Assembly (NCBI GenBank): GCA_963693055.1
Contig: OY843751.1
Coordinates: forward strand, 3,104,001 to 3,168,000
Direction of reading: 5' to 3'
Source of the DNA: a bacterium
GTDB taxonomy: Bacteria; Zhuqueibacterota; Zhuqueibacteria; Residuimicrobiales; Krinioviventaceae
DNA length: 64,000 nt
Shown: piece by piece, positions 1 to 64,000 of the stretch
Position numbering within the stretch: the stretch's first letter is position 1
Layout: every line of letters begins with the position of its first letter
Notes under the pieces: generated by a model
Databases searched by the model: none
Told to the model about the DNA's origin: nothing
The model's input: only the letters and a program-made list of their open reading frames with translations
Program-made: the position numbers and the translations under genes

Positions 1-549
1 GCAATCGAGTTATATGAGTATGTTATTGAAAATTACCCGGATTCAGAATACGCCCCCAAATCTGCATTTGCACGGGCTTGGATGTATGAAAAAATACTCG
101 TTCAACCTGAACAAGCACTCGAATTGTACAAGAATTTTATTGAGCAATGGCCAGAAACGGATTACACTCAAAAAATGATCAAACCCAGATTAGCTGCGGT
201 AGACAATTACCTAAAAGCTGAAGAAGCAAAACAAAAAGCAATTGCAGACTCTATTGCCAAAGCTGAAGCAGCATTGCAGGATTCATTAAACGCAGCTAAT
301 GGTGATTCGCTAGCAGCTACCACAGTTGCAGATTCACTGGATTCCAATTCCGTCATTCAAAATGACAGTACAGTAGCTAATGATGGTAAAAGATTATCAT
401 TGCCTGCAAATGTAAACACACAACAACCCGGCGAAGATCAAGCTGAAAACAAACCTGCAGCCGAAGCAAAGCCACCGGAAAATCAGGAGCTACCAGCTAC
501 TCCACCTGCCAGTGATACCGCACCCCAAGATAAAGGGAAAACGAATTGA
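1..549 (+). CDS. TPR/BamD-like envelope protein, C-terminal part (5' truncated by window)
   Basis: Frame is open from base 1 (AIELYEYVIENYPDSEYAPKSAFARAWMYE...YKNFIEQWPETDY), typical of BamD/CpoB-type TPR repeats. Low-complexity acidic/Pro tail. Confidence 0.65.
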   Translation, partial: AIELYEYVIENYPDSEYAPKSAFARAWMYEKILVQPEQALELYKNFIEQWPETDYTQKMIKPRLAAVDNYLKAEEAKQKAIADSIAKAEAALQDSLNAANGDSLAATTVADSLDSNSVIQNDSTVANDGKRLSLPANVNTQQPGEDQAENKPAAEAKPPENQELPATPPASDTAPQDKGKTN

Positions 550-1361
550 CAGTAAAGAAAAAAGCGACCCCCGTTCCAATTGTTGACATTAAAGAAACTG
601 CTCAGGATACATTTCAGTTTACACTATCTGATCCTGAAATTGCTGCAAACTCTCATTCAGGACAGTTTGTAAATATTTCCATTAAAGACATTCCCAATTT
701 ATTATGGCGCAGACCATTGGGTATACATCAGTGTGATCCCGAAAAGGGTACATTTGACATATTATTCAAGGCGATTGGCAGGGGTACAAAAGCAATCTCT
801 CAATTAAAAACAGGCGATATGCTCGACATACTTGGGCCACTGGGTAATACATTTGATTACCCGGAGGATTTGAACGAGGTAATTATTGTTGCCGGAGGTT
901 TAGGGATAGCTCCGTTTATACTCATGCTGCAGGACATAGCGGATCGGGAAATTGCCTCCACCCTCTTTTTTGGTGTTAAAAACTCAAAAGAATTATGTTG
1001 TATTGAGGCATTTAAATCTTTTAACACCGACATTCATATTTCCACAGAAGATGGGAGCTTTGGTGATAAGGGGCTGGTAACCTCAAGTCTTGAGCAATAT
1101 TTATCATCACTTGATACTGTCAAGGGTAAACAAATGTATGTATGTGGCCCCACACCCATGCTCAAAGCTGTAAAAGAAATTGCAGAGAAATATCATATCA
1201 ATGCCCAGGTTTCGATGGAAACAATAATGGCTTGCGGCTTTGGGGCCTGTATGGGCTGCCCGGTACCGCTTGAGAATCCCACAAAAGAAGGCAAAGACTA
1301 CTTGCTTGCCTGTAAAGACGGCCCTGTATTTAACATGAAAGATATAATCATAAATGAGTGA
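546..1361 (+). CDS. pyrK: Dihydroorotate dehydrogenase electron transfer subunit
   Basis: GQFV, RRP, GPLGN, AGGLGIAP, CGPTPM and the 2Fe-2S motif MACGFGACMGC...CKDGPVF. Overlaps pyrD. Confidence 0.95.
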   Translation: MTVKKKATPVPIVDIKETAQDTFQFTLSDPEIAANSHSGQFVNISIKDIPNLLWRRPLGIHQCDPEKGTFDILFKAIGRGTKAISQLKTGDMLDILGPLGNTFDYPEDLNEVIIVAGGLGIAPFILMLQDIADREIASTLFFGVKNSKELCCIEAFKSFNTDIHISTEDGSFGDKGLVTSSLEQYLSSLDTVKGKQMYVCGPTPMLKAVKEIAEKYHINAQVSMETIMACGFGACMGCPVPLENPTKEGKDYLLACKDGPVFNMKDIIINE

Positions 1362-2265
1362 TTTAAAAGTTAAAATCGGTAGTATGGAAATGGCAAACCC
1401 GGTATCGGTGGCAAGTGGTACGTTTGGATATGCGGAAGAATTTAAAGATTTTTTTGACCTGAATGCATTGGGTGCTATTGTAACCAAAACAGTAACCATT
1501 GAGCCCAGACCTGGAAATGCTCCACCAAGAATTGCAGAAACTTCCGGGGGCATGCTCAACTCTATTGGTCTACCTAATGTGGGAGTACAACAATTTATTA
1601 AAGAAAAGATGCCGTTCTTGCGAACATTAACAACAAAAATCATAGTTAACGTAGCAGGCAAAACCGATAAAGACTATCCGGAAATTATTTCCATTCTTAA
1701 CGATGTACCGGGTATTGATGCTTATGAACTCAACTATTCCTGCCCTAACGTTAAGGAAGGCGGACTCTCTTTTAGTGCTAATCCTCAGGTTGCAGAGGCT
1801 GTTACTCAAAATGTGCGAAAACAAACCACTCGCCCTATAATCGCCAAGCTTACACCCAATGTTACATCCATCGGTGAAATTGGTAGAGCTGTTGAAAATG
1901 GTGGTGCTGACGCAGTAAGCGCAATTAATACATTAGTTGGCATGGCAATAGACATTAGAACTCGGAAACCCAAAATATCAACAGTAACTGCAGGTTATTC
2001 AGGACCATCAATAAAACCCATTGCACTCGCTAAAGTATATGAACTTTATAATTCTATTTCCATTCCGATTATGGGAATTGGTGGTATAGAAAATACAACC
2101 GATGCTCTGGAATTCATGATGGCGGGAGCATCCGCTATTCAGGTCGGTACTGCCAATTTCTATAATCCTCTTGCTTCTTTTCAAATAACCCAGGGACTCG
2201 ATACCTGGTGCAAAGAACAAAATATTTCTCAACTATCACAGCTAACCGGTTCATTAGTACCATAA
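1354..2265 (+). CDS. pyrD: Dihydroorotate dehydrogenase family 1B catalytic subunit
   Basis: ASGTFG, GNAPPRIAET, NSIGLPN, ELNYSCPNV, KLTPNVT, SGPSIKPIAL motifs. Confidence 0.96.
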   Translation: MSDLKVKIGSMEMANPVSVASGTFGYAEEFKDFFDLNALGAIVTKTVTIEPRPGNAPPRIAETSGGMLNSIGLPNVGVQQFIKEKMPFLRTLTTKIIVNVAGKTDKDYPEIISILNDVPGIDAYELNYSCPNVKEGGLSFSANPQVAEAVTQNVRKQTTRPIIAKLTPNVTSIGEIGRAVENGGADAVSAINTLVGMAIDIRTRKPKISTVTAGYSGPSIKPIALAKVYELYNSISIPIMGIGGIENTTDALEFMMAGASAIQVGTANFYNPLASFQITQGLDTWCKEQNISQLSQLTGSLVP

Positions 2266-2279
2266 ATTTTATAAAAACA

Positions 2280-2723
2280 ATGAATTTATTCAGGAATCGT
2301 TTTCATTTCTTGTTATTTTTTATTATAATACCAAGTGTATTTTGTGTTCCGGATCCCAGGTATAGAGCGAATAACAGCATGGTATCCGAACCATCAAATC
2401 AAAAGCAGTCTTTTCAATCAAAAATATATGAACGTGGTATAGCTTCGTATATGGGAAAAGAGTTGAACGGGCGCAAGACCGCAAATGGTGAATCATACAA
2501 TATGTGGGCAATGGCTGCCGCACATAAAAAATTACCATTCGGTACCATAGTCCAGGTTAAAAATTTAAAAAATAACAAAACAGTCAATGTAAGAATCAAC
2601 GACAGAGGTCCTTTTGTTAAGGGTCGTGTTATTGACGTTACATTTGCTGCCGCACAAAAACTTGATTTCGTCAATGACGGGCTAGCTCAGGTAGAGTTAT
2701 ATATAATTCAACCCGTGCAATGA
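2280..2723 (+). CDS. rlpA: Septal ring lytic transglycosylase RlpA family (DPBB domain)
   Basis: GIASY...GRKTANGE...AAHKKLPFGT...VRINDRGPFVKGRVID. Hydrophobic N-terminus from ATG 2280. Confidence 0.9.
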   Translation: MNLFRNRFHFLLFFIIIPSVFCVPDPRYRANNSMVSEPSNQKQSFQSKIYERGIASYMGKELNGRKTANGESYNMWAMAAAHKKLPFGTIVQVKNLKNNKTVNVRINDRGPFVKGRVIDVTFAAAQKLDFVNDGLAQVELYIIQPVQ

Positions 2724-2739
2724 TGGATCCGGAGGTATT

Positions 2740-3567
2740 TTGAATTATAAAGATTTTCTGGTTCGGTTTCTTGTTGCCCTGGTTATGGGGCCATTATTAA
2801 TAGCTACATTTTATTTCGGTAAAATCTATCTACTCATCTTTGTAACCCTGGTTACCTGGTTGTCGCTAAAAGAATTTTTTGACATGTCACGTAACAAAGA
2901 GGTTTACGGGCAACTGATAATTGGTGGTGCTTCTGCCCTGATTATTCTAACATCCATCTATTTTCACTCTCCCGAAGCAATTGCAACTTTTGTGCTCATG
3001 TCTATCATTGCAATATTCTTTAAAGAATTGTATCAAAAACAGGGTTCTCCCCTATTGAATGCTTCCGTAACATTGTTCGGCACCTTGTTTCTCAGCTTTT
3101 TACTGGGAAGTTTTATATTATTACGCCAACTCCCCTTATACAAAGGCATTCCATACAATTGGGGTGGCAGCTGGCTGGTTATGATCCTGTTAACCACATG
3201 GTTATGTGATACTGCTGCATACGTTCTGGGTTCCATGTTCGGTAAACACAAACTGATAAAGCGTATTAGTCCCAATAAATCAATAGAGGGATCTGCTGCA
3301 GGATTTGTTTTCTCCATCGTTGGCGTGTTGATCTGCCATTTCTGGTTCGTTCACGGTCTTGAGCTTAAAGACTCTATCATTATTGGTGCTATAATCGGTA
3401 GTTTTGGTCAATATGGTGATTTGTTTGAATCCATGATTAAACGCGATGCAGGTGTTAAAGACTCATCAAACCTGATTCCCGGGCATGGTGGAGTTTATGA
3501 CAGGTTTGACAGCCTTATGGTTTCAACCCCCTTGATTTACATCTATTTAAATTTCTATGCCCTTTAA
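2740..3567 (+). CDS. cdsA: Phosphatidate cytidylyltransferase
   Basis: Polytopic membrane protein with ISPNKSIEG and GDLFESMIKRDAGVKDSSNLIPGHGGVYDRFDS. Confidence 0.96.
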   Translation: MNYKDFLVRFLVALVMGPLLIATFYFGKIYLLIFVTLVTWLSLKEFFDMSRNKEVYGQLIIGGASALIILTSIYFHSPEAIATFVLMSIIAIFFKELYQKQGSPLLNASVTLFGTLFLSFLLGSFILLRQLPLYKGIPYNWGGSWLVMILLTTWLCDTAAYVLGSMFGKHKLIKRISPNKSIEGSAAGFVFSIVGVLICHFWFVHGLELKDSIIIGAIIGSFGQYGDLFESMIKRDAGVKDSSNLIPGHGGVYDRFDSLMVSTPLIYIYLNFYAL

Positions 3568-3571
3568 ATCA

Positions 3572-3730
3572 TTACAATTTCTGAAAATCTGATTTTGCTG
3601 CTCCACAAACGGGACATTCCCAATCTTCCGGAAGATCTTCAAATTTTGTTCCGGGTTCAACCCCACTATCAGGATCACCACTCTCAGGATCATAAACATA
3701 ACCACACTGTGTACAAATATACTTTTCCAT
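3572..3730 (-). CDS. Rubredoxin (52 aa, absent from the ORF track)
   Basis: Manual translation [52 protein letters not shown], with both CxxCG motifs. RBS GAGGA upstream. Confidence 0.97.
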
Positions 3731-3811
3731 AGTTTTATCCTCTGTTTTTAAAATTTTGTATTTTAAATATTAGTTAATTCAATAGAATTATTCAATAAAA
3801 TTTTAATCACA

Positions 3812-4441
3812 TCAAACATGAAAATTAATCAATTCTTCAAGTTTTTCCTTAAACATTCCCAAATGAATTCCATCTACAAACATATGATTTACCTGAATAT
3901 TGTAAGGTAAAAATACCTTCTGATCTCTTGAAAAATATTTGCCCCAGGAAATGCGAGGAATTGCATCTTCCTGCTTTAGATTTATTGTATGATCAATACT
4001 GGTAAACGATATCCATGGAATTGCAGAATAGAAAACAAAATCATCTCGATTAATGAAATCCTGAACTTTAAAATATTCTTTTTGACTTGCTGCTTTTTCT
4101 TTAGCAAATTGTACAAATTCAATTAATTCGGTACACATTTTTACTGTAACCATTTTAAACAAATCAGTACCTTTGTCAATATGCGCAAAAGACGGGGTTA
4201 AAAAATCATGCAAAATCACTTTACCTTTTCTTAACCGATATTTAAAATTCTCAATTTCATTCAATGTTCTAGTTGAAAAATAGACAAGTACAAGATTAAT
4301 GGGAAGGTCATTAACTTTAGAAAATTCAATCAAGCTTGTAATATCCAAATCAAAACAAATATTATAAAGAGGATATGCTACATTTTTAAAAAAATTAAAA
4401 TGTTCTTTACGACGCCAGGTATCAATATTAATTTCATGCAT
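3812..4441 (-). CDS. CatA-like (chloramphenicol) O-acetyltransferase
   Basis: W-x-RKEHF N-terminus, IPWISFTS, PRISWGKY, and catalytic His motif NHMFVDGIH. Start taken at MHEINIDTW. Confidence 0.85.
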   Translation of the reverse strand: MHEINIDTWRRKEHFNFFKNVAYPLYNICFDLDITSLIEFSKVNDLPINLVLVYFSTRTLNEIENFKYRLRKGKVILHDFLTPSFAHIDKGTDLFKMVTVKMCTELIEFVQFAKEKAASQKEYFKVQDFINRDDFVFYSAIPWISFTSIDHTINLKQEDAIPRISWGKYFSRDQKVFLPYNIQVNHMFVDGIHLGMFKEKLEELINFHV

Positions 4442-4571
4442 GTTCAATTTACCTAAAAGAGGAATTTTCCAAAATCCAATCAAGATGTACAATATAATTA
4501 ATTATAAATTTATGATAAAATTACAGGAATCAAAACAATAAAATTTCAGGGTGGAAGATCAAGCACAACGA

Positions 4572-4602
4572 ATACCTTCCCGGTATGAATTCGGGAAGGT
4601 AT
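4572..4602. terminator. Hairpin downstream of the PfpI gene (probable terminator)
   Basis: ATACCTTCCCG-gtatgaatt-CGGGAAGGTAT inverted repeat. No strong T-tract. Confidence 0.55.
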
Positions 4603-4610
4603 AAATAATA

Positions 4611-5135
4611 CTAGTTTTCAAAATACGAAATAATTGCTTTACAATAATCGGGTAAATCATCAGGTCTGCGACTTGAAATCATGTTTCTGTCTACAACAAC
4701 CGGCTCATCTACCCACACTGCCCCAGAATTTGTAATATCATCTTTAATGCCGGGAGTTGAGGTACAACGGTACCCTTTCATAATTCCGGCGGAAATAGTG
4801 ATCCACCCGGCATGACAAATGTGAGCAATAAGCAGGTTCTTTTCATGAAAATACCGGACAGTTTCCAAAACTTTATCCAGACGACGTAACTTGTCAGGTG
4901 CAAATCCACCGGGTATCACCAATCCATCATATTCCTCTGGCTTGATATCATTGATAGAAATATCTGATTCACAAGGATAACCATGTTTACCCTCATAAAC
5001 AATACCAGCCTCCGGACCCGCAACGATGACATTTGCCCCTTCTTCAATCAATCGAATTTTGGGATACCACAACTCAAGATCTTCATAAATATGATCTACA
5101 AACATTAGAATCTTTTTATTCTTTAAATTGGCCAC
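4611..5135 (-). CDS. PfpI/DJ-1 family type 1 glutamine amidotransferase-like protein
   Basis: EDLELWYP, YDGLVIPGG, nucleophile elbow ICHAG, VVVDRNMISSRRPDDLP. Confidence 0.9.
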   Translation of the reverse strand: MANLKNKKILMFVDHIYEDLELWYPKIRLIEEGANVIVAGPEAGIVYEGKHGYPCESDISINDIKPEEYDGLVIPGGFAPDKLRRLDKVLETVRYFHEKNLLIAHICHAGWITISAGIMKGYRCTSTPGIKDDITNSGAVWVDEPVVVDRNMISSRRPDDLPDYCKAIISYFEN

Positions 5136-5192
5136 AACGTTCTCCTTTTAAAAATTCAAACATTGTAACATGGTGGGTTGCTTAAACATTTC

Positions 5193-5226
5193 AAAAAAAA
5201 ACCGTTCAAAGTTGAACGGCTTTTTT
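5193..5226. terminator. Intrinsic terminator (bidirectional form)
   Basis: A-run, CCGTTCAA-ag-TTGAACGG stem, T-run. Directly after the TIGR00266 gene stop. Confidence 0.75.
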
Positions 5227-5229
5227 AAA

Positions 5230-6018
5230 TCAATCACCACCTATTAAATCACCAATCCCACCTAGTATTGATCCCTCACCTTTGCGGTTACCTCCGGCTG
5301 CAGGAGCACTTTTAATAATTCTGTCCGCAAGTCGTGAGAATGGTAAACTTTGCAGGTATACAGTGCCTGTTCCCCGCAATGTAGCGAGAAATAATCCTTC
5401 ACCACCAAAGAACATGGATTTCAAGTTCCCGGCTCTTTGAATGTCATAATCCAAGCCTGAAGAAAATGCAGCAATACAACCCGTGTCGACCATAATTACA
5501 TCATTGTTCAATTGTTTTTTTACAATGGTACCACCAGCATGAACAAATGCCATTCCATCACCTCTTAAACGCTGAAGAATAAATCCCTCACCGCCAAAGA
5601 AACCGGTTCCCAATCTTTTTGTAAAAGCTATGCTGACTTCAGTTCCAAGCGCAGCACAAAGAAACGCATCCTTTTGACAAATCAACTCACCGCCAATAGT
5701 AGCCATATCAATAGGAATAATTTTACCGGGATAAGGAGCAGCAAATGCTACCTTTTTTTTGCCTGAACCAGCATTGGTAAAATGTGTCATAAAAATGGAT
5801 TCACCAGTAATAGTACGTTTAGCAACATCTAACAATTTGCCCATCATACCCTGGTCAGCTTTGGAACCATCGCCCATCTTGGCTTCAAAACTGATACCAT
5901 TGTCCATCCAGTTCATTGCACCTGCTTCGGCAATTACAGTTTCATTGGGATCAAGTTCAACCTCAACCACCTGTAAATCATCGCCAATAATCTCATAATC
6001 AATTTCATGACATTTCAT
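5230..6018 (-). CDS. TIGR00266 / AIM24 family protein
   Basis: [63 protein letters not shown]. Confidence 0.92.
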
Positions 6019-6043
6019 TCAATAATCTCCTGAATTTATAATA

Positions 6044-7027
6044 CTATTTTAAAAACAGAGTAGCATCACCTAAACTAAAAAAACGATATTTTTCCTCAAC
6101 CGCACAATCATAAGCTGCCTTAACATTCTCCCAGCCATAGAAAGCGCTTACCAACAGTATCAGTGTTGATTTTGGTAAATGGAAATTGGTAAACAATCCT
6201 TTTATTGGCAATTTAAAATCAAATCCGGGATAAATAAACATATCAGAAAATTCGGATTTTGCTTCTACCCTGCCGGTTTGACGGGCAGAAGACTCTATTG
6301 CTTTCAAAGCTGTTGTACCAACAACAAAAAGTCTCTTTGCATTATTTATTAAATCTGCGGAATCCTGGTCAATTATATAATATTCAGGTTCCATCTTGTG
6401 CTCGGTAATGTTGGGATCCCTCACAGGCAAAAATGTACCAAATCCAACATGCAGGGTAACATACACTATTTTCACACCTATATCATTAATCTGCTGTAAC
6501 AACTCTGGGGTAAAATGTAATCCCGAAGTAGGTGCGGCAAGAGAGCCTGGTTCATCAGCATAAACCGTTTGATACTCGTCTCCTACTGTTCTTTTAATAT
6601 ATGGTGGATTAGGATACAGATGCTGATCAATAACAGATTGTAATTTTTCTTTAAATTCTACAAAAAATATATCATTTTCCTGATCAACCACTTTGACATA
6701 GTGCCCATTAAAAGTAAACTCGTTTCCAACCCTGACTTTTGAACACTGAATACGTGCTTTGGTAACATGTTCATCAATAGGTGCCATAACTATCATTTCT
6801 GCTTTTGCACCGGTTACTTTATTACCAACGAGTTTATTTTTTAAAACACGTGTTTTATTTAATACAAGTACATCATCTTTTTGCAGATAATTTATAGAAT
6901 CATAAAAATGAGCATGTTTATGTGTTTGTCCCTGAACAACCAAAAGTCGGGAATGGCTGCGTGGAGTTACAGCAGTTTGTGCAATCAATTCTTCAGGGAG
7001 GTTGTAATTAAAATCATCAAGTTTCAT
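6044..7027 (-). CDS. queA: S-adenosylmethionine:tRNA ribosyltransferase-isomerase
   Basis: DFNYNLPEELIAQ, YQTVYA, AAPTSGLHFT, TLHVGFGTFLPV, TNFHLPKSTL, YRFFSLGDA. Confidence 0.96.
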   Translation of the reverse strand: MKLDDFNYNLPEELIAQTAVTPRSHSRLLVVQGQTHKHAHFYDSINYLQKDDVLVLNKTRVLKNKLVGNKVTGAKAEMIVMAPIDEHVTKARIQCSKVRVGNEFTFNGHYVKVVDQENDIFFVEFKEKLQSVIDQHLYPNPPYIKRTVGDEYQTVYADEPGSLAAPTSGLHFTPELLQQINDIGVKIVYVTLHVGFGTFLPVRDPNITEHKMEPEYYIIDQDSADLINNAKRLFVVGTTALKAIESSARQTGRVEAKSEFSDMFIYPGFDFKLPIKGLFTNFHLPKSTLILLVSAFYGWENVKAAYDCAVEEKYRFFSLGDATLFLK

Positions 7028-7034
7028 GTATATA

Positions 7035-7715
7035 TTATCCTAAAATTTCCAGAAAACGTTCAGTGTCAGTTAAATCTTTGAAAACAAAATCGGGTTCATG
7101 CTCTTTAAGCTGGTCAACCGTATAATGAGCAGCTCCAACAGCAATTGAAACCGCATCGTGAGGTTTGGCGCAATGAATATCTGCCGGGGTATCTCCAATG
7201 ACAAACACATCACGCGGATCTGGCTCTAGTTTGTATTGTTGTTTAAAGCGATCAATGGCAAATGGTAACAATTCATTACGAATTCCAGAATCATCAGCAA
7301 AGGCACCAAATGAAAAATAATCGTTTAATCCAAAATAATTTATTTTAATGCGTCCACTTTTCTGCCAGTTACCGGTTAACAGCCCCAGATAAACATCGTC
7401 ATGCTCTACCAGTCTGGGTAACAACTCTTTAATACCAGGCATGAGATATTTGTCACCAATAGGTTTTTGGATTTCTTCATTTAAATAGTTGTAATAACAT
7501 TCTTTATATGATTGAAAGACAGATGGATCAAAGGGTATTGAAAATTTCTCAAGAGCATCCTCAATTATTGAAGTGTCTGTACGACCGGCCAGATTAACAC
7601 CTGCAAGAGCATCCTTAACATGATACACATCAATAAAGGCCTTATTCATGGCTCGCAAACCGGCACCACCACTTAACATGAGTGTTCCGTCTATATCAAA
7701 TAATAAAACTTTCAT
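7035..7715 (-). CDS. HAD superfamily hydrolase (phosphoglycolate phosphatase-like)
   Basis: LFDIDGTL, GLLTGN, VIGDTPAD motifs. Confidence 0.88.
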   Translation of the reverse strand: MKVLLFDIDGTLMLSGGAGLRAMNKAFIDVYHVKDALAGVNLAGRTDTSIIEDALEKFSIPFDPSVFQSYKECYYNYLNEEIQKPIGDKYLMPGIKELLPRLVEHDDVYLGLLTGNWQKSGRIKINYFGLNDYFSFGAFADDSGIRNELLPFAIDRFKQQYKLEPDPRDVFVIGDTPADIHCAKPHDAVSIAVGAAHYTVDQLKEHEPDFVFKDLTDTERFLEILG

Positions 7716-7716
7716 A

Positions 7717-8499
7717 TTACATTCCCATAAAATACATAATTATATTCTTACCCAGCAGCAACTGTACGGCAATTATAAATACCAGAACATAAATAATCTT
7801 TGTAAATAATTCCTGAGGAATTTTATTATTTAGCCAAACCCCCAATTTTACCCCAAAGGGTATAAAAACAATAAAAAACAATCCGGTTTTAAATGACTGC
7901 CAGGTTATCAAATCAATTATCAAATACCCGGGGACTTTGAGTAAATTCACTACAGCAAAGAATAAAGCCATTGTAGCAACAAATGTACGTTTGGGTAATT
8001 TTTGCGGAAGCAGGAACATGGTAATAATAACACCGGCAGAGTGTGCTATAGCTGAAAGGAATCCGGCAAGCATACCGGCTAGAAAGCCATGCCACCACTT
8101 GGGTTGATATTGAGACTGGCTTCCTGCACGCGAACGGAGTGTTTGCAAAATCAAAAATCCAATGGCAACAAATCCAATGGTTCTTTTTAATTCAACATCA
8201 GAAATCACATCAACAAACATGGTACCCATGATGATACCAAAAACAGCTCCGGGAATTAATCGTACAAGATTTTTTAAATCCCATTCACCGCGATAATGAT
8301 AGATTGTAAACCAATCGGCAATGATCAACAATGGAAGTAAAAAGCCTACAACAACTTTAGCCGGGAAAACCATACTCAACAGAGGTGTGGTTACAAGTCC
8401 AACACCACCACCAAAACCTGCTTTAGACATTCCAATGAGAATCACTGCAAGCGCGGGTAATAATATACATATGTAGAGTGGAAAATCACAAATCAACAT
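7717..8499 (-). CDS. Sulfite exporter TauE/SafE family membrane protein
   Basis: About 8 TM segments, SKAGFGGG, internal repeat, FFAVVNLLKVPGY. Confidence 0.85.
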   Translation of the reverse strand: MLICDFPLYICILLPALAVILIGMSKAGFGGGVGLVTTPLLSMVFPAKVVVGFLLPLLIIADWFTIYHYRGEWDLKNLVRLIPGAVFGIIMGTMFVDVISDVELKRTIGFVAIGFLILQTLRSRAGSQSQYQPKWWHGFLAGMLAGFLSAIAHSAGVIITMFLLPQKLPKRTFVATMALFFAVVNLLKVPGYLIIDLITWQSFKTGLFFIVFIPFGVKLGVWLNNKIPQELFTKIIYVLVFIIAVQLLLGKNIIMYFMGM

Positions 8500-8512
8500 A
8501 AATCCTGGTCTC

Positions 8513-8695
8513 CTACAATGAACGTAAAAATCGCATTAAAAGTTGTATCAAAGGCCAGGCAAAAATCAATACCAGCAATATAGCGACCCATTTAACAACA
8601 GATTTTTGTTTGGGTATTTCGTATTGACATATAGGACAAATGTCATTTGATTCATCAATATCAACTCCGCATGATGGGCATTCTCTCATCGCCAT
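8513..8695 (-). CDS. Small zinc-ribbon membrane protein (60 aa)
   Basis: MAMRECPSC...CPICQYE plus C-terminal TM helix. RBS AAGGAG upstream of ATG 8695. Confidence 0.75.
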   Translation of the reverse strand: MAMRECPSCGVDIDESNDICPICQYEIPKQKSVVKWVAILLVLIFAWPLIQLLMRFLRSL

Positions 8696-8880
8696 ATAAA
8701 CTCCTTGATAGAAAAAGTTTAACATACATATTTTGCATGAAAATCTCAAGATAAAAGTCCTTTTACAAATGTTTGTTAAAGAATCAACAAACAAGAAATA
8801 TGAAAAACAGAACAAGTGTTGACAATTGAGAAACAATTCTTTATATTGGCAACGCAACGAAACAAAATCTGAGGAAACAT

Positions 8881-9996
8881 ATGAAAGATCCAAGATTAGA
8901 CAAACTGGCAGACGTAATAGTTAATCACTCAACACGCTTAAAACAGGGTGAAAAGATACTAATTGAAGCAATAGACATTCCCGCTGAAATGGTTGTATCC
9001 CTTGTTAGAAAAGTCAAAAAAGCTGGCGGAGAACCTTTTGTTTCAATAAAGCAAAACAAGATATTGCGTGAATTATACAGCCAAGGTACTGATGTTTCAT
9101 TACAGTTAACAGGCGAACTGGAAGCTGAACGCATGGGCAAAATGCAGGCTTATGTGGGCTTGCGAGGTTCACACAACATAGCTGAAATGTCTGATGTCCC
9201 TGCGGACAAAATGAAACTTTACCAAAAATACTGGTGGGAACCGGTACACATTAACATTCGTGTTCCCAAAACCAAATGGGTTGTATTACGTTGGCCCTCC
9301 TCTTCTATGGCTCAACAGGCAAATATGAGTAGTGAAACTTTTGAAGATTTTTATTTCAACGTTTGTACTCTCGATTATGGTAAAATGTCAAAAGCAATGG
9401 ACGCGCTTGTTACCAGAATGGAAAAAACAGACAAGGTACATATTAAAGGTCCCGGAACAGATTTAACTTTTTCCATTAAGGATATTCCTGCAATCAAATG
9501 TGCGGGTGAGCATAATGTTCCTGATGGCGAAGTTTTTACTGCGCCGGTCAAAAATTCTGTTAACGGTACACTGTCATATACCGCAAAAACCATCTACCAG
9601 GGTGTTGCGCATGAAAATATAGTACTTGAATTCAAAGACGGCAAAATCATTAAAGCAACCTCAGACAAAACAGACATCCTAAACAAAGTTTTGGATACAG
9701 ATGAAGGTGCAAGGTATATTGGTGAATTTGCCTTGGGTGTTAATCCATATATAACCCAACCCATGCTGGACATCTTGTTCGACGAAAAAATTGGTGGTTC
9801 TTTTCATTTTACACCGGGTGCGGCTTATGACGAGTCAGACAATGGCAATCGGTCAAACGTCCATTGGGATATGGTATGTATCCAAACACCTGAATACGGA
9901 GGTGGCGAAATTTATTTCGACGGAGAGCTTATACGAAAAGACGGTTTGTTTATAACAAACGATCTACAACCACTAAATCCTGAAAATTTGAAATAG
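8881..9996 (+). CDS. Aminopeptidase, M29 family (AmpS/AmpT-like)
   Basis: NVPDGEVFTAP, IGEFALG, LFDEKIGGSFHFTPG, NRSNVHWDMV. Confidence 0.93.
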   Translation: MKDPRLDKLADVIVNHSTRLKQGEKILIEAIDIPAEMVVSLVRKVKKAGGEPFVSIKQNKILRELYSQGTDVSLQLTGELEAERMGKMQAYVGLRGSHNIAEMSDVPADKMKLYQKYWWEPVHINIRVPKTKWVVLRWPSSSMAQQANMSSETFEDFYFNVCTLDYGKMSKAMDALVTRMEKTDKVHIKGPGTDLTFSIKDIPAIKCAGEHNVPDGEVFTAPVKNSVNGTLSYTAKTIYQGVAHENIVLEFKDGKIIKATSDKTDILNKVLDTDEGARYIGEFALGVNPYITQPMLDILFDEKIGGSFHFTPGAAYDESDNGNRSNVHWDMVCIQTPEYGGGEIYFDGELIRKDGLFITNDLQPLNPENLK

Positions 9997-10004
9997 TTAA
10001 GTTT

Positions 10005-10032
10005 AAGCCCGAGTCTTTCTCGGGCTTTTTTT
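10005..10032 (+). terminator. Rho-independent terminator
   Basis: AAGCCCGAG-tcttt-CTCGGGCTT followed by a T-run. Confidence 0.85.
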
Positions 10033-10126
10033 ATCTTATTATTTTTTATTATGAAAAACAGAAAACATAAACATATCGTAATATCTTTAAAGAGATTTAT
10101 TAATTCCAACGAAACAAGGAAACATA

Positions 10127-11170
10127 ATGGCTTTATCATCAGAATATAACCACATTTTGAATTATTTCATTCAAGGAGAATATTTCAAAGCAAGAGAAGA
10201 ACTGGAATCTCTTGTTAAAGCACAACCCGATAATACCACATTTCTTCTTTTACTTGGCAGGTGTAATCTGGCTTTAAAAAACATTCAAGAAGCAGAAAAA
10301 ATATATAAAAACCTCGCTTCTTCCACTGATCCCCAATACATAACAGAAAAAAGTGAAGCTGACCTCATATTGGGGAATCCGGAACAAAGTCTCAAACAAT
10401 TAGAAACACATCTTGCACAAAATACCGGTTCATCTGAATCATTTTTTATTGCTGCTCTGGCAGCTTACAAAACAGGCAATATTATAAAGTCTGATGAAAT
10501 GATGAGACAAGCCGTTAGTTTGGGATTAGAATGGGAAGATGAACTCCCAATCAACATTGTTGTTGAAAACATGTTGTCACTGATCGAGTTCCATGATTTT
10601 GAAAATATATATCTTGATATTTGCGAAGAAATTGATGAAGGAAACGACAGTCCAAATAATCGTTGGTTCGCACTCAACATGCCAATTTATGATTATTTTA
10701 CAGCTCCAAAAGATCAGGAACAAAAATCATTTCAACTATTGGCTCACATTGATCCCCTGGCGTCACCGGATGTACTTGCAAATGGCAATGAGAAATTAAA
10801 AGTTATTCTTAACGATCTGGCAGCCAGCCAAACTGATGCCCGATTTGGTCTTGAAGCTATAAAATTACTGGAAGATAATAACGAAAAAGAACTGGCCAAA
10901 CTCATTCTTGCGATGCTGCTTGATCACTTGGGTCAGTTTAGCCAGTATATCGGATTAAGTAATGAATTTGTCAAAAAATCACAATTACAAAACTTGGTAA
11001 CCGTTTTACCATACAGAATTGCCATTATTATCATGGTTTTATATACAACAACCAACCCCATAGAATCCATGCAATATATGTCTGAAAAAGAAACCAATAA
11101 TACAATCATTAATGGCTTATTAGCAGCTTGTTTGACAACATTTTATCAGGAGATAAAAAAGTATCAATAA
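10127..11170 (+). CDS. Tetratricopeptide repeat protein, function unknown
   Basis: N-terminal TPR-like helices (GEYFKAREELE...PDN...LLLGRCNL). Helical C-terminal region. Confidence 0.7.
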   Translation: MALSSEYNHILNYFIQGEYFKAREELESLVKAQPDNTTFLLLLGRCNLALKNIQEAEKIYKNLASSTDPQYITEKSEADLILGNPEQSLKQLETHLAQNTGSSESFFIAALAAYKTGNIIKSDEMMRQAVSLGLEWEDELPINIVVENMLSLIEFHDFENIYLDICEEIDEGNDSPNNRWFALNMPIYDYFTAPKDQEQKSFQLLAHIDPLASPDVLANGNEKLKVILNDLAASQTDARFGLEAIKLLEDNNEKELAKLILAMLLDHLGQFSQYIGLSNEFVKKSQLQNLVTVLPYRIAIIIMVLYTTTNPIESMQYMSEKETNNTIINGLLAACLTTFYQEIKKYQ

Positions 11171-11214
11171 TTGTACTCTTAACTCATTCACTAATATTAA
11201 AGAGGAGGTTGGAT

Positions 11215-12765
11215 ATGCTGGCCGAATTTCGTAATGAACCATATTGTGATTTCAACAAAGAGGAAATACGAAAAGCGCAGCAGGATGCTCTTGCGTTAGT
11301 TAAATCAAAATTTGATAAAGAGTATCCCCTCTACATCAATGGTCAAGATGTAAAAAGCGACAAAACATTCAAGAGTTACAATCCGTCACAAAAAGATCAG
11401 GTTGTTGGCACATTCTACAAAGCCGGAATCAAAGAAGTAGACATGGCCATGGAAGCAGCGTTAACTGCGTTTGAAAAATGGAAACGGGTAGCCCCAAAAG
11501 AACGGGCAATTGTGCTTTTAAAAGCAGCCCAGATTATGCGCAAACGTAAATTTGAAGTCAATGCCTGGATGGTTTATGAAACAGGTAAAAACTGGCTGGA
11601 AGCAGAAGCAGATACATCAGAAGCTATTGACTTTATGGATTTTTACGCCCGGGAAATGATCCGATGGAGTGAGATCAAAGGCGTTCTTCCCTTTACAAAC
11701 GAAGTTCCGCAGTTGAATTATATTCCGCTGGGTGTTGGGGCTGTTATTCCTCCATGGAACTTTCCTATGGCAATTTTAACAGGAATGACTACAGCAGCAA
11801 TTGTAGCCGGTAATACCGTTCTGCTAAAACCTGCAAGCGATTCCCCTGCAATTGGCTACTTGTTGGTTGAGATCATGAAAGAAGCGGGTTTACCCGCAGG
11901 TGTTTTAAATTTCATTCCGGGGAGTGGTAGCGAAATTGGTGATTATATTGTAGAGCATCCCAAAACACGATTCATAAGTTTTACCGGTTCTAAAGAAGTT
12001 GGCCTTCGTATCAATGAATTGGCGTCAAAATTGTCACCAGGGCAAATTTGGGTAAAACGCGTTATTGCGGAAATGGGTGGCAAAGATACTATTGTGGTAG
12101 ACAGCGAAGCAGATCTGGAAGATGCTGCTACAAACATTGTTGCTTCTGCATTTGGTTTTCAGGGTCAAAAATGTTCTGCATGTTCAAGAGCAATACTTGT
12201 TGAAGATATATACGACAAGGTTGTTAATCTGGTTGTAGAAAAAACCAAGAAATTAACTGTAGGCAATGTTGAAGATTTTAAAAATTATATGGGGCCGGTA
12301 ATCAATAAAGCATCTGAAGAAAAAATCCTTTCATACATAGAGCATGGTAAAAATGAGCATACATTACTAACTGGCGGCAAAAAAATTTCAGATGAAGGCT
12401 ATTTTATTGAACCGACGGTATTCAAAGATGTTGAACCTGGCAGTCGTATTGATCAGGAAGAGATCTTTGGTCCTGTATTGGCAATTCTTAAAGCAAAATC
12501 ATTTGATGATGCAATTAAATTAGCAAACAGTACAGAATTCGGATTAACCGGAGCGGTTTATACAAAAAATCGCTATAAAATTGAAAAAGCAAAATCAGAA
12601 TTCTTTGTAGGTAATCTTTATATCAATCGTAAATGTACCGGAGCAATGGTTGCAGCTCATCCCTTTGGTGGGTTTAACATGAGCGGTACTGATTCAAAAG
12701 CAGGTGGATTCGATTATCTGGGGCTTTTCATGCAGGCCAAATCTGTTTGTGAAAAACTGATTTAA
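11215..12765 (+). CDS. pruA: L-glutamate gamma-semialdehyde (P5C) dehydrogenase
   Basis: FRNEP N-terminus, [59 protein letters not shown] before ATG 11215. Confidence 0.93.
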
Positions 12766-12771
12766 TCATGC

Positions 12772-12800
12772 AAGCCCTGGACAAATTGTCCGGGGCTTTT
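12772..12800 (+). terminator. Rho-independent terminator
   Basis: AAGCCCTGGACAA-a-TTGTCCGGGGCTT followed by TT. Confidence 0.8.
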
Positions 12801-12939
12801 GTTTATTTTGTGACACAACATGCTACATTTATTCACAGGTATGAGGCATTTTCACACCTGTCATTTCTACCTTCACACCACCAACTAACATAACTCTAAT
12901 AAAATCAAAGAATAATTATTTTCTATATCTCAACACATT

Positions 12940-12955
12940 TGGCATATATTTTGTA
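12940..12955 (+). promoter_or_regulatory. Candidate sigma54 (-24/-12) promoter, imperfect
   Basis: TGGCATATATTTTGTA: GG-N10-GT versus consensus TGGCAC-N5-TTGC, 35 nt before ATG 12990. Repeated TTCACA motifs at about 12830-12880 could be activator sites. Confidence 0.5.
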
Positions 12956-12989
12956 ATTAATTTAATAACAAGTAGTAGGAGTTGGGGAA

Positions 12990-13385
12990 ATGAATAAAAA
13001 TATTTTATTTATTACAGTATTGATGATTTTTGTCTTTTGCAGCATGAATGGATATGCAAAAGATAAAGAGTCTAATGTTACGGTTCAAATAACTCAAGAG
13101 AATACAAATCCATTTTTTATTCTGGAAAAAAATGAACAAAACCCATTTGAACAAAGAGTTTTGCGTTTTACTCTGTTAAAACCTGAATCTGTAACATTGT
13201 GCATTTTTGATCTAAAGGGGAACAAGGTTAACACACTTGTAGCTGCGGAATTGGAACTAGGAACACATAATTTTCTTTGGGACGGAAATGATAATATGGG
13301 AAATCCAGTCAAGAGTGGTGTTTATCGATATTCTTTAAAAACCAGAGAAATTGAAGAATCTCATATAATAGCATTTTTACGCTAA
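12990..13385 (+). CDS. Small secreted protein consisting of a FlgD Ig-like / T9SS-type C-terminal domain
   Basis: Signal peptide, then QNPF...VTLCIFDLKGNKVNTLV...WDGNDNMGNPVKSGVYRY. Confidence 0.75.
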   Translation: MNKNILFITVLMIFVFCSMNGYAKDKESNVTVQITQENTNPFFILEKNEQNPFEQRVLRFTLLKPESVTLCIFDLKGNKVNTLVAAELELGTHNFLWDGNDNMGNPVKSGVYRYSLKTREIEESHIIAFLR

Positions 13386-14081
13386 TAAACTGAGATACGT
13401 TAACAGGTCATCCATTGATCCTTCCCTGTCAGGTTTAAATTTGCTTTTACCCCTATTCTTTTGAAAATTGGTAACAAGAAAAGTACGTATACCAGCTTTT
13501 TTTGCAGACAAGTCATCAATATGGTCATTACCAATCATTAAACATTCACTGGGTTTACAATTGATTTTTTTCAGGATTTCTTCAAAATAACTTTTATGTG
13601 GTTTTGAGCTGTGCATTTCATCAATGCCGGTTATTAAATCAAAATTAAAATCTGTAATCCCTCCTTTTTCAAGCCTGATGTTTATAGCAATTTTGGGAAA
13701 GATAGGCACAGTGGCAACAACAATCTTGTCGGCAATTTCAGCAGCTTTATTCAAACAATCAATTGCACCAGGTACCGGTTTAATAACATCAATAGATCTG
13801 TATTCATTATCATAATATTCTAAAAATAATTTATGCATTTCATCCGGTTCTAACCCTGTATATGTTTTTAATTCATTGTAAAACACATCAATTAAAACCG
13901 TATTTGAATTTTTCATCTTGAACAAAGGGCGACTGGATTTGTAAATAGCATCAATAAAATTTACATTTTTACAAAACGGTTGAATTACGGGGGCAAGAGA
14001 TTTAAAATATGCATCTAAAAAACTTTGCATATCGTTTTCTATAAGCGTGTCATCCAGATCAAAAAGTATAGCGCGAAACAT
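13377..14081 (-). CDS. HAD superfamily hydrolase
   Basis: LFDLDDTL, SKP, LMIGNDHIDD motifs. Confidence 0.88.
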   Translation of the reverse strand: MFRAILFDLDDTLIENDMQSFLDAYFKSLAPVIQPFCKNVNFIDAIYKSSRPLFKMKNSNTVLIDVFYNELKTYTGLEPDEMHKLFLEYYDNEYRSIDVIKPVPGAIDCLNKAAEIADKIVVATVPIFPKIAINIRLEKGGITDFNFDLITGIDEMHSSKPHKSYFEEILKKINCKPSECLMIGNDHIDDLSAKKAGIRTFLVTNFQKNRGKSKFKPDREGSMDDLLTYLSLLA

Positions 14082-14181
14082 TATACATCCTATAAAATAT
14101 TGATAGTTACAATATTAAATAATATAGGCAAAATTACTGACAATACATAATAATTTAAAAAAGGAAGGAAATGAGAAAATC

Positions 14182-14784
14182 TTAATGCTTGATCACTTCA
14201 ACCCAATACAATTCAGGATTTTCATCGATGCCTGTACATTCAAATCCGCCAAGAGTCAACATGTCTTTTAACCGCTTCGAATGTGGTAAAATATCATGAC
14301 TAACGACTCCCTCAAGCGACGCATGCATTTTATTGAGTTTACGACTACAGCTTGTATGCAATACAAGCATCTTGCCGCCTTTTTTTAAAACCCTATACAG
14401 TTCATGAATAGCTTTAACCGGAGTAGGTATGTGTGGAAATACAGAAAAGCATACAATCTTGTCTGCAGACTCTGGTTGAAAGGGCAATGCCATAACATCA
14501 GAACAGGTATAATCGCAATTATTAGAATGAATATGTTGACGTGCAATTTTCAGCATATTGTCTGATATATCTTCAGCCACTACTCTACCCTTTTTCCCAA
14601 CCAACGGATAAAGATGTTGAGTCAAACGACCTGTTCCTGCGCCAATATCCAGTACATAATCACCATCTTTTACCCCAAATTCATTCATATAATGAACAAG
14701 TTGAGAGTTTGGTTTTGCGATATTGTCCCAACGCGCAGCTATTGAATTAAAATATTCACGATGGGTCATGGTCGGTTTCTCCAT
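14182..14784 (-). CDS. Class I SAM-dependent methyltransferase (UbiE/MenG-like)
   Basis: VLDIGAGTG, EDISDNML, RVLKKGG. Overlaps the upstream ECF-S gene. Confidence 0.88.
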   Translation of the reverse strand: MEKPTMTHREYFNSIAARWDNIAKPNSQLVHYMNEFGVKDGDYVLDIGAGTGRLTQHLYPLVGKKGRVVAEDISDNMLKIARQHIHSNNCDYTCSDVMALPFQPESADKIVCFSVFPHIPTPVKAIHELYRVLKKGGKMLVLHTSCSRKLNKMHASLEGVVSHDILPHSKRLKDMLTLGGFECTGIDENPELYWVEVIKH

Positions 14785-15281
14785 ACCGGTTCATGTTTGA
14801 TACGTTGCAAAACAATGGTTACAAAAAATAAAACAGAAATTATTCCCGGTAGTCCTTTTAATAAATATGCGATTGTTGCAATCCCCGGAGGAAGCCCAAG
14901 CATCTTTGCCAATGGTACTACAGCTAGAAACAAAGAAAATCGGGATGCAACAAAAGCCAGTAATAAAACCCAAAATACACCAAACCGGGTATATTTATAT
15001 ACCAAACCACCAATCAGGGTCAAGGTGAACAATTCAATGATCATAATATAAATAATGGGTGGAGAAATTGGAGGCATACCAGTCAAAAGAAATGACAAAA
15101 TAGGTGTTAAGACACCAACACCAATTGCAAAATAAAGAGGTAAAAAAAACAAAGAAGCAGCTACGGGCCAAAACATGGGTAAGAAAATATTGGCAATACC
15201 GGCTGCATGAAAAACAATCGGAAACAAAACACCAAGCGCAATAAACATTGCGCTCAGTGTTAAATATCTGGAATTTGACAT
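14766..15281 (-). CDS. ECF transporter S component
   Basis: About 5-6 TM segments. Pattern ALGVLFP..FH....FLPM...G.LTPILSFLLTGMPP...MIIEL, typical of uncharacterised ECF-S proteins. Confidence 0.8.
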   Translation of the reverse strand: MSNSRYLTLSAMFIALGVLFPIVFHAAGIANIFLPMFWPVAASLFFLPLYFAIGVGVLTPILSFLLTGMPPISPPIIYIMIIELFTLTLIGGLVYKYTRFGVFWVLLLAFVASRFSLFLAVVPLAKMLGLPPGIATIAYLLKGLPGIISVLFFVTIVLQRIKHEPVWRNRP

Positions 15282-15283
15282 GC

Positions 15284-17131
15284 CTAGATTCCTACATTCA
15301 TATCAAACATTAAAGTTCTGCCAGGCATAGGATAACCATAAACTGTCTGATATTCAGCATCCAGTAAATTTCTGGCTGATACTTTGAAACTGATAAAAGG
15401 TATAGGAGGATTAATCAATGCTGATACATGTAAAAGTGTATAATCTTCCATAGGAGTCAAACGATTATCACTTCCATATATATCCATTGCGTGTACAACG
15501 GTTGCTGATAAACTCGTAAATGGCAATGCATAAGATGCAGTTGCTGACAGCTTTTTACCAGGTGTTTCACGAGTTTCATCACCCAAATCGAGTTTTGCCC
15601 AGTTGGTAGTAATATTCAATTTTTCAATGGGCAACCATTTAACAGAAATTTCGTAACCGGAATGGGTAAATTCACCGGAATTTGTAAAGCTTGGTCCGGT
15701 TTGGCCCATTACAGTTCTAATCATGTTTTCACCTTCTGAACGAAATAAACTTGCTTCTACATTTAAACTATTGCCAAGATCCTGGCCTACTCCAACTTCA
15801 TAGTTCCACATACGTTCAGGATCAAGTTCTTCGTTTCTGGGGGGAAAGACATAAAGTTCACGGATTGCAGGGCTTCTAAATCCTTTTGCTGCTGACATTC
15901 TTAAAGATGAATGAGTTAAAGGACGAATCACCAAACCAACTTTGGGTAACAATTCTTGTCCATATAATTCATGATTTTCCATACGAACACCGGCAGATGC
16001 TATAATGTTTTGCATAATCATTTGCTGAGTATGAATATAGGGAGCCCATTCTGAAATTGAATGTTCGGAATAATCAATATATCCAACCTGTCCTAATGAT
16101 TCTTCAGCATCACCACCATATTGTTTTACATCAAAACCAGCAGTGGTCATATTGCCGGTAAAAGGCTGAATATTGTGGTAAAACATAACACCAATGGTTT
16201 GATCATTTGAACGCCATCCATCATAAATTTTGTGCTTGCCAAAATTTCCATGGAGTTTTAAAAAGGATTCACCTAAACCGCTCTTGTGATCAATAGTCAA
16301 ATCAGCACCTGAGCGTTTTAAATCATACCAGTGATCTATAAAAGGATTTTCTTCAGTACCAGGATCAAACATGTAAATATTTGAAAGATTGGCATTAAAA
16401 GCAATATTGGTAGATCTTAATACCTGATAACTTGCATGAGCAGTATAAAAATCACCTTCATAACCGGAATAATCACGATGTCCATCGTTACTGCGAGTAG
16501 CAGCGGTTACATAATATTCAAAACCTCCAAACTTTCCGCCATGAAATCCAGACAATTTTTGAATTCCAAAATTACCCATACCACCAGAGATGCGGGAAGT
16601 AAAACCATCTTTTTTAACTTTGCTGGATACAATGTTAATGACTCCACCCATGGCATTGGTTCCGTACAAAAAGGAAGCCGGTCCGCGAACAACTTCAACT
16701 CGCTCAACACCATCCAAAGAATAAGCATCAGGGATAGGGTGCCCCATCATACCCATGATATCGGGACGGCCATCTCGCAGCACCAAAACACCGGTTACTG
16801 GAGAACCGCCAACACCACGAATACTGATCCCTCCTGCTGCTCCTGAAGCAACTCCATATCCCATGATGTTTTTTTCAGTAATGTGCACACCAGGGACCTG
16901 TTCACTAACTAATTCGAGAACAGAATTTGTTGTTGCATGATCAATAGCTGCTTGATCAATAACGGTTACACTGGATGCAATCTCTTTTTGTGGACCTTGA
17001 AATTTTGTAGCGGTAACTACTACAGGGTTAAAAACATACTTGACTGAATCTTTAGTACCTACTGTATTTTCAGCGAATATATTAAATGATAAAATAAAAA
17101 GGGTCAATACTACTATTGAAGTTTTTTTCAA
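15284..17131 (-). CDS. TonB-dependent outer membrane receptor (BtuB/CirA-like)
   Basis: Signal peptide, TonB box VVVTATK, plug motif ERVEVVRGPASFLYGTNAMGGVINI, GFRSP, NLLD..Y...GYPMPGRT. TTG start with GGAGG RBS. Confidence 0.93.
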   Translation of the reverse strand: MKKTSIVVLTLFILSFNIFAENTVGTKDSVKYVFNPVVVTATKFQGPQKEIASSVTVIDQAAIDHATTNSVLELVSEQVPGVHITEKNIMGYGVASGAAGGISIRGVGGSPVTGVLVLRDGRPDIMGMMGHPIPDAYSLDGVERVEVVRGPASFLYGTNAMGGVINIVSSKVKKDGFTSRISGGMGNFGIQKLSGFHGGKFGGFEYYVTAATRSNDGHRDYSGYEGDFYTAHASYQVLRSTNIAFNANLSNIYMFDPGTEENPFIDHWYDLKRSGADLTIDHKSGLGESFLKLHGNFGKHKIYDGWRSNDQTIGVMFYHNIQPFTGNMTTAGFDVKQYGGDAEESLGQVGYIDYSEHSISEWAPYIHTQQMIMQNIIASAGVRMENHELYGQELLPKVGLVIRPLTHSSLRMSAAKGFRSPAIRELYVFPPRNEELDPERMWNYEVGVGQDLGNSLNVEASLFRSEGENMIRTVMGQTGPSFTNSGEFTHSGYEISVKWLPIEKLNITTNWAKLDLGDETRETPGKKLSATASYALPFTSLSATVVHAMDIYGSDNRLTPMEDYTLLHVSALINPPIPFISFKVSARNLLDAEYQTVYGYPMPGRTLMFDMNVGI

Positions 17132-17155
17132 TCTGTTTTCCTCCGCGTTAGTGGA

Positions 17156-17575
17156 TTATTTTAAATTTTTACCTGTTGTGGTAGTAACCAGTTTACCGTG
17201 TATCACTCCCTTCATGCCGATGATGGTATCGGCAATTTTACGGACATCTCTGGCTTTACCTCGTACTGCGGATACTTCTAAACAATGATCATGATCAAGG
17301 TGGACATGCATGGTTGATATAATTTGATGATGATGGTGGTGCTCTTTTTCGGTTTTCTTTTGGTCAATCTGCAGATTGTGATGATTATATATAATTGTAA
17401 TGGTACCAATGGTGTCCTGCTCTTCATCTTCCCATTCACTTTTAACCAAAGAGTCACGAATAAGATCACGGATAGCTTCTGAACGGTTCGCGTAACCTTT
17501 TTGTTCTATCAAGCTATCAAATTTTTTCAACAAGTCATTATCTAATGATACACCGAATCGGCTTAGGCTGCTCAT
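17156..17575 (-). CDS. nikR: Nickel-responsive transcriptional regulator
   Basis: RHH domain RFGVSL...[14 protein letters not shown] and Ni site H...[12 protein letters not shown]. Confidence 0.96.
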
Positions 17576-17589
17576 ATCAATTCACCTTC

Positions 17590-17616
17590 GTGTTACGATT
17601 TACAAATTAATAACAC
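17590..17616. promoter_or_regulatory. Putative NikR operator
   Basis: Perfect dyad GTGTTA-N15-TAACAC, 15 nt upstream of the nikR start and just downstream of a TTGATT -35-like hexamer. Resembles deltaproteobacterial NikR boxes (from memory). Confidence 0.8.
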
Positions 17617-17662
17617 TAACTATTAAAATCAACACTTTTTTTAAATTAATTATTTCACTTTT

Positions 17663-18907
17663 TTAATAAAAAACAAGACTGGAAAAGGAAACAAAAGAAT
17701 TGTTACCCATATCTGCAGTGCCATAATCAACAAGATGACCAGAATCAGGTGTTAAAAGTTCTAATAGCGTGGTAATTGCAGAATATCCACAAATATGGTA
17801 ATAATCATCAGTAGATTGAATAATTTCCTGAAATCGCTCATTGTCCCAACCAATGAGTGATTGTATTAATGCATTGTCGTTTGCTTTCATTTTAGTTAAA
17901 AAAGCTTTATCAACAGTATGTGAATTATCATAATTTTGCCCTACATGCGCAAAATCCACACTTGCGATGTAGCAAACTCTCCCCTTGTATGTTCTTAGTG
18001 CCTGTTTGAGACTAGTAACAAAATCATTAAAAATACTTGCATAATGTTCAAATCCATTTTCAAAAATCATTGGAGAAAAAGAACACAATACAGGTAATAT
18101 TTTAGCATCAGGATAAAGATATTTTAAAAATACAGATTGAAATTCAATACTGTGTTCGTTTTTATGGACAAATTCATCATCCAAAAAATCCGTTTGTGAC
18201 AGGTAATTAATTTGTTTCACAACATCTTTATCTGTTTTAACTTTGCCTAATGGTGTTACAAAATCTTTTTCTGTTAAAGCAAATAAATTTTTCAAACCCA
18301 TATGCCCTATTCCCAATACTATATATAAATCTGCACCGGGTTTATCTTTTAAACATTGATAGGCATGTACAAAACTTTTAGCTCCCAATTGTAAATCAAT
18401 ATGTGGAGCAATGATTGCTTTTGGAAATTTATTAAAGGGTTGTATAAAAGTGGGATTGGTATTTTTAAACAAATCATTTAAAAAAGATGCCAGTTCTTTA
18501 GCTTTAGACGGGTAACTACTTCCTGCGCATGATGGCAATCTTTCAGGTAACTGGCGATAGTCTGCTTTAATTCTTTGCATTTCTTGAGAAAATTGCAGTG
18601 AATTCAGCATAAAAGACTGATCGAGATGTTTTATAAACTCCTGAATTTTGGTTTCAGGTACATTTTCATTAAAAGCATTTTTATAGATTTCCCAAATATC
18701 TTTAATCGTATGTGAACCATCAAAAAATTGTAATAAATACGCATAATCCTGAGTAATTAATAACTCATTATCACTTATGCCGAGGGTATCAAATATAACA
18801 ATATATTGAATACCATTTTGCTTTGTTGATGTAAAATCAATTCCGGAACGAAGTTGAGGACAATAAATACTACTATTTAATTCAAATATACGCTGCTCAA
18901 TACTCAA
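17663..18907 (-). CDS. MEMO1-family (AmmeMemoRadiSam B) protein with N-terminal extension
   Basis: AGSSYP, IIAPHID, LGIGH, FVTPLG, EHSIEFQ, ASVDFAHVG, ICG motifs. Start taken at TTG 18907 after AGGGGA. Confidence 0.85.
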   Translation of the reverse strand: MSIEQRIFELNSSIYCPQLRSGIDFTSTKQNGIQYIVIFDTLGISDNELLITQDYAYLLQFFDGSHTIKDIWEIYKNAFNENVPETKIQEFIKHLDQSFMLNSLQFSQEMQRIKADYRQLPERLPSCAGSSYPSKAKELASFLNDLFKNTNPTFIQPFNKFPKAIIAPHIDLQLGAKSFVHAYQCLKDKPGADLYIVLGIGHMGLKNLFALTEKDFVTPLGKVKTDKDVVKQINYLSQTDFLDDEFVHKNEHSIEFQSVFLKYLYPDAKILPVLCSFSPMIFENGFEHYASIFNDFVTSLKQALRTYKGRVCYIASVDFAHVGQNYDNSHTVDKAFLTKMKANDNALIQSLIGWDNERFQEIIQSTDDYYHICGYSAITTLLELLTPDSGHLVDYGTADMGNNSFVSFSSLVFY

Positions 18908-18914
18908 ACTACTA

Positions 18915-20963
18915 TTATCCCCTGTAATGAGATGAATTGTTTTGAGCATAAGGGCTGATGATAGGAATTTGAATTTCATCACCAGGTTTAAGATTATTCC
19001 ATTTCAAATCTTTATTATAATATGCTACAAGCCAATACGGAACATTGAATTTGTATTTGCAGAGATACCAAATATTATCTCCCGACTTTATCTGATAATT
19101 TTTTGTTCCAACAATGGAATAATCAGTATAGAATTTTTTCTGAAGATTATCATGAAATTCAAGACGTTTAGATTTAAAATTTTCTTTTGATTGATTTGCA
19201 AAATCAATCCTCAACTTTTGGCCAACATGAATGCTACTTTTATAACTAATGCGGTTCAACTTGCGGAGATGTCTTGAAGACACATTCAACCAATCAGCAT
19301 AATGACCAAGAGTTTCATTTGGTAAAACAGTGATCCATTTTGAATTCTGAATTTCAAGATTTAAAGATTTTTTTATATGTTCAAATGGAACAACCATATT
19401 TTCCGCAAACTCTTTTGGTAATTCGGGTCCCAAATGGTTTGTATTGGTATATGCAAAAAACATTGAATCCGGGGCATTTCTTACAATTGCTTTGGATTGA
19501 TTTATTGACCGCTTGGTTGAAATTCTCGGACTTTTAGGTTTTTCCGGCTTTACATTATTGCCTGCAACCATTATAGATGCTTTTCCAGTATGAGCTTGTT
19601 TCTCCTGAATATGCTCAGGATTAATAAAATCATAAAATCCAGGGTCAGAAATTTTTGTTTGAATGCTTGTAAATGCGAAATTTGCAGGTAGAGCGTCTTT
19701 TACATGAAATACAAAAGTAGAAGATTGTGTCATGGTAGCTAAATCTGTCAACAAATAAGAATAATCATTCAACTGCACCCATTGATCCAGATCATTATTA
19801 AACTTTGAATAAACACCAGAGTATAAAAGATAAGGATCATAATGAAACAATTCGGGTATACGAAGTTCAAAATCTTTAGGTAATTGTCGGGAAGAATCCA
19901 CAACCTTTTTGTGTAGCGCCGGATTCAACTCTAAAATACTTGAAGAGTTTAAACCCAATTTTTGACTGATTGTTTTTATAGTCGCAGTTTCAGGTACTTT
20001 GAATAATGTATAGGTATCCGGTTTTTCGAATTCCAAAGTACCAAAATAATGCTGATAATTTTGACGGACTCTGATTGCTGCTACAAATTCAGCATAAAAA
20101 TTCTTGGACGCAAAACCAAATGTTCTGCTTTTATAATTCTCAACTATTACGCCAATGTCTTTGGTATTATATCTCTTCATGGCACGTTTCATTCCATTGG
20201 GTCCATGATTATAAGCAGTAATAGCCAATGGCCAGGAACCCAATAGTTGATAATTGCTCTTCAATAATCGGGCAGCAGCATCAGAAGCGGCAAAAGGATC
20301 TAATCGTTCATCTTCATAATGATTGATGTTCATATAAAGACGACCGGTTGAACGCATAAACTGCCAAACTCCACTTGCTCCATACTTGGAATATGCTCTG
20401 TTGGCAAAAGAAGATTCCACATGCGGCAGATAAACCAATTCATCTGGTAAACCATATTTTTTAAATATAGCCTTAAATTCAGGAAGATATTTGCCGGAGC
20501 GTTGAATACCAGCGATAAAGTCTTCTTTTAGACCTCTTTGTCCTCTAATATTTTGAATGGCTTTTTTATATTTGTCGGAAGAATTGTCTTCAATCCATAA
20601 TAAATATACTGAAAACTCTTCATCTGACAAGGAGGAAATATCAACAGATCCCATTTTATCTAGTTTATTTAATATCGCTTGATACCTGTCAATTATAACA
20701 TTTATCTTTTTCCATTTTGTACGCATGGAGGCTTCAGGACTAAAATAATCATTCAAATTCACAATTTCATAAACAACATCCGGATGATTAGAGTCATGAA
20801 TAACGACTTCCTGTTTTGAATACAAGGAGAAAATACGCACCCAAAATTCTACATTGGGTTCCAATTGTTTAGGCACGGGGAATTGAGGGTTTGCAAAGGA
20901 AATTGATATCCAGCAAAGTATTAAAACGATGATATTATAATGTTTTCGAGTATCCATTTTCAC
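18915..20963 (-). CDS. Lytic transglycosylase (MltD-like SLT domain plus LysM domains)
   Basis: LPHVESSF, GASGVWQFM, TAYNHG. LysM repeats (TVLPNETL, YQIKSGDNIW...LKPGDEIQIP). Signal peptide. Confidence 0.9.
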   Translation of the reverse strand: MKMDTRKHYNIIVLILCWISISFANPQFPVPKQLEPNVEFWVRIFSLYSKQEVVIHDSNHPDVVYEIVNLNDYFSPEASMRTKWKKINVIIDRYQAILNKLDKMGSVDISSLSDEEFSVYLLWIEDNSSDKYKKAIQNIRGQRGLKEDFIAGIQRSGKYLPEFKAIFKKYGLPDELVYLPHVESSFANRAYSKYGASGVWQFMRSTGRLYMNINHYEDERLDPFAASDAAARLLKSNYQLLGSWPLAITAYNHGPNGMKRAMKRYNTKDIGVIVENYKSRTFGFASKNFYAEFVAAIRVRQNYQHYFGTLEFEKPDTYTLFKVPETATIKTISQKLGLNSSSILELNPALHKKVVDSSRQLPKDFELRIPELFHYDPYLLYSGVYSKFNNDLDQWVQLNDYSYLLTDLATMTQSSTFVFHVKDALPANFAFTSIQTKISDPGFYDFINPEHIQEKQAHTGKASIMVAGNNVKPEKPKSPRISTKRSINQSKAIVRNAPDSMFFAYTNTNHLGPELPKEFAENMVVPFEHIKKSLNLEIQNSKWITVLPNETLGHYADWLNVSSRHLRKLNRISYKSSIHVGQKLRIDFANQSKENFKSKRLEFHDNLQKKFYTDYSIVGTKNYQIKSGDNIWYLCKYKFNVPYWLVAYYNKDLKWNNLKPGDEIQIPIISPYAQNNSSHYRG

Positions 20964-21096
20964 CCACAGTTTTAACCAGTCAGTTCATTAGCTCAATACA
21001 TTAAGTATTTGTGGATGAGCTTTCATATTTTATTATATATACATAAAAAATATAAATTTGCAATAATATATACTACAAATTTATAAAAATTAATCA

Positions 21097-21112
21097 TGCA
21101 ACAATAATACCA
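21097..21112 (-). promoter_or_regulatory. Candidate sigma54 promoter for the lytic transglycosylase operon
   Basis: Minus strand TGGTATTATTGTTGCA: GG-N10-GC with TTGCA -12 box, in the intergenic region upstream of 20963. Confidence 0.6.
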
Positions 21113-21151
21113 CGTTAAAGGGTATTTGCGGAACAATTTAAGATAAGAAAA

Positions 21152-21619
21152 TCAGCTAAAAGGATCAATATCTATTTCGTCCCAATCTGCCTTATCCTTT
21201 GCCAAAAAGACATCGATGAATTGAGGAAAGTTTTGAATAATATTTTTCACAATTTGCAAGAGCGATTCTTTGTCATATTCTTCCAGCTGCTTTAAAATAT
21301 TTGCAACATTTACAAAATCTTTACCATCAAAGATCCAGGAATACAACAAGGCAACAGCATGAGTACAAATTTGCCGGGATTCTGAACAAGTACAGGTAGA
21401 TGATATTTCATTCTGATGCAAGCTAACTTGTACATCATGACCTTGAACAAAAGTACCTACACTTCCTAACAATTTATTTCGATAGACTGTGGCGCGTTTT
21501 ATCTCACAGGATTCGTAAAATTCACGGGTTTTACCATCTGTAACATCTCTGTCAAACAGTTCAACGTTCTCAAGAGTCAGTCCTTTTAATTCTTTTGAAA
21601 TCTCATTATCTATATTCAT
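21152..21619 (-). CDS. SWIM zinc finger protein
   Basis: CTC...ICTHAVALL (CxC-xn-CxH SWIM motif). Confidence 0.8.
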   Translation of the reverse strand: MNIDNEISKELKGLTLENVELFDRDVTDGKTREFYESCEIKRATVYRNKLLGSVGTFVQGHDVQVSLHQNEISSTCTCSESRQICTHAVALLYSWIFDGKDFVNVANILKQLEEYDKESLLQIVKNIIQNFPQFIDVFLAKDKADWDEIDIDPFS

Positions 21620-21628
21620 AATATTCTC

Positions 21629-22561
21629 TTAATGACTAAGGAATTCTTGCATTTTCTTTTTACGCTTTTTCAATTCTGAAATTTTCCCCTTTGCTTCTTG
21701 AGCAAATTCACCTTCAGGTTCGGTTTTAAGAACAAGTTCAAACTCGCTTATAGCATTGTCATATTCATCACGGTCTTTTTTATTGTACGACATGCCCATA
21801 TAATAATGTGGTTCTGCGCGTTCAGGAAATAATGCAGATGCATAACCAAATGCAACAATAGCATCCCATAGTCCGTTTTTATCTCCTTTTCGATATAATG
21901 GTAATGCAGTAACCATATACTTTTGATATTTTGCTTCTTTATAATCGGGTTTTAATTCAAGGGCTTTATCTATCTCTTTCATTGCATTTCGATATTGTTT
22001 CTTTTTCTTGAAAGCAATACCTGAATGCAAATGTTCAGATGCTTTATCTTTGGACTGCTCAAGAGAATTCAACTTGACAGCTATATTTACCGAATCCGCA
22101 GAATTTATAATTTTTTCATACCAACTTTTTGCATCTTCATGACGGCCAGCTTGAAGATAAGATTCTGCAATTTTTTTAATAATCAATGTACTGTTGGGAT
22201 CATATGATAATGCATCTTTATATTGTTCTATAGCTTTATAATAATCGTTTTTTTGATAGAGACTATCACCTTTTACTGCAAGAATTCTGGCTACTTTTTC
22301 TTTTGAAACTGCATCATCAGGCAAATAAGACAATATATCTTTATAAAAAACATAGCTACTATCCAGGTTTTTCAATTTCATATAAGAATCTGCAATCAAT
22401 TTCATTGCATCAGTATTTGTAGAATCCTTTAAAAGTGCAGTTTTACAAATAGAAATGGTTTGACGATAATCACCTGACTCATATAATGTATTTGCTTGTT
22501 TTAACGGTGTACAAGCAATGAATATTAATAAAAAAATCCCAAAATATTTTAAAAACTTCAT
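21629..22561 (-). CDS. TPR lipoprotein
   Basis: Lipobox FIAC followed by multiple TPR repeats (YYKAIEQYKDALSYDP, ALELKPDY). Confidence 0.85.
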   Translation of the reverse strand: MKFLKYFGIFLLIFIACTPLKQANTLYESGDYRQTISICKTALLKDSTNTDAMKLIADSYMKLKNLDSSYVFYKDILSYLPDDAVSKEKVARILAVKGDSLYQKNDYYKAIEQYKDALSYDPNSTLIIKKIAESYLQAGRHEDAKSWYEKIINSADSVNIAVKLNSLEQSKDKASEHLHSGIAFKKKKQYRNAMKEIDKALELKPDYKEAKYQKYMVTALPLYRKGDKNGLWDAIVAFGYASALFPERAEPHYYMGMSYNKKDRDEYDNAISEFELVLKTEPEGEFAQEAKGKISELKKRKKKMQEFLSH

Positions 22562-22587
22562 CTATCCTCTTTTTTCCCATCCATGTT

Positions 22588-22665
22588 AAAAAAAATACCG
22601 AGACGTCCTGACAATCGGTTTAGGGGGGTCACCAATTGCGGGGGGTGGACGCTCGGTATTACAAT
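22588..22665 (-). ncRNA. Candidate small RNA or leader attenuator with two C6 tracts
   Basis: GC-rich island. Outer stem AATACCGAG-CGTCC/GGACG-T-CTCGGTATT, inner stem CAATTGGT/ACCGATTG, T8 tail. Upstream TTGCGT-N17-TAAATT promoter at 22672-22700. Confidence 0.55.
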
Positions 22666-22723
22666 CAAATCAATTTAACATTTTAATTCCAGAAACGCAA
22701 TAGCTTTTTAAACAAGTTACGAT

Positions 22724-23377
22724 TTAATTCAATTCTACAAGTTGAGATTTTATTGCATATTTGACAAGGGCTGCAAAACTATCCAATTCTAATTTTTCCA
22801 TAATACGATAACGATGCGTTTCAACAGTTTTTATAGAAACATGAAGCATTTCGGCTACTTGTTTATTGCTATAACCTTCTGCAAGCAATTTAAGGACCTG
22901 TGCCTCTCTATTTGTAAGCGGACTCTCAACGGATGTGCCGGTTAAATTTGTATCAGACACCCAGGCACTGACAATTTGACGAGAAATTGGTGGGCTAAGA
23001 TACATCTCTCCACGTGTCACCTGTTGAATTGCTGTCATGAGTTCTTCAGATGCAGAATTTTTCAACAAATAGCCTGAAGCACCATTCTTTAGACTTTGTT
23101 TAATATATTCTTCATGGTCATACATACTTAGAACAAGAATTTTCGTTTCAGGTGAAACTGCTTTAATTTCCATTATTGCTTCTACCCCTCTTAATTTGGG
23201 CATAGAAATATCAATAATCATTATATCCGGATGATGTTCTTGAGCAAGCTCAATTGCTTCATATCCATTACCACCTTCTGCAATTACTGAAACATCGGGA
23301 AAGGTCATTAACAATTGTCGTAAACCTTCCCTGACCATTGTATGGTCATCTACTAAAATAATGCTATATTTTGCCAT
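22724..23377 (-). CDS. NarL/LuxR-family response regulator
   Basis: REC domain (LVDDH, DISMP) plus LuxR HTH (LTNREAQVL...SIKTVETHR). Confidence 0.95.
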   Translation of the reverse strand: MAKYSIILVDDHTMVREGLRQLLMTFPDVSVIAEGGNGYEAIELAQEHHPDIMIIDISMPKLRGVEAIMEIKAVSPETKILVLSMYDHEEYIKQSLKNGASGYLLKNSASEELMTAIQQVTRGEMYLSPPISRQIVSAWVSDTNLTGTSVESPLTNREAQVLKLLAEGYSNKQVAEMLHVSIKTVETHRYRIMEKLELDSFAALVKYAIKSQLVELN

Positions 23378-26300
23378 GATCCCCTTTGGTTATTGGAACA
23401 CTTGCTATAATTGTAGTACCATTACCAGGTGTCGAGTTTATATTAAACTCTCCTTCTAAAAAGTCAACACGTTCCTGCATACCGATAATACCAAAATGTA
23501 AGGAACCATCAATCTTTTTATGGTTTAAAACATCAAAACCAATGCCATCATCAATTATGGATAGAGTAATGTGATCATTTTTTTTATAAAGTTCAATAAA
23601 AACTTGATTTGCCTTTGCATATTTCAACACATTATTTAAAGCTTCCTGGATAATTCTATAAAATGAAATTTCTGCTTCTTTAGTTAAGTATTCTTTTACA
23701 GATTCTGTTTTCACTTTAACCTTAATCCCCCATTTCCCTGAAAATTCTTTGGCAAAATCCTTAATCGCGATCTCTAAACCAAAATCATCAAGCAATTGTG
23801 GACGTAGTTCACTACAAAGATTTCTGGCTTCAATTATTGCTTTGTTAAGTGTTGATTTTGATTCAGTTAGCATTTTTTTGGCTTTATCAACATTACTATC
23901 CAACGATGATGATACTGTACTGATCTCAAATTTTAGTGCAGTTAGCATTTGACCTAACGAGTCATGAATCTCTCTTGAAATTTTCTCTCGTTCTTCTTCC
24001 TGAAATTGTACAAGTCTGGCAGAAAATTTTCGGCTGGCATCAATAGCTTTTATCTGATCAGTAATGTCTATATTCATGCCAATATAACCAATTATAGAAT
24101 TATCCAAAGTAATAATAGGACTGAGTATAAGCTTATAAACTAAAACATCTTCATCGCTGCCTATAAAAAATTCATTTACAACCGAAGTATTGACCTTTTT
24201 AATTTCATTAATTGACAATTCTATTGCTTCAACAAATTCATATTGATGTAACACATCAGCTGGTCTTTTTTTAAGTATATTACCCCATTTATTAATAAAT
24301 TGGTTATTGGCGTTTTGAAAATGACCATGTACACTCATACTGAAAATTTCATAAGGTATATTTTTAAACAAAGTTCTATATCTCGCTTCACTATTTTTCA
24401 ATTCTCGTTCAGCATATTTTTGTTTCGAAATATCCTTAATAAATCCTTCTATCCCCTTTACAATACCATTTTCAACAACACGTCTGGCATTGAATCCTAT
24501 CCAATATGGACGTCCATATTCATTTACCAATTCGAGTTGATGCCATTTAATACTCTTGCCCCCCATTACCTGTCCATACATTTTTTTAATATAATCCATT
24601 TTAGGGTCGTGGTAATAATGCGCAAAATCTTTAGACTTTATCTGTTCCAAAGTTAACCCTAAAATTTTTTCACACGCTTCATTTAAATACTCTACATGCT
24701 CATCTTTGTTGATAAAGAAATAACCATCAATTGATCGCTCAATACTATTACGGAATCGAAGTTCTGATTCTTTAATCACCTGTTCAACCTGACGAAGTTT
24801 TGACACATCCATTATAATGCCACGTAAACCAATCACGGTATTATCTCTCAAAATTGGAGATGAACGCATTATTACCGGAAATTTGGTTTTATCTTTACGG
24901 AGAGCAGTATATTCATGCGTCATGGTACCCTGGTTGCTCAAGTTTTTAATACTTTTTCTGGCCTTTTCTCGATCAGACTCTATGAATAAATCAAACAGGT
25001 AAAAATCATTTTCAAATTCATTATGACTAAATCCGGTTACATGTTCTGCATGCTGATTCACAAAATTTAACTTGCCATCAATGTCTATTTCAAAAACAAT
25101 TTCCGGCAACAGCTCTGCTAGTTCTCGGAAACGTTCTTCACTGGATCTCAACTCTGCTTCAATTCGTTTTTGTTCATTTATATCACGGCCAACCCCAAGT
25201 ATTGCATTAATTTCTCCATTATTATCCATTATTGCAGTATCAATCCACGAGAACCAACGCCAACCATTTACTGTCATTGCCCGTTGTTCCACATAACATT
25301 TAAAGGGTGGACTGAACAATTTCTCCATTTCTTTGGCGGTATGTTCACGATCATCTTTATGCACAAGTGGGAAAAAGCTATTTCCTAAAAGCTCTTTTTC
25401 TGTTTTACCAAAAGTTTTGCAATATGAAGGACTAACAAATTGAAATTTGTTATGCAGATCAATTTTAACAACAAGATCAGCTTGATTTTCTACAAGAATT
25501 TGGTATATTTCTTTGCTTTCAACCAGTTCTGCTTCAATTTTTTTCCGTTCAGTAATATCCCTCGCTATGCCCAACACCGCATAATAATCACCATTTTCAT
25601 CTATTATGGGAACCAATTGTGTACCCAACCATACTTCCTTATTCGGCATATCAGATTGGTGCTCAAAATATAAAGTTTTACCGGTTTTCAACGCCAATTG
25701 TAAACGGCTTAATTGACGTTCAGATGCCTTAAAATCAAAATATTTTTTACGGGATTGCCCCATCATTTCTTCAGGATGGATTCCAAAATTTGATGCAGCA
25801 TAATCATTTACATATATGATGATATCATTTCTATCCACTATAAAGATATTGTCTTTTGCTGCCTCTGCAAGTGTCCTATAGCGTTTTTCACTTTCAACCA
25901 ATTTCCCCAAAATATCTTTTTCAAGAGTAACATCACGCATTAAACCGGTTATTGCAAATGGTTTATCATTCTGGTCGGTCAAAATGGTTGCATCCACTTC
26001 AACAGTAATTCTCACGCCATCTTTTCGTAAAAGATTATATTCAATATTGGTATATGAACCTTTAGTGTATAACTTGTCAAGATTTTTTTCAGCAAACTCG
26101 CGTTGTTCTGGTACTATAAAATCAACAAAGCGTTTATTCTCTTCAATTAATTCTTCCCTGCTTGAATATCCCAACAACTCGGCACATTTTTTATTAATTT
26201 GTATAACACGTCCTTCAAGGTCTGTTAATGCAATGCCCAACAATGAAGAATCAACCAGAGATCTATATTTTTTTTCATTATCAACAAGATCTTGCTTTAT

Positions 26301-27893
26301 TCTTTTTTTATCAGTTATGTCCTTGAAAAAAGCAAGCAAGCCTATAAATTCCTGGTTACGGTTCAACAATACAGATGTATTGGTTTCAATTCTCCTTTCA
26401 TCACCAGAAATATTCTTTACACTATACTCAGAATTTAATGGTTTACGAGTCTCTAATACGCTTGCAATATTTTTCTTTGCAAGTTCGAATTGATCAGGTA
26501 GTAAAAAATCAAAAATACTGAATTTGTCTGGTTGAGCATGATCCGCTGAATCATAACCTATCATATTAACAGCAAACTGATTTAAATGTTGAAATACTCC
26601 ATTATCATCAAAAATACCTATACCAATTGGAGCATTTTCAACTAATTGTTGAAAGTGTAGTTCCTGATCAAGGAGTGTATCATACATTTGGTTTCGAAAG
26701 AAATAAATTTTAATCATGTCTGCAAAAACCTGAAACAAATTTATTTCAAAAGCCATCCACTCCCTACTACGCTTAACTTCATCAAAGAAAATAATCCCCA
26801 AAAGCTTTTTGTCAATAACCAATGGAAGAACAATTTGAGATTGTACACCCATTTCCTGCAATACACTTTTGATATATTGAGCATTAGGTGGCAATTGATT
26901 TACATCAGAAATGACAATAACTCGTTCTGAGAATAATTTTTCTCTACCCCACTCAAAGGGTTTAAATTTTAGATCAAGCAATTGTTCACGAATTGACAAT
27001 TCGCCTTCTTTACACCATTCGAATAAATTGGAGACGTGATTTTTATCATTAAAGGTAACAACGGTTACTCTGTCAACATTTACTGTTTTTCCCATCTCGC
27101 CAATACAATACTCAAAGTCATCAGTATCAAATAATATTTGAGTAATATTTGCAATTGTTTGATCAATATTTATAAACCTGTCTATAATGCGACCATGAGA
27201 ATATTTATGGGAAATATTCTGTGCAACAGCTATCATGCCTACCGTGACATCTTTTTTAACAGGCATACATTTCGTTTCAAACCATTGCGTTTGATTATTA
27301 TCCGTTTCTATATCATATATAAATTTAAATTCTTTGGAATCATCTATCAGATTTTGAAAATCCTTATCAATATTACGACCAAGTGATTTTTTCAATAAAT
27401 CAATAAAATTTTTCTCATATAATTCATGGTGGGATGATTGCATTTGGAAACAAAAAGCATTATTTGCAAAAATAATCTTGCCCGCAAGATCTGTTATAAA
27501 GACCGCTTCTTCTAACTGGTCTGTTAAATTCAAAAATGCAGAACGTATATTCCCTAACTCAAATAATTCATGAGCATGTTTTGGAGAAAAATAACAGATA
27601 ATGAATTCAATCTCATCATTAATTATCTTATTATAATCAAGCTTGTAAACTTGATCAGTATTAACAAAATCAATGGACTGTGGAGAATTGGTTAAAAAAT
27701 CAAGTTTAATGTTAAATAACTCTTCAATACCAGAACCCAACCAGGGAACACTATTATCAATAATAATTGACTCAAAATTTAAATTTGCCCCTAAAATCAT
27801 CCCCTTTAAATCAGTAATACAAGCCGGAACAGGTGAATTTTCAAGTATTAACAAATAATTAGAAATAAATGGGTTCTTGTTTTTTGTTGTCAT
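23364..27893 (-). CDS. Cytoplasmic multi-PAS/GAF histidine kinase (HisKA_3, NarX/UhpB type)
   Basis: About nine PAS/PAC repeats and one GAF. EEEREKISREIHDSLGQ, QEALNNVLKYA, DDGIGFD, GIIGMQER. No TM segment. Confidence 0.93.
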   Translation of the reverse strand: MTTKNKNPFISNYLLILENSPVPACITDLKGMILGANLNFESIIIDNSVPWLGSGIEELFNIKLDFLTNSPQSIDFVNTDQVYKLDYNKIINDEIEFIICYFSPKHAHELFELGNIRSAFLNLTDQLEEAVFITDLAGKIIFANNAFCFQMQSSHHELYEKNFIDLLKKSLGRNIDKDFQNLIDDSKEFKFIYDIETDNNQTQWFETKCMPVKKDVTVGMIAVAQNISHKYSHGRIIDRFINIDQTIANITQILFDTDDFEYCIGEMGKTVNVDRVTVVTFNDKNHVSNLFEWCKEGELSIREQLLDLKFKPFEWGREKLFSERVIVISDVNQLPPNAQYIKSVLQEMGVQSQIVLPLVIDKKLLGIIFFDEVKRSREWMAFEINLFQVFADMIKIYFFRNQMYDTLLDQELHFQQLVENAPIGIGIFDDNGVFQHLNQFAVNMIGYDSADHAQPDKFSIFDFLLPDQFELAKKNIASVLETRKPLNSEYSVKNISGDERRIETNTSVLLNRNQEFIGLLAFFKDITDKKRIKQDLVDNEKKYRSLVDSSLLGIALTDLEGRVIQINKKCAELLGYSSREELIEENKRFVDFIVPEQREFAEKNLDKLYTKGSYTNIEYNLLRKDGVRITVEVDATILTDQNDKPFAITGLMRDVTLEKDILGKLVESEKRYRTLAEAAKDNIFIVDRNDIIIYVNDYAASNFGIHPEEMMGQSRKKYFDFKASERQLSRLQLALKTGKTLYFEHQSDMPNKEVWLGTQLVPIIDENGDYYAVLGIARDITERKKIEAELVESKEIYQILVENQADLVVKIDLHNKFQFVSPSYCKTFGKTEKELLGNSFFPLVHKDDREHTAKEMEKLFSPPFKCYVEQRAMTVNGWRWFSWIDTAIMDNNGEINAILGVGRDINEQKRIEAELRSSEERFRELAELLPEIVFEIDIDGKLNFVNQHAEHVTGFSHNEFENDFYLFDLFIESDREKARKSIKNLSNQGTMTHEYTALRKDKTKFPVIMRSSPILRDNTVIGLRGIIMDVSKLRQVEQVIKESELRFRNSIERSIDGYFFINKDEHVEYLNEACEKILGLTLEQIKSKDFAHYYHDPKMDYIKKMYGQVMGGKSIKWHQLELVNEYGRPYWIGFNARRVVENGIVKGIEGFIKDISKQKYAERELKNSEARYRTLFKNIPYEIFSMSVHGHFQNANNQFINKWGNILKKRPADVLHQYEFVEAIELSINEIKKVNTSVVNEFFIGSDEDVLVYKLILSPIITLDNSIIGYIGMNIDITDQIKAIDASRKFSARLVQFQEEEREKISREIHDSLGQMLTALKFEISTVSSSLDSNVDKAKKMLTESKSTLNKAIIEARNLCSELRPQLLDDFGLEIAIKDFAKEFSGKWGIKVKVKTESVKEYLTKEAEISFYRIIQEALNNVLKYAKANQVFIELYKKNDHITLSIIDDGIGFDVLNHKKIDGSLHFGIIGMQERVDFLEGEFNINSTPGNGTTIIASVPITKGDHGKI

Positions 27894-27992
27894 TTGAATA
27901 CTCGATAATTGTTATTATATTTTATATAAATATGATAATCTTAATTTTGACAAATTGCAATTCAATTATAAGGTAAAATCACCGGGATCTAT

Positions 27993-29816
27993 ATGTATAA
28001 AAAATCGACCCCATTATATTTTTTACTTCATTATATACAAAAATACAAATTTATTCTGGCAATTGGTATTGTTTTTATTTTAATCACAACAGCATTGCAG
28101 GTATTGAATCCCTGGCTGATAAAGTATGCTATAGATTATATATCTTCTATAAAAACGGCTAATCCTGAAACTATGCTTCCCTTGATGGATACTGTATTAT
28201 CTTTTGTATCTATTGACTCTCCCACCCTTGTTTTGCTTGTTTATATATTCATCATAATCATAGCTACTATATTCCAGGGTATTTTTAGATTTCTAATGCG
28301 TTATACCATAATTGGTGTATCCAGAAAAATAGAATATGACATCCGGAATGATTACTTTACCCACCTTCAACGACTAACCCAATCCTTTTATCAAAGGAAC
28401 CAAATGGGTGATCTTATGGCAAGGGCAACCAATGATTTAAACGCAGTCAGATCGCTTTTTGGTCCCGGAATTATGTATATGGTTACAACATTTTTCCTCT
28501 TTGTTATTACCATATCCTTTATGTTAAGCATAAATAAAACATTAACATTATGGGCGTTGCTTATTGTTCCTGTTTCAATATGGTTGGTTTATAAATTGGT
28601 TTCTAAAATAGAATCTCTTTTCAAAATCATACAGGAACAGTTTTCAAAACTTACCGCTACTACAGAAGAAAGTATTAATGGTATTCGAGTAATAAAGTCT
28701 TATACCCGTGAAGAACCATTTATAGCTAAATTCAACAAAGAAAGTAAAGACCTTGTAGATAAAAATCTGGCTTTGGCAAAGATAAGGGCTATGCTCCGCT
28801 CTTTGATACAATTTACAACCAGTATCGGATTGTTAATCATCCTGTGGGTAGGTGGACAAAAAATCATAAATCAAACATTAACCATAGGTGATTTGGTTGC
28901 ATTTTTTGCATATCTGGCCATGTTGACCTGGCCCATGATTGCTTTTGGTTGGGTTTTAAATGTATGGCAGCAAGGTCTTGCATCTGTAAAGAGAATTATT
29001 GCCATTATGGATGAAAAACCGGAATTTGAGGACAATGACCTTACCAATCATTCTATTCAGAATATTGAAGGGAAAATAGAGTTCCAAAATGTCTGTTTTT
29101 CATATCACGCAGATGAGCCGGAAATCCTTCATAATATAAATTTAACTATAGAAAAAGGTACTACAGTTGCTATTGTAGGGGCAACAGGATCTGGAAAAAC
29201 ATCACTTATAAATCTTGTACCCAGATTAAATGATATTCAAAAAGGTTCAATAAAAATTGATGGCAATGAATTACGTGAAATCCCCTTAAAAGTATTAAGA
29301 AATAACATAGGCTATGTTCCTCAAGAAAGCTTTTTATTCTCAGACACAATTGAAAACAATTTACTATTAGGAATAAATGATCCTGACAGTGAGGCACTTG
29401 AACATGCACTGCAAGTGTCACAGCTTTCTTCAGATATGGACCAGTTTCCTGAAATGCTTGATACAATAGTTGGAGAACGAGGTATTACTTTATCGGGCGG
29501 ACAAAAACAACGAGCGGCTATTGCCAGAGCGATCATAAAAAAACCCAGTATATTAATATTTGATGATTCACTGAGCGCAGTTGATACCTATACAGAAGAA
29601 AAAATTCTTAGTGGATTACGAAATGTAATGCAAGATTGTACATCTATTATTGTTTCTCATCGTATATCAACAGTAAAACATGCAGACAAAATCATTGTTA
29701 TTGATAATGGCAATATTGTTGAGGAAGGTGATCATACAGAGCTTTTAGACAGGAAAGGTGAGTATTTCAAATTATACCAGCGCCAATTGCTGGAAAAATC
29801 ACTTGAAGAATTATGA
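27993..29816 (+). CDS. ABC exporter permease/ATPase (MdlA/YheI-like)
   Basis: TMD plus GATGSGKT, LSGGQKQR, degenerate Walker B FDDSLSAVD. Confidence 0.92.
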   Translation: MYKKSTPLYFLLHYIQKYKFILAIGIVFILITTALQVLNPWLIKYAIDYISSIKTANPETMLPLMDTVLSFVSIDSPTLVLLVYIFIIIIATIFQGIFRFLMRYTIIGVSRKIEYDIRNDYFTHLQRLTQSFYQRNQMGDLMARATNDLNAVRSLFGPGIMYMVTTFFLFVITISFMLSINKTLTLWALLIVPVSIWLVYKLVSKIESLFKIIQEQFSKLTATTEESINGIRVIKSYTREEPFIAKFNKESKDLVDKNLALAKIRAMLRSLIQFTTSIGLLIILWVGGQKIINQTLTIGDLVAFFAYLAMLTWPMIAFGWVLNVWQQGLASVKRIIAIMDEKPEFEDNDLTNHSIQNIEGKIEFQNVCFSYHADEPEILHNINLTIEKGTTVAIVGATGSGKTSLINLVPRLNDIQKGSIKIDGNELREIPLKVLRNNIGYVPQESFLFSDTIENNLLLGINDPDSEALEHALQVSQLSSDMDQFPEMLDTIVGERGITLSGGQKQRAAIARAIIKKPSILIFDDSLSAVDTYTEEKILSGLRNVMQDCTSIIVSHRISTVKHADKIIVIDNGNIVEEGDHTELLDRKGEYFKLYQRQLLEKSLEEL

Positions 29817-31609
29817 GTATAAAAGAAGAAGAAAAACTAAATCAGGTACTAGACAGTCAACTCATTAAAAGACTGTTTGTATTTTTACTTCCTTATAAAT
29901 GGAAACTCGCACAAGCATTATTTTTTCTGGTAATTTTTGCATTGTGTGAATTGGCAGGTCCATATCTGATCAAGATTGCAATTGATAAAGAGATAGTTGC
30001 AAAAAACATCCATGGATTAGCACTTGTATCTGGTGTTTACTTTATTGTTATTACAGTTCAATTTATTGTCAATTATCTAAATCAATATATCACACAATGG
30101 CTGGGTCAGCATGTGATGTATGATATCCGTAAAATTGTATATGATCACATACAAAAGTTACCCTTGTCGTATTTTGACAAAAACCCTGTAGGCCGCTTGG
30201 TAACACGTCTTACTAATGACATAGAAACTTTGAACGAAATGCTATCAAGCGGTGTTGTATCATTATTTGGGGATCTGTTTGTTTTGATAGGCATTATAGC
30301 AGCTATGCTTCATTTGAATTGGAAGCTTGCCCTATTGACATTTGCAATTATCCCTGTAATTTTTTATGCCTCATTTCTGTTCAGAACGCGTGTTAGGGAA
30401 TCCTTTCGTAAAATCAGAGTACGTATAGCAAAAATCAATACTTTTCTACAAGAAAACTTGTCGGGTATGGCTATTGTACAATTATTCAACAGACAAGCAC
30501 AGAACGAAAAAGATTTCAAGGAACTCAATAAAGACCATATGCAGGCACATATCGAAACCATTCGTTATTTTGCAATATATTTTCCAACAATTGAATTATT
30601 GAGTACGGCAGCGCTAATGTTAATCATCTGGTATGGTGGTGTTCAGGTCTTTCATGATGCAGTAACCCTCGGTGTTGTAGTCGCATTTATTCAATACGCT
30701 CAACGTTTTTTTCAACCTATCAGAGATTTGTCAGATAAATACAACATTCTGCAATCGGCAATGGCCTCAAGTGAACGTATTTTTCAATTGCTTGATACCC
30801 CCATTCAACAAAACACATTAAAAGACGAGATAAAGTCATCAACCACAAAAGGCAAAATAGAGTTTAGAAATGTAAATTTTTCTTATAAAGAAAATGAACC
30901 GGTTTTAAAAAACGTATCCTTTACGGTTGAACCTGGTGAAAAAATCGCCATTGTAGGTGCAACAGGATCAGGAAAAACAACGCTTACAAGTTTGCTTACA
31001 CGTATGTATGAAGTGTTTGATGGAACTATATTGATTGACGACCAAGATATAAGCCAGATCCCTTTCAAAAAATTGCGAAAAAAAGTGGGTACCGTTCAGC
31101 AAGACAATTTTATTTTTACAGGTTCTATACGTGACAATATTCAACTTGAAAATCCCGAAATTGATGATGTAATCATACAAAAAGCGGCAACGAATGTGAA
31201 TGCCGCACCGTTTATTGAAAAATTGCCAAAAAAATATGATCATATTTTATATGAAAGAGGCAACAATCTTTCAATGGGACAAAAACAACTTTTATCATTT
31301 GCCAGAGCTCTGGCTTATGATCCGGATATTCTGATTATGGATGAAGCGACTTCAAATGTAGATACCGAGACAGAACTGTTGATTAGGGATGCTATTCAAA
31401 AACTACTCAGCAACAGGACTTCGATCATCATAGCACATCGATTATCAACCATTCAATTTGTTGATCGTATTATAGTCATGCACAAAGGTGAGATTCGTGA
31501 AATGGGCACACATGAAGAACTGGTCCAACAAAAAGGGATATACCACAGACTATCAAGCCTTCAATTTGATAATATGGAACCAAGTTATTCAAGCGAGGGA
31601 GCAGCATGA
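29813..31609 (+). CDS. ABC exporter permease/ATPase (MdlB/YheH-like), heterodimer partner
   Basis: TMD plus GATGSGKT, LSMGQKQL, MDEATSNVD, IAHRLST. Overlapping start/stop with its partner. Confidence 0.92.
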   Translation: MSIKEEEKLNQVLDSQLIKRLFVFLLPYKWKLAQALFFLVIFALCELAGPYLIKIAIDKEIVAKNIHGLALVSGVYFIVITVQFIVNYLNQYITQWLGQHVMYDIRKIVYDHIQKLPLSYFDKNPVGRLVTRLTNDIETLNEMLSSGVVSLFGDLFVLIGIIAAMLHLNWKLALLTFAIIPVIFYASFLFRTRVRESFRKIRVRIAKINTFLQENLSGMAIVQLFNRQAQNEKDFKELNKDHMQAHIETIRYFAIYFPTIELLSTAALMLIIWYGGVQVFHDAVTLGVVVAFIQYAQRFFQPIRDLSDKYNILQSAMASSERIFQLLDTPIQQNTLKDEIKSSTTKGKIEFRNVNFSYKENEPVLKNVSFTVEPGEKIAIVGATGSGKTTLTSLLTRMYEVFDGTILIDDQDISQIPFKKLRKKVGTVQQDNFIFTGSIRDNIQLENPEIDDVIIQKAATNVNAAPFIEKLPKKYDHILYERGNNLSMGQKQLLSFARALAYDPDILIMDEATSNVDTETELLIRDAIQKLLSNRTSIIIAHRLSTIQFVDRIIVMHKGEIREMGTHEELVQQKGIYHRLSSLQFDNMEPSYSSEGAA

Positions 31610-32295
31610 AAAACAGAACTGCTATCATAACCGGTGCTACCGGAGCATTGGGAAAAACTGTTACCGAACTTTTTAGAAAAGACAGCCAAGTTATAGCTAT
31701 TGCAAGAGATAAAGCAAAATTGAGCTTGCTTGAAAAACCCGGTTCCTCTTCACCCATTAAAACCATTGCGGCTGATATAACTCGTGTTGATCAGGTAAAA
31801 ATGGCAATATCCGAAATTATTCAGGAATTCGGGTCTATTGATATATTTGTACATTTAGCCGGTGGATTCAGTGGCGGCAAATCAATTGCAGATACAGATA
31901 TTGACACCTGGGATTCAATGATGAATTTAAATCTCAAATCTGCTTTTTTATTCGCAAAATATGTCTTACCGGAAATGCAAAAGCAAAAACATGGTAAAAT
32001 CATTACCATTTCAGCGATGGCAGCAATGCAACAAAAACCCAATCGTGCTGCTTATGCCATTTCCAAATCTGGGCTATTGACTCTCACCAAAGCACTAGCT
32101 ATAGAGTACAAGGATGATAATATTCAGGTCAATTCAATTACCCCTGGTATTATTAAAACTGAATCGAATATAGATGCAATGCCTGATGCTAATCACTCGG
32201 ATTGGATACCAACACAAAAAATTGCCCAAACTATACACTATTTATGTTCTGAAATAGGAGATTCTATTACCGGTACAGTAATAGAAATGCCTTAA
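31606..32295 (+). CDS. Short-chain dehydrogenase/reductase
   Basis: TGATGALG, YAISK (YxxxK), VNSITPG. Confidence 0.9.
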   Translation: MKNRTAIITGATGALGKTVTELFRKDSQVIAIARDKAKLSLLEKPGSSSPIKTIAADITRVDQVKMAISEIIQEFGSIDIFVHLAGGFSGGKSIADTDIDTWDSMMNLNLKSAFLFAKYVLPEMQKQKHGKIITISAMAAMQQKPNRAAYAISKSGLLTLTKALAIEYKDDNIQVNSITPGIIKTESNIDAMPDANHSDWIPTQKIAQTIHYLCSEIGDSITGTVIEMP

Positions 32296-32299
32296 TCAT

Positions 32300-32812
32300 C
32301 TATCTATTTATTTCTTTATATTCTTTTTCCGTCTTGAACAATTTAAATCCCCTTGCAATATAGTTTTCAAGAGCAGCTGGATGATCAAGATTACAGGTAT
32401 GTAACCAAACACGTTTAGCGCCAGCATTCCAGGCACCTTGAATAGCCTGTGACAAGAAAATCCCCCCCAGTCCTTTACCTATAAACTGCTTTAACAATCC
32501 AAAATAAACAATTTCAACATCTCCCCCATTTTGAAATTCCAGCTCAAAATAGCCTGCAGGTGTATTTTTATAATACCCAATCCAGGTTTCCAGTCCCTTG
32601 CGTGTACCATATTGATGCCATTGTTCATTTGTCCATTCAAGCTTGTCTATCCAATCCCAATGGCTGCCAACAGCAATATAAAACATTTTATTTATTTCAG
32701 GACATTCAACATCAATTTTTTTAGACCAAAAATCAGGATCAATTTGAGCTGAAGGAGAATATTCAATTTTATCTTTCATTTCAAGATAATAAACAGTCAT
32801 TTCAACATTCAT
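32300..32812 (-). CDS. GNAT N-acetyltransferase
   Basis: PAGYFEL, YFGL...FIGKGLGG, RVWLHTC..DHPAALENY..RGF. Start at MNVEMT, 1 nt after the upstream stop. Confidence 0.9.
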   Translation of the reverse strand: MNVEMTVYYLEMKDKIEYSPSAQIDPDFWSKKIDVECPEINKMFYIAVGSHWDWIDKLEWTNEQWHQYGTRKGLETWIGYYKNTPAGYFELEFQNGGDVEIVYFGLLKQFIGKGLGGIFLSQAIQGAWNAGAKRVWLHTCNLDHPAALENYIARGFKLFKTEKEYKEINR

Positions 32813-32813
32813 A

Positions 32814-33620
32814 TTAATCTTCCCAGTTGAAATAAACAGCAGTACCACGATCCATCTGTTGAAAAGACAATTCAAAACGATTACCGGTTCTGGGGGTCCA
32901 CACATAAGACCAGTTGTCACAGATACCGGCCTGACAAATGGGTTGATTATCGTTCAAGATTTCAAGGCCAAAATAGAGTACATCCCCTTTATATTTTGAT
33001 ATATCGCAAACTGTATTAAAAACCGGTTTACCAAATTTCCATTCAATGACAGTAAAATCCAGTTCAATGTCCTCATCATCAAATAATCCTGACACAAGCG
33101 CACCATCAAGCTGTTCGAGCACATTCTTGTCAATAACATCATCTTTAAGAATCTTTGAATCAATACATCCCCCTCGCAAGATTGCATGATCAGGAAAGAC
33201 TTTTGAGGGTTTAAATTGCAACTTTTCCAGGCTCAAGATATCTTCATCATACAACATTTGTCCAAATAATTCTTGCACCAATACAGCAACCGGTTCAGGA
33301 GGAACAAAACTTTGAATATCAGAATGTATCACCGTAACATTGTCATATTTTTCAAGGCGTTTTTTAGCAATCTGATACATTTTTATATTTGTTTCTACAG
33401 CGTAAACTTGCTTTGCACCCAACTTTGACATATGCTCAGAAAGGATACCAAATCCACAGCCAGCCTCAACACAAACAGCATTTTCAATATATGCTTTATT
33501 TTGGGTCAACATTTCTAAATAAGCATTTGTACGATTTTCATCATCGTAAATACTTATAAATGCCAATAGATCATCAATTTTATTAAAACGATTTTCATCC
33601 AACTCGTTAATAATATCCAT
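32814..33620 (-). CDS. PRMT-like class I SAM-dependent methyltransferase
   Basis: DENRTNAY, EAGCGFGIL, GAKQVYAVE, double-E loop QELFGQMLYDE, FPDHAIL. Confidence 0.75.
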   Translation of the reverse strand: MDIINELDENRFNKIDDLLAFISIYDDENRTNAYLEMLTQNKAYIENAVCVEAGCGFGILSEHMSKLGAKQVYAVETNIKMYQIAKKRLEKYDNVTVIHSDIQSFVPPEPVAVLVQELFGQMLYDEDILSLEKLQFKPSKVFPDHAILRGGCIDSKILKDDVIDKNVLEQLDGALVSGLFDDEDIELDFTVIEWKFGKPVFNTVCDISKYKGDVLYFGLEILNDNQPICQAGICDNWSYVWTPRTGNRFELSFQQMDRGTAVYFNWED

Positions 33621-33626
33621 AAATTA

Positions 33627-36389
33627 CTAGTTACCTTTATTTTTTGATGGAGTAAAAGTTTTACGTATTTCTAACTTTTTCTTTTTGACCGTAAAATCCA
33701 CTTTTTTCATTTTCTGGTCCATTGTTAATACAAATTCATGAAAAGGTTCATCCACAAATGTTCTCAAAGGTAACCATTTTTTATCAATTTTTACACGATA
33801 AAATCCAGGTACCAGGTCAGTAAATTTATAATATCCATTCGCATTCGTGAAAATTTCACGTAATAGTCCCATTTCATTTTCCAACATCACTCGAATTTGA
33901 TTTAACGGATCATCTTTGCCATTAAATTTGTGATTGTTATCCAAATCCAGAAAAACATTTCCCTCAATCAAACAAACCGATGTTAGAGGAATTTGTAAAT
34001 GAATTACAGAACCACGATTTATTGAAATAATTTTTTCATACTCTCCTTGAATTTGTAAATAAGCAGGCAAAGTTGAAACATCAATTTTGAATTCGTAATC
34101 ACCGGCATCAACCGGACTAAATTCAAACTCTCCATTTGAACTGGATATAACAGTTTCATCATTAAAATGCAATAAAAGCTGAGACAATCCAGGTTCGTCA
34201 GGCTCTCGAATTCCATTCTGATTTTTATCAATATAAATTTCACCCTGTAGGGTACCTTTGGTTTTAATAAATGGCACAGGTACATTGAATCTTGGCAATA
34301 TGGTTGATGTCATGGTAGCTGACAAACGCCACTCTCTTGTCAGCATGTCGAGTTCAGAAATAGAGTTACTTAACTCAAATCTTAGATTATAATTATTATT
34401 AAATGGATGTAATTGTAATCCTGTTCTTACACTTCCATAAGTAAGTTTGACTTTACTAAAAATCCCTTCATCATCTAAATACCCTAAATAGCCGGTAGTT
34501 AGTGAAAAACCAAATAAAAATCCTTTTATATTTGTATCAAAATCCAAAATATATTGATCTGTATTTTCATATTTTTTTTGTAAAGTAGATCTATATTCAA
34601 ATTTAAATCTGGACAGGTAATAAAACATATTCAAACCGGCAGAGTATCTTTGGGTATTCGAATACACAAGGGAATTCAACCTGTCTTCAAGACTCCTAAA
34701 ACCTAAAAAAGGAATAAATACGCCAATTTTTCTTTGTAATGCTATTTCAAAAGATTTCAAATCCGTATATTGCAGTTGCTCGGTTTTAACATCTTTGAAA
34801 TTAAAACTTGAACTTGTATCAAAAAGGTAGGGTATACGGAGAAATGTTCGTAATTTTATATCGGTAACATTTTCCAGAGAATCCGGGTATATTGAATTTA
34901 AATCTTTATTATAACGATGAATACTATTCCAGATATAAAACCTGCTGACAGGAGCATATCGGGATGTCAGTAAAGCACCATATGTGCCCCGGTCAGTTCC
35001 CTGAAAAGTATCGTCAGCCCAATGTAATGCTCCCGTTAGATAATACTTTTTATGATTTGTTTTAAATTGTACTTGAGCGGCTCCGCTGGTTGGCTTGTTT
35101 TCAGCTCTGCTTAACCCTGTATAGATGCTGATATTATGAGCACTGTTTCCCAGGATTGACGATGAAGTTATAAATGAAGCAGTATCTGCTTTAAAATATT
35201 CAGTTGATAATGAAATTTCATTTTTTTTAAATTTCAAACTAGAATAAAAAAATCTATCATCTTTGTATAATTTTTTCCCCTTGAACAAAATCACAGAATA
35301 GTCGTCTAATTTTAAATTCAAAAATCCTCCCCTGCTCAACTGTCCAAAAGTAAACAGATTACTGTATTGAGTAATGCTCAAGTCTGCAAGTAATGGATTT
35401 AATAATAAACTGGAATCTCCTAACCGAATTGTGCTATATTTGTTTTGTAAACCTAATTTATATCTATGCATATAGAATTCGGGTGTATCATTTGTTCTGG
35501 TTAGATTAGATTTTAAGGTAGATTCAAATAGAATTTGAGAGCGTCCCATCTTGATATTACCCGTTTCCAAATATATTTCAGTGTCAGGATAATATCCTTT
35601 TTGAATTCGGTTAAAAGAAAATCCCATATTTACTGGTAAATAAATTCCCAAAGATCGGTCCAATGCTTTTGGCGCCTGAATTAATTTAACAGGAATAGTT
35701 TGTATGATCCGTTCAGTATTCCAATTTGTACCGGTTTCTATTCGAATAGTGTATTGGTTTTGCAATTGTACATCAATGGGCGTCTCAAAATAAAGTTTAA
35801 TATGTTTTTGGGTAAATGGTTTCAAGATAAAACTTTTCTCAAGTTGAGGATTAAAATTCCAATGAGGAGGTAAAACAACATTGCAATTAACCGTATCTAA
35901 TACGTTACCGGTATTTTTAATGATAAAGGAAAGCGAATCTTTTGCTGCAGGAAACACAGATTTCCTTTTTTCAAGAAAACCAACTTTGATATTTCGTTTT
36001 GGCTTGATTGCGATTTGGGTTGCAGATGAATCGGTAAATCCATCAAATGAGGTAAATAATTTCAAATAATACTTTATATTTGCTTTAGTAGAATTTGGTA
36101 TATTGAGTGTTACCCTAACTCTTGCTTTAGACAGTGAAGGAATACTGTCAGGTGTTGAAAAAGTTATCAAATTCCATTCATCAGGTTTGATTATTTGAAA
36201 TTCAGGATATATTGTTTTTTCGGATGTATTGGTTATTATATAAGAAAAAAGTGGAAATTCACCGGGATTCACAGAGCGAGATTCGGAATGTCTGACGATC
36301 AATGACCTTGATGGATCTACAGAAACCGCAAAAGCATTAACTCCCAATAATACTAAAATTAACACAATAAACTGGTGTGAAATCTTCAT
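33627..36389 (-). CDS. Putative usher-like outer membrane assembly protein (Ig domains, beta-rich core, two SdrD B-like domains)
   Basis: Signal peptide. Two COG1470/NEW3-like Ig repeats (ITNTS, IKNTGN). Aromatic-rich beta region. C-terminal GEIYIDKNQNGIRE and GNVFLDLDNN repeats. Confidence 0.55.
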   Translation of the reverse strand: MKISHQFIVLILVLLGVNAFAVSVDPSRSLIVRHSESRSVNPGEFPLFSYIITNTSEKTIYPEFQIIKPDEWNLITFSTPDSIPSLSKARVRVTLNIPNSTKANIKYYLKLFTSFDGFTDSSATQIAIKPKRNIKVGFLEKRKSVFPAAKDSLSFIIKNTGNVLDTVNCNVVLPPHWNFNPQLEKSFILKPFTQKHIKLYFETPIDVQLQNQYTIRIETGTNWNTERIIQTIPVKLIQAPKALDRSLGIYLPVNMGFSFNRIQKGYYPDTEIYLETGNIKMGRSQILFESTLKSNLTRTNDTPEFYMHRYKLGLQNKYSTIRLGDSSLLLNPLLADLSITQYSNLFTFGQLSRGGFLNLKLDDYSVILFKGKKLYKDDRFFYSSLKFKKNEISLSTEYFKADTASFITSSSILGNSAHNISIYTGLSRAENKPTSGAAQVQFKTNHKKYYLTGALHWADDTFQGTDRGTYGALLTSRYAPVSRFYIWNSIHRYNKDLNSIYPDSLENVTDIKLRTFLRIPYLFDTSSSFNFKDVKTEQLQYTDLKSFEIALQRKIGVFIPFLGFRSLEDRLNSLVYSNTQRYSAGLNMFYYLSRFKFEYRSTLQKKYENTDQYILDFDTNIKGFLFGFSLTTGYLGYLDDEGIFSKVKLTYGSVRTGLQLHPFNNNYNLRFELSNSISELDMLTREWRLSATMTSTILPRFNVPVPFIKTKGTLQGEIYIDKNQNGIREPDEPGLSQLLLHFNDETVISSSNGEFEFSPVDAGDYEFKIDVSTLPAYLQIQGEYEKIISINRGSVIHLQIPLTSVCLIEGNVFLDLDNNHKFNGKDDPLNQIRVMLENEMGLLREIFTNANGYYKFTDLVPGFYRVKIDKKWLPLRTFVDEPFHEFVLTMDQKMKKVDFTVKKKKLEIRKTFTPSKNKGN

Positions 36390-36406
36390 AAAAATCAGCT
36401 CAGAAT

Positions 36407-36853
36407 TTACTGTTTTCGACTTTTTACTTCAATAACCAGATTCGTGCTGTATACAGAAGGTTTTGTATTCCAATCTACTAAAATTCGGAAATCAATTTTC
36501 ACTTTTTCATTTCCTATACCAGATTTTACTAAATTCTTTTGCAATTCAACAGCATGATAATCCTGACTTTGTGATAATTTCCATAACAAATCCTGATGTG
36601 GTTTTTCCAGTTCGACAGGATAAAACCAAGGTTGCTCAGTATATATATATAATTCCCAATAGGTTTCTTTTAAACTATTAATATTTACCAGAAAATCATC
36701 AACATTGGCATGTGTTTCAACATACCCCCTATCCAAATCAACAATTGTAGGAACAGGGATTTGTAAGGTTAAAAGGTTACATTGGATAATACCATCGAAC
36801 CCCCAAAGTACCAAAGGATAAAATAAAAGATAAATTATAAAAATCTTTTTCAT
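36407..36853 (-). CDS. Putative minor pilin-like exported protein
   Basis: Signal peptide. DLDRGYVE...WELYI...IDFRILVDWNTKPSVYSTNLVIEV. Paralogous to the next ORF. Confidence 0.5.
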   Translation of the reverse strand: MKKIFIIYLLFYPLVLWGFDGIIQCNLLTLQIPVPTIVDLDRGYVETHANVDDFLVNINSLKETYWELYIYTEQPWFYPVELEKPHQDLLWKLSQSQDYHAVELQKNLVKSGIGNEKVKIDFRILVDWNTKPSVYSTNLVIEVKSRKQ

Positions 36854-36861
36854 ATACAAAG

Positions 36862-37341
36862 CTAATTTAAAGGTTCAAGTCTTATTACAGGATCAAAAAT
36901 CCAATTACCGGCAGGTGTTGAGTTGACATCGATTTTCATTCGATAATCTAACATTATCTCCATATCATGCACACCTGCTTTTCCTGTATAGATAACCTGG
37001 GGTACCTGAGACATGCTGAAAAAATTATGATTGTTTGCACAAACACTAAAATCGGAAATGGGTTTAAAAATACCCTGGGTAGTGTATAGATTGGAACGTG
37101 TAGAATAGATGACCAATTGCCACTCAACATTACTGGAAATACGTATTGTTACAGCATCGGTGATCTCGTAATACCCTCTTTCATAATCAGAGAATGTCAT
37201 GTTAGGGAAACTTTTGGTATGTATTATTTGAAAATTTTGAAGCGGCGGAACATTAAAATATAGTGTAATATCTTCTGATTTTTGAGAGAATATTGAAGAG
37301 GTTAATAGCAAAAATAAAAAAGTTTTAAATCTACGGGACAT
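36862..37341 (-). CDS. Putative minor pilin-like exported protein
   Basis: Signal peptide from MSRRFK. DYERGYYE...SNVEWQLVI...LDYRMKIDVNSTPAGNW. Confidence 0.5.
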   Translation of the reverse strand: MSRRFKTFLFLLLTSSIFSQKSEDITLYFNVPPLQNFQIIHTKSFPNMTFSDYERGYYEITDAVTIRISSNVEWQLVIYSTRSNLYTTQGIFKPISDFSVCANNHNFFSMSQVPQVIYTGKAGVHDMEIMLDYRMKIDVNSTPAGNWIFDPVIRLEPLN

Positions 37342-38131
37342 TAAAAAACGCCTCACCAGCAACAAGAAAATCACCTAAAAAATCTACTACAACAAGAGCT
37401 GAATAATCGCCTTTATCAAGATCAATAATATTATCAAATTTAATAGTTTTGTATTTATTTGGCAAACAATTAAAATTTTTATTTTCAATTGTTTTTACGG
37501 TTTCGCCCAACTCATTTCGAATATCCACATAACTATTACATTTTAAACGAGTATTGCCAATATTTTTAAACACAGATTTAACTTTTAATGAATCATTCAT
37601 CGAATTATATTCAGCGGTAACATTTGCAATTTCTCCATTGTTTTCTGAATTTTGGTCAATAGTTACATAAAACCAAATGTATGACCGAATATTCATATAT
37701 ATGGTATAAGAAGACTGCTCATTTTGGGTTTGAAAACCAATCTGTGGTTCTTCATCTGGTTCAACAACAATAACTCCATAATATGTACCAGACAAATTAG
37801 AATCAGGTATTGCCAGAGTAAATCGAACATTCTGAGATTGCATAGGGGTAACAGAAAAATTTTCTGGACTTAAAAAAATCCATTCCATGCAGCTTCTCTC
37901 AGTTTCACCAACATCGGTTATTTCTATCTGATCATCCTCTACAACCAAATCACTCAGAAAAACACGATATTTCATTGTAGAATCTGCCTGATTAAGCAAA
38001 GAAAATGATTGATTTATTGAATCACCAGGTGAAACATGAAAATCAAACGACATGGGAGCTATTTGCCAACTTTCTTGCGCAAAACAAACACTTGTGGTAA
38101 AAAATAATAAAAGAATAATTACTTTACGCAT
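37331..38131 (-). CDS. Putative periplasmic pilus chaperone (PapD/EcpB/DUF916-like, two Ig domains)
   Basis: Signal peptide. IAP..F...PG......N, W..LSP..F.V.P.....VRFTL.IP....GTYYGVIVVE, and KNIGN in the second domain. Confidence 0.6.
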   Translation of the reverse strand: MRKVIILLLFFTTSVCFAQESWQIAPMSFDFHVSPGDSINQSFSLLNQADSTMKYRVFLSDLVVEDDQIEITDVGETERSCMEWIFLSPENFSVTPMQSQNVRFTLAIPDSNLSGTYYGVIVVEPDEEPQIGFQTQNEQSSYTIYMNIRSYIWFYVTIDQNSENNGEIANVTAEYNSMNDSLKVKSVFKNIGNTRLKCNSYVDIRNELGETVKTIENKNFNCLPNKYKTIKFDNIIDLDKGDYSALVVVDFLGDFLVAGEAFFNVP

Positions 38132-38166
38132 TTTTAAAATCGCCTAAATAATATTGAATATATATG

Positions 38167-38196
38167 AAAAAGCAGTTCCGCAAGCGGAACTGCTTT
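38167..38196 (-). terminator. Intra-cluster terminator/stabilising hairpin after the major pilin candidate
   Basis: Minus strand AAAGCAGTTCCGC-tt-GCGGAACTGCTTTTT. Confidence 0.8.
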
Positions 38197-38222
38197 AAAT
38201 TTAAAATTGTAAAATATAAAAA

Positions 38223-38819
38223 TTAAGGAGCTTCGGTTGCTTCCCATACATTTAATGTAACCGTAACAGAGTAAGCACCTGCTACATCAACACCAGCTTC
38301 TAAATCAAATTGAATATCGCCGGCAAAATCATTTACCCATACACCCTGAGCATCACTTGAAGTTACACAAGCCTGACCACTTGATCCTAATTCAGTCATA
38401 GTCCCCATAGAATTAGACAAATCACCAAATGTAGTACCAGGATCAATTTGAAGTCTTAAACCAGATGCATTAGGACCATAATTGTCAGGATGTTTGTTTC
38501 CTGTATTTGGATAAGCAGCGGGTACTGTCCAAGCTGAACATAGTGCTTGTACTTCAGTATCATAGTTTGTAGTCAAATTACTAACAGTAAAATAATCAGC
38601 AATTGTATAATTAGCAGGTGAGCCAGGTGCACCAAAATCTCCCAGAGTAATGCTATTCCACTCGGCTACCCATGCAATGGGTGTCATAAATGAAACTGTA
38701 AAAGTTGTTAATCTTCCAATTGTTCCAGAACCGCCACCTGAAGATCCAGTACCTTCTTGACCAAATGACAATACTGCCATAGTTAAAATTAATAATAGAA
38801 CAAGTAGTGTTTTTTTCAT
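38223..38819 (-). CDS. Putative major pilin / fibre subunit
   Basis: Signal peptide, Gly/Ser N-terminal extension, Thr/Gly/Ser-rich beta protein, two Cys, C-terminal AGAYSVTVTLNV. Strong RBS AAGGAG. Confidence 0.55.
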   Translation of the reverse strand: MKKTLLVLLLILTMAVLSFGQEGTGSSGGGSGTIGRLTTFTVSFMTPIAWVAEWNSITLGDFGAPGSPANYTIADYFTVSNLTTNYDTEVQALCSAWTVPAAYPNTGNKHPDNYGPNASGLRLQIDPGTTFGDLSNSMGTMTELGSSGQACVTSSDAQGVWVNDFAGDIQFDLEAGVDVAGAYSVTVTLNVWEATEAP

Positions 38820-38904
38820 TAGAAAACTCCTTTTAAAAATGATTAGTTTGATTATTTACTTTTCACTCTACGTTTACATCACCTCCCAATCATCATCATT
38901 CAAA

Positions 38905-40014
38905 TTATTCAACTTTGGTCATTTTTTTAATCAAACTGGTACCATTTGCTTCAAGCTTGTAAAAATAGACACCGGAACTGATGCTGTTGGCATTATAATC
39001 AAGACCGTTCCAGTCAATACTATAATAACCTGCAGATTGGTTGGCATCTACCAAGGTAGCAATTTTCTTACCCAAAATATTAAATACTTGCAGGGATACA
39101 TGACTATCTATAGCCAATTCGTATCTTATTTTTGTACCTGGATTAAAGGGATTGGGGTAATTTTGCTGCAATACCATAGATGTAGGTGCTTTTGTGGTAA
39201 TCTGGGTACTGGCAATAACATTTGTTTCACCCTTTATTGTAACTTCCTGTACCTGATACCAATACGTTTTATCAATATCAATAAAAGTGTCAGTAAAAGA
39301 ATATTCTGCAGCAACAGTAGCGCTGCCTTTTGCAGGTAACAATGCAGATGTAATACATTGGTAATCACCATCAACAGCATCACTGCGGTAAATGTGGTAA
39401 CCCTGGGTTTCAATTTCAGATTCGGTACGCCAGTTGAGATCAACTTTGTCTTTATTATAATCTGCGGAAAAACTGGCCAATTGAACAGGTAAAGGAAAAT
39501 CTGTAAGAGAATTCACTGTTACAGTACCAGCGATATCAGTAACAAAATCACTACTCTCTATAACTTGTAATGGAGTTACTGCCTCTTTCGTAATCGTGCC
39601 CGTATTATCAGTTGGATTATAATTTATTGTTATCCTTGCAATCAATGTTGTTGCTCCACCAGAACCATCAATGGTAAGATATGGACTAGAGAATTTATCA
39701 TATGAAATCGATAATGTTTTTTCAGTACCACCAGAGGAAGTTAACGCTTGACTATAACCAGCAGCAACTGAAAAATATCTTGAAGAACCAACCGCACTAA
39801 TATATTGACTGGTTAGCGCTGCATTCATATGTAGTTTCAAATAAAATGCGGCAATCTCAGGTGTTTCTGCATTATCATCGGTAGTTGCATTGACATCAAA
39901 CACCAATTGACCTGAAGTATTACTGACAAAATCTACAGTAACATCAACAGCAGCCTGTAATGCGGAAAAACTAACAACCAGAATAACGAGAATTAATGGT
40001 AACAACCTTTTCAT
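38905..40014 (-). CDS. Secreted Ig/cohesin-like protein with FlgD/T9SS-type C-terminal sorting domain
   Basis: Signal peptide, about 150-aa beta domain, PLPVQLASF plus Fn3-like module, then LQQNYPNPFNP...SSGVYFYKL...KKMT. Confidence 0.8.
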   Translation of the reverse strand: MKRLLPLILVILVVSFSALQAAVDVTVDFVSNTSGQLVFDVNATTDDNAETPEIAAFYLKLHMNAALTSQYISAVGSSRYFSVAAGYSQALTSSGGTEKTLSISYDKFSSPYLTIDGSGGATTLIARITINYNPTDNTGTITKEAVTPLQVIESSDFVTDIAGTVTVNSLTDFPLPVQLASFSADYNKDKVDLNWRTESEIETQGYHIYRSDAVDGDYQCITSALLPAKGSATVAAEYSFTDTFIDIDKTYWYQVQEVTIKGETNVIASTQITTKAPTSMVLQQNYPNPFNPGTKIRYELAIDSHVSLQVFNILGKKIATLVDANQSAGYYSIDWNGLDYNANSISSGVYFYKLEANGTSLIKKMTKVE

Positions 40015-40135
40015 ATAGTGCCCTCCTTAAAAAATTGTTTGTGATTTTTGGTACATTTAAAATTAATTTACACAATTAGGTATTAATATTATAAACCCCA
40101 TATTTCATTCAAAAATTCCATATTATTAATTAAAA

Positions 40136-40151
40136 AGCAATTACTATGCCA
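40136..40151 (-). promoter_or_regulatory. Candidate sigma54 promoter for the pilus-like cluster
   Basis: Minus strand TGGCATAGTAATTGCT: GG-N10-GC, near consensus, about 120 nt upstream of ATG 40014. Confidence 0.72.
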
Positions 40152-40280
40152 CAACAATTTACGAAAATTGTCATAATATATATATAATACTCTATTAATT
40201 TTTTAGAAAAAAAACAAGTTGTTTTTTACAAAAAAATATCATCTACTAGAATAACAAGCATTGTTTTTAAAGGGATTAAA

Positions 40281-41459
40281 TCAGAAAGCTCTAACAGCCA
40301 ACCAACTACCTGAAATAAAAGTACCCAATGAGCTACCTAAATTGGCAAGCACTACAACCAAAAGTACCCTGCTAACGGGGTTTTTCCAAAAGCCTTTAAC
40401 GGTAATTATGTCCCCTGCAAGGGACTCAAAGTCAGCAACTGTGGGCTTTTTTACCCACACCTGTACAAGGCCTGCCACCCATCCGGCAGCAATCATAGGA
40501 TTCAAACTGGTTATAGGAGCTCCCACAAATGCGGAAAGAATAGTTAACGGATGCGCAAACGCAAGAGCAGCACCCAAAGCAGAAAGAATTCCATTTACAA
40601 GAACCCAAATGTAGATAGATTGAATTGAATGATCCAGTCCGCCTTTAAAAAATCCTATAACCAATAATGCAAGAATTGCAACGGGTATACCCCACTTAAT
40701 GATTGTAGGAGCTATAGACTTTGGAGGGAGTTTTGTGATTTCTGTTAAATCATTTTCATTTTGAATATGTTCTTGAATTCCCGGGACATGGCCGGCTCCA
40801 ACAACAGCTACAACTTTTTTTCCGGGTGCGTTTCTAATTTTTTCAGCCAAATAAACATCACGTTCATCAATCAGACGAGACTTGACTGCAGGAAAAGCCT
40901 CTGCAAACGTATCCAATATAGATTCCAGTTGGTCCTGATTTTTCATTTCTTCAATTAGATCATCATCAATTTCTTCACTAAACAAAAAACCCGCCAGCAA
41001 ATGTGACATCATTTTCATTTTGTTCCAGAAATTCAGATATCCCCAAACACGTTTCAATGTAATTTCAATATCACGGTCAGCCAGAACTAGCTCAGCACCT
41101 GTGGCTTCACTTTGTTTGATTCCTTCAACCATTTCAGCACCAGGCTCTACACCCAATTGCTCACCCAGTTTACGATAAAAAGATGTCATTATTAATTGAG
41201 CCAGCAAAAACACTGCTTTTTTTTCTTTTATTACTTTGAAAATATTCAGGTTTTTCCATTTATCACGCTGAACAATAGATTGATGCCTTGATTTACAAAG
41301 TTCAATACATATTGAATCGGGAGCAACAATTTCAACTGCCTTTTTAACATCCTGCACACTCTCTTTAGATACATGTGCAGTACCAATCAGATATATATCT
41401 TTATCATTTGCTACTACATGAGTTACACTTTTAGGTAACTGTTCAATAACGGGTTCCAT
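40281..41459 (-). CDS. TraB/PrgY (pheromone shutdown) family protein
   Basis: LIGTAHVS, CIELC, GVEPGAEM, LADRDI, LIDERD, AVVGAGH, C-terminal TM region. Confidence 0.9.
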   Translation of the reverse strand: MEPVIEQLPKSVTHVVANDKDIYLIGTAHVSKESVQDVKKAVEIVAPDSICIELCKSRHQSIVQRDKWKNLNIFKVIKEKKAVFLLAQLIMTSFYRKLGEQLGVEPGAEMVEGIKQSEATGAELVLADRDIEITLKRVWGYLNFWNKMKMMSHLLAGFLFSEEIDDDLIEEMKNQDQLESILDTFAEAFPAVKSRLIDERDVYLAEKIRNAPGKKVVAVVGAGHVPGIQEHIQNENDLTEITKLPPKSIAPTIIKWGIPVAILALLVIGFFKGGLDHSIQSIYIWVLVNGILSALGAALAFAHPLTILSAFVGAPITSLNPMIAAGWVAGLVQVWVKKPTVADFESLAGDIITVKGFWKNPVSRVLLVVVLANLGSSLGTFISGSWLAVRAF

Positions 41460-41556
41460 TCAAAATTCCTTCGTCATAGTGTTAATATAAATACATATTA
41501 TTACGCAATGCTGGCTGTATTGTTTCCTTTGTTATCGGGTAAAGGCGGGATACTCT

Positions 41557-43779
41557 TTACAATTCGGGTTTAAGGATTATAGTGGCCAATGGAGGAACTG
41601 CCAAATTCAATGAAAACGGCTTGCTATGCCATGGCTTGTCTTCACTATTGATACCACCCAAATTCCCTTTATTGCTGCCCCAATAATTTATAGAGTCAGT
41701 ATTTAAAACTTCTCGATAATGAGCATCAAAAGGCACACCTATACGATAATTGTCTCTATATACAGGTGTAAAATTACAAACAAAAACAAGGGTATCTTTG
41801 GGATCATCGGTTTTTCGCATAAACGAAATGATACTATTTTCAGAATCAAGGAAATCAATCCATTCAAAACCTGACTCGTCAAAATCAACTTTGTATAATG
41901 CGGGTTCATTTTGCATTAAATGGTTCAAGTCTTTAACCAGAGACTGTAATTTTTCATGAGGTTCAAAATCTAACAGATGCCAGTCCAGACTCTGAGATTC
42001 CCGCCATTCCTGCCACTGTCCAAATTCTGAGCCCATAAATAAAAGCTTTTTACCCGGATGCCCATACATAAATCCATACAAGGCCCTTAAATTGGCAAAC
42101 TTTTGCCAAAAATCTCCTGGCATTTTATCCAGTAATGCACGTTTTCCATGTACAACTTCATCATGACTTAAAACAAGCATAAAATTTTCATGAAAAGCAT
42201 ACAACAAAGCAAATGTAATCATATTATGATGATATTTACGGTGCACAGGATCTTTACCAAAATATGTCAGAAAATCATTCATCCATCCCATGTTCCATTT
42301 CATATTAAAGCCGAGTCCACCAAGATAAGTGGGCTTACTTACTCCCGGCCATGCGGTTGATTCTTCAGCAATAGACAATGCTCCGGGGAAATAGCTAAAA
42401 ATCAATTCGTTCAATCGTTTCATGAACGAAATCGCTTCAAGATTCTCTCTGCCGCCATATTCATTTGGTATCCATTGCCCGCTATCTCGCGAGTAATCAA
42501 GATACAACATGGATGCAACTGCATCCACACGAATACCATCAATATGATATTTATCAAACCAAAAAAGAGCGTTAGCGATTAAAAAATTCCGTACTTCGTT
42601 ACGTCCAAAATTAAAAATCAAAGTACCCCAATCCTGATGCTCTCCCTTGCGGGGATCAGCATGTTCATATAAATGTGAACCATCAAAAAATGCAAGAGCA
42701 TGCTCATCTTTGGGGAAATGGGCCGGCACCCAATCTACAATTACTCCAATATCATTATAATGACAATAGTCGACAAAATATTGAAAATCTTCAGGATTTC
42801 CAAACCGGGTGCTGGGAGCATAATAACCGGTAACTTGGTATCCCCAGGAGCCATCAAATGGATGCTCCATCACCGGCAATAGTTCTATATGGGTGTATCC
42901 CATTTCTTTAACATATTCAACTAACTCCATAGCAAGTTGACGGTAGGATAAAAAATGATCAGGATTTGAAGGATCACGTTTCCAGGAACCCAGATGCACT
43001 TCGTATATAGATATGGGCTGAGTTAACGGATCTGTATTGCGGCGTTTTTTCATCCACTCTTGATCATTCCATTCATATTTATTAATATCACAAACGATGG
43101 ATGCAGTATTGGGTCGTTTTTCATGCATAAATCCATAAGGATCCATCTTTAAAAAGATGTTACCTTGCTGATCTTTGATTTCATATTTATAGACCTCTGT
43201 CCCAATACCGGGGATAAAAAGTTCCCAAACACCCGAGCCACCCAAACTACGCATTTGATGTTTTCCACCATGCCATTGGTTAAAATTACCAACAACGCTG
43301 ACATTTCTGGCATTGGGAGCCCAAACAGCAAAATGCACGCCCTCTATCCCATCTACGGTCATAAAATGAGCGCCCATTTTTTCATAAATTTTATGATGAT
43401 CTCCAATACCAAACAGATACAGATCTTCATCCGATATTTGAGGTAAAAATATATATGGATCATGAATAAAACGCTCATGCCCATTTTCAGCAATTACATG
43501 ATATTGATAATTTTGAGGTTTGCGACGGCCGCCCATAACAAGCTGAAAAAAATGAGGATTGTGGATTGATTCCATCTCTGTTTCTTTTCCGCTTTCAGGA
43601 TCTCTAACAAACACTTGTTTTGCATCTGGCAACCACGCACGAATAGCCCACATTTTGCTATTTTTAACCTGTACCTGATGTGCCCCTAAAATCTGGAAAG
43701 GATCATGGTGTAAATTACTTGCAATTTTTTCTACATCTGCTGGTGATACAAGCTCCTGAAAACTGTCGTCTTTTTTCAT
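41557..43779 (-). CDS. glgB: 1,4-alpha-glucan branching enzyme
   Basis: [47 protein letters not shown]. Confidence 0.97.
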
Positions 43780-43780
43780 A

Positions 43781-44464
43781 CTAATATCTTCTCTTTCTTG
43801 TTTCCCGAATAAAGAAAACAACACCTACACTAATGCCAAAATCCGTTGCGTCACTTTTTACTCTTTGACCTTCCACTGTATGAGAAACAGCGTTTGAGAT
43901 CGTTTGATATTTTAGTTCAAAATCTATATGGGGCCCTAAACCAAGATCAAACAAAAATCCCGTACTTAGCGCCCATCCCCAACGTGTCAAACTGCTTTTT
44001 GTATCAGACAAAGGTTGCCCATAATCATAATAGTAATAATCATATGAATAAGGTATTGTTTCAATGGTTCTAAAAGTAAACAACCCACCCATTGGAGCGA
44101 GATATAAAGAAAAACGACCCAATTTTGTGGCAAATTGGGGACCCAGCAAAAACTGAAACGATTCGTTACGGGTTTCTATATATGAATAAGGATCATATTG
44201 ATAAATACTGGTACGTTTTTCTCCAAATGAAAGATAGGTTATATCAAAACGTGGGAGGAAATAGGGTAATGCATCTACACGGTAAAATACTTTGGCACCC
44301 AGTCCCTCTCCATTTCTGGATATATCAGCAAATTCAGATTGTGGGAATGACATTGAAATATGAGGGCCAATTGCCCAATTGGTATTCCAGTTTTTCTGGG
44401 CAAATCCCGAAACAGCAAGAAAAAAAACAAGAACAGCAATTGTATTATATAATTTCATCATCAA
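43781..44464 (-). CDS. Outer membrane beta-barrel protein
   Basis: Signal peptide, alternating aromatic beta strands, terminal [10 protein letters not shown]. Confidence 0.65.
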
Positions 44465-44605
44465 CTCCTTTTGACTAGAAAGGATTCACTTAACTTTTGT
44501 ATATTCCACTTGACAAATAAAAAAAAGTTTCCATATACTTGAACATATTAAAAAAAACAATACGGTTCAAGTAAAAACCTGAATACTTGATTCTAAAGAC
44601 AGTAA

Positions 44606-45373
44606 TTATATTTGTTTACAGAATTCAACCAATGTACGATGAAATAAATGATTCAAACTCTCTAATCGCTTCTTATCGATTGTTTGCGTCTTTGAGTTAA
44701 ACCAGTTGGGATGCAAATACAAAGATCGGTTAATCTCAATTTGCAACCAGGGTATAGGATTATAACCATATTCTGAAGTTATATATCCACCGTTAAATGG
44801 CTTGTTGATCATAACTGTACCTGCATCAACACCAAAATACTGCTGAAAACATTGTGCTAAAATCCGGGTTATGCGATTATCACAAGCCTGACCACTGTTA
44901 TTGCTTATACAAACCATGGGTCTCTTTTTACCTGTGTCAGCAGCAATAGGCGGACCGACCTCTGCCATAGAATGACAGTCAAAACCAAAAACAATCTCCC
45001 GACGACGTACTATTCTTTCAATTTTTTGATGATAAGGATAATAATGTTTATCAAGCAAATCATTGAACAATGAATTGTCAGGAAAAAATCCATCCTTGTA
45101 AACCGTTTTTTCATAACAGGTCATTGTTTTAATTACACCATCCGGATATTCAGGTGGAACCATGGATTCATGCCGGTTCACATCAATATATGCCCTTGCA
45201 ATATCAGCTTTAACAACAGATTCCACATTATCTTTTAGATCAAAAATCTCTTGAGTAAATGCATCAGAATCCTCAAATATTCCCCGGGGTCCAATTTGGC
45301 TATTGTCTTTAACTTCCTTGGGGATTGAAGTTCCACCATGGGGTATAGAAATTATAAACGGTAACTTGCTCAT
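44606..45373 (-). CDS. N-formylglutamate amidohydrolase family protein
   Basis: ISIPHGG, RAYIDVNR, YPYH, DCHSM, NKPFNGGYIT, LQIEINRSLY. Confidence 0.9.
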   Translation of the reverse strand: MSKLPFIISIPHGGTSIPKEVKDNSQIGPRGIFEDSDAFTQEIFDLKDNVESVVKADIARAYIDVNRHESMVPPEYPDGVIKTMTCYEKTVYKDGFFPDNSLFNDLLDKHYYPYHQKIERIVRRREIVFGFDCHSMAEVGPPIAADTGKKRPMVCISNNSGQACDNRITRILAQCFQQYFGVDAGTVMINKPFNGGYITSEYGYNPIPWLQIEINRSLYLHPNWFNSKTQTIDKKRLESLNHLFHRTLVEFCKQI

Positions 45374-45390
45374 CAAACACATCCTTAAAT

Positions 45391-47022
45391 TTAAAAGCCA
45401 ATAGCCGCACCATCTCGGCGGATATCAGCAACTCCTTGAAATCCTTTATTATTTTTCAACAACATTACAGCTTGAATACAGCCCAGATAAAAAGAATAGT
45501 CTTCCCGCATATCTATTCGGAAGCCTTTTTCCTTTAAAAATCGAATCACATCCTCTGAAATTCGTTCTCCTTCAAGACTTACTCTACCCCCTAGTGAACA
45601 ATGTAATCGCGGCGCCTTCATAGCCTGATCAATGGAAAAATTTTCATCAATAATGCGCGATAAAAACAGAGCCAATGTAGAAATAATCCGTTCACTTCCC
45701 GGGCTTCCCAGCGACATCCACAATTCTTCATCATGAAACAATAATGAAGGGCTCACCGTAGCCCAGGGAACACCATTGGGGCGTAAATAATACGGGTGTT
45801 CCGGATAAGAATATTCATAATCAAATAAATAGTTATTATAAAGAAATCCCAAACCCTGTGCTGCAGCTTTACTACCATATACTCGTTCAATTGATTGAGT
45901 CAGGCTTACTGCATTACCCGCCTTGTCAATAACTGATAAATGAGTAGTATCTCCATGCAACTCATCCAGGGTAGGTATGAATGGTAAAATTGTCTTGTCA
46001 TAATCTTTAATAATATCCATAACACATTCACGTGCAAAAAGAGGGTCCAGCATATCTGCATTGTCTGCAATCTGTGGAAAGAAATTGGGATCAAAGGGCC
46101 GGTCAGATCTTTCCAATAATGATTTTCGCATCAATTGTGCAAATAGATAATATCTTGTTACATCATCTTTATACAAAATCTCTTTTGGCACCCAATCTAA
46201 CATCATCAAAGTAAACAGCAATGTTCTGCCTGAACCTGGTGGAGGCATGGTATATATTTCAACATCTCTAAACGAACGTACAAGCGGTTCACGTTCAATA
46301 GGAAACGGAACCAAAGCCAGATCATCATAACGCAGCAGTCCACCATTCTCTCTCATATCCGCATCAATCTGCTTGGCAATGCTACCTCTATAAAAACTCT
46401 CTATTCCGGTTTTAACCAAAGTTTTCAATAAATGTGCAAGATCTTTTTGCTTAAAAATTTCCCCTTCTTTATAGGGTATTCCATCCTTATAAAAGTAAGA
46501 CAATCCGCTTTTTGATCCAACCTGATTAAATTTTTCCTGTTCCCTTTTCAACAAGCTATGTTGAAGAGGGGTAACAGGGAAACCATTTTCTGCATAATGA
46601 ATAGCAGGATCCAAAATCTGGGCCCAATCCAAAGATCCATATTGCTTATGAACATACCACAATGTTGCAAGTGTACTTGGTACTGTAGTGGCTCGGTAAC
46701 CCAAAGATTTATCATGCTCATAAATAGAGCTGGAATGCGCAAGCGAAGGTGCCCGTGACGATCCATCAATAGCCATTACTTTGCCATCTATACGCAAAAG
46801 CATCATTGTCTGGCCCCCAAGTCCGCTTGCCTGGGGTTCGGTAACAGATAAAACAAAGGCTGCTGCAACTGCTGCGTCAACAGCATTACCACCTTTTTGT
46901 AAAATATGACTTCCTGCTTTTGAAGCTTGAAGCGATTGTGTTGCAATCATACCATTTTCCGCAAATGAACATTTGGAATCAGATGTCTCGCGGAAACGGG
47001 TTTCTATTTGTTTTATCTCCAT
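45391..47022 (-). CDS. Gamma-glutamyltransferase family (Ntn hydrolase)
   Basis: GGNAVDAAVA, EPQASGLGG, nucleophile DTTHLSVID..GNAVSLT, GFLYNN, GSPGS, APRLH. Confidence 0.9.
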   Translation of the reverse strand: MEIKQIETRFRETSDSKCSFAENGMIATQSLQASKAGSHILQKGGNAVDAAVAAAFVLSVTEPQASGLGGQTMMLLRIDGKVMAIDGSSRAPSLAHSSSIYEHDKSLGYRATTVPSTLATLWYVHKQYGSLDWAQILDPAIHYAENGFPVTPLQHSLLKREQEKFNQVGSKSGLSYFYKDGIPYKEGEIFKQKDLAHLLKTLVKTGIESFYRGSIAKQIDADMRENGGLLRYDDLALVPFPIEREPLVRSFRDVEIYTMPPPGSGRTLLFTLMMLDWVPKEILYKDDVTRYYLFAQLMRKSLLERSDRPFDPNFFPQIADNADMLDPLFARECVMDIIKDYDKTILPFIPTLDELHGDTTHLSVIDKAGNAVSLTQSIERVYGSKAAAQGLGFLYNNYLFDYEYSYPEHPYYLRPNGVPWATVSPSLLFHDEELWMSLGSPGSERIISTLALFLSRIIDENFSIDQAMKAPRLHCSLGGRVSLEGERISEDVIRFLKEKGFRIDMREDYSFYLGCIQAVMLLKNNKGFQGVADIRRDGAAIGF

Positions 47023-47034
47023 ACCTGTTACCGA

Positions 47035-49188
47035 TCAATTTGATGACAATTCATACAAACACATTGCCAGTAAAACGGTTCTTTCAAACAGGCTGTGCTT
47101 TAAAATGTACTCTGATTTATGTGTTGGTTTAACGCCAGCGGGTCCAAGTCCATCAATCATCAATTTGCCGGAATCTACAAAGCAAATATCCGCGGAACTC
47201 CATCGATGTTCTTTCAGCATACGAATATCCAGATCACTTGAAATGGATTTAATTATATTCCATAATGCTTCAACCTGAGGAGTTTGCATCATAGGTGGAC
47301 GGCGTTCTCCACCCTCGAGTTGAAAATAAAAATCTTTTTTATATTTGCTGGGAACCAGTTTCTTTATCTGTTCATCGGTCTTGACAAATTGTACATGATT
47401 TTGGAATCGAACACTCAAAGTCACTTGACCGTGGCTATAAGGATCCGTAATATTGGTCTCAAAATTTAAATGATGTGGAGCTATTACAAGTCCTTCATCA
47501 GGACGGGAAAGTTCGGTCCATTTTTGCACCAAACGGGTAAATACACGAGTTGCCTGAACTACTTTTTCAGTAGAATCCGTATGTTTTAAATTCATATGAC
47601 ATGTATACACCGCTGCACCAGATCTGGATGTAACAACACCACCATTTAAAAATGCACCATGCATTCCTAAAACATTAATCGCTTGCTTTGATTTTTCAAC
47701 AACAATTTTTCTGGCAAACTGGCCTTGCAGTGAATCATCGCTAGTAAGTAGAATACCAATTTTAAGGTTTCGCAACTTTCTAACAAAACGTAAGGCTTGT
47801 AACGCACCTATCATTACAGCCAAACCACCTTTGTGCTCCCATATGCCTGTACCAAAAAGTTTGTGTTCAGTTGCATGAAAAAACTGTTGCCCGGATAGAG
47901 CAGTAGCATTATCCAAATTGCCCAGTAATAACACATCATAACTATCATATTCAGTATTACTGAAAAATAAACAGTTTCCAACTTCTATATGGGGCTTAGT
48001 TTGCTGTTTAAAACCCAATTGCAAAAGGGATTTTGCCGCAATTTGTCCCAAAGTATTTACACCCTCTACATTTCGCACAAAAGAGTTTGTATTTACCATT
48101 TGCTTTAACAGGGTTTCCAGCTGTGGTTGTCGTGAACGGACAAATCCCCTTACACGTACCGGAACAGGTATTTTCTTTTTTGTTATATTACCGTTATTGG
48201 TTATCTGTGATGTTGCAAAGTACCTAACTGTAGCCACATCCAACATTTTATTTACCAATGCACTAAAATCATAGCCTGCAACTTTGGCAGCATGTACGTA
48301 TGAACCAGACATGCCAAGACTGGCCATGGAATTAATTTCCAGTAGATAAATATTATTATTTTCATCCAATCGAATATCTACACGCGAAAAATCTCTTAAA
48401 TGTAGAGATTGGAATGCCTTTCTGCTAAGGGCTTGCATTTCGAAAGCAAGAGCGGGATCGATATCTGCAGGGCAAATTTTATTTTTAGGACGACGGAGCT
48501 TATCTTCGGCCAGTTGAATAGCATCCGGATCATTATCCAGATCTATTTCAAGAACCGGAAAAGTCTCTACAGGGTTATTTCCCAGCAATCCTACTGCAAA
48601 TTCTCTTCCTCTTATAAACTGCTCAACAAGAGCCTGCTGCTGAAATTCTTCAAGAATAAATGCAACTGCATCCCTCAAATCTTTTTCATTGACTACTACT
48701 TTGAGACCAAAAGATACAGATTCCATCTTGGGTTTGACAATTACGGGATAGATAACATCTGACATATCTTCTTCAGCGGAAGAATAAACCCAAAAATTAG
48801 GGGTTGGCAGACCGTGCTTTTGCATAATAATCTTGGTTATTACTTTGTCTAAAGCAAGAGCATGCCCTGAAGGACTTGAACCTACATAAGGGATTCCAAG
48901 CATTTCCAGCATTGACGGTATATGCGTATAACGACTTTCGCCTTGAATTCCATATGCCATATTAAAGACCATGCCCATTCTTTCCCCTTCTACAACTTTG
49001 GGCATAAATTCTTGAATAGCTTCTACTACATGCATATTTCCATCGATAATGCAGACATTATGCCCACCGGCTTCAAGGCTTGATGCTACTTTTTTAACAA
49101 CCTTTTGGTTATACACTTCTTTATTCTGCATACCAAAGGTATTAATGACCCCGCTTAAATCTTTGTTATAAACCAGTGCTACTTTCAA
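47035..49188 (-). CDS. Ddl-like ATP-grasp ligase fused to an M20/CPG2-like peptidase domain
   Basis: N-terminal half GIPYVGS, DKVITK, PVIVKP, LVEQFIRGRE, RVDIRL, LEINS. C-terminal half M20 fold (GNLD, FGTG..HKGG, DGLGP.G, H..EYI). TTG start with AGGAG RBS. Confidence 0.8.
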   Translation of the reverse strand: MKVALVYNKDLSGVINTFGMQNKEVYNQKVVKKVASSLEAGGHNVCIIDGNMHVVEAIQEFMPKVVEGERMGMVFNMAYGIQGESRYTHIPSMLEMLGIPYVGSSPSGHALALDKVITKIIMQKHGLPTPNFWVYSSAEEDMSDVIYPVIVKPKMESVSFGLKVVVNEKDLRDAVAFILEEFQQQALVEQFIRGREFAVGLLGNNPVETFPVLEIDLDNDPDAIQLAEDKLRRPKNKICPADIDPALAFEMQALSRKAFQSLHLRDFSRVDIRLDENNNIYLLEINSMASLGMSGSYVHAAKVAGYDFSALVNKMLDVATVRYFATSQITNNGNITKKKIPVPVRVRGFVRSRQPQLETLLKQMVNTNSFVRNVEGVNTLGQIAAKSLLQLGFKQQTKPHIEVGNCLFFSNTEYDSYDVLLLGNLDNATALSGQQFFHATEHKLFGTGIWEHKGGLAVMIGALQALRFVRKLRNLKIGILLTSDDSLQGQFARKIVVEKSKQAINVLGMHGAFLNGGVVTSRSGAAVYTCHMNLKHTDSTEKVVQATRVFTRLVQKWTELSRPDEGLVIAPHHLNFETNITDPYSHGQVTLSVRFQNHVQFVKTDEQIKKLVPSKYKKDFYFQLEGGERRPPMMQTPQVEALWNIIKSISSDLDIRMLKEHRWSSADICFVDSGKLMIDGLGPAGVKPTHKSEYILKHSLFERTVLLAMCLYELSSN

Positions 49189-49273
49189 AATATCTCCTGT
49201 TAAAAAGCACAGAATTTAAACAAAAAATTCTATAATAAAAACTGAAAAGAACCTTTATTCTGTATTAAATTAT

Positions 49274-49831
49274 TCAGGCTGTTAAATGCTCAATCAGAAT
49301 TTTAATACCAATGAGAATTAATATCAATCCACCTAAAAACTCTATACGACTGCCAAATAAACAACCACAAGCTTTACCTAGATATACACCAAATATGGAT
49401 AAAACAAAAGTTACAGAACCAATTATTATAACAGATGGGAACAATGGTATATTCACAAATGCAAAGCTAAAGCCTACTGCCAATGCATCGATACTTGTGG
49501 CAATCGCAAGACCGAACAATAGCCTGGTATTAAAAGGATTTCTGGGTCGTTCAGTTGGAGGCTCAAAAGATTCTTTGATCATTCTAAGACCAATAACCAG
49601 CAACAATAAAAATGCTACCCAGTGGTCATATTTTTCAATATAATCAGCAATATGAATTCCGGCAGCCCATCCCAATATCGGCATTCCTGCCTGAAAAATA
49701 CCAAAAAACAAAGCAAGCTTTAATGCATTACCAACCTTGACCTTTCCAGATTGAAGACCGCTGCTAAGAGAAACAGCAAAAGCATCCATAGCCAAACCAA
49801 AAGCAGTTCCAAATATGATTACCAAACTCAA
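49274..49831 (-). CDS. mntP: Manganese efflux pump
   Basis: LAMDAFAVS, FGIFQAGMP, DHWVAF, AIATSIDALAVG. Confidence 0.93.
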   Translation of the reverse strand: MSLVIIFGTAFGLAMDAFAVSLSSGLQSGKVKVGNALKLALFFGIFQAGMPILGWAAGIHIADYIEKYDHWVAFLLLLVIGLRMIKESFEPPTERPRNPFNTRLLFGLAIATSIDALAVGFSFAFVNIPLFPSVIIIGSVTFVLSIFGVYLGKACGCLFGSRIEFLGGLILILIGIKILIEHLTA

Positions 49832-49980
49832 TAAATACCTCTAATAACTAGAACATCATTTGAAGGTTATAACATAAATGATGCCAAAAGTTTTAAATCA
49901 ATTTTTATAATATACAAATTAATTGAAAAATATTCAAATACTTGTACAACATGAGGTAATAGAAAAAACCCAATAATCAA

Positions 49981-51195
49981 TCAAGGTAACTGGTATATTT
50001 CTTCATTTTTATCTATGCAAACCATTGTCTGAATTAATGCATTTGTATTCTCAATGGTTATGGGATCATCAGCTCTATAATTGCGCATACGGCATCCTAA
50101 CAAACTTATCGTCAATTTGTCACTTCCCTTTACTAACATAAAATCCTGTGAAATATCAAGCGTTGTTAATGCAGCATTCCCACCTGAAAACGCTTCAACA
50201 TTGGTGATAGACGTATGCCCCTTGCCTTCAATGATAAATGGATGTATAGCTTTTATGGTTTGGCCGGTATTGGCTATAATAGAGCCCTGTGAAATCTGCC
50301 AGTTTCTATTTTTGGTATTATCTCCAAGTTTATGTATACCTACAGTAACACAATCAAAATTAAAATTTGTCAACTGACCATAGGTGGCGGCTCCAAGAAA
50401 AGCACCGCCAAAAGTGCCAAAGGTAAATACATCAATCAATTGAGCGTTATCGGTATGATCAATTGTATATGCAAAAGTATTATTGGCTATGACGGCATCA
50501 ATGACGGAAACAGAATACTGACCATCGATAAACCTGCGATTTGCAGGATTTATATGGCAATGTAGCAATCGGGGAATATCATAGCAATAATTAATACGGA
50601 TAAATTCTCCTCCGAGTGGGTATCCATAACAATGCTCAAACAAGATCTGTTCACAAGGATTTTTAGGGGATGCGTTAAAATCCATAGCAAGATATTCACC
50701 ATAAAAAGTCAAACAGGAAAGCGTTACACCCTGTGCGGGTACAGCTTGGGAAACCTGTATTGTTGGAGGATATTTAATTATGCTGTCAGCTTTACTTAAT
50801 GTTTGTTCGGGATACCAGAACTGTATACCCCGAATTTGCGTTGCAGATTCAACCGTAATAAATGCATGTTCACGATCTGTTATACTTATAACACTGCCAA
50901 CAGGTTGTTGTCTATGCGGATGCCGTGTACCCCTACCTACCGGACCATGAACTCCAGTTAATGATACATTTTTACGTAAAACAATCCCTCCCTCAATGGG
51001 ATAAGGGTCTTCACTGGGTTCAACAAACAATTCAGCACCACAAGTTGATGCCCAGTCAATGGCTTTTTGAAGATTTACCTTATTTTCTCGCGCAGAATTT
51101 CCAGGAAGCACATTAAATTCCTGAATGCTTTTAGCAAAAGAATTTACCAATCCACAGAATATAAAAAAATGAATAATAACGATTTGTTTGCTCAT
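49981..51195 (-). CDS. Secreted right-handed beta-helix protein (pectin lyase-like fold), function unknown
   Basis: Signal peptide from MSKQ. NLQKAIDWA...G..LFV.P...Y....I.L...V.L.G is typical of Pectate_lyase_3-type N-termini. Repetitive beta-strand pattern. Confidence 0.55.
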   Translation of the reverse strand: MSKQIVIIHFFIFCGLVNSFAKSIQEFNVLPGNSARENKVNLQKAIDWASTCGAELFVEPSEDPYPIEGGIVLRKNVSLTGVHGPVGRGTRHPHRQQPVGSVISITDREHAFITVESATQIRGIQFWYPEQTLSKADSIIKYPPTIQVSQAVPAQGVTLSCLTFYGEYLAMDFNASPKNPCEQILFEHCYGYPLGGEFIRINYCYDIPRLLHCHINPANRRFIDGQYSVSVIDAVIANNTFAYTIDHTDNAQLIDVFTFGTFGGAFLGAATYGQLTNFNFDCVTVGIHKLGDNTKNRNWQISQGSIIANTGQTIKAIHPFIIEGKGHTSITNVEAFSGGNAALTTLDISQDFMLVKGSDKLTISLLGCRMRNYRADDPITIENTNALIQTMVCIDKNEEIYQLP

Positions 51196-51380
51196 CAGAT
51201 AAACCTTTCTCTTGAATAGTTGCTTTAATATAATTATAAATTCCGGCTTTACAAAAGGCATTACAAGATGATTTTAGAGAATTGTATACAGATATCGAAC
51301 AATTTCCTATTTTTACCTTGCGAATTGTTTAAAAATTTTTAATATACAATAACTATCAATCATAAACCATGGAGAGCAGG

Positions 51381-52073
51381 ATGAAGCGTATATTTTTGTA
51401 TGCTGTAATTTTAACTGTAAGTTTATTCGTTCTTGTATCGTGCCAACAAAAAGCAGTCGAGCAGCCAGAATCTAAAACCATTCAATTATTCAATGGTAAA
51501 AACCTGGACGGCTGGTATACCAATTTAAAAGAAAAAGGATTGAAAAACGATCCTGAAGGTATTTTCACAGTTGTTGATGGTATGATCCGTATTCAAGGTA
51601 GTGAATTTGGTTACATCTGTACAGAAAAAGAATACGAAAATTATAAAGTAACCATTGAATACAAATGGGGCGATGAAAAATTTACTCCCGATGAAAAACC
51701 ACACAACAGCGGTTTACTATACAATTTTAGTGCTGACAGTACAGATAAAGTATGGCCATATTGTTACGAATGTCAGTTAATGACCGGTAGCGTTGGTGAT
51801 TATATTTTAATGGGTCCCCCAATTGTGGTTAATGGTGAACAAGGCTCTTATCCCGATAACCGGAAATTTGTAAAAACTGAAGACGCAGAAAAACCAATTG
51901 GCGAATGGAATACCGTACAGGTTATTGTTGATGGCAATACATCAACCCATATTGTAAATGGTGTCAAAGTTAATTACGGAACTGAAGCTGGTGCATCAAA
52001 AGGTAAAATCTTGATCCAATCTGAAGGTGCAGAACTGTTTGTACGTAAAGTTGAATTGGAATTGTTGAAATAA
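51381..52073 (+). CDS. DUF1080 (3-keto-glycoside hydrolase-like) lipoprotein
   Basis: Lipobox LVSC, LFNGKNLDGW, NSG, ECQ, GEWN, GKILIQSEG. Confidence 0.88.
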   Translation: MKRIFLYAVILTVSLFVLVSCQQKAVEQPESKTIQLFNGKNLDGWYTNLKEKGLKNDPEGIFTVVDGMIRIQGSEFGYICTEKEYENYKVTIEYKWGDEKFTPDEKPHNSGLLYNFSADSTDKVWPYCYECQLMTGSVGDYILMGPPIVVNGEQGSYPDNRKFVKTEDAEKPIGEWNTVQVIVDGNTSTHIVNGVKVNYGTEAGASKGKILIQSEGAELFVRKVELELLK

Positions 52074-52083
52074 TTTTTTTACT

Positions 52084-52130
52084 CCTGAATTCCGATACAT
52101 ATCGGAATTCAGGCTCCCCTCCCTTTTTTC
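52084..52130 (+). terminator. Hairpin terminator after the DUF1080 gene
   Basis: CCTGAATTCCGAT-acat-ATCGGAATTCAGG followed by a pyrimidine tract. Confidence 0.65.
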
Positions 52131-52158
52131 CCCAAATACAAAAATGTACTTGATTATA

Positions 52159-52175
52159 ATAGACGATTGGTCTAT
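52159..52175. promoter_or_regulatory. Putative TetR-family (NemR-like) operator
   Basis: Dyad ATAGAC-gattg-GTCTAT, 27 nt upstream of the TetR gene. Similar to the TAGACC..GGTCTA NemR-type box. Confidence 0.6.
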
Positions 52176-52201
52176 ATTCCTTAAAAACTTGAAGGGTATA
52201 G

Positions 52202-52780
52202 ATGAAAAAAAATACAAAAAATCGTATTCTGGAAAAAGGTTCGGAAATAATAAAATTAAAAGGTTTCCACCACACCGGAATACAGGAAATTTTAAACGCT
52301 GCGGGTATTCCCAAAGGGTCCTTTTATTTCTATTTCAAAAATAAAGAAGAATTTGGTCTGGAATTAGTAGAATACTTTTCAAAGGATTTTATTACTCAGG
52401 CTGATCTTTATCTGACTCTAGAAGAAGGAACATATATAGATCGCCTTCATCAATTTTTTAATCATTATTATGAAAAATATAGATCTATCAATTTTGTTGG
52501 AGGCTGCCCTATTGGTAATCTGGCACAGGAGATGGGTGATATTAATATCCGATTTAGAGTAAAACTTAATGATATTATGAACCAGATGAAAGAGAAAATT
52601 GAACTCTTTTTACAACACGCGCAACAAGACAAAGAGATCAGTACGGATATAAATATCACAAAGATGTCTGAATTTATATTTAATAGCTGGCAGGGAACAC
52701 TGCTTCGCTCTAAAATCACAAAAACTAAAGAACCCTTGCAGCTCTTCGATGAAATTGTATTTAATACTTTATTAAAATAA
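52202..52780 (+). CDS. TetR/AcrR family regulator (NemR/AcuR-like)
   Basis: GFHHTGIQEIL..AGIPKGSFYFYFKNKEEF, GCPIGNLAQE, WQG..LRSK. Confidence 0.92.
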   Translation: MKKNTKNRILEKGSEIIKLKGFHHTGIQEILNAAGIPKGSFYFYFKNKEEFGLELVEYFSKDFITQADLYLTLEEGTYIDRLHQFFNHYYEKYRSINFVGGCPIGNLAQEMGDINIRFRVKLNDIMNQMKEKIELFLQHAQQDKEISTDINITKMSEFIFNSWQGTLLRSKITKTKEPLQLFDEIVFNTLLK

Positions 52781-52806
52781 TTTAATCATAATAAAGGGGA
52801 ACTAGA

Positions 52807-54762
52807 ATGAAATCATGTAAATTCAAATTAATCTTTTTATTATTTTTTTGTTTTACAATTCTACCTGTACATGCAGAAGAAATCGATCGTAGAAAAGTGG
52901 GTAATCTGGTTATTGAGGGTATACCTGAAATACCGGATTATGTTAAAGAAAGGATGCTGCAATACCAGAATGTCAGATCTGCTGCAGTAAGAGATTGGTT
53001 AAATGATGGAAACGGATTGCTGATCTCTACGCGTTTTAGTGAAACTAATCAACTACACAAGATAATGAAACCCGGTGGCGCAAGACAACAAATTACCTTT
53101 TTTGACGAACCTATTAGTGGTGCAAAAATGCAACCTGTTAAAGATAAAAAGGCTCTCGTTTTTGGCAAAGATGTAGGCGGTAGTGAATTTTATCAGCTCT
53201 TTTATTTTGATATGGAAACCGGAAAAAATAAAATGTTGACCGATGGAAAATCCAGAAACGGTATGGCATTATGGAACAACAAGGGTGATCAATTTGCATT
53301 TGCAAGTACAATGCGTAACGGTAAAGATTATGATATTTACACGATGGACCCGACAACCAACGAATCGACAAAATGCATCCTTGAAAAAGGTGGTGTTTGG
53401 TTTCCGGTTGACTGGTCAAAAGATGATTCTCAACTTTTGGTATTAAACTATATATCCATAAATGAATCTTATTACTATATTCTTAACATAAAGTCGGGAA
53501 ATCTTGAACAAATTAATCCCTCCAAGGAACAAATTTCTTATGGCAATGCCCAATGGAGCCAAAACAGTAATGGAATTTATATAACAAGTGATAAGGAAAG
53601 TGAATTTACCCGATTATGGTATTATGATATAGCTAAAAAAACATTAACAAATCTGACCAAAGATATCAATTGGGATATTGAAGGATTTGAAATCTCTCCC
53701 AATGGATCACTGTTGGCATTTGTAAGCAATGAGGATGGTAATTCAAAGCTATATCTACTGGACACGCAAACGCAAAAGTATAAATCGATTCCTGGTATTC
53801 CACCTTGTGGTATGGGAGGTTTGATCTTTGATCCATCAGGTAAGCGGTTGGCGCTTACTCTCAATACTGCTCAAACGCCATCTGATGTTTTTGTATTGGA
53901 TATTGAAACGCTTGAAATGGAACAATGGACATTCAGTGAAGTTGGTGGACTCAATACAGATACATTTGTAAAACCTGAACTAATCCATTATCCAACTTTT
54001 GACAAAGTTGACGGAAAACAACGTGAAATACCTGCGTTTTTCTACAAACCAGAAAATGCAACAGGTCCTCTGCCTGTTGTGATCTATATCCACGGCGGCC
54101 CTGAAAGTCAATATACCCCCTATTTCTCATCAACTTTTCAATACTGGATTAACGAACTAGGTGTAGCCATTATAGCACCCAATGTACGGGGATCTGCCGG
54201 GTATGGCAAATCCTATTTAAAACTGGACAATGGTTTTAACCGGGAAAAATCTGTACAGGATATTGACAGCTTGCTTGATTGGATTGAAAATCAACCCGAA
54301 CTAGATGCCTCACGCATTGCAGTTTATGGTGGTTCTTATGGCGGTTATATGGTGCTGGCTTCCATGTTTCAGTTTAACGACAGATTAAAATGCGGTGTTG
54401 ATGTGGTAGGCATTAGTAACTTTGTAACGTTTCTAAAAAACACGCAGGAATACAGACGTGACCTGCGAAGAGCAGAATATGGGGATGAAAGAGATAAGAA
54501 AATGAACGAGTTTCTGGAAAGTATTTCTCCTACAAATCACGTTGAAAAAATACAAAAGCCCTTATTGGTTGTTCAAGGCTTTAATGATCCACGCGTTCCG
54601 GTTACAGAATCAGAACAAATGGTTGAAAAAATCCGAGAGAATGGTGGTACGGTTTGGTATTTGATGGCCAAAGACGAAGGCCATGGTTTCAAGAAAAAAT
54701 CAAACAGTGATTATTATAGAAATTCTGTTATTTTATTTTTAGAACAATTTCTTTTAAAATGA
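52807..54762 (+). CDS. S9 family peptidase (beta-propeller plus alpha/beta hydrolase)
   Basis: Signal peptide, IHGGPESQ, PNVRGSAGYG, GGSYGG, NDPRVP, DEGHGF triad motifs. Confidence 0.93.
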   Translation: MKSCKFKLIFLLFFCFTILPVHAEEIDRRKVGNLVIEGIPEIPDYVKERMLQYQNVRSAAVRDWLNDGNGLLISTRFSETNQLHKIMKPGGARQQITFFDEPISGAKMQPVKDKKALVFGKDVGGSEFYQLFYFDMETGKNKMLTDGKSRNGMALWNNKGDQFAFASTMRNGKDYDIYTMDPTTNESTKCILEKGGVWFPVDWSKDDSQLLVLNYISINESYYYILNIKSGNLEQINPSKEQISYGNAQWSQNSNGIYITSDKESEFTRLWYYDIAKKTLTNLTKDINWDIEGFEISPNGSLLAFVSNEDGNSKLYLLDTQTQKYKSIPGIPPCGMGGLIFDPSGKRLALTLNTAQTPSDVFVLDIETLEMEQWTFSEVGGLNTDTFVKPELIHYPTFDKVDGKQREIPAFFYKPENATGPLPVVIYIHGGPESQYTPYFSSTFQYWINELGVAIIAPNVRGSAGYGKSYLKLDNGFNREKSVQDIDSLLDWIENQPELDASRIAVYGGSYGGYMVLASMFQFNDRLKCGVDVVGISNFVTFLKNTQEYRRDLRRAEYGDERDKKMNEFLESISPTNHVEKIQKPLLVVQGFNDPRVPVTESEQMVEKIRENGGTVWYLMAKDEGHGFKKKSNSDYYRNSVILFLEQFLLK

Positions 54763-54875
54763 AAACCGGAATGTGTTAGACATCCGTCAAATCTTACTTT
54801 TTGTTAAAAAAATGGAATTCCTGAACATGAATTTTGTTGTAGTATGCTTACACAAAATCATTTAGGAGTTTTGTA

Positions 54876-55433
54876 ATGTCTAACACACCATCATCTATGG
54901 TGCCATTGGGTAGTGTTGCACCAGAATTCAAATTAATAGATACCGTTAGCGATAAACAATACAGTCTGCAGGATCTGAAATCCGATAAAGCAACAGTAAT
55001 TATGTTTATATGTAATCATTGTCCTTTTGTCAAGCATGTTGAAGACAAACTGGTTGAACTGAGTGAAGAATATATAGCAAAAGGTATTTCCTTTATCGCA
55101 ATCAGTTCAAATGATGCTGATACATACCCTGATGATGCACCACATTTAATGAAACAAAATGCAATACTGCAAGGATATCCTTTTCCCTATTTATATGACG
55201 AATCTCAATCCGTTGCAAAAGCGTATCAGGCTGCATGCACTCCTGATTTCTTTGTCTACGACAAGGATTTAAAACTGGTTTATAGAGGACAAATGGATGA
55301 TTCTCGTCCTAAAAGTGATATTCCGGTAACAGGTAAAGACCTTGCAGGTGCACTTGAAAACATACTTGCAGATGAACCGGTTAATAACGATCAAAAACCA
55401 AGTATGGGCTGCAATATAAAATGGAAAACATGA
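54876..55433 (+). CDS. Thioredoxin-like / AhpC-TSA family protein
   Basis: FICNHCPFV, AACTPDFF, YRGQMDDSRP, PSMGCNIKW. Confidence 0.92.
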   Translation: MSNTPSSMVPLGSVAPEFKLIDTVSDKQYSLQDLKSDKATVIMFICNHCPFVKHVEDKLVELSEEYIAKGISFIAISSNDADTYPDDAPHLMKQNAILQGYPFPYLYDESQSVAKAYQAACTPDFFVYDKDLKLVYRGQMDDSRPKSDIPVTGKDLAGALENILADEPVNNDQKPSMGCNIKWKT

Positions 55434-55524
55434 TGTTATTATCATGATTGCCTGCGAACCAAGATTATAAGGATTTCAAAATAAAATTGAAATAATTACA
55501 CTCTAGAATATAAAGGGCTGTCTA

Positions 55525-58500
55525 ATGAAGAAAAGTGTTTTACTTTTATTGTTTTGTTTCCTTTATCTTGTCAACTGTCAACCGGATTATTCAGCATCCC
55601 GTACAGACAAACATTACACATCTTTTAAAGATTTAAAAACAGAATTCAAATCACCATCCGCATCGTACCGCACTGCCCCACTCTGGGTTTGGCATTACAA
55701 AGTTACAAATGATGAAATTGATTACAGTCTTGAAGCGCTTCATTCCCAAGGCATTGGTGGCGTATTTATACATCCACGTGCCGGCCTTGTTACCGAATAT
55801 TTATCAGATGAATGGTTTTCTTTGTACAACCATGCCATTGAAAAAGGGAAATCCTTAAACATGAATGTGTGGATTTATGATGAAAACACTTATCCCAGTG
55901 GATTTGGCGGAGGTCACGTACCTGCAGAAATGCCTGAATCTTATAACCAGGGACAGGGATTGGAAATGACCAAAGTCTCGACACTCCCTAAAGACGTGTT
56001 CACCAATTATGAACTGGTACTCAAAAAAATTGGTAACCAGTATATAGTAGTAAATTCCAATGAAAAAACGGACAAGGGTGATTACTATATATTTAAAAAA
56101 TTATACTTTAACAAGGGAAAATGGTATGGTGGGTATTCATATGTTGACCTGATTTATCCGGGTGTTACGGATAAATTTATCGAGGTCACAATGAATGGCT
56201 ACGAAAAACATATTGGAAAAGAATTTGGAAAATCCGTGCCCGGTATTTTCACTGATGAGCCCAACATCAGTACGCCCAGAAGAAAAAATTGTATTCGGTA
56301 CACACAAGACCTGTTTGAACAATTTCAAAACCGCTGGGGATACGATTTAAAACCAAACCTCCCTTCTCTTTACGAAGAAATTGGTGACTGGAGAAAAATC
56401 AGACACAACTATTATGGTTTACTGCTGGAACTGTTTATTAACCGTTGGAGCAAACCCTGGTTTGAATATACTGAACAGCACAACCTGAACTGGACTGGTC
56501 ATTATTGGGAGCATGGATGGCCGAGTCCTCATCATGGTGGTGATAATATGGCAATGTATGCCTGGCACCAGGTCCCCGCAATTGACATGCTGTTCAACAA
56601 TTTTTCCAAAACCGGTTCACAATTTGGTAACGCACGGGCAGTTAAAGAATTGAGCAGCGCGGCAAATCAAATGGGCAGGCATAGAACGTTAAGTGAAACC
56701 TATGGCGGTGCCGGTTGGGAATTAACTTTTAAAGATATGAAACGTCTTGGTGATTGGGAATATGTTCTGGGTGTTAATTTTATGAACCAGCACCTTACTT
56801 TTATGTCACTTTCGGGAGACCGTAAACATGATTATCCTCAATCGTTTTCATACCACGAACCCTGGTGGCATTTATACAAACCTCTGGCTGATCACTATGC
56901 CCGTTTATCAGTAGCTTTAGCTTCCGGTACTCAGAACAACAACATTATTATACTGGAACCTACAACTTCGGCATGGATGTACTATTCATCCATAGAATCA
57001 AACAAACGCCTGAATACAATCAAAGAAACATTTACAGAATTTATCAATTTGCTTGAACAGAATCAAATTGAATATGATCTGGGTAGTGAAAACATAATCT
57101 CACACCAGGGTTCTGTTGAAAATGGCAAATTTATTGTTGGGAAAAGAACCTATACAACTCTGGTTCTACCTCCTACCATGGACAATCTGGATTTCACAAC
57201 AGCAGATCTGTTAAAACAATTTCTAGAACAGGGTGGCAAAGTTATCAGCTATGTGGATATGCCGAAATATCTTGAAGGCGAGGCAACAGACATGTTTACT
57301 TTGTTGGCAGATGAATACAAATCAAACTGGCAGCACTATCCTAATGTGGAAACCCATATTCTTGCACTGTTGCTTCCGCAGGACATTTCATTCAAAACAG
57401 ACAATAACTCTGACAGTCTTTTATTTCACATGAGACGGCAACTGGAAGATGGGCAAATTTTGTTTATGGCAAATTCTGATCTTGAAAAAACTGCCAGGGG
57501 TACTGTAACATTAAAAGGTAAAGCTATATACGAATTAAATACATTCACAGGAGAAATCAAAAATTACAAGTACAAAATTGAGGATGGAAATCTGAATTTT
57601 AAATTTCACCTTCCCCCTGCCGGATCATTATTGTTATTTATTGATGATCAGCAAGCATCTCCATCAATGGCAGAACCATTAAAACCAGCATATAACAGAA
57701 TACAATCAAGTCCTTCAAACATCAAAAGAGAAATGCCCAACATTCTGAACCTGGACTATGTGACAGTTGATGTTCAAGGGAATCAATACAACAATATTTA
57801 TTTTGCAGATGCCGCAAAACATATTTGGCAGGCTCATGGTTTTGACAGCAATCCATGGGATAAAGCAATTCAATACAAGCAAACTATTGTTGAAAAAGAT
57901 AAATTTGGTGCAAATTCAGGGTTTAAAGCAACATACACATTTAACGTAGCTGATGACACAGATTTAAAATCTTTAAGAGCAGTCATTGAAAGACCCGAGC
58001 TCTGGCAAGTTCAAATAAATGGCAATGCTATAAATCCGGATATGGGTAAATGGTATCTTGACAGATCATTTAAAATCTATGATATCAGTAATCATGTAAA
58101 ATCCGGCAAGAATGAAATCACTCTGAATTGCAAACCCATGTCAATTCACGCAGAGTTGGAACCTATTTATATCATTGGCAATTTCAACCTTGAATCAGCT
58201 TCTCAAGGGTGGGATATTTATCCATCCAAGGACATTCAAATGGGCAGTTGGAAAAATCAAGGTTTGCCCTTTTATGGGCAGGGTATGAGTTATGAAAAAA
58301 CATTAACTGCAGACTCGAAAAAAGGCTATAAAATCAAATTGAATGACTGGCAGGGAACTGTAGTTGAGGTCAAAGTAAATGACAAACATGCAGGCATAAT
58401 TGGCTGGGAACCTTGCGAACTGGAAATCACTCCGTATATTAAACCGGGAGAAAATAAAATCTCTGTTATTGTATATGGCTCATTAAAAAACACACTGGGG

Positions 58501-58644
58501 CCACATCACAATTATAAACGTAATGGCATTGTATCTCCTGGTAATTTCAAATCATCACCAGATGAGCAGTCTGCTGGAACAGAATACGATCTATTAGATT
58601 ATGGTCTGTTAGAGGATTATGAAATTCTTACCGCAAATAAATAA
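55525..58644 (+). CDS. Glycoside hydrolase lipoprotein (GH106/alpha-L-rhamnosidase-like)
   Basis: Lipobox LVNC, APLWVW, GIGGVFIHPR.GL..EYLS, WIYDE..YPSG, FTDEP, SETYG, C-terminal sugar-binding beta domains. Confidence 0.75.
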   Translation: MKKSVLLLLFCFLYLVNCQPDYSASRTDKHYTSFKDLKTEFKSPSASYRTAPLWVWHYKVTNDEIDYSLEALHSQGIGGVFIHPRAGLVTEYLSDEWFSLYNHAIEKGKSLNMNVWIYDENTYPSGFGGGHVPAEMPESYNQGQGLEMTKVSTLPKDVFTNYELVLKKIGNQYIVVNSNEKTDKGDYYIFKKLYFNKGKWYGGYSYVDLIYPGVTDKFIEVTMNGYEKHIGKEFGKSVPGIFTDEPNISTPRRKNCIRYTQDLFEQFQNRWGYDLKPNLPSLYEEIGDWRKIRHNYYGLLLELFINRWSKPWFEYTEQHNLNWTGHYWEHGWPSPHHGGDNMAMYAWHQVPAIDMLFNNFSKTGSQFGNARAVKELSSAANQMGRHRTLSETYGGAGWELTFKDMKRLGDWEYVLGVNFMNQHLTFMSLSGDRKHDYPQSFSYHEPWWHLYKPLADHYARLSVALASGTQNNNIIILEPTTSAWMYYSSIESNKRLNTIKETFTEFINLLEQNQIEYDLGSENIISHQGSVENGKFIVGKRTYTTLVLPPTMDNLDFTTADLLKQFLEQGGKVISYVDMPKYLEGEATDMFTLLADEYKSNWQHYPNVETHILALLLPQDISFKTDNNSDSLLFHMRRQLEDGQILFMANSDLEKTARGTVTLKGKAIYELNTFTGEIKNYKYKIEDGNLNFKFHLPPAGSLLLFIDDQQASPSMAEPLKPAYNRIQSSPSNIKREMPNILNLDYVTVDVQGNQYNNIYFADAAKHIWQAHGFDSNPWDKAIQYKQTIVEKDKFGANSGFKATYTFNVADDTDLKSLRAVIERPELWQVQINGNAINPDMGKWYLDRSFKIYDISNHVKSGKNEITLNCKPMSIHAELEPIYIIGNFNLESASQGWDIYPSKDIQMGSWKNQGLPFYGQGMSYEKTLTADSKKGYKIKLNDWQGTVVEVKVNDKHAGIIGWEPCELEITPYIKPGENKISVIVYGSLKNTLGPHHNYKRNGIVSPGNFKSSPDEQSAGTEYDLLDYGLLEDYEILTANK

Positions 58645-58645
58645 T

Positions 58646-58679
58646 AAAAAAAGGCTGATATAAATCAGCCTTTTTTTTT
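58646..58679. terminator. Bidirectional intrinsic terminator
   Basis: A7-GGCTGAT-ataa-ATCAGCC-T9 between convergent genes. Confidence 0.9.
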
Positions 58680-58695
58680 ACTACATGTATACAAA

Positions 58696-60084
58696 TCAAT
58701 GTATCAAAGTTTTTTCAATTACTTCCAAAGATTTACCACGTGTTTCAGGGAGCTGCTTGTAAATGAATAAAAATCCTATCACACAAATAATAGCATAAAT
58801 CCAAAATGTAAATGATGCACCCAGATTTTTATTCAAGATTGGAAACGTATAAGTAAGAACAAAACAAGCAGACCACAAGGCAAAAACAGCAACAGACATT
58901 GCTGCACCACGTATCCGGTTGGGGAAAATTTCAGAAATAATAACCCAGGTAACTGGTGCAAGTGACATTGCATAACAGGCAATAGCAAGTACAACCAGAA
59001 TCAGCATATGTACTCCCTGGCTTCCCATAAAGTAACCGCTACCTAACAATAAATAAACCCCGGCTAATCCTGCTGAACCGGTAAGCATTAATGCACGTCT
59101 TCCCCATTTATCAACCGTATAAATTGCGACAAAGGTAAACAAAACATTTACCGTACCGGTGATAACAATATTCAGTAATATATCGCTAACACCATAGCCT
59201 GCCTGGGAAAATATTTCTTCAGCATAATTAAAGATGACATTAATACCACACCATTGTTGAAAAACTGCAAGAAATACACCAATACCAACAATTTTAAGCA
59301 CACCCGGTTCTAACAGGTCTTTAAACCTAACGGTTTTTATCTCATCTTTTAAGGATGCCTGAATCTCCTTTAATGATAAATACGCATACTCGTCACCACC
59401 AATTTTCTTTAAAATAGCAAGCGCTTGTGTTTTATTGGCATTTTTCACCAGCCACCGGGGACTCTCAGGAATAAGAAACATGAAAAGAAAAAACAACATT
59501 GCAGGTACGGTTTCCGCTCCAAACATCCAACGCCAACCGGTTTGTCCGTTCCAGGAATTCAAAATATATTCTGTAGATGCGTCTTGAGGTACAGGCTGGG
59601 CTATTAACCAATTTGCTATCTGCGCACCCAAAATACCCAGCACAATGGTTAGCTGGTTTATGGAAACAAACCGTCCTCTCATTGAAGCAGGTGAAATTTC
59701 AGCAATATACATAGGAGAAAGATTTGACGCCAAACCAATGCCAACCCCACCTATCAATCGAAAAATGATAAACAGGTTAAAGGAGTGACAAAGTGCAGTA
59801 CCTATAGCAGAAACAGTAAATAAAAAAGCAGCAATTAATAAAAGCAGCTTGCGTCCATATTTATCGCTCAATCCGCCAGAAATTAAAGATCCCGCCAGGC
59901 AGCCGGCAAGTGCGCTGCTCATTGCCCATCCCACCTGAAATGAAGTTGTTAAATTGAAAAATTTTTCGTAAAAAGGTTTTGCACCGCCAATTACCACCCA
60001 GTCATAACCAAACAGCAATCCACCCATTGCAGCAGTCAAAGAAATCAGCCAGACATAGCGCAGGTTAATTGATTTTTCATTCAT
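58696..60084 (-). CDS. Sugar porter family MFS transporter (XylE/AraE-like)
   Basis: GGLLFGYD, DKYGRK, PESPRWL, FQQWCGINVIFNY, SEIFP, PETRGKSLE. Confidence 0.95.
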   Translation of the reverse strand: MNEKSINLRYVWLISLTAAMGGLLFGYDWVVIGGAKPFYEKFFNLTTSFQVGWAMSSALAGCLAGSLISGGLSDKYGRKLLLLIAAFLFTVSAIGTALCHSFNLFIIFRLIGGVGIGLASNLSPMYIAEISPASMRGRFVSINQLTIVLGILGAQIANWLIAQPVPQDASTEYILNSWNGQTGWRWMFGAETVPAMLFFLFMFLIPESPRWLVKNANKTQALAILKKIGGDEYAYLSLKEIQASLKDEIKTVRFKDLLEPGVLKIVGIGVFLAVFQQWCGINVIFNYAEEIFSQAGYGVSDILLNIVITGTVNVLFTFVAIYTVDKWGRRALMLTGSAGLAGVYLLLGSGYFMGSQGVHMLILVVLAIACYAMSLAPVTWVIISEIFPNRIRGAAMSVAVFALWSACFVLTYTFPILNKNLGASFTFWIYAIICVIGFLFIYKQLPETRGKSLEVIEKTLIH

Positions 60085-60152
60085 GTTTGCATCCGTGATT
60101 TTCTGTAATTAAGGGAGATCATAATTTATACTATACACAAAATATCACAAAT

Positions 60153-60183
60153 AAAAAAGGGCAAAATGTGATCATTTTGCCCT
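60153..60183 (-). terminator. Intrinsic terminator after the M16 peptidase gene
   Basis: Minus strand AGGGCAAAATG-atca-CATTTTGCCCT followed by T5. Confidence 0.8.
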
Positions 60184-60197
60184 GGATTAACATTTAT

Positions 60198-63011
60198 TTA
60201 TTCTTTTTCAGGATACAATATCACTTTAATATAGTGGTCTTTATGTAAATATTGCTGTGCTGCTCTTTGAATATCCTCAGCTTTTAACGATTTGATTCGA
60301 TCTTCCTGTTTAAGCATATCTGTAAGCGGCAATTGGTCTAAATGATAACTGAACATATTACTTAACCAGTAACCATTTTCTTTTAGATTGACCTCAAGAT
60401 CTCTCAAATCTGTTTCTCTGATCTTAACCAGGTACTTTTCATCAGGGCCAAATGATTTAACACTATCCAATTGTGTAAATATAGCCTGTGTCAATTCATC
60501 AACACGTTCTGGATCACATCCTAAACTGATAGTAAATTGGTACTGCTCTTTGGGGATATGAGCCGTACTTGCAGATACACGAACACCATATGTACCACCT
60601 TTATCTTCGCGAATAACCTCACGGAGTTTAATTCGTAGCATATCAGCAAGCGCACCTATTTCAAACTGATTTTGTTTAGACCAGTCAAATTCACCCGTAA
60701 AAACAATAGCAACACGGCTCTTGGGTTCCAGTCCTTTATAGACTGCTTTTTCTACCACACCCTCAGGAGCAGTAACGCCTTTATCCTCCCAACTTTCAGT
60801 ACCGGGTTTGGCTGGCAGATTTGCTAAATAGGTTGCTGACAATTTCTTTAATTGATCAAGATCTAAATTGCCTACAAAAAAGAATACAAAATCATCCGTA
60901 TCTGCAAAGCGTTCTTTATAAAATTCCATAGACTTGTCAAGATCCATTTCTTTCATTATATCTAGTGTCCAGGGACGAGCACGATAATGATGATTAGCCA
61001 AGGTTACCTGTAATGTATCTTGGTAGGCGGCTTCAGGTTGGGCACTGCGGTTTTCAAGATACCCTTTCATTTTGGTCTGATAGGCCTGAAATGCAGTTGT
61101 GTCTTTACGGGGTGATGTAATATGTAAATAAATCAACTGGAACATGGTTTCAAGATCTTCCGGAGAAGCGCTACCCGCAATACCTTCGGCATTCGTTCCT
61201 ATCCACGGGCCTACACTAACCACCTTACCAGCCAGCATTTTTTGCATTGTAATTTTGTCAAATTTACCGGCTCCACCCTCTGTTACAACAGTGGAAGCTG
61301 TAGAAGCAGAAACAAAGTTGTCTTTATCCGAATGAGAATCGCCGCCATAACTATACGCGTTAAACTGGACTTCATCATTTTTAAAGTCTGTTTTCTTGGC
61401 ATAAACTGTTATACCATTAGAAAGCTTGAAAACATCTATTCCCAGCTCGTCAATTCGACTTTCTTCAACAATACTACCCGGTTCTGGTAGATCCGCAACC
61501 AGAGGTTCATCAGAAACATTGTCTACATATGCTTCAAGCTTTTGTGAATCGGTTTTCTCAAAAATTGAGGATAATTGTTCTTCCGAAGGTATGCTTAATT
61601 CAGATTTTTCAGGTGCATCAACAAGTACAACTCTGTTATTTTTAGTCAACCATTTTTCAGCAATAGCATTTACTTCATCAAGCGTTACACCATCAATGTA
61701 TTTTTGAGCGAGTGCATATTCATACGCTATACCGGGGATGGGTTCTCCCTGCAAAAAATTACGAGTATATTCCTGTGCGTAACGAGAGGATTCTGTTTTA
61801 TCTCTTTCAAGATATGATTTTTCAAGATAACGTAATATATCTTTTTTTGATCGTTCAAGTTCAGTATCAGTAAAACCAAATTGTCTTACTCGGTTTGCCT
61901 CTGTGAGCAGTGCTTCCATTCCCTTTTCTATACCATCTTCGGAAACAAGGGCACCCATAAAATAAACACCTTTGGTGCGAACCATTTCTCCTTCAGATGA
62001 AAACCCATACAAGAAAGGGGGCTCAGCCTGTTGGGTCAGTTCTTCAAGGCGAGTGTTTAACATATTATTATATAAAGATTCCACCAGTCCCTGACGGTAA
62101 TCTCTGACTGTGTTATCAGTCTCTAATTCATGTTTATAATACAATCTCACAATTGTACGAGTTGCTTCAGGGTCAGTTGCAATTGAAAACAAGGTTTCCG
62201 TATGATCAGGAATTTGAGACAGCTCTCTCTTTTTTTCATCCTTTAACGGAGGAATATTGGCAAAATGTTTTTCAATTAAACTTTTGATCCAGGTTTCATC
62301 AAAATCACCAACAGCAATGACTGCCATTAAATCAGGTCTGTACCAATCTTTGTAAAAGGAAACCAGTTTTTCATGTTCAAAATTTTCCAAAATATCCAGT
62401 TTTCCAATGGGTAAACGGCTGGCGTACTTTGAACCTTGATAGAGAATGGGTTGGTGTTTATCAAACATTCTTGCGTTTGCACCTCGTCCCAGTCGCCATT
62501 CTTCAATAATAACTCCCCGCTCTTTATCAATTTCTTCCGGTTCAAAACTTATATTTTGAGACCAATCATGTAAAATTTGAAAAGCAGTTTCCACAATTTC
62601 CACGCTATCAGTAGGGATATTGAGCATATATACGGTTTCATCAAAACTTGTATATGCATTTATTTCAGGGCCAAACTGCATACCAATGGATTCAAGATAG
62701 TCTATCAATTCGTGTTTTTTGAAATTTTCAGTTCCATTAAATGCCATGTGCTCACAAAAATGAGCAAGTCCCTGCTGATCATCATTCTCAAGAATAGAAC
62801 CTGCATTTACTACCAGGAACAATTGCGCTCTGTTTTCTGGCTTTTTATTGTTGCGAATGTAAAAAGTCAAACCATTTTCAAATTTACCTTTTGTAATAGA
62901 TGGCTGAACAGGAATTTCATCATCCAGGTTAAACGAATAATTGTCTAATGATTGAGAAAACACAATCCCATACAAAAACAAAAAAACAAACAACAGTACA
63001 AACTTTTTCAT
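60198..63011 (-). CDS. M16 family zinc protease (PqqL-like)
   Basis: Signal peptide, GLAHFCEHMAFNG (HxxEH), NAYTSFDETVY, ERGVIIEEWR, four-domain insulinase layout. Confidence 0.93.
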   Translation of the reverse strand: MKKFVLLFVFLFLYGIVFSQSLDNYSFNLDDEIPVQPSITKGKFENGLTFYIRNNKKPENRAQLFLVVNAGSILENDDQQGLAHFCEHMAFNGTENFKKHELIDYLESIGMQFGPEINAYTSFDETVYMLNIPTDSVEIVETAFQILHDWSQNISFEPEEIDKERGVIIEEWRLGRGANARMFDKHQPILYQGSKYASRLPIGKLDILENFEHEKLVSFYKDWYRPDLMAVIAVGDFDETWIKSLIEKHFANIPPLKDEKKRELSQIPDHTETLFSIATDPEATRTIVRLYYKHELETDNTVRDYRQGLVESLYNNMLNTRLEELTQQAEPPFLYGFSSEGEMVRTKGVYFMGALVSEDGIEKGMEALLTEANRVRQFGFTDTELERSKKDILRYLEKSYLERDKTESSRYAQEYTRNFLQGEPIPGIAYEYALAQKYIDGVTLDEVNAIAEKWLTKNNRVVLVDAPEKSELSIPSEEQLSSIFEKTDSQKLEAYVDNVSDEPLVADLPEPGSIVEESRIDELGIDVFKLSNGITVYAKKTDFKNDEVQFNAYSYGGDSHSDKDNFVSASTASTVVTEGGAGKFDKITMQKMLAGKVVSVGPWIGTNAEGIAGSASPEDLETMFQLIYLHITSPRKDTTAFQAYQTKMKGYLENRSAQPEAAYQDTLQVTLANHHYRARPWTLDIMKEMDLDKSMEFYKERFADTDDFVFFFVGNLDLDQLKKLSATYLANLPAKPGTESWEDKGVTAPEGVVEKAVYKGLEPKSRVAIVFTGEFDWSKQNQFEIGALADMLRIKLREVIREDKGGTYGVRVSASTAHIPKEQYQFTISLGCDPERVDELTQAIFTQLDSVKSFGPDEKYLVKIRETDLRDLEVNLKENGYWLSNMFSYHLDQLPLTDMLKQEDRIKSLKAEDIQRAAQQYLHKDHYIKVILYPEKE

Positions 63012-63128
63012 AATCTGTCCTTATCTTTATTATTCTATAGAACAAAGGTGTAAACAAAATAATTTAAAAATTATTTATAAATTATATGGCAGAAACAGCA
63101 AATTGTTTCATCCCCGAATCGATTATTT

Positions 63129-63305
63129 TCAGGTTTTATTCTTGGGCGAATGCAAAACACACGGTTTTCCGGACGATTGCAAAACTTCTATTGAAGGGAT
63201 TTTTTTTGATTTTATTTTAAATGCTTTACAGCCATAAGGGAATTGCTTGTCCCAGGTAATATAGAAATGAATACATTGATAGCAGTTGGGAGATTTTTGA
63301 TTCAT
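63129..63305 (-). CDS. Small Cys-rich conserved hypothetical protein (58 aa)
   Basis: CYQCIHFYITWDKQFPYGC...KS...PS..V..SSG..C. Four Cys, probably metal-binding. Confidence 0.65.
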   Translation of the reverse strand: MNQKSPNCYQCIHFYITWDKQFPYGCKAFKIKSKKIPSIEVLQSSGKPCVLHSPKNKT

Positions 63306-63315
63306 AGTTTTAAAC

Positions 63316-63351
63316 AAAAAAACGCCCATTCAATTAAATTGAGGGCGTTTT
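63316..63351 (-). terminator. Terminator after flgM
   Basis: Minus strand AAAACGCCC-TCAAT...ATTGA-at-GGGCG followed by T7. Confidence 0.75.
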
Positions 63352-63377
63352 AAAAATTTAATTTATGTAAACAACCA

Positions 63378-63761
63378 TTATATATTATGGTCAATTTTCT
63401 TTACATCGTTAACCATCATTTTAGATACAGAGTCTAACACATCATCAGTATCATAAAATCCCTGGCTTACTTTTTCTTTAATCTCTTCAATACGTTCAGC
63501 AGAAACAGAAGCTTCCGGTGAAACATTTGTTAAAACAGGTGCTGAGGTATCTTCACTTGTGTTAATATGCAGACTATAGGCAGACGTTACCCTGTCAGTA
63601 TTTGCCTGTCTACTTGAAGTATTACCACTAATCTCAACACGATCTTTTAATGAAGATGATTTGGGAGCCTCTTCACTATTACTGGTTTTTTTATCCTTGA
63701 TATCATTATTATTCGTGTTATCAGGATTAAAAATGCGAGTGTTATTGGAATTAATTTTCAT
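63378..63761 (-). CDS. flgM: Anti-sigma-28 factor FlgM
   Basis: MKIN start, low-complexity N-terminus, DRVEIS motif, ERIEEIKEKVSQGFY C-terminal motif. Confidence 0.75.
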   Translation of the reverse strand: MKINSNNTRIFNPDNTNNNDIKDKKTSNSEEAPKSSSLKDRVEISGNTSSRQANTDRVTSAYSLHINTSEDTSAPVLTNVSPEASVSAERIEEIKEKVSQGFYDTDDVLDSVSKMMVNDVKKIDHNI

Positions 63762-63779
63762 AATATACAACCCAAATGA

Positions 63780-64000
63780 TTAAACATTAAACTCTATCGA
63801 TGAGTGCTCACCATGTAAAGCTTTAAAGGTCTGCATCATTTTGGTACCGGTCCGTGCCTGTTTCAATGAATGAGCATTTTCTTGTAACAATTGCTTAGAT
63901 GAGACAAAAAGTTTATCTAATTTCACCTTGTTCTTATTTGTCTGATCTTTTATATCTTTGATTAAAGATAATATATATGAATTAAAAATACCAGTATTAT
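63780..64000 (-). CDS. Partial helical protein, possibly a flagellar export chaperone (FlgN/FliT-like); 5' end outside the window
   Basis: Manual translation open to the window edge: NTGIFNSYILSLIKDIKDQTNKNKVKLDKLFVSSKQLLQENAHSLKQARTGTKMMQTFKALHGEHSSIEFNV*. Lies next to flgM. Confidence 0.4.
   Translation of the reverse strand, partial: NTGIFNSYILSLIKDIKDQTNKNKVKLDKLFVSSKQLLQENAHSLKQARTGTKMMQTFKALHGEHSSIEFNV

Follow-up and report, generated by a model that had tools for sequence, protein, structure and literature searches.

Within the 64,000-nucleotide stretch of bacterial DNA analysed here (the window), the gene at positions 32814 to 33620 of the minus strand encodes a 268-residue protein, P0001, that almost certainly has the fold found in protein arginine methyltransferases (PRMTs), as judged from its predicted structure. 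The reading favoured on balance, by analogy with characterised enzymes, is that P0001 is a single-copy, stand-alone homodimer of PRMT fold that carries out the SAM-dependent monomethylation of an arginine side chain in a cellular protein. The open reading frame starts with ATG, and its orthologue in a genome of the same genus (G043) is identical at 242 of the 268 residues; the low dN (0.046) compared to the dS (0.85) indicates that this is a real gene on which purifying selection acts. The protein is acidic, with a pI of 4.4 (median of the family, 4.8), and a promoter scan returned a signal no better than chance.

The original prediction placed the protein among the PRMTs on the basis of a series of short motifs, and all of them are present in the 268-residue frame (residues 27–34, 51–60, 68–76, 113–126, 142–148, and 235–240). 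Their collinearity with PRMTs is above chance: in a phmmer search against PDB sequences, 55 of the best 60 of 95 matches are PRMTs, headed by CARM1 (E 1.7e-11), and RsmA reaches only 3e-6, while a 120-member family profile matches PRMT3 with an E of 2e-17 and RsmA with 2e-7. These PDB sequence matches span the SAM-binding half only, approximately residues 25 to 165. This part of the protein consists of a helix preceding the Rossmann fold (residues 9–26; 33543..33596, on the minus strand like all features of the gene given below), which carries I24 at the position of CARM1 M163 as well as Y25, and the SAM-binding Rossmann domain (residues 27–143; 33192..33542), in which the alignments and the model locate motifs I, post-I, II, and III, with D27, R30, motif I (51–60), and the post-I residue E76. 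A weak Pfam PRMT5 match covers residues 36–125 only, and a 50-residue query built on the double-E loop retrieved no PRMT.

The best Pfam and NCBIfam matches of P0001 are rRNA methyltransferases (RrnaAD, 3e-9; Erm, 3e-9), and one relative, P0063, was automatically named RsmA, both of which would fit an RsmA/Erm- or PrmA-like methyltransferase whose likeness to PRMTs is superficial. However, these matches are limited to residues 41–111; the RsmA and Erm models of NCBIfam score 28–36 bits against cut-offs of 171–212 and the PrmA model 18.3 against 183 bits, and no full-length match lies above a curated cut-off; at the level of sequence, they reflect just the shared SAM-binding strands. The window genome (G000), in addition, encodes a separate PrmA (G000:C1:5666204-5667022). 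Structural comparison, in which PrmA reaches a Z of 12.0 over 136 residues and PRMTs a Z of 22 over 250, largely refutes this explanation and leaves it with next to no probability.

The AlphaFold2 model of P0001 has a pLDDT of 94.6. When it was compared with 48,161 chains, ranks 1 to 15 were all taken by PRMTs (Z 22.4–14.8, 235–261 of 268 residues aligned, rmsd 2.8–4.2), to which P0001 is 13–20% identical in the structural alignments, and the best non-PRMT chain followed with a Z of 12.4 over 118 residues. In Foldseek, all among the matches listed are PRMTs, the first being trypanosome PRMT7 (E 9e-17). The structural search had been set as a test of the PRMT assignment against PrmA, RsmA, and small-molecule methyltransferases, and the best matches were PRMTs and none of these. 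PRMT homology is therefore borne out by the structural ranks, with the sequence match confined to the SAM-binding half.

The C-terminal half, a reduced PRMT-type beta-barrel in the predicted model (residues 144–268; 32817..33191), has no PDB sequence match, no consistent Pfam family, and no match to PRMT_C, so its identity depends on the predicted fold. Folded alone, residues 140–268 give a model with a pLDDT of 92.2, which again places PRMTs at ranks 1 to 15 (Z 9.0–4.5, rmsd 3.1–4.2, 115–127 residues aligned) and the next chain at a Z of 3.5; Foldseek yields the same ordering, with no E under 0.001. The Z values of the barrel are modest singly, and it is the unbroken ranking of PRMTs that counts as evidence. 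The barrel is shortened, as had been proposed, since 129 residues cover the equivalent of approximately 155–190 residues of PRMT chains.

The double-E loop (residues 117–126; 33243..33272) was recognised correctly as E117-x8-E126, and it aligns onto the glutamate pair of CARM1 and PRMT3. PMC4655611 describes this pair as the only catalytic residues conserved across all PRMTs. Among 174 pooled full-length family members, on which the residue counts given here are based, R30, E76, G120, and D125 are each found in 174/174 and E126 in 173/174, and position 117 is acidic in all of them (Glu in 153, Asp in 21). The suggestion that the DNWSYV motif is equivalent to the THW loop also agrees with the alignments: N236-W237 (32910..32915; Asn in 174/174 and Trp in 173/174) lines up with the His-Trp of PRMT8 in two profile-alignment steps that pass via group A2 of bacterial homologues, in a region where the alignment is weak. 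The active-site positions rank as the best conserved of the family, and by analogy with PRMTs, P0001 very probably performs guanidino N-methylation.

The resemblance to PRMT1 that was originally asserted holds for the core motifs and fails at the positions that determine the product, where the type I residues are missing. According to PMC4655611, with which PMC8226133 and PMC12153873 agree on these residue rules, the YFxxY/Met/His set is specific to type I enzymes and the Phe/Ser set to PRMT5, and Q329 of the trypanosome PRMT7 blocks symmetric dimethylation. Positions 11, 12, 15, and 24 of P0001 align with the YFxxY motif plus the Met that follows it. Tyr is found at position 11 in 0/174 members and at position 15 in 5/174, position 24 is Met in 3/174 and Ile in 168/174, and the THW His occurs in 0/174, so the type I set (YFxxY, CARM1 M163, H415) is absent. 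The type II (PRMT5) set is also absent, with Ile at the F327 position, Asn at the S578 position, and no N-terminal TIM barrel. With regard to the type III (PRMT7) pattern, the residues of P0001 are compatible with a narrow pocket in which an amide occupies the THW position. As the YFxxY tyrosines are missing and an amide stands at the THW position, monomethylarginine would be slightly favoured as the product if the enzyme is active on arginine, an assignment to be held loosely because Asn is shorter than Gln.

A PRMT scaffold could also have been repurposed for another acceptor, such as lysine, histidine, an N-terminus, or another amine. The family forms a long separate branch, its THW His is replaced, its first acid is Asp in 21/174 members, and it has an extra invariant acid, Asp125, all of which would suit a different acceptor; nevertheless, the spacing of the acid pair is kept and the amide at the THW position is retained, as in PRMT7, and we regard such a change of acceptor as improbable. 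Two cysteines five residues apart (residues 229–234; 32919..32934) lie beside the THW-equivalent loop in 161/174 and 165/174 members. Most members also have a His at 223. The site, which is lost in some distant members, may possibly be a disulfide or bind a metal.

The dimerisation arm was described as apparently absent, which needs to be corrected. The segment from the first barrel strand to the post-arm strand retains about 17 residues, among them a single short helix, compared to 28 in PRMT8, and the position of the aromatic arm tip of PRMTs is a gap in P0001. The remaining arm (residues 156–172; 33105..33155; short helix, 165–169) is predicted to pack on the partner helix 15–25. Prediction of the homodimer gave a score of 0.69, with the best of three controls at 0.00, and at least 93% of contacts are shared between runs, with a pLDDT of at least 88; of the structures used to calibrate this complex test, 20 of 30 solved pairs reach the mark, as does 1 of 23 solved monomers, figures that apply only roughly to the alignment used here. 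In the predicted dimer, residues 2–6, which belong to a conserved N-terminal segment (residues 1–7; 33600..33620), sit as a strand between 174–177 and 261–264 of the partner and contact its residues 121–125, touching residues 121, 122, and 125 of the double-E loop, and residues 167–179 pack against the partner helix 15–25.

P0001 is thus predicted to form a homodimer, partly via an interface unlike the head-to-tail PRMT dimer. Conservation is higher at the 35 interface positions than at the remaining 233 (0.75 vs. 0.59, p 0.001, with no correction for burial), and in the N-terminal segment N5 is kept in 172/174 members and an acid (D/E) at position 2 in 164/174. The predicted insertion of the N-terminus into the partner would explain why the N-terminus lies at the same alignment column in 112/120 members and why the chain ends 1–2 residues past W266 in 149/174, a place where group A2 has one further strand. 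From the model, the swapped segment may substitute for the last strand of the barrel, which is a weak inference; the profile alignment supports a missing last strand, whereas one structural alignment, that with trypanosome PRMT6 (4lwo), continues up to the final residue of that chain. Since part of the interface resembles the usual arm-on-helix contact, memory of solved PRMT dimers may have contributed to the dimer score.

In the mechanism that we propose from PRMT chemistry as described in PMC4655611, SAM would be bound at D27, R30, motif I, and E76, the guanidinium would be held by E117 and E126 and flanked by I24 and N236, and a single methyl group would be transferred from SAM to the arginine side chain, as in the trypanosome PRMT7. 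The dimer would be held by residues 2–6 placed between the partner strands 174–177 and 261–264 and by the stub arm lying on the partner N-terminal helix. A broader version, possible although it is more doubtful than this mechanism, regards P0001 as a housekeeping PRMT acting on the bacterium's own proteins and as a PRMT core smaller than any described so far, which would be an obligate dimer whose N-termini complete the partner barrels, taking the place of the long arm as well as of the last strand. If true, bacteria would methylate their own proteins by PRMT-type chemistry, and PRMT dimers could be built in a second manner.

The substrate is probably a protein. Twelve acidic positions are kept in at least 85% of the 174 members, and only three basic ones (R30, R88, R244); when just the 30 most diverse members are considered, no basic residue other than R30 is kept at 90%. 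An acidic, stand-alone, single-copy protein with no conserved basic residue for a carboxylate favours a basic protein over free arginine, and we moderately prefer a basic peptide as the substrate. Several protein classes were considered and rejected. Histones are unlikely targets, as there is no histone-fold gene in the window genome, and no strong RG/RGG-repeat protein was found among its 5,691 ORFs. Proteins with an RRM, which are present in 121/167 genomes of the phylum, were discarded as a common substrate given that none was found in family f10, where all five genomes carry the gene.

The substrate of SznE is free arginine, and the enzyme is PRMT-like. In a similar way, P0001 might methylate a small guanidino molecule such as free arginine or agmatine, with the N-terminus of the partner closing the groove. 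This alternative, which is unlikely although it deserves consideration, draws on SznE being a biosynthetic-cluster arginine methyltransferase (PMC12637814), on the contacts predicted between the swapped segment and the double-E loop, and on the observation that no class of protein substrate co-varies with the gene. Against it, metabolic neighbours are not conserved, the diverse set has no conserved basic residue besides R30 for carboxylate binding, and no genes of the amidinotransferase/deiminase family (PF02274) or of PF14518 were found in the complete window genome, in which the controls were detected.

Among individual proteins, the best defined candidate for methylation by P0001 is the loop-tip arginine of elongation factor P (EF-P), which reads MGRG in the window genome and has no known modifier. 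The EF-P of this genome is Arg-tipped and no EpmA lies above cut-off there; arginine EF-Ps of unknown modification have been described (PMC11388002), and in two genomes (G030 and G031) a distance of 2.6 kb separates efp from the P0001 orthologue. Among the 145 genomes in which the tips were read, including 37 of the 42 published carriers, Arg tips occur in 21/37 carriers and 32/108 non-carriers (Fisher p 0.005, with kin not independent). However, 16 of the 37 carriers have no Arg tip, namely seven with PGKG (EpmA is present in five of these, G030 and G031 among them) and nine with PGNWR, and in the order to which the window genome belongs the tip is Arg in 15/15 carriers and in 20/21 non-carriers, which gives no discrimination. 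An Arg-tipped EF-P thus fails as a common substrate, considering the five carriers with a Lys-tipped EF-P and EpmA, and even as the target in the window genome it is highly improbable.

EF-P tips vary markedly throughout the phylum and include MGRG/MARG, SRGR/SRGK, PGNWR/PGNLR, and PGKG (G000:C1:3072453-3073010, which is L113, and L114–L261), and four genomes have two EF-P types. EpmA lies above cut-off in only 36/167 genomes and is lacking in many PGKG genomes and in all Arg-tip genomes read.

The surroundings of the gene are variable. Across 29 loci from the genome collection and 30 from the class, which include duplicates, no neighbours recur beyond genus or family level, and no biosynthetic cluster recurs around these 59. 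In the window genome, a GNAT acetyltransferase gene (32300..32812, minus strand) starts one base past the stop codon of P0001 and is probably co-transcribed with it; as a conserved partner it was rejected, being found with this query in 24/167 genomes and not in most carriers. Upstream of P0001 lies a six-gene cluster (33627–40014, minus strand) that is not at this place in G043, where a gene of the TraB family (378/392 identical) is located 65 bases upstream of the orthologue. The cluster has a GC content of 33%, compared to 39% for the genome, and resembles a chaperone-usher-like surface system. It encodes a 920-residue SdrD-B/carboxypeptidase-regulatory protein, a 266-residue chaperone-like protein, a protein with a FlgD/T9SS tail, and three further proteins of 150–198 residues with no Pfam match, and all six are predicted to be secreted. 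The window also contains, as read from its translation, an ORF of 1509 residues resembling a multi-PAS/GAF sensor histidine kinase (23364–27893, minus strand).

Within the phylum, the gene is found as a single copy in 43 of 167 genomes, a count that takes in one unpublished genome (G120), and in 29 of the 105 high-quality ones. The family search recovered 227 proteins at an E of 0.001 among 958 candidates, and a full HMMER scan found 29 representatives at 1e-30, followed by a drop to SAM-domain-only matches. The closest named relatives come from records titled KSB1, Calditrichota, Bacteroidota, Ignavibacteria, and WOR-3, and relatives are labelled as hypothetical, as generic methyltransferases, or as RsmA, with only one automatically named PRMT1. 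No fusions were found among proteins of 560–2000 residues, which is weak evidence. In two loci (L021:6001-6819 and L029:5833-6447) the gene lies in two frames, due to a frameshift or an assembly error.

A quick tree with 27 rows from the family and 14 distant ones, restricted to bacterial sequences and leaving out eukaryotic PRMTs and the distant matches P0152–P0269, places the family on its own branch (SH-aLRT 100, with a long-branch warning). The distance to eukaryotic PRMTs is much smaller for other bacterial homologues, and these sequence relationships indicate that the family is a derived one among bacterial PRMT homologues and not a recent import. To our knowledge, PRMT chemistry has been studied almost solely in eukaryotes. 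The original prediction referred to PRMTs as regarded as largely eukaryotic, which overstated the surprise: bacterial PRMT homologues are already in print (Legionella; PMC10117894), and there are bacterial groups with a far greater likeness to the eukaryotic enzymes than this family has. The family itself has no name, and literature searches that had most subscription journals outside their coverage found no description of it.

Two pattern sets applied to viral contigs found no family member, and phage records and PHROGs gave weak SAM-domain matches only. Look-alikes of 250–313 residues identified with a language model (ESM Atlas) are present in tailed phages, Methanobacteriota, and CPR bacteria. 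The phage models BFVD A0A6J5L7A5 and D6PIP9 resemble P0001, one phage model matches at an E of 5e-14, and a phage protein of 313 residues matches the full P0001 model with a TM of 0.63. Phage-borne PRMT-fold enzymes may merit separate study.

As a soluble, stand-alone protein of 268 residues with a natural Ile/Asn pair in its active site, P0001 would allow an easy test of whether a PRMT fold methylates bacterial proteins, and it is also suited to testing the rules of PRMT product type and dimerisation. The analysis, in addition, corrects the database labels of its relatives. Its value is limited by the lacking substrate assignment, the patchy distribution of the gene, and the existence of many other bacterial PRMT-fold groups.

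Of the known enzymes, PRMT7 of Trypanosoma brucei (type III; 4m38, 5eku) is among the closest to P0001. It is the top Foldseek match and has a Z of 21.9 in the structural ranking, and both have a single PRMT core, a double-E loop, and a homodimeric arrangement, predicted in the case of P0001, as well as an amide at the THW position, Q329 in PRMT7 and, at the position aligned with it, Asn in P0001. They differ in that identity is only about 20%, P0001 has Ile at the M75 position and a barrel approximately 45 residues shorter, and a short arm with a predicted swapped N-terminal strand stands in place of the full arm of PRMT7. Type I PRMTs (CARM1/PRMT4, PRMT3, PRMT1, PRMT6, PRMT2, PRMT8) are the best sequence matches, over the SAM-binding half, and are tied with PRMT7 in structure (Z 21–22.4); the P0001 family, however, has neither their YFxxY tyrosines, Met, and THW His nor their aromatic arm tip.

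Among bacterial proteins, group A2 (loci L030–L079) shares the PRMT fold and matches the P0001 family with a profile probability of 99.3. Unlike this family, which falls in a separate clade, A2 has a full arm, many of its members pass the Pfam PRMT_C cut-off, and it matches PRMT8 at an E of 6e-51, with a consensus in which Asp and His take the double-E positions and Tyr-Gly replaces the THW residues. A2 is widespread in bacteria, and many of its members are extended at the C-terminus by about 80 residues. In PMC10117894, an arginine methyltransferase effector from mycobacteria is described, along with two predicted PRMTs of Legionella pneumophila, of unknown activity; the latter are, like P0001, bacterial and of PRMT fold, a likeness taken from the description only. 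SznE, also compared by its description only, is a bacterial SAM-dependent arginine N-methyltransferase encoded in the streptozotocin biosynthetic cluster (PMC12637814), whereas P0001 stands alone.
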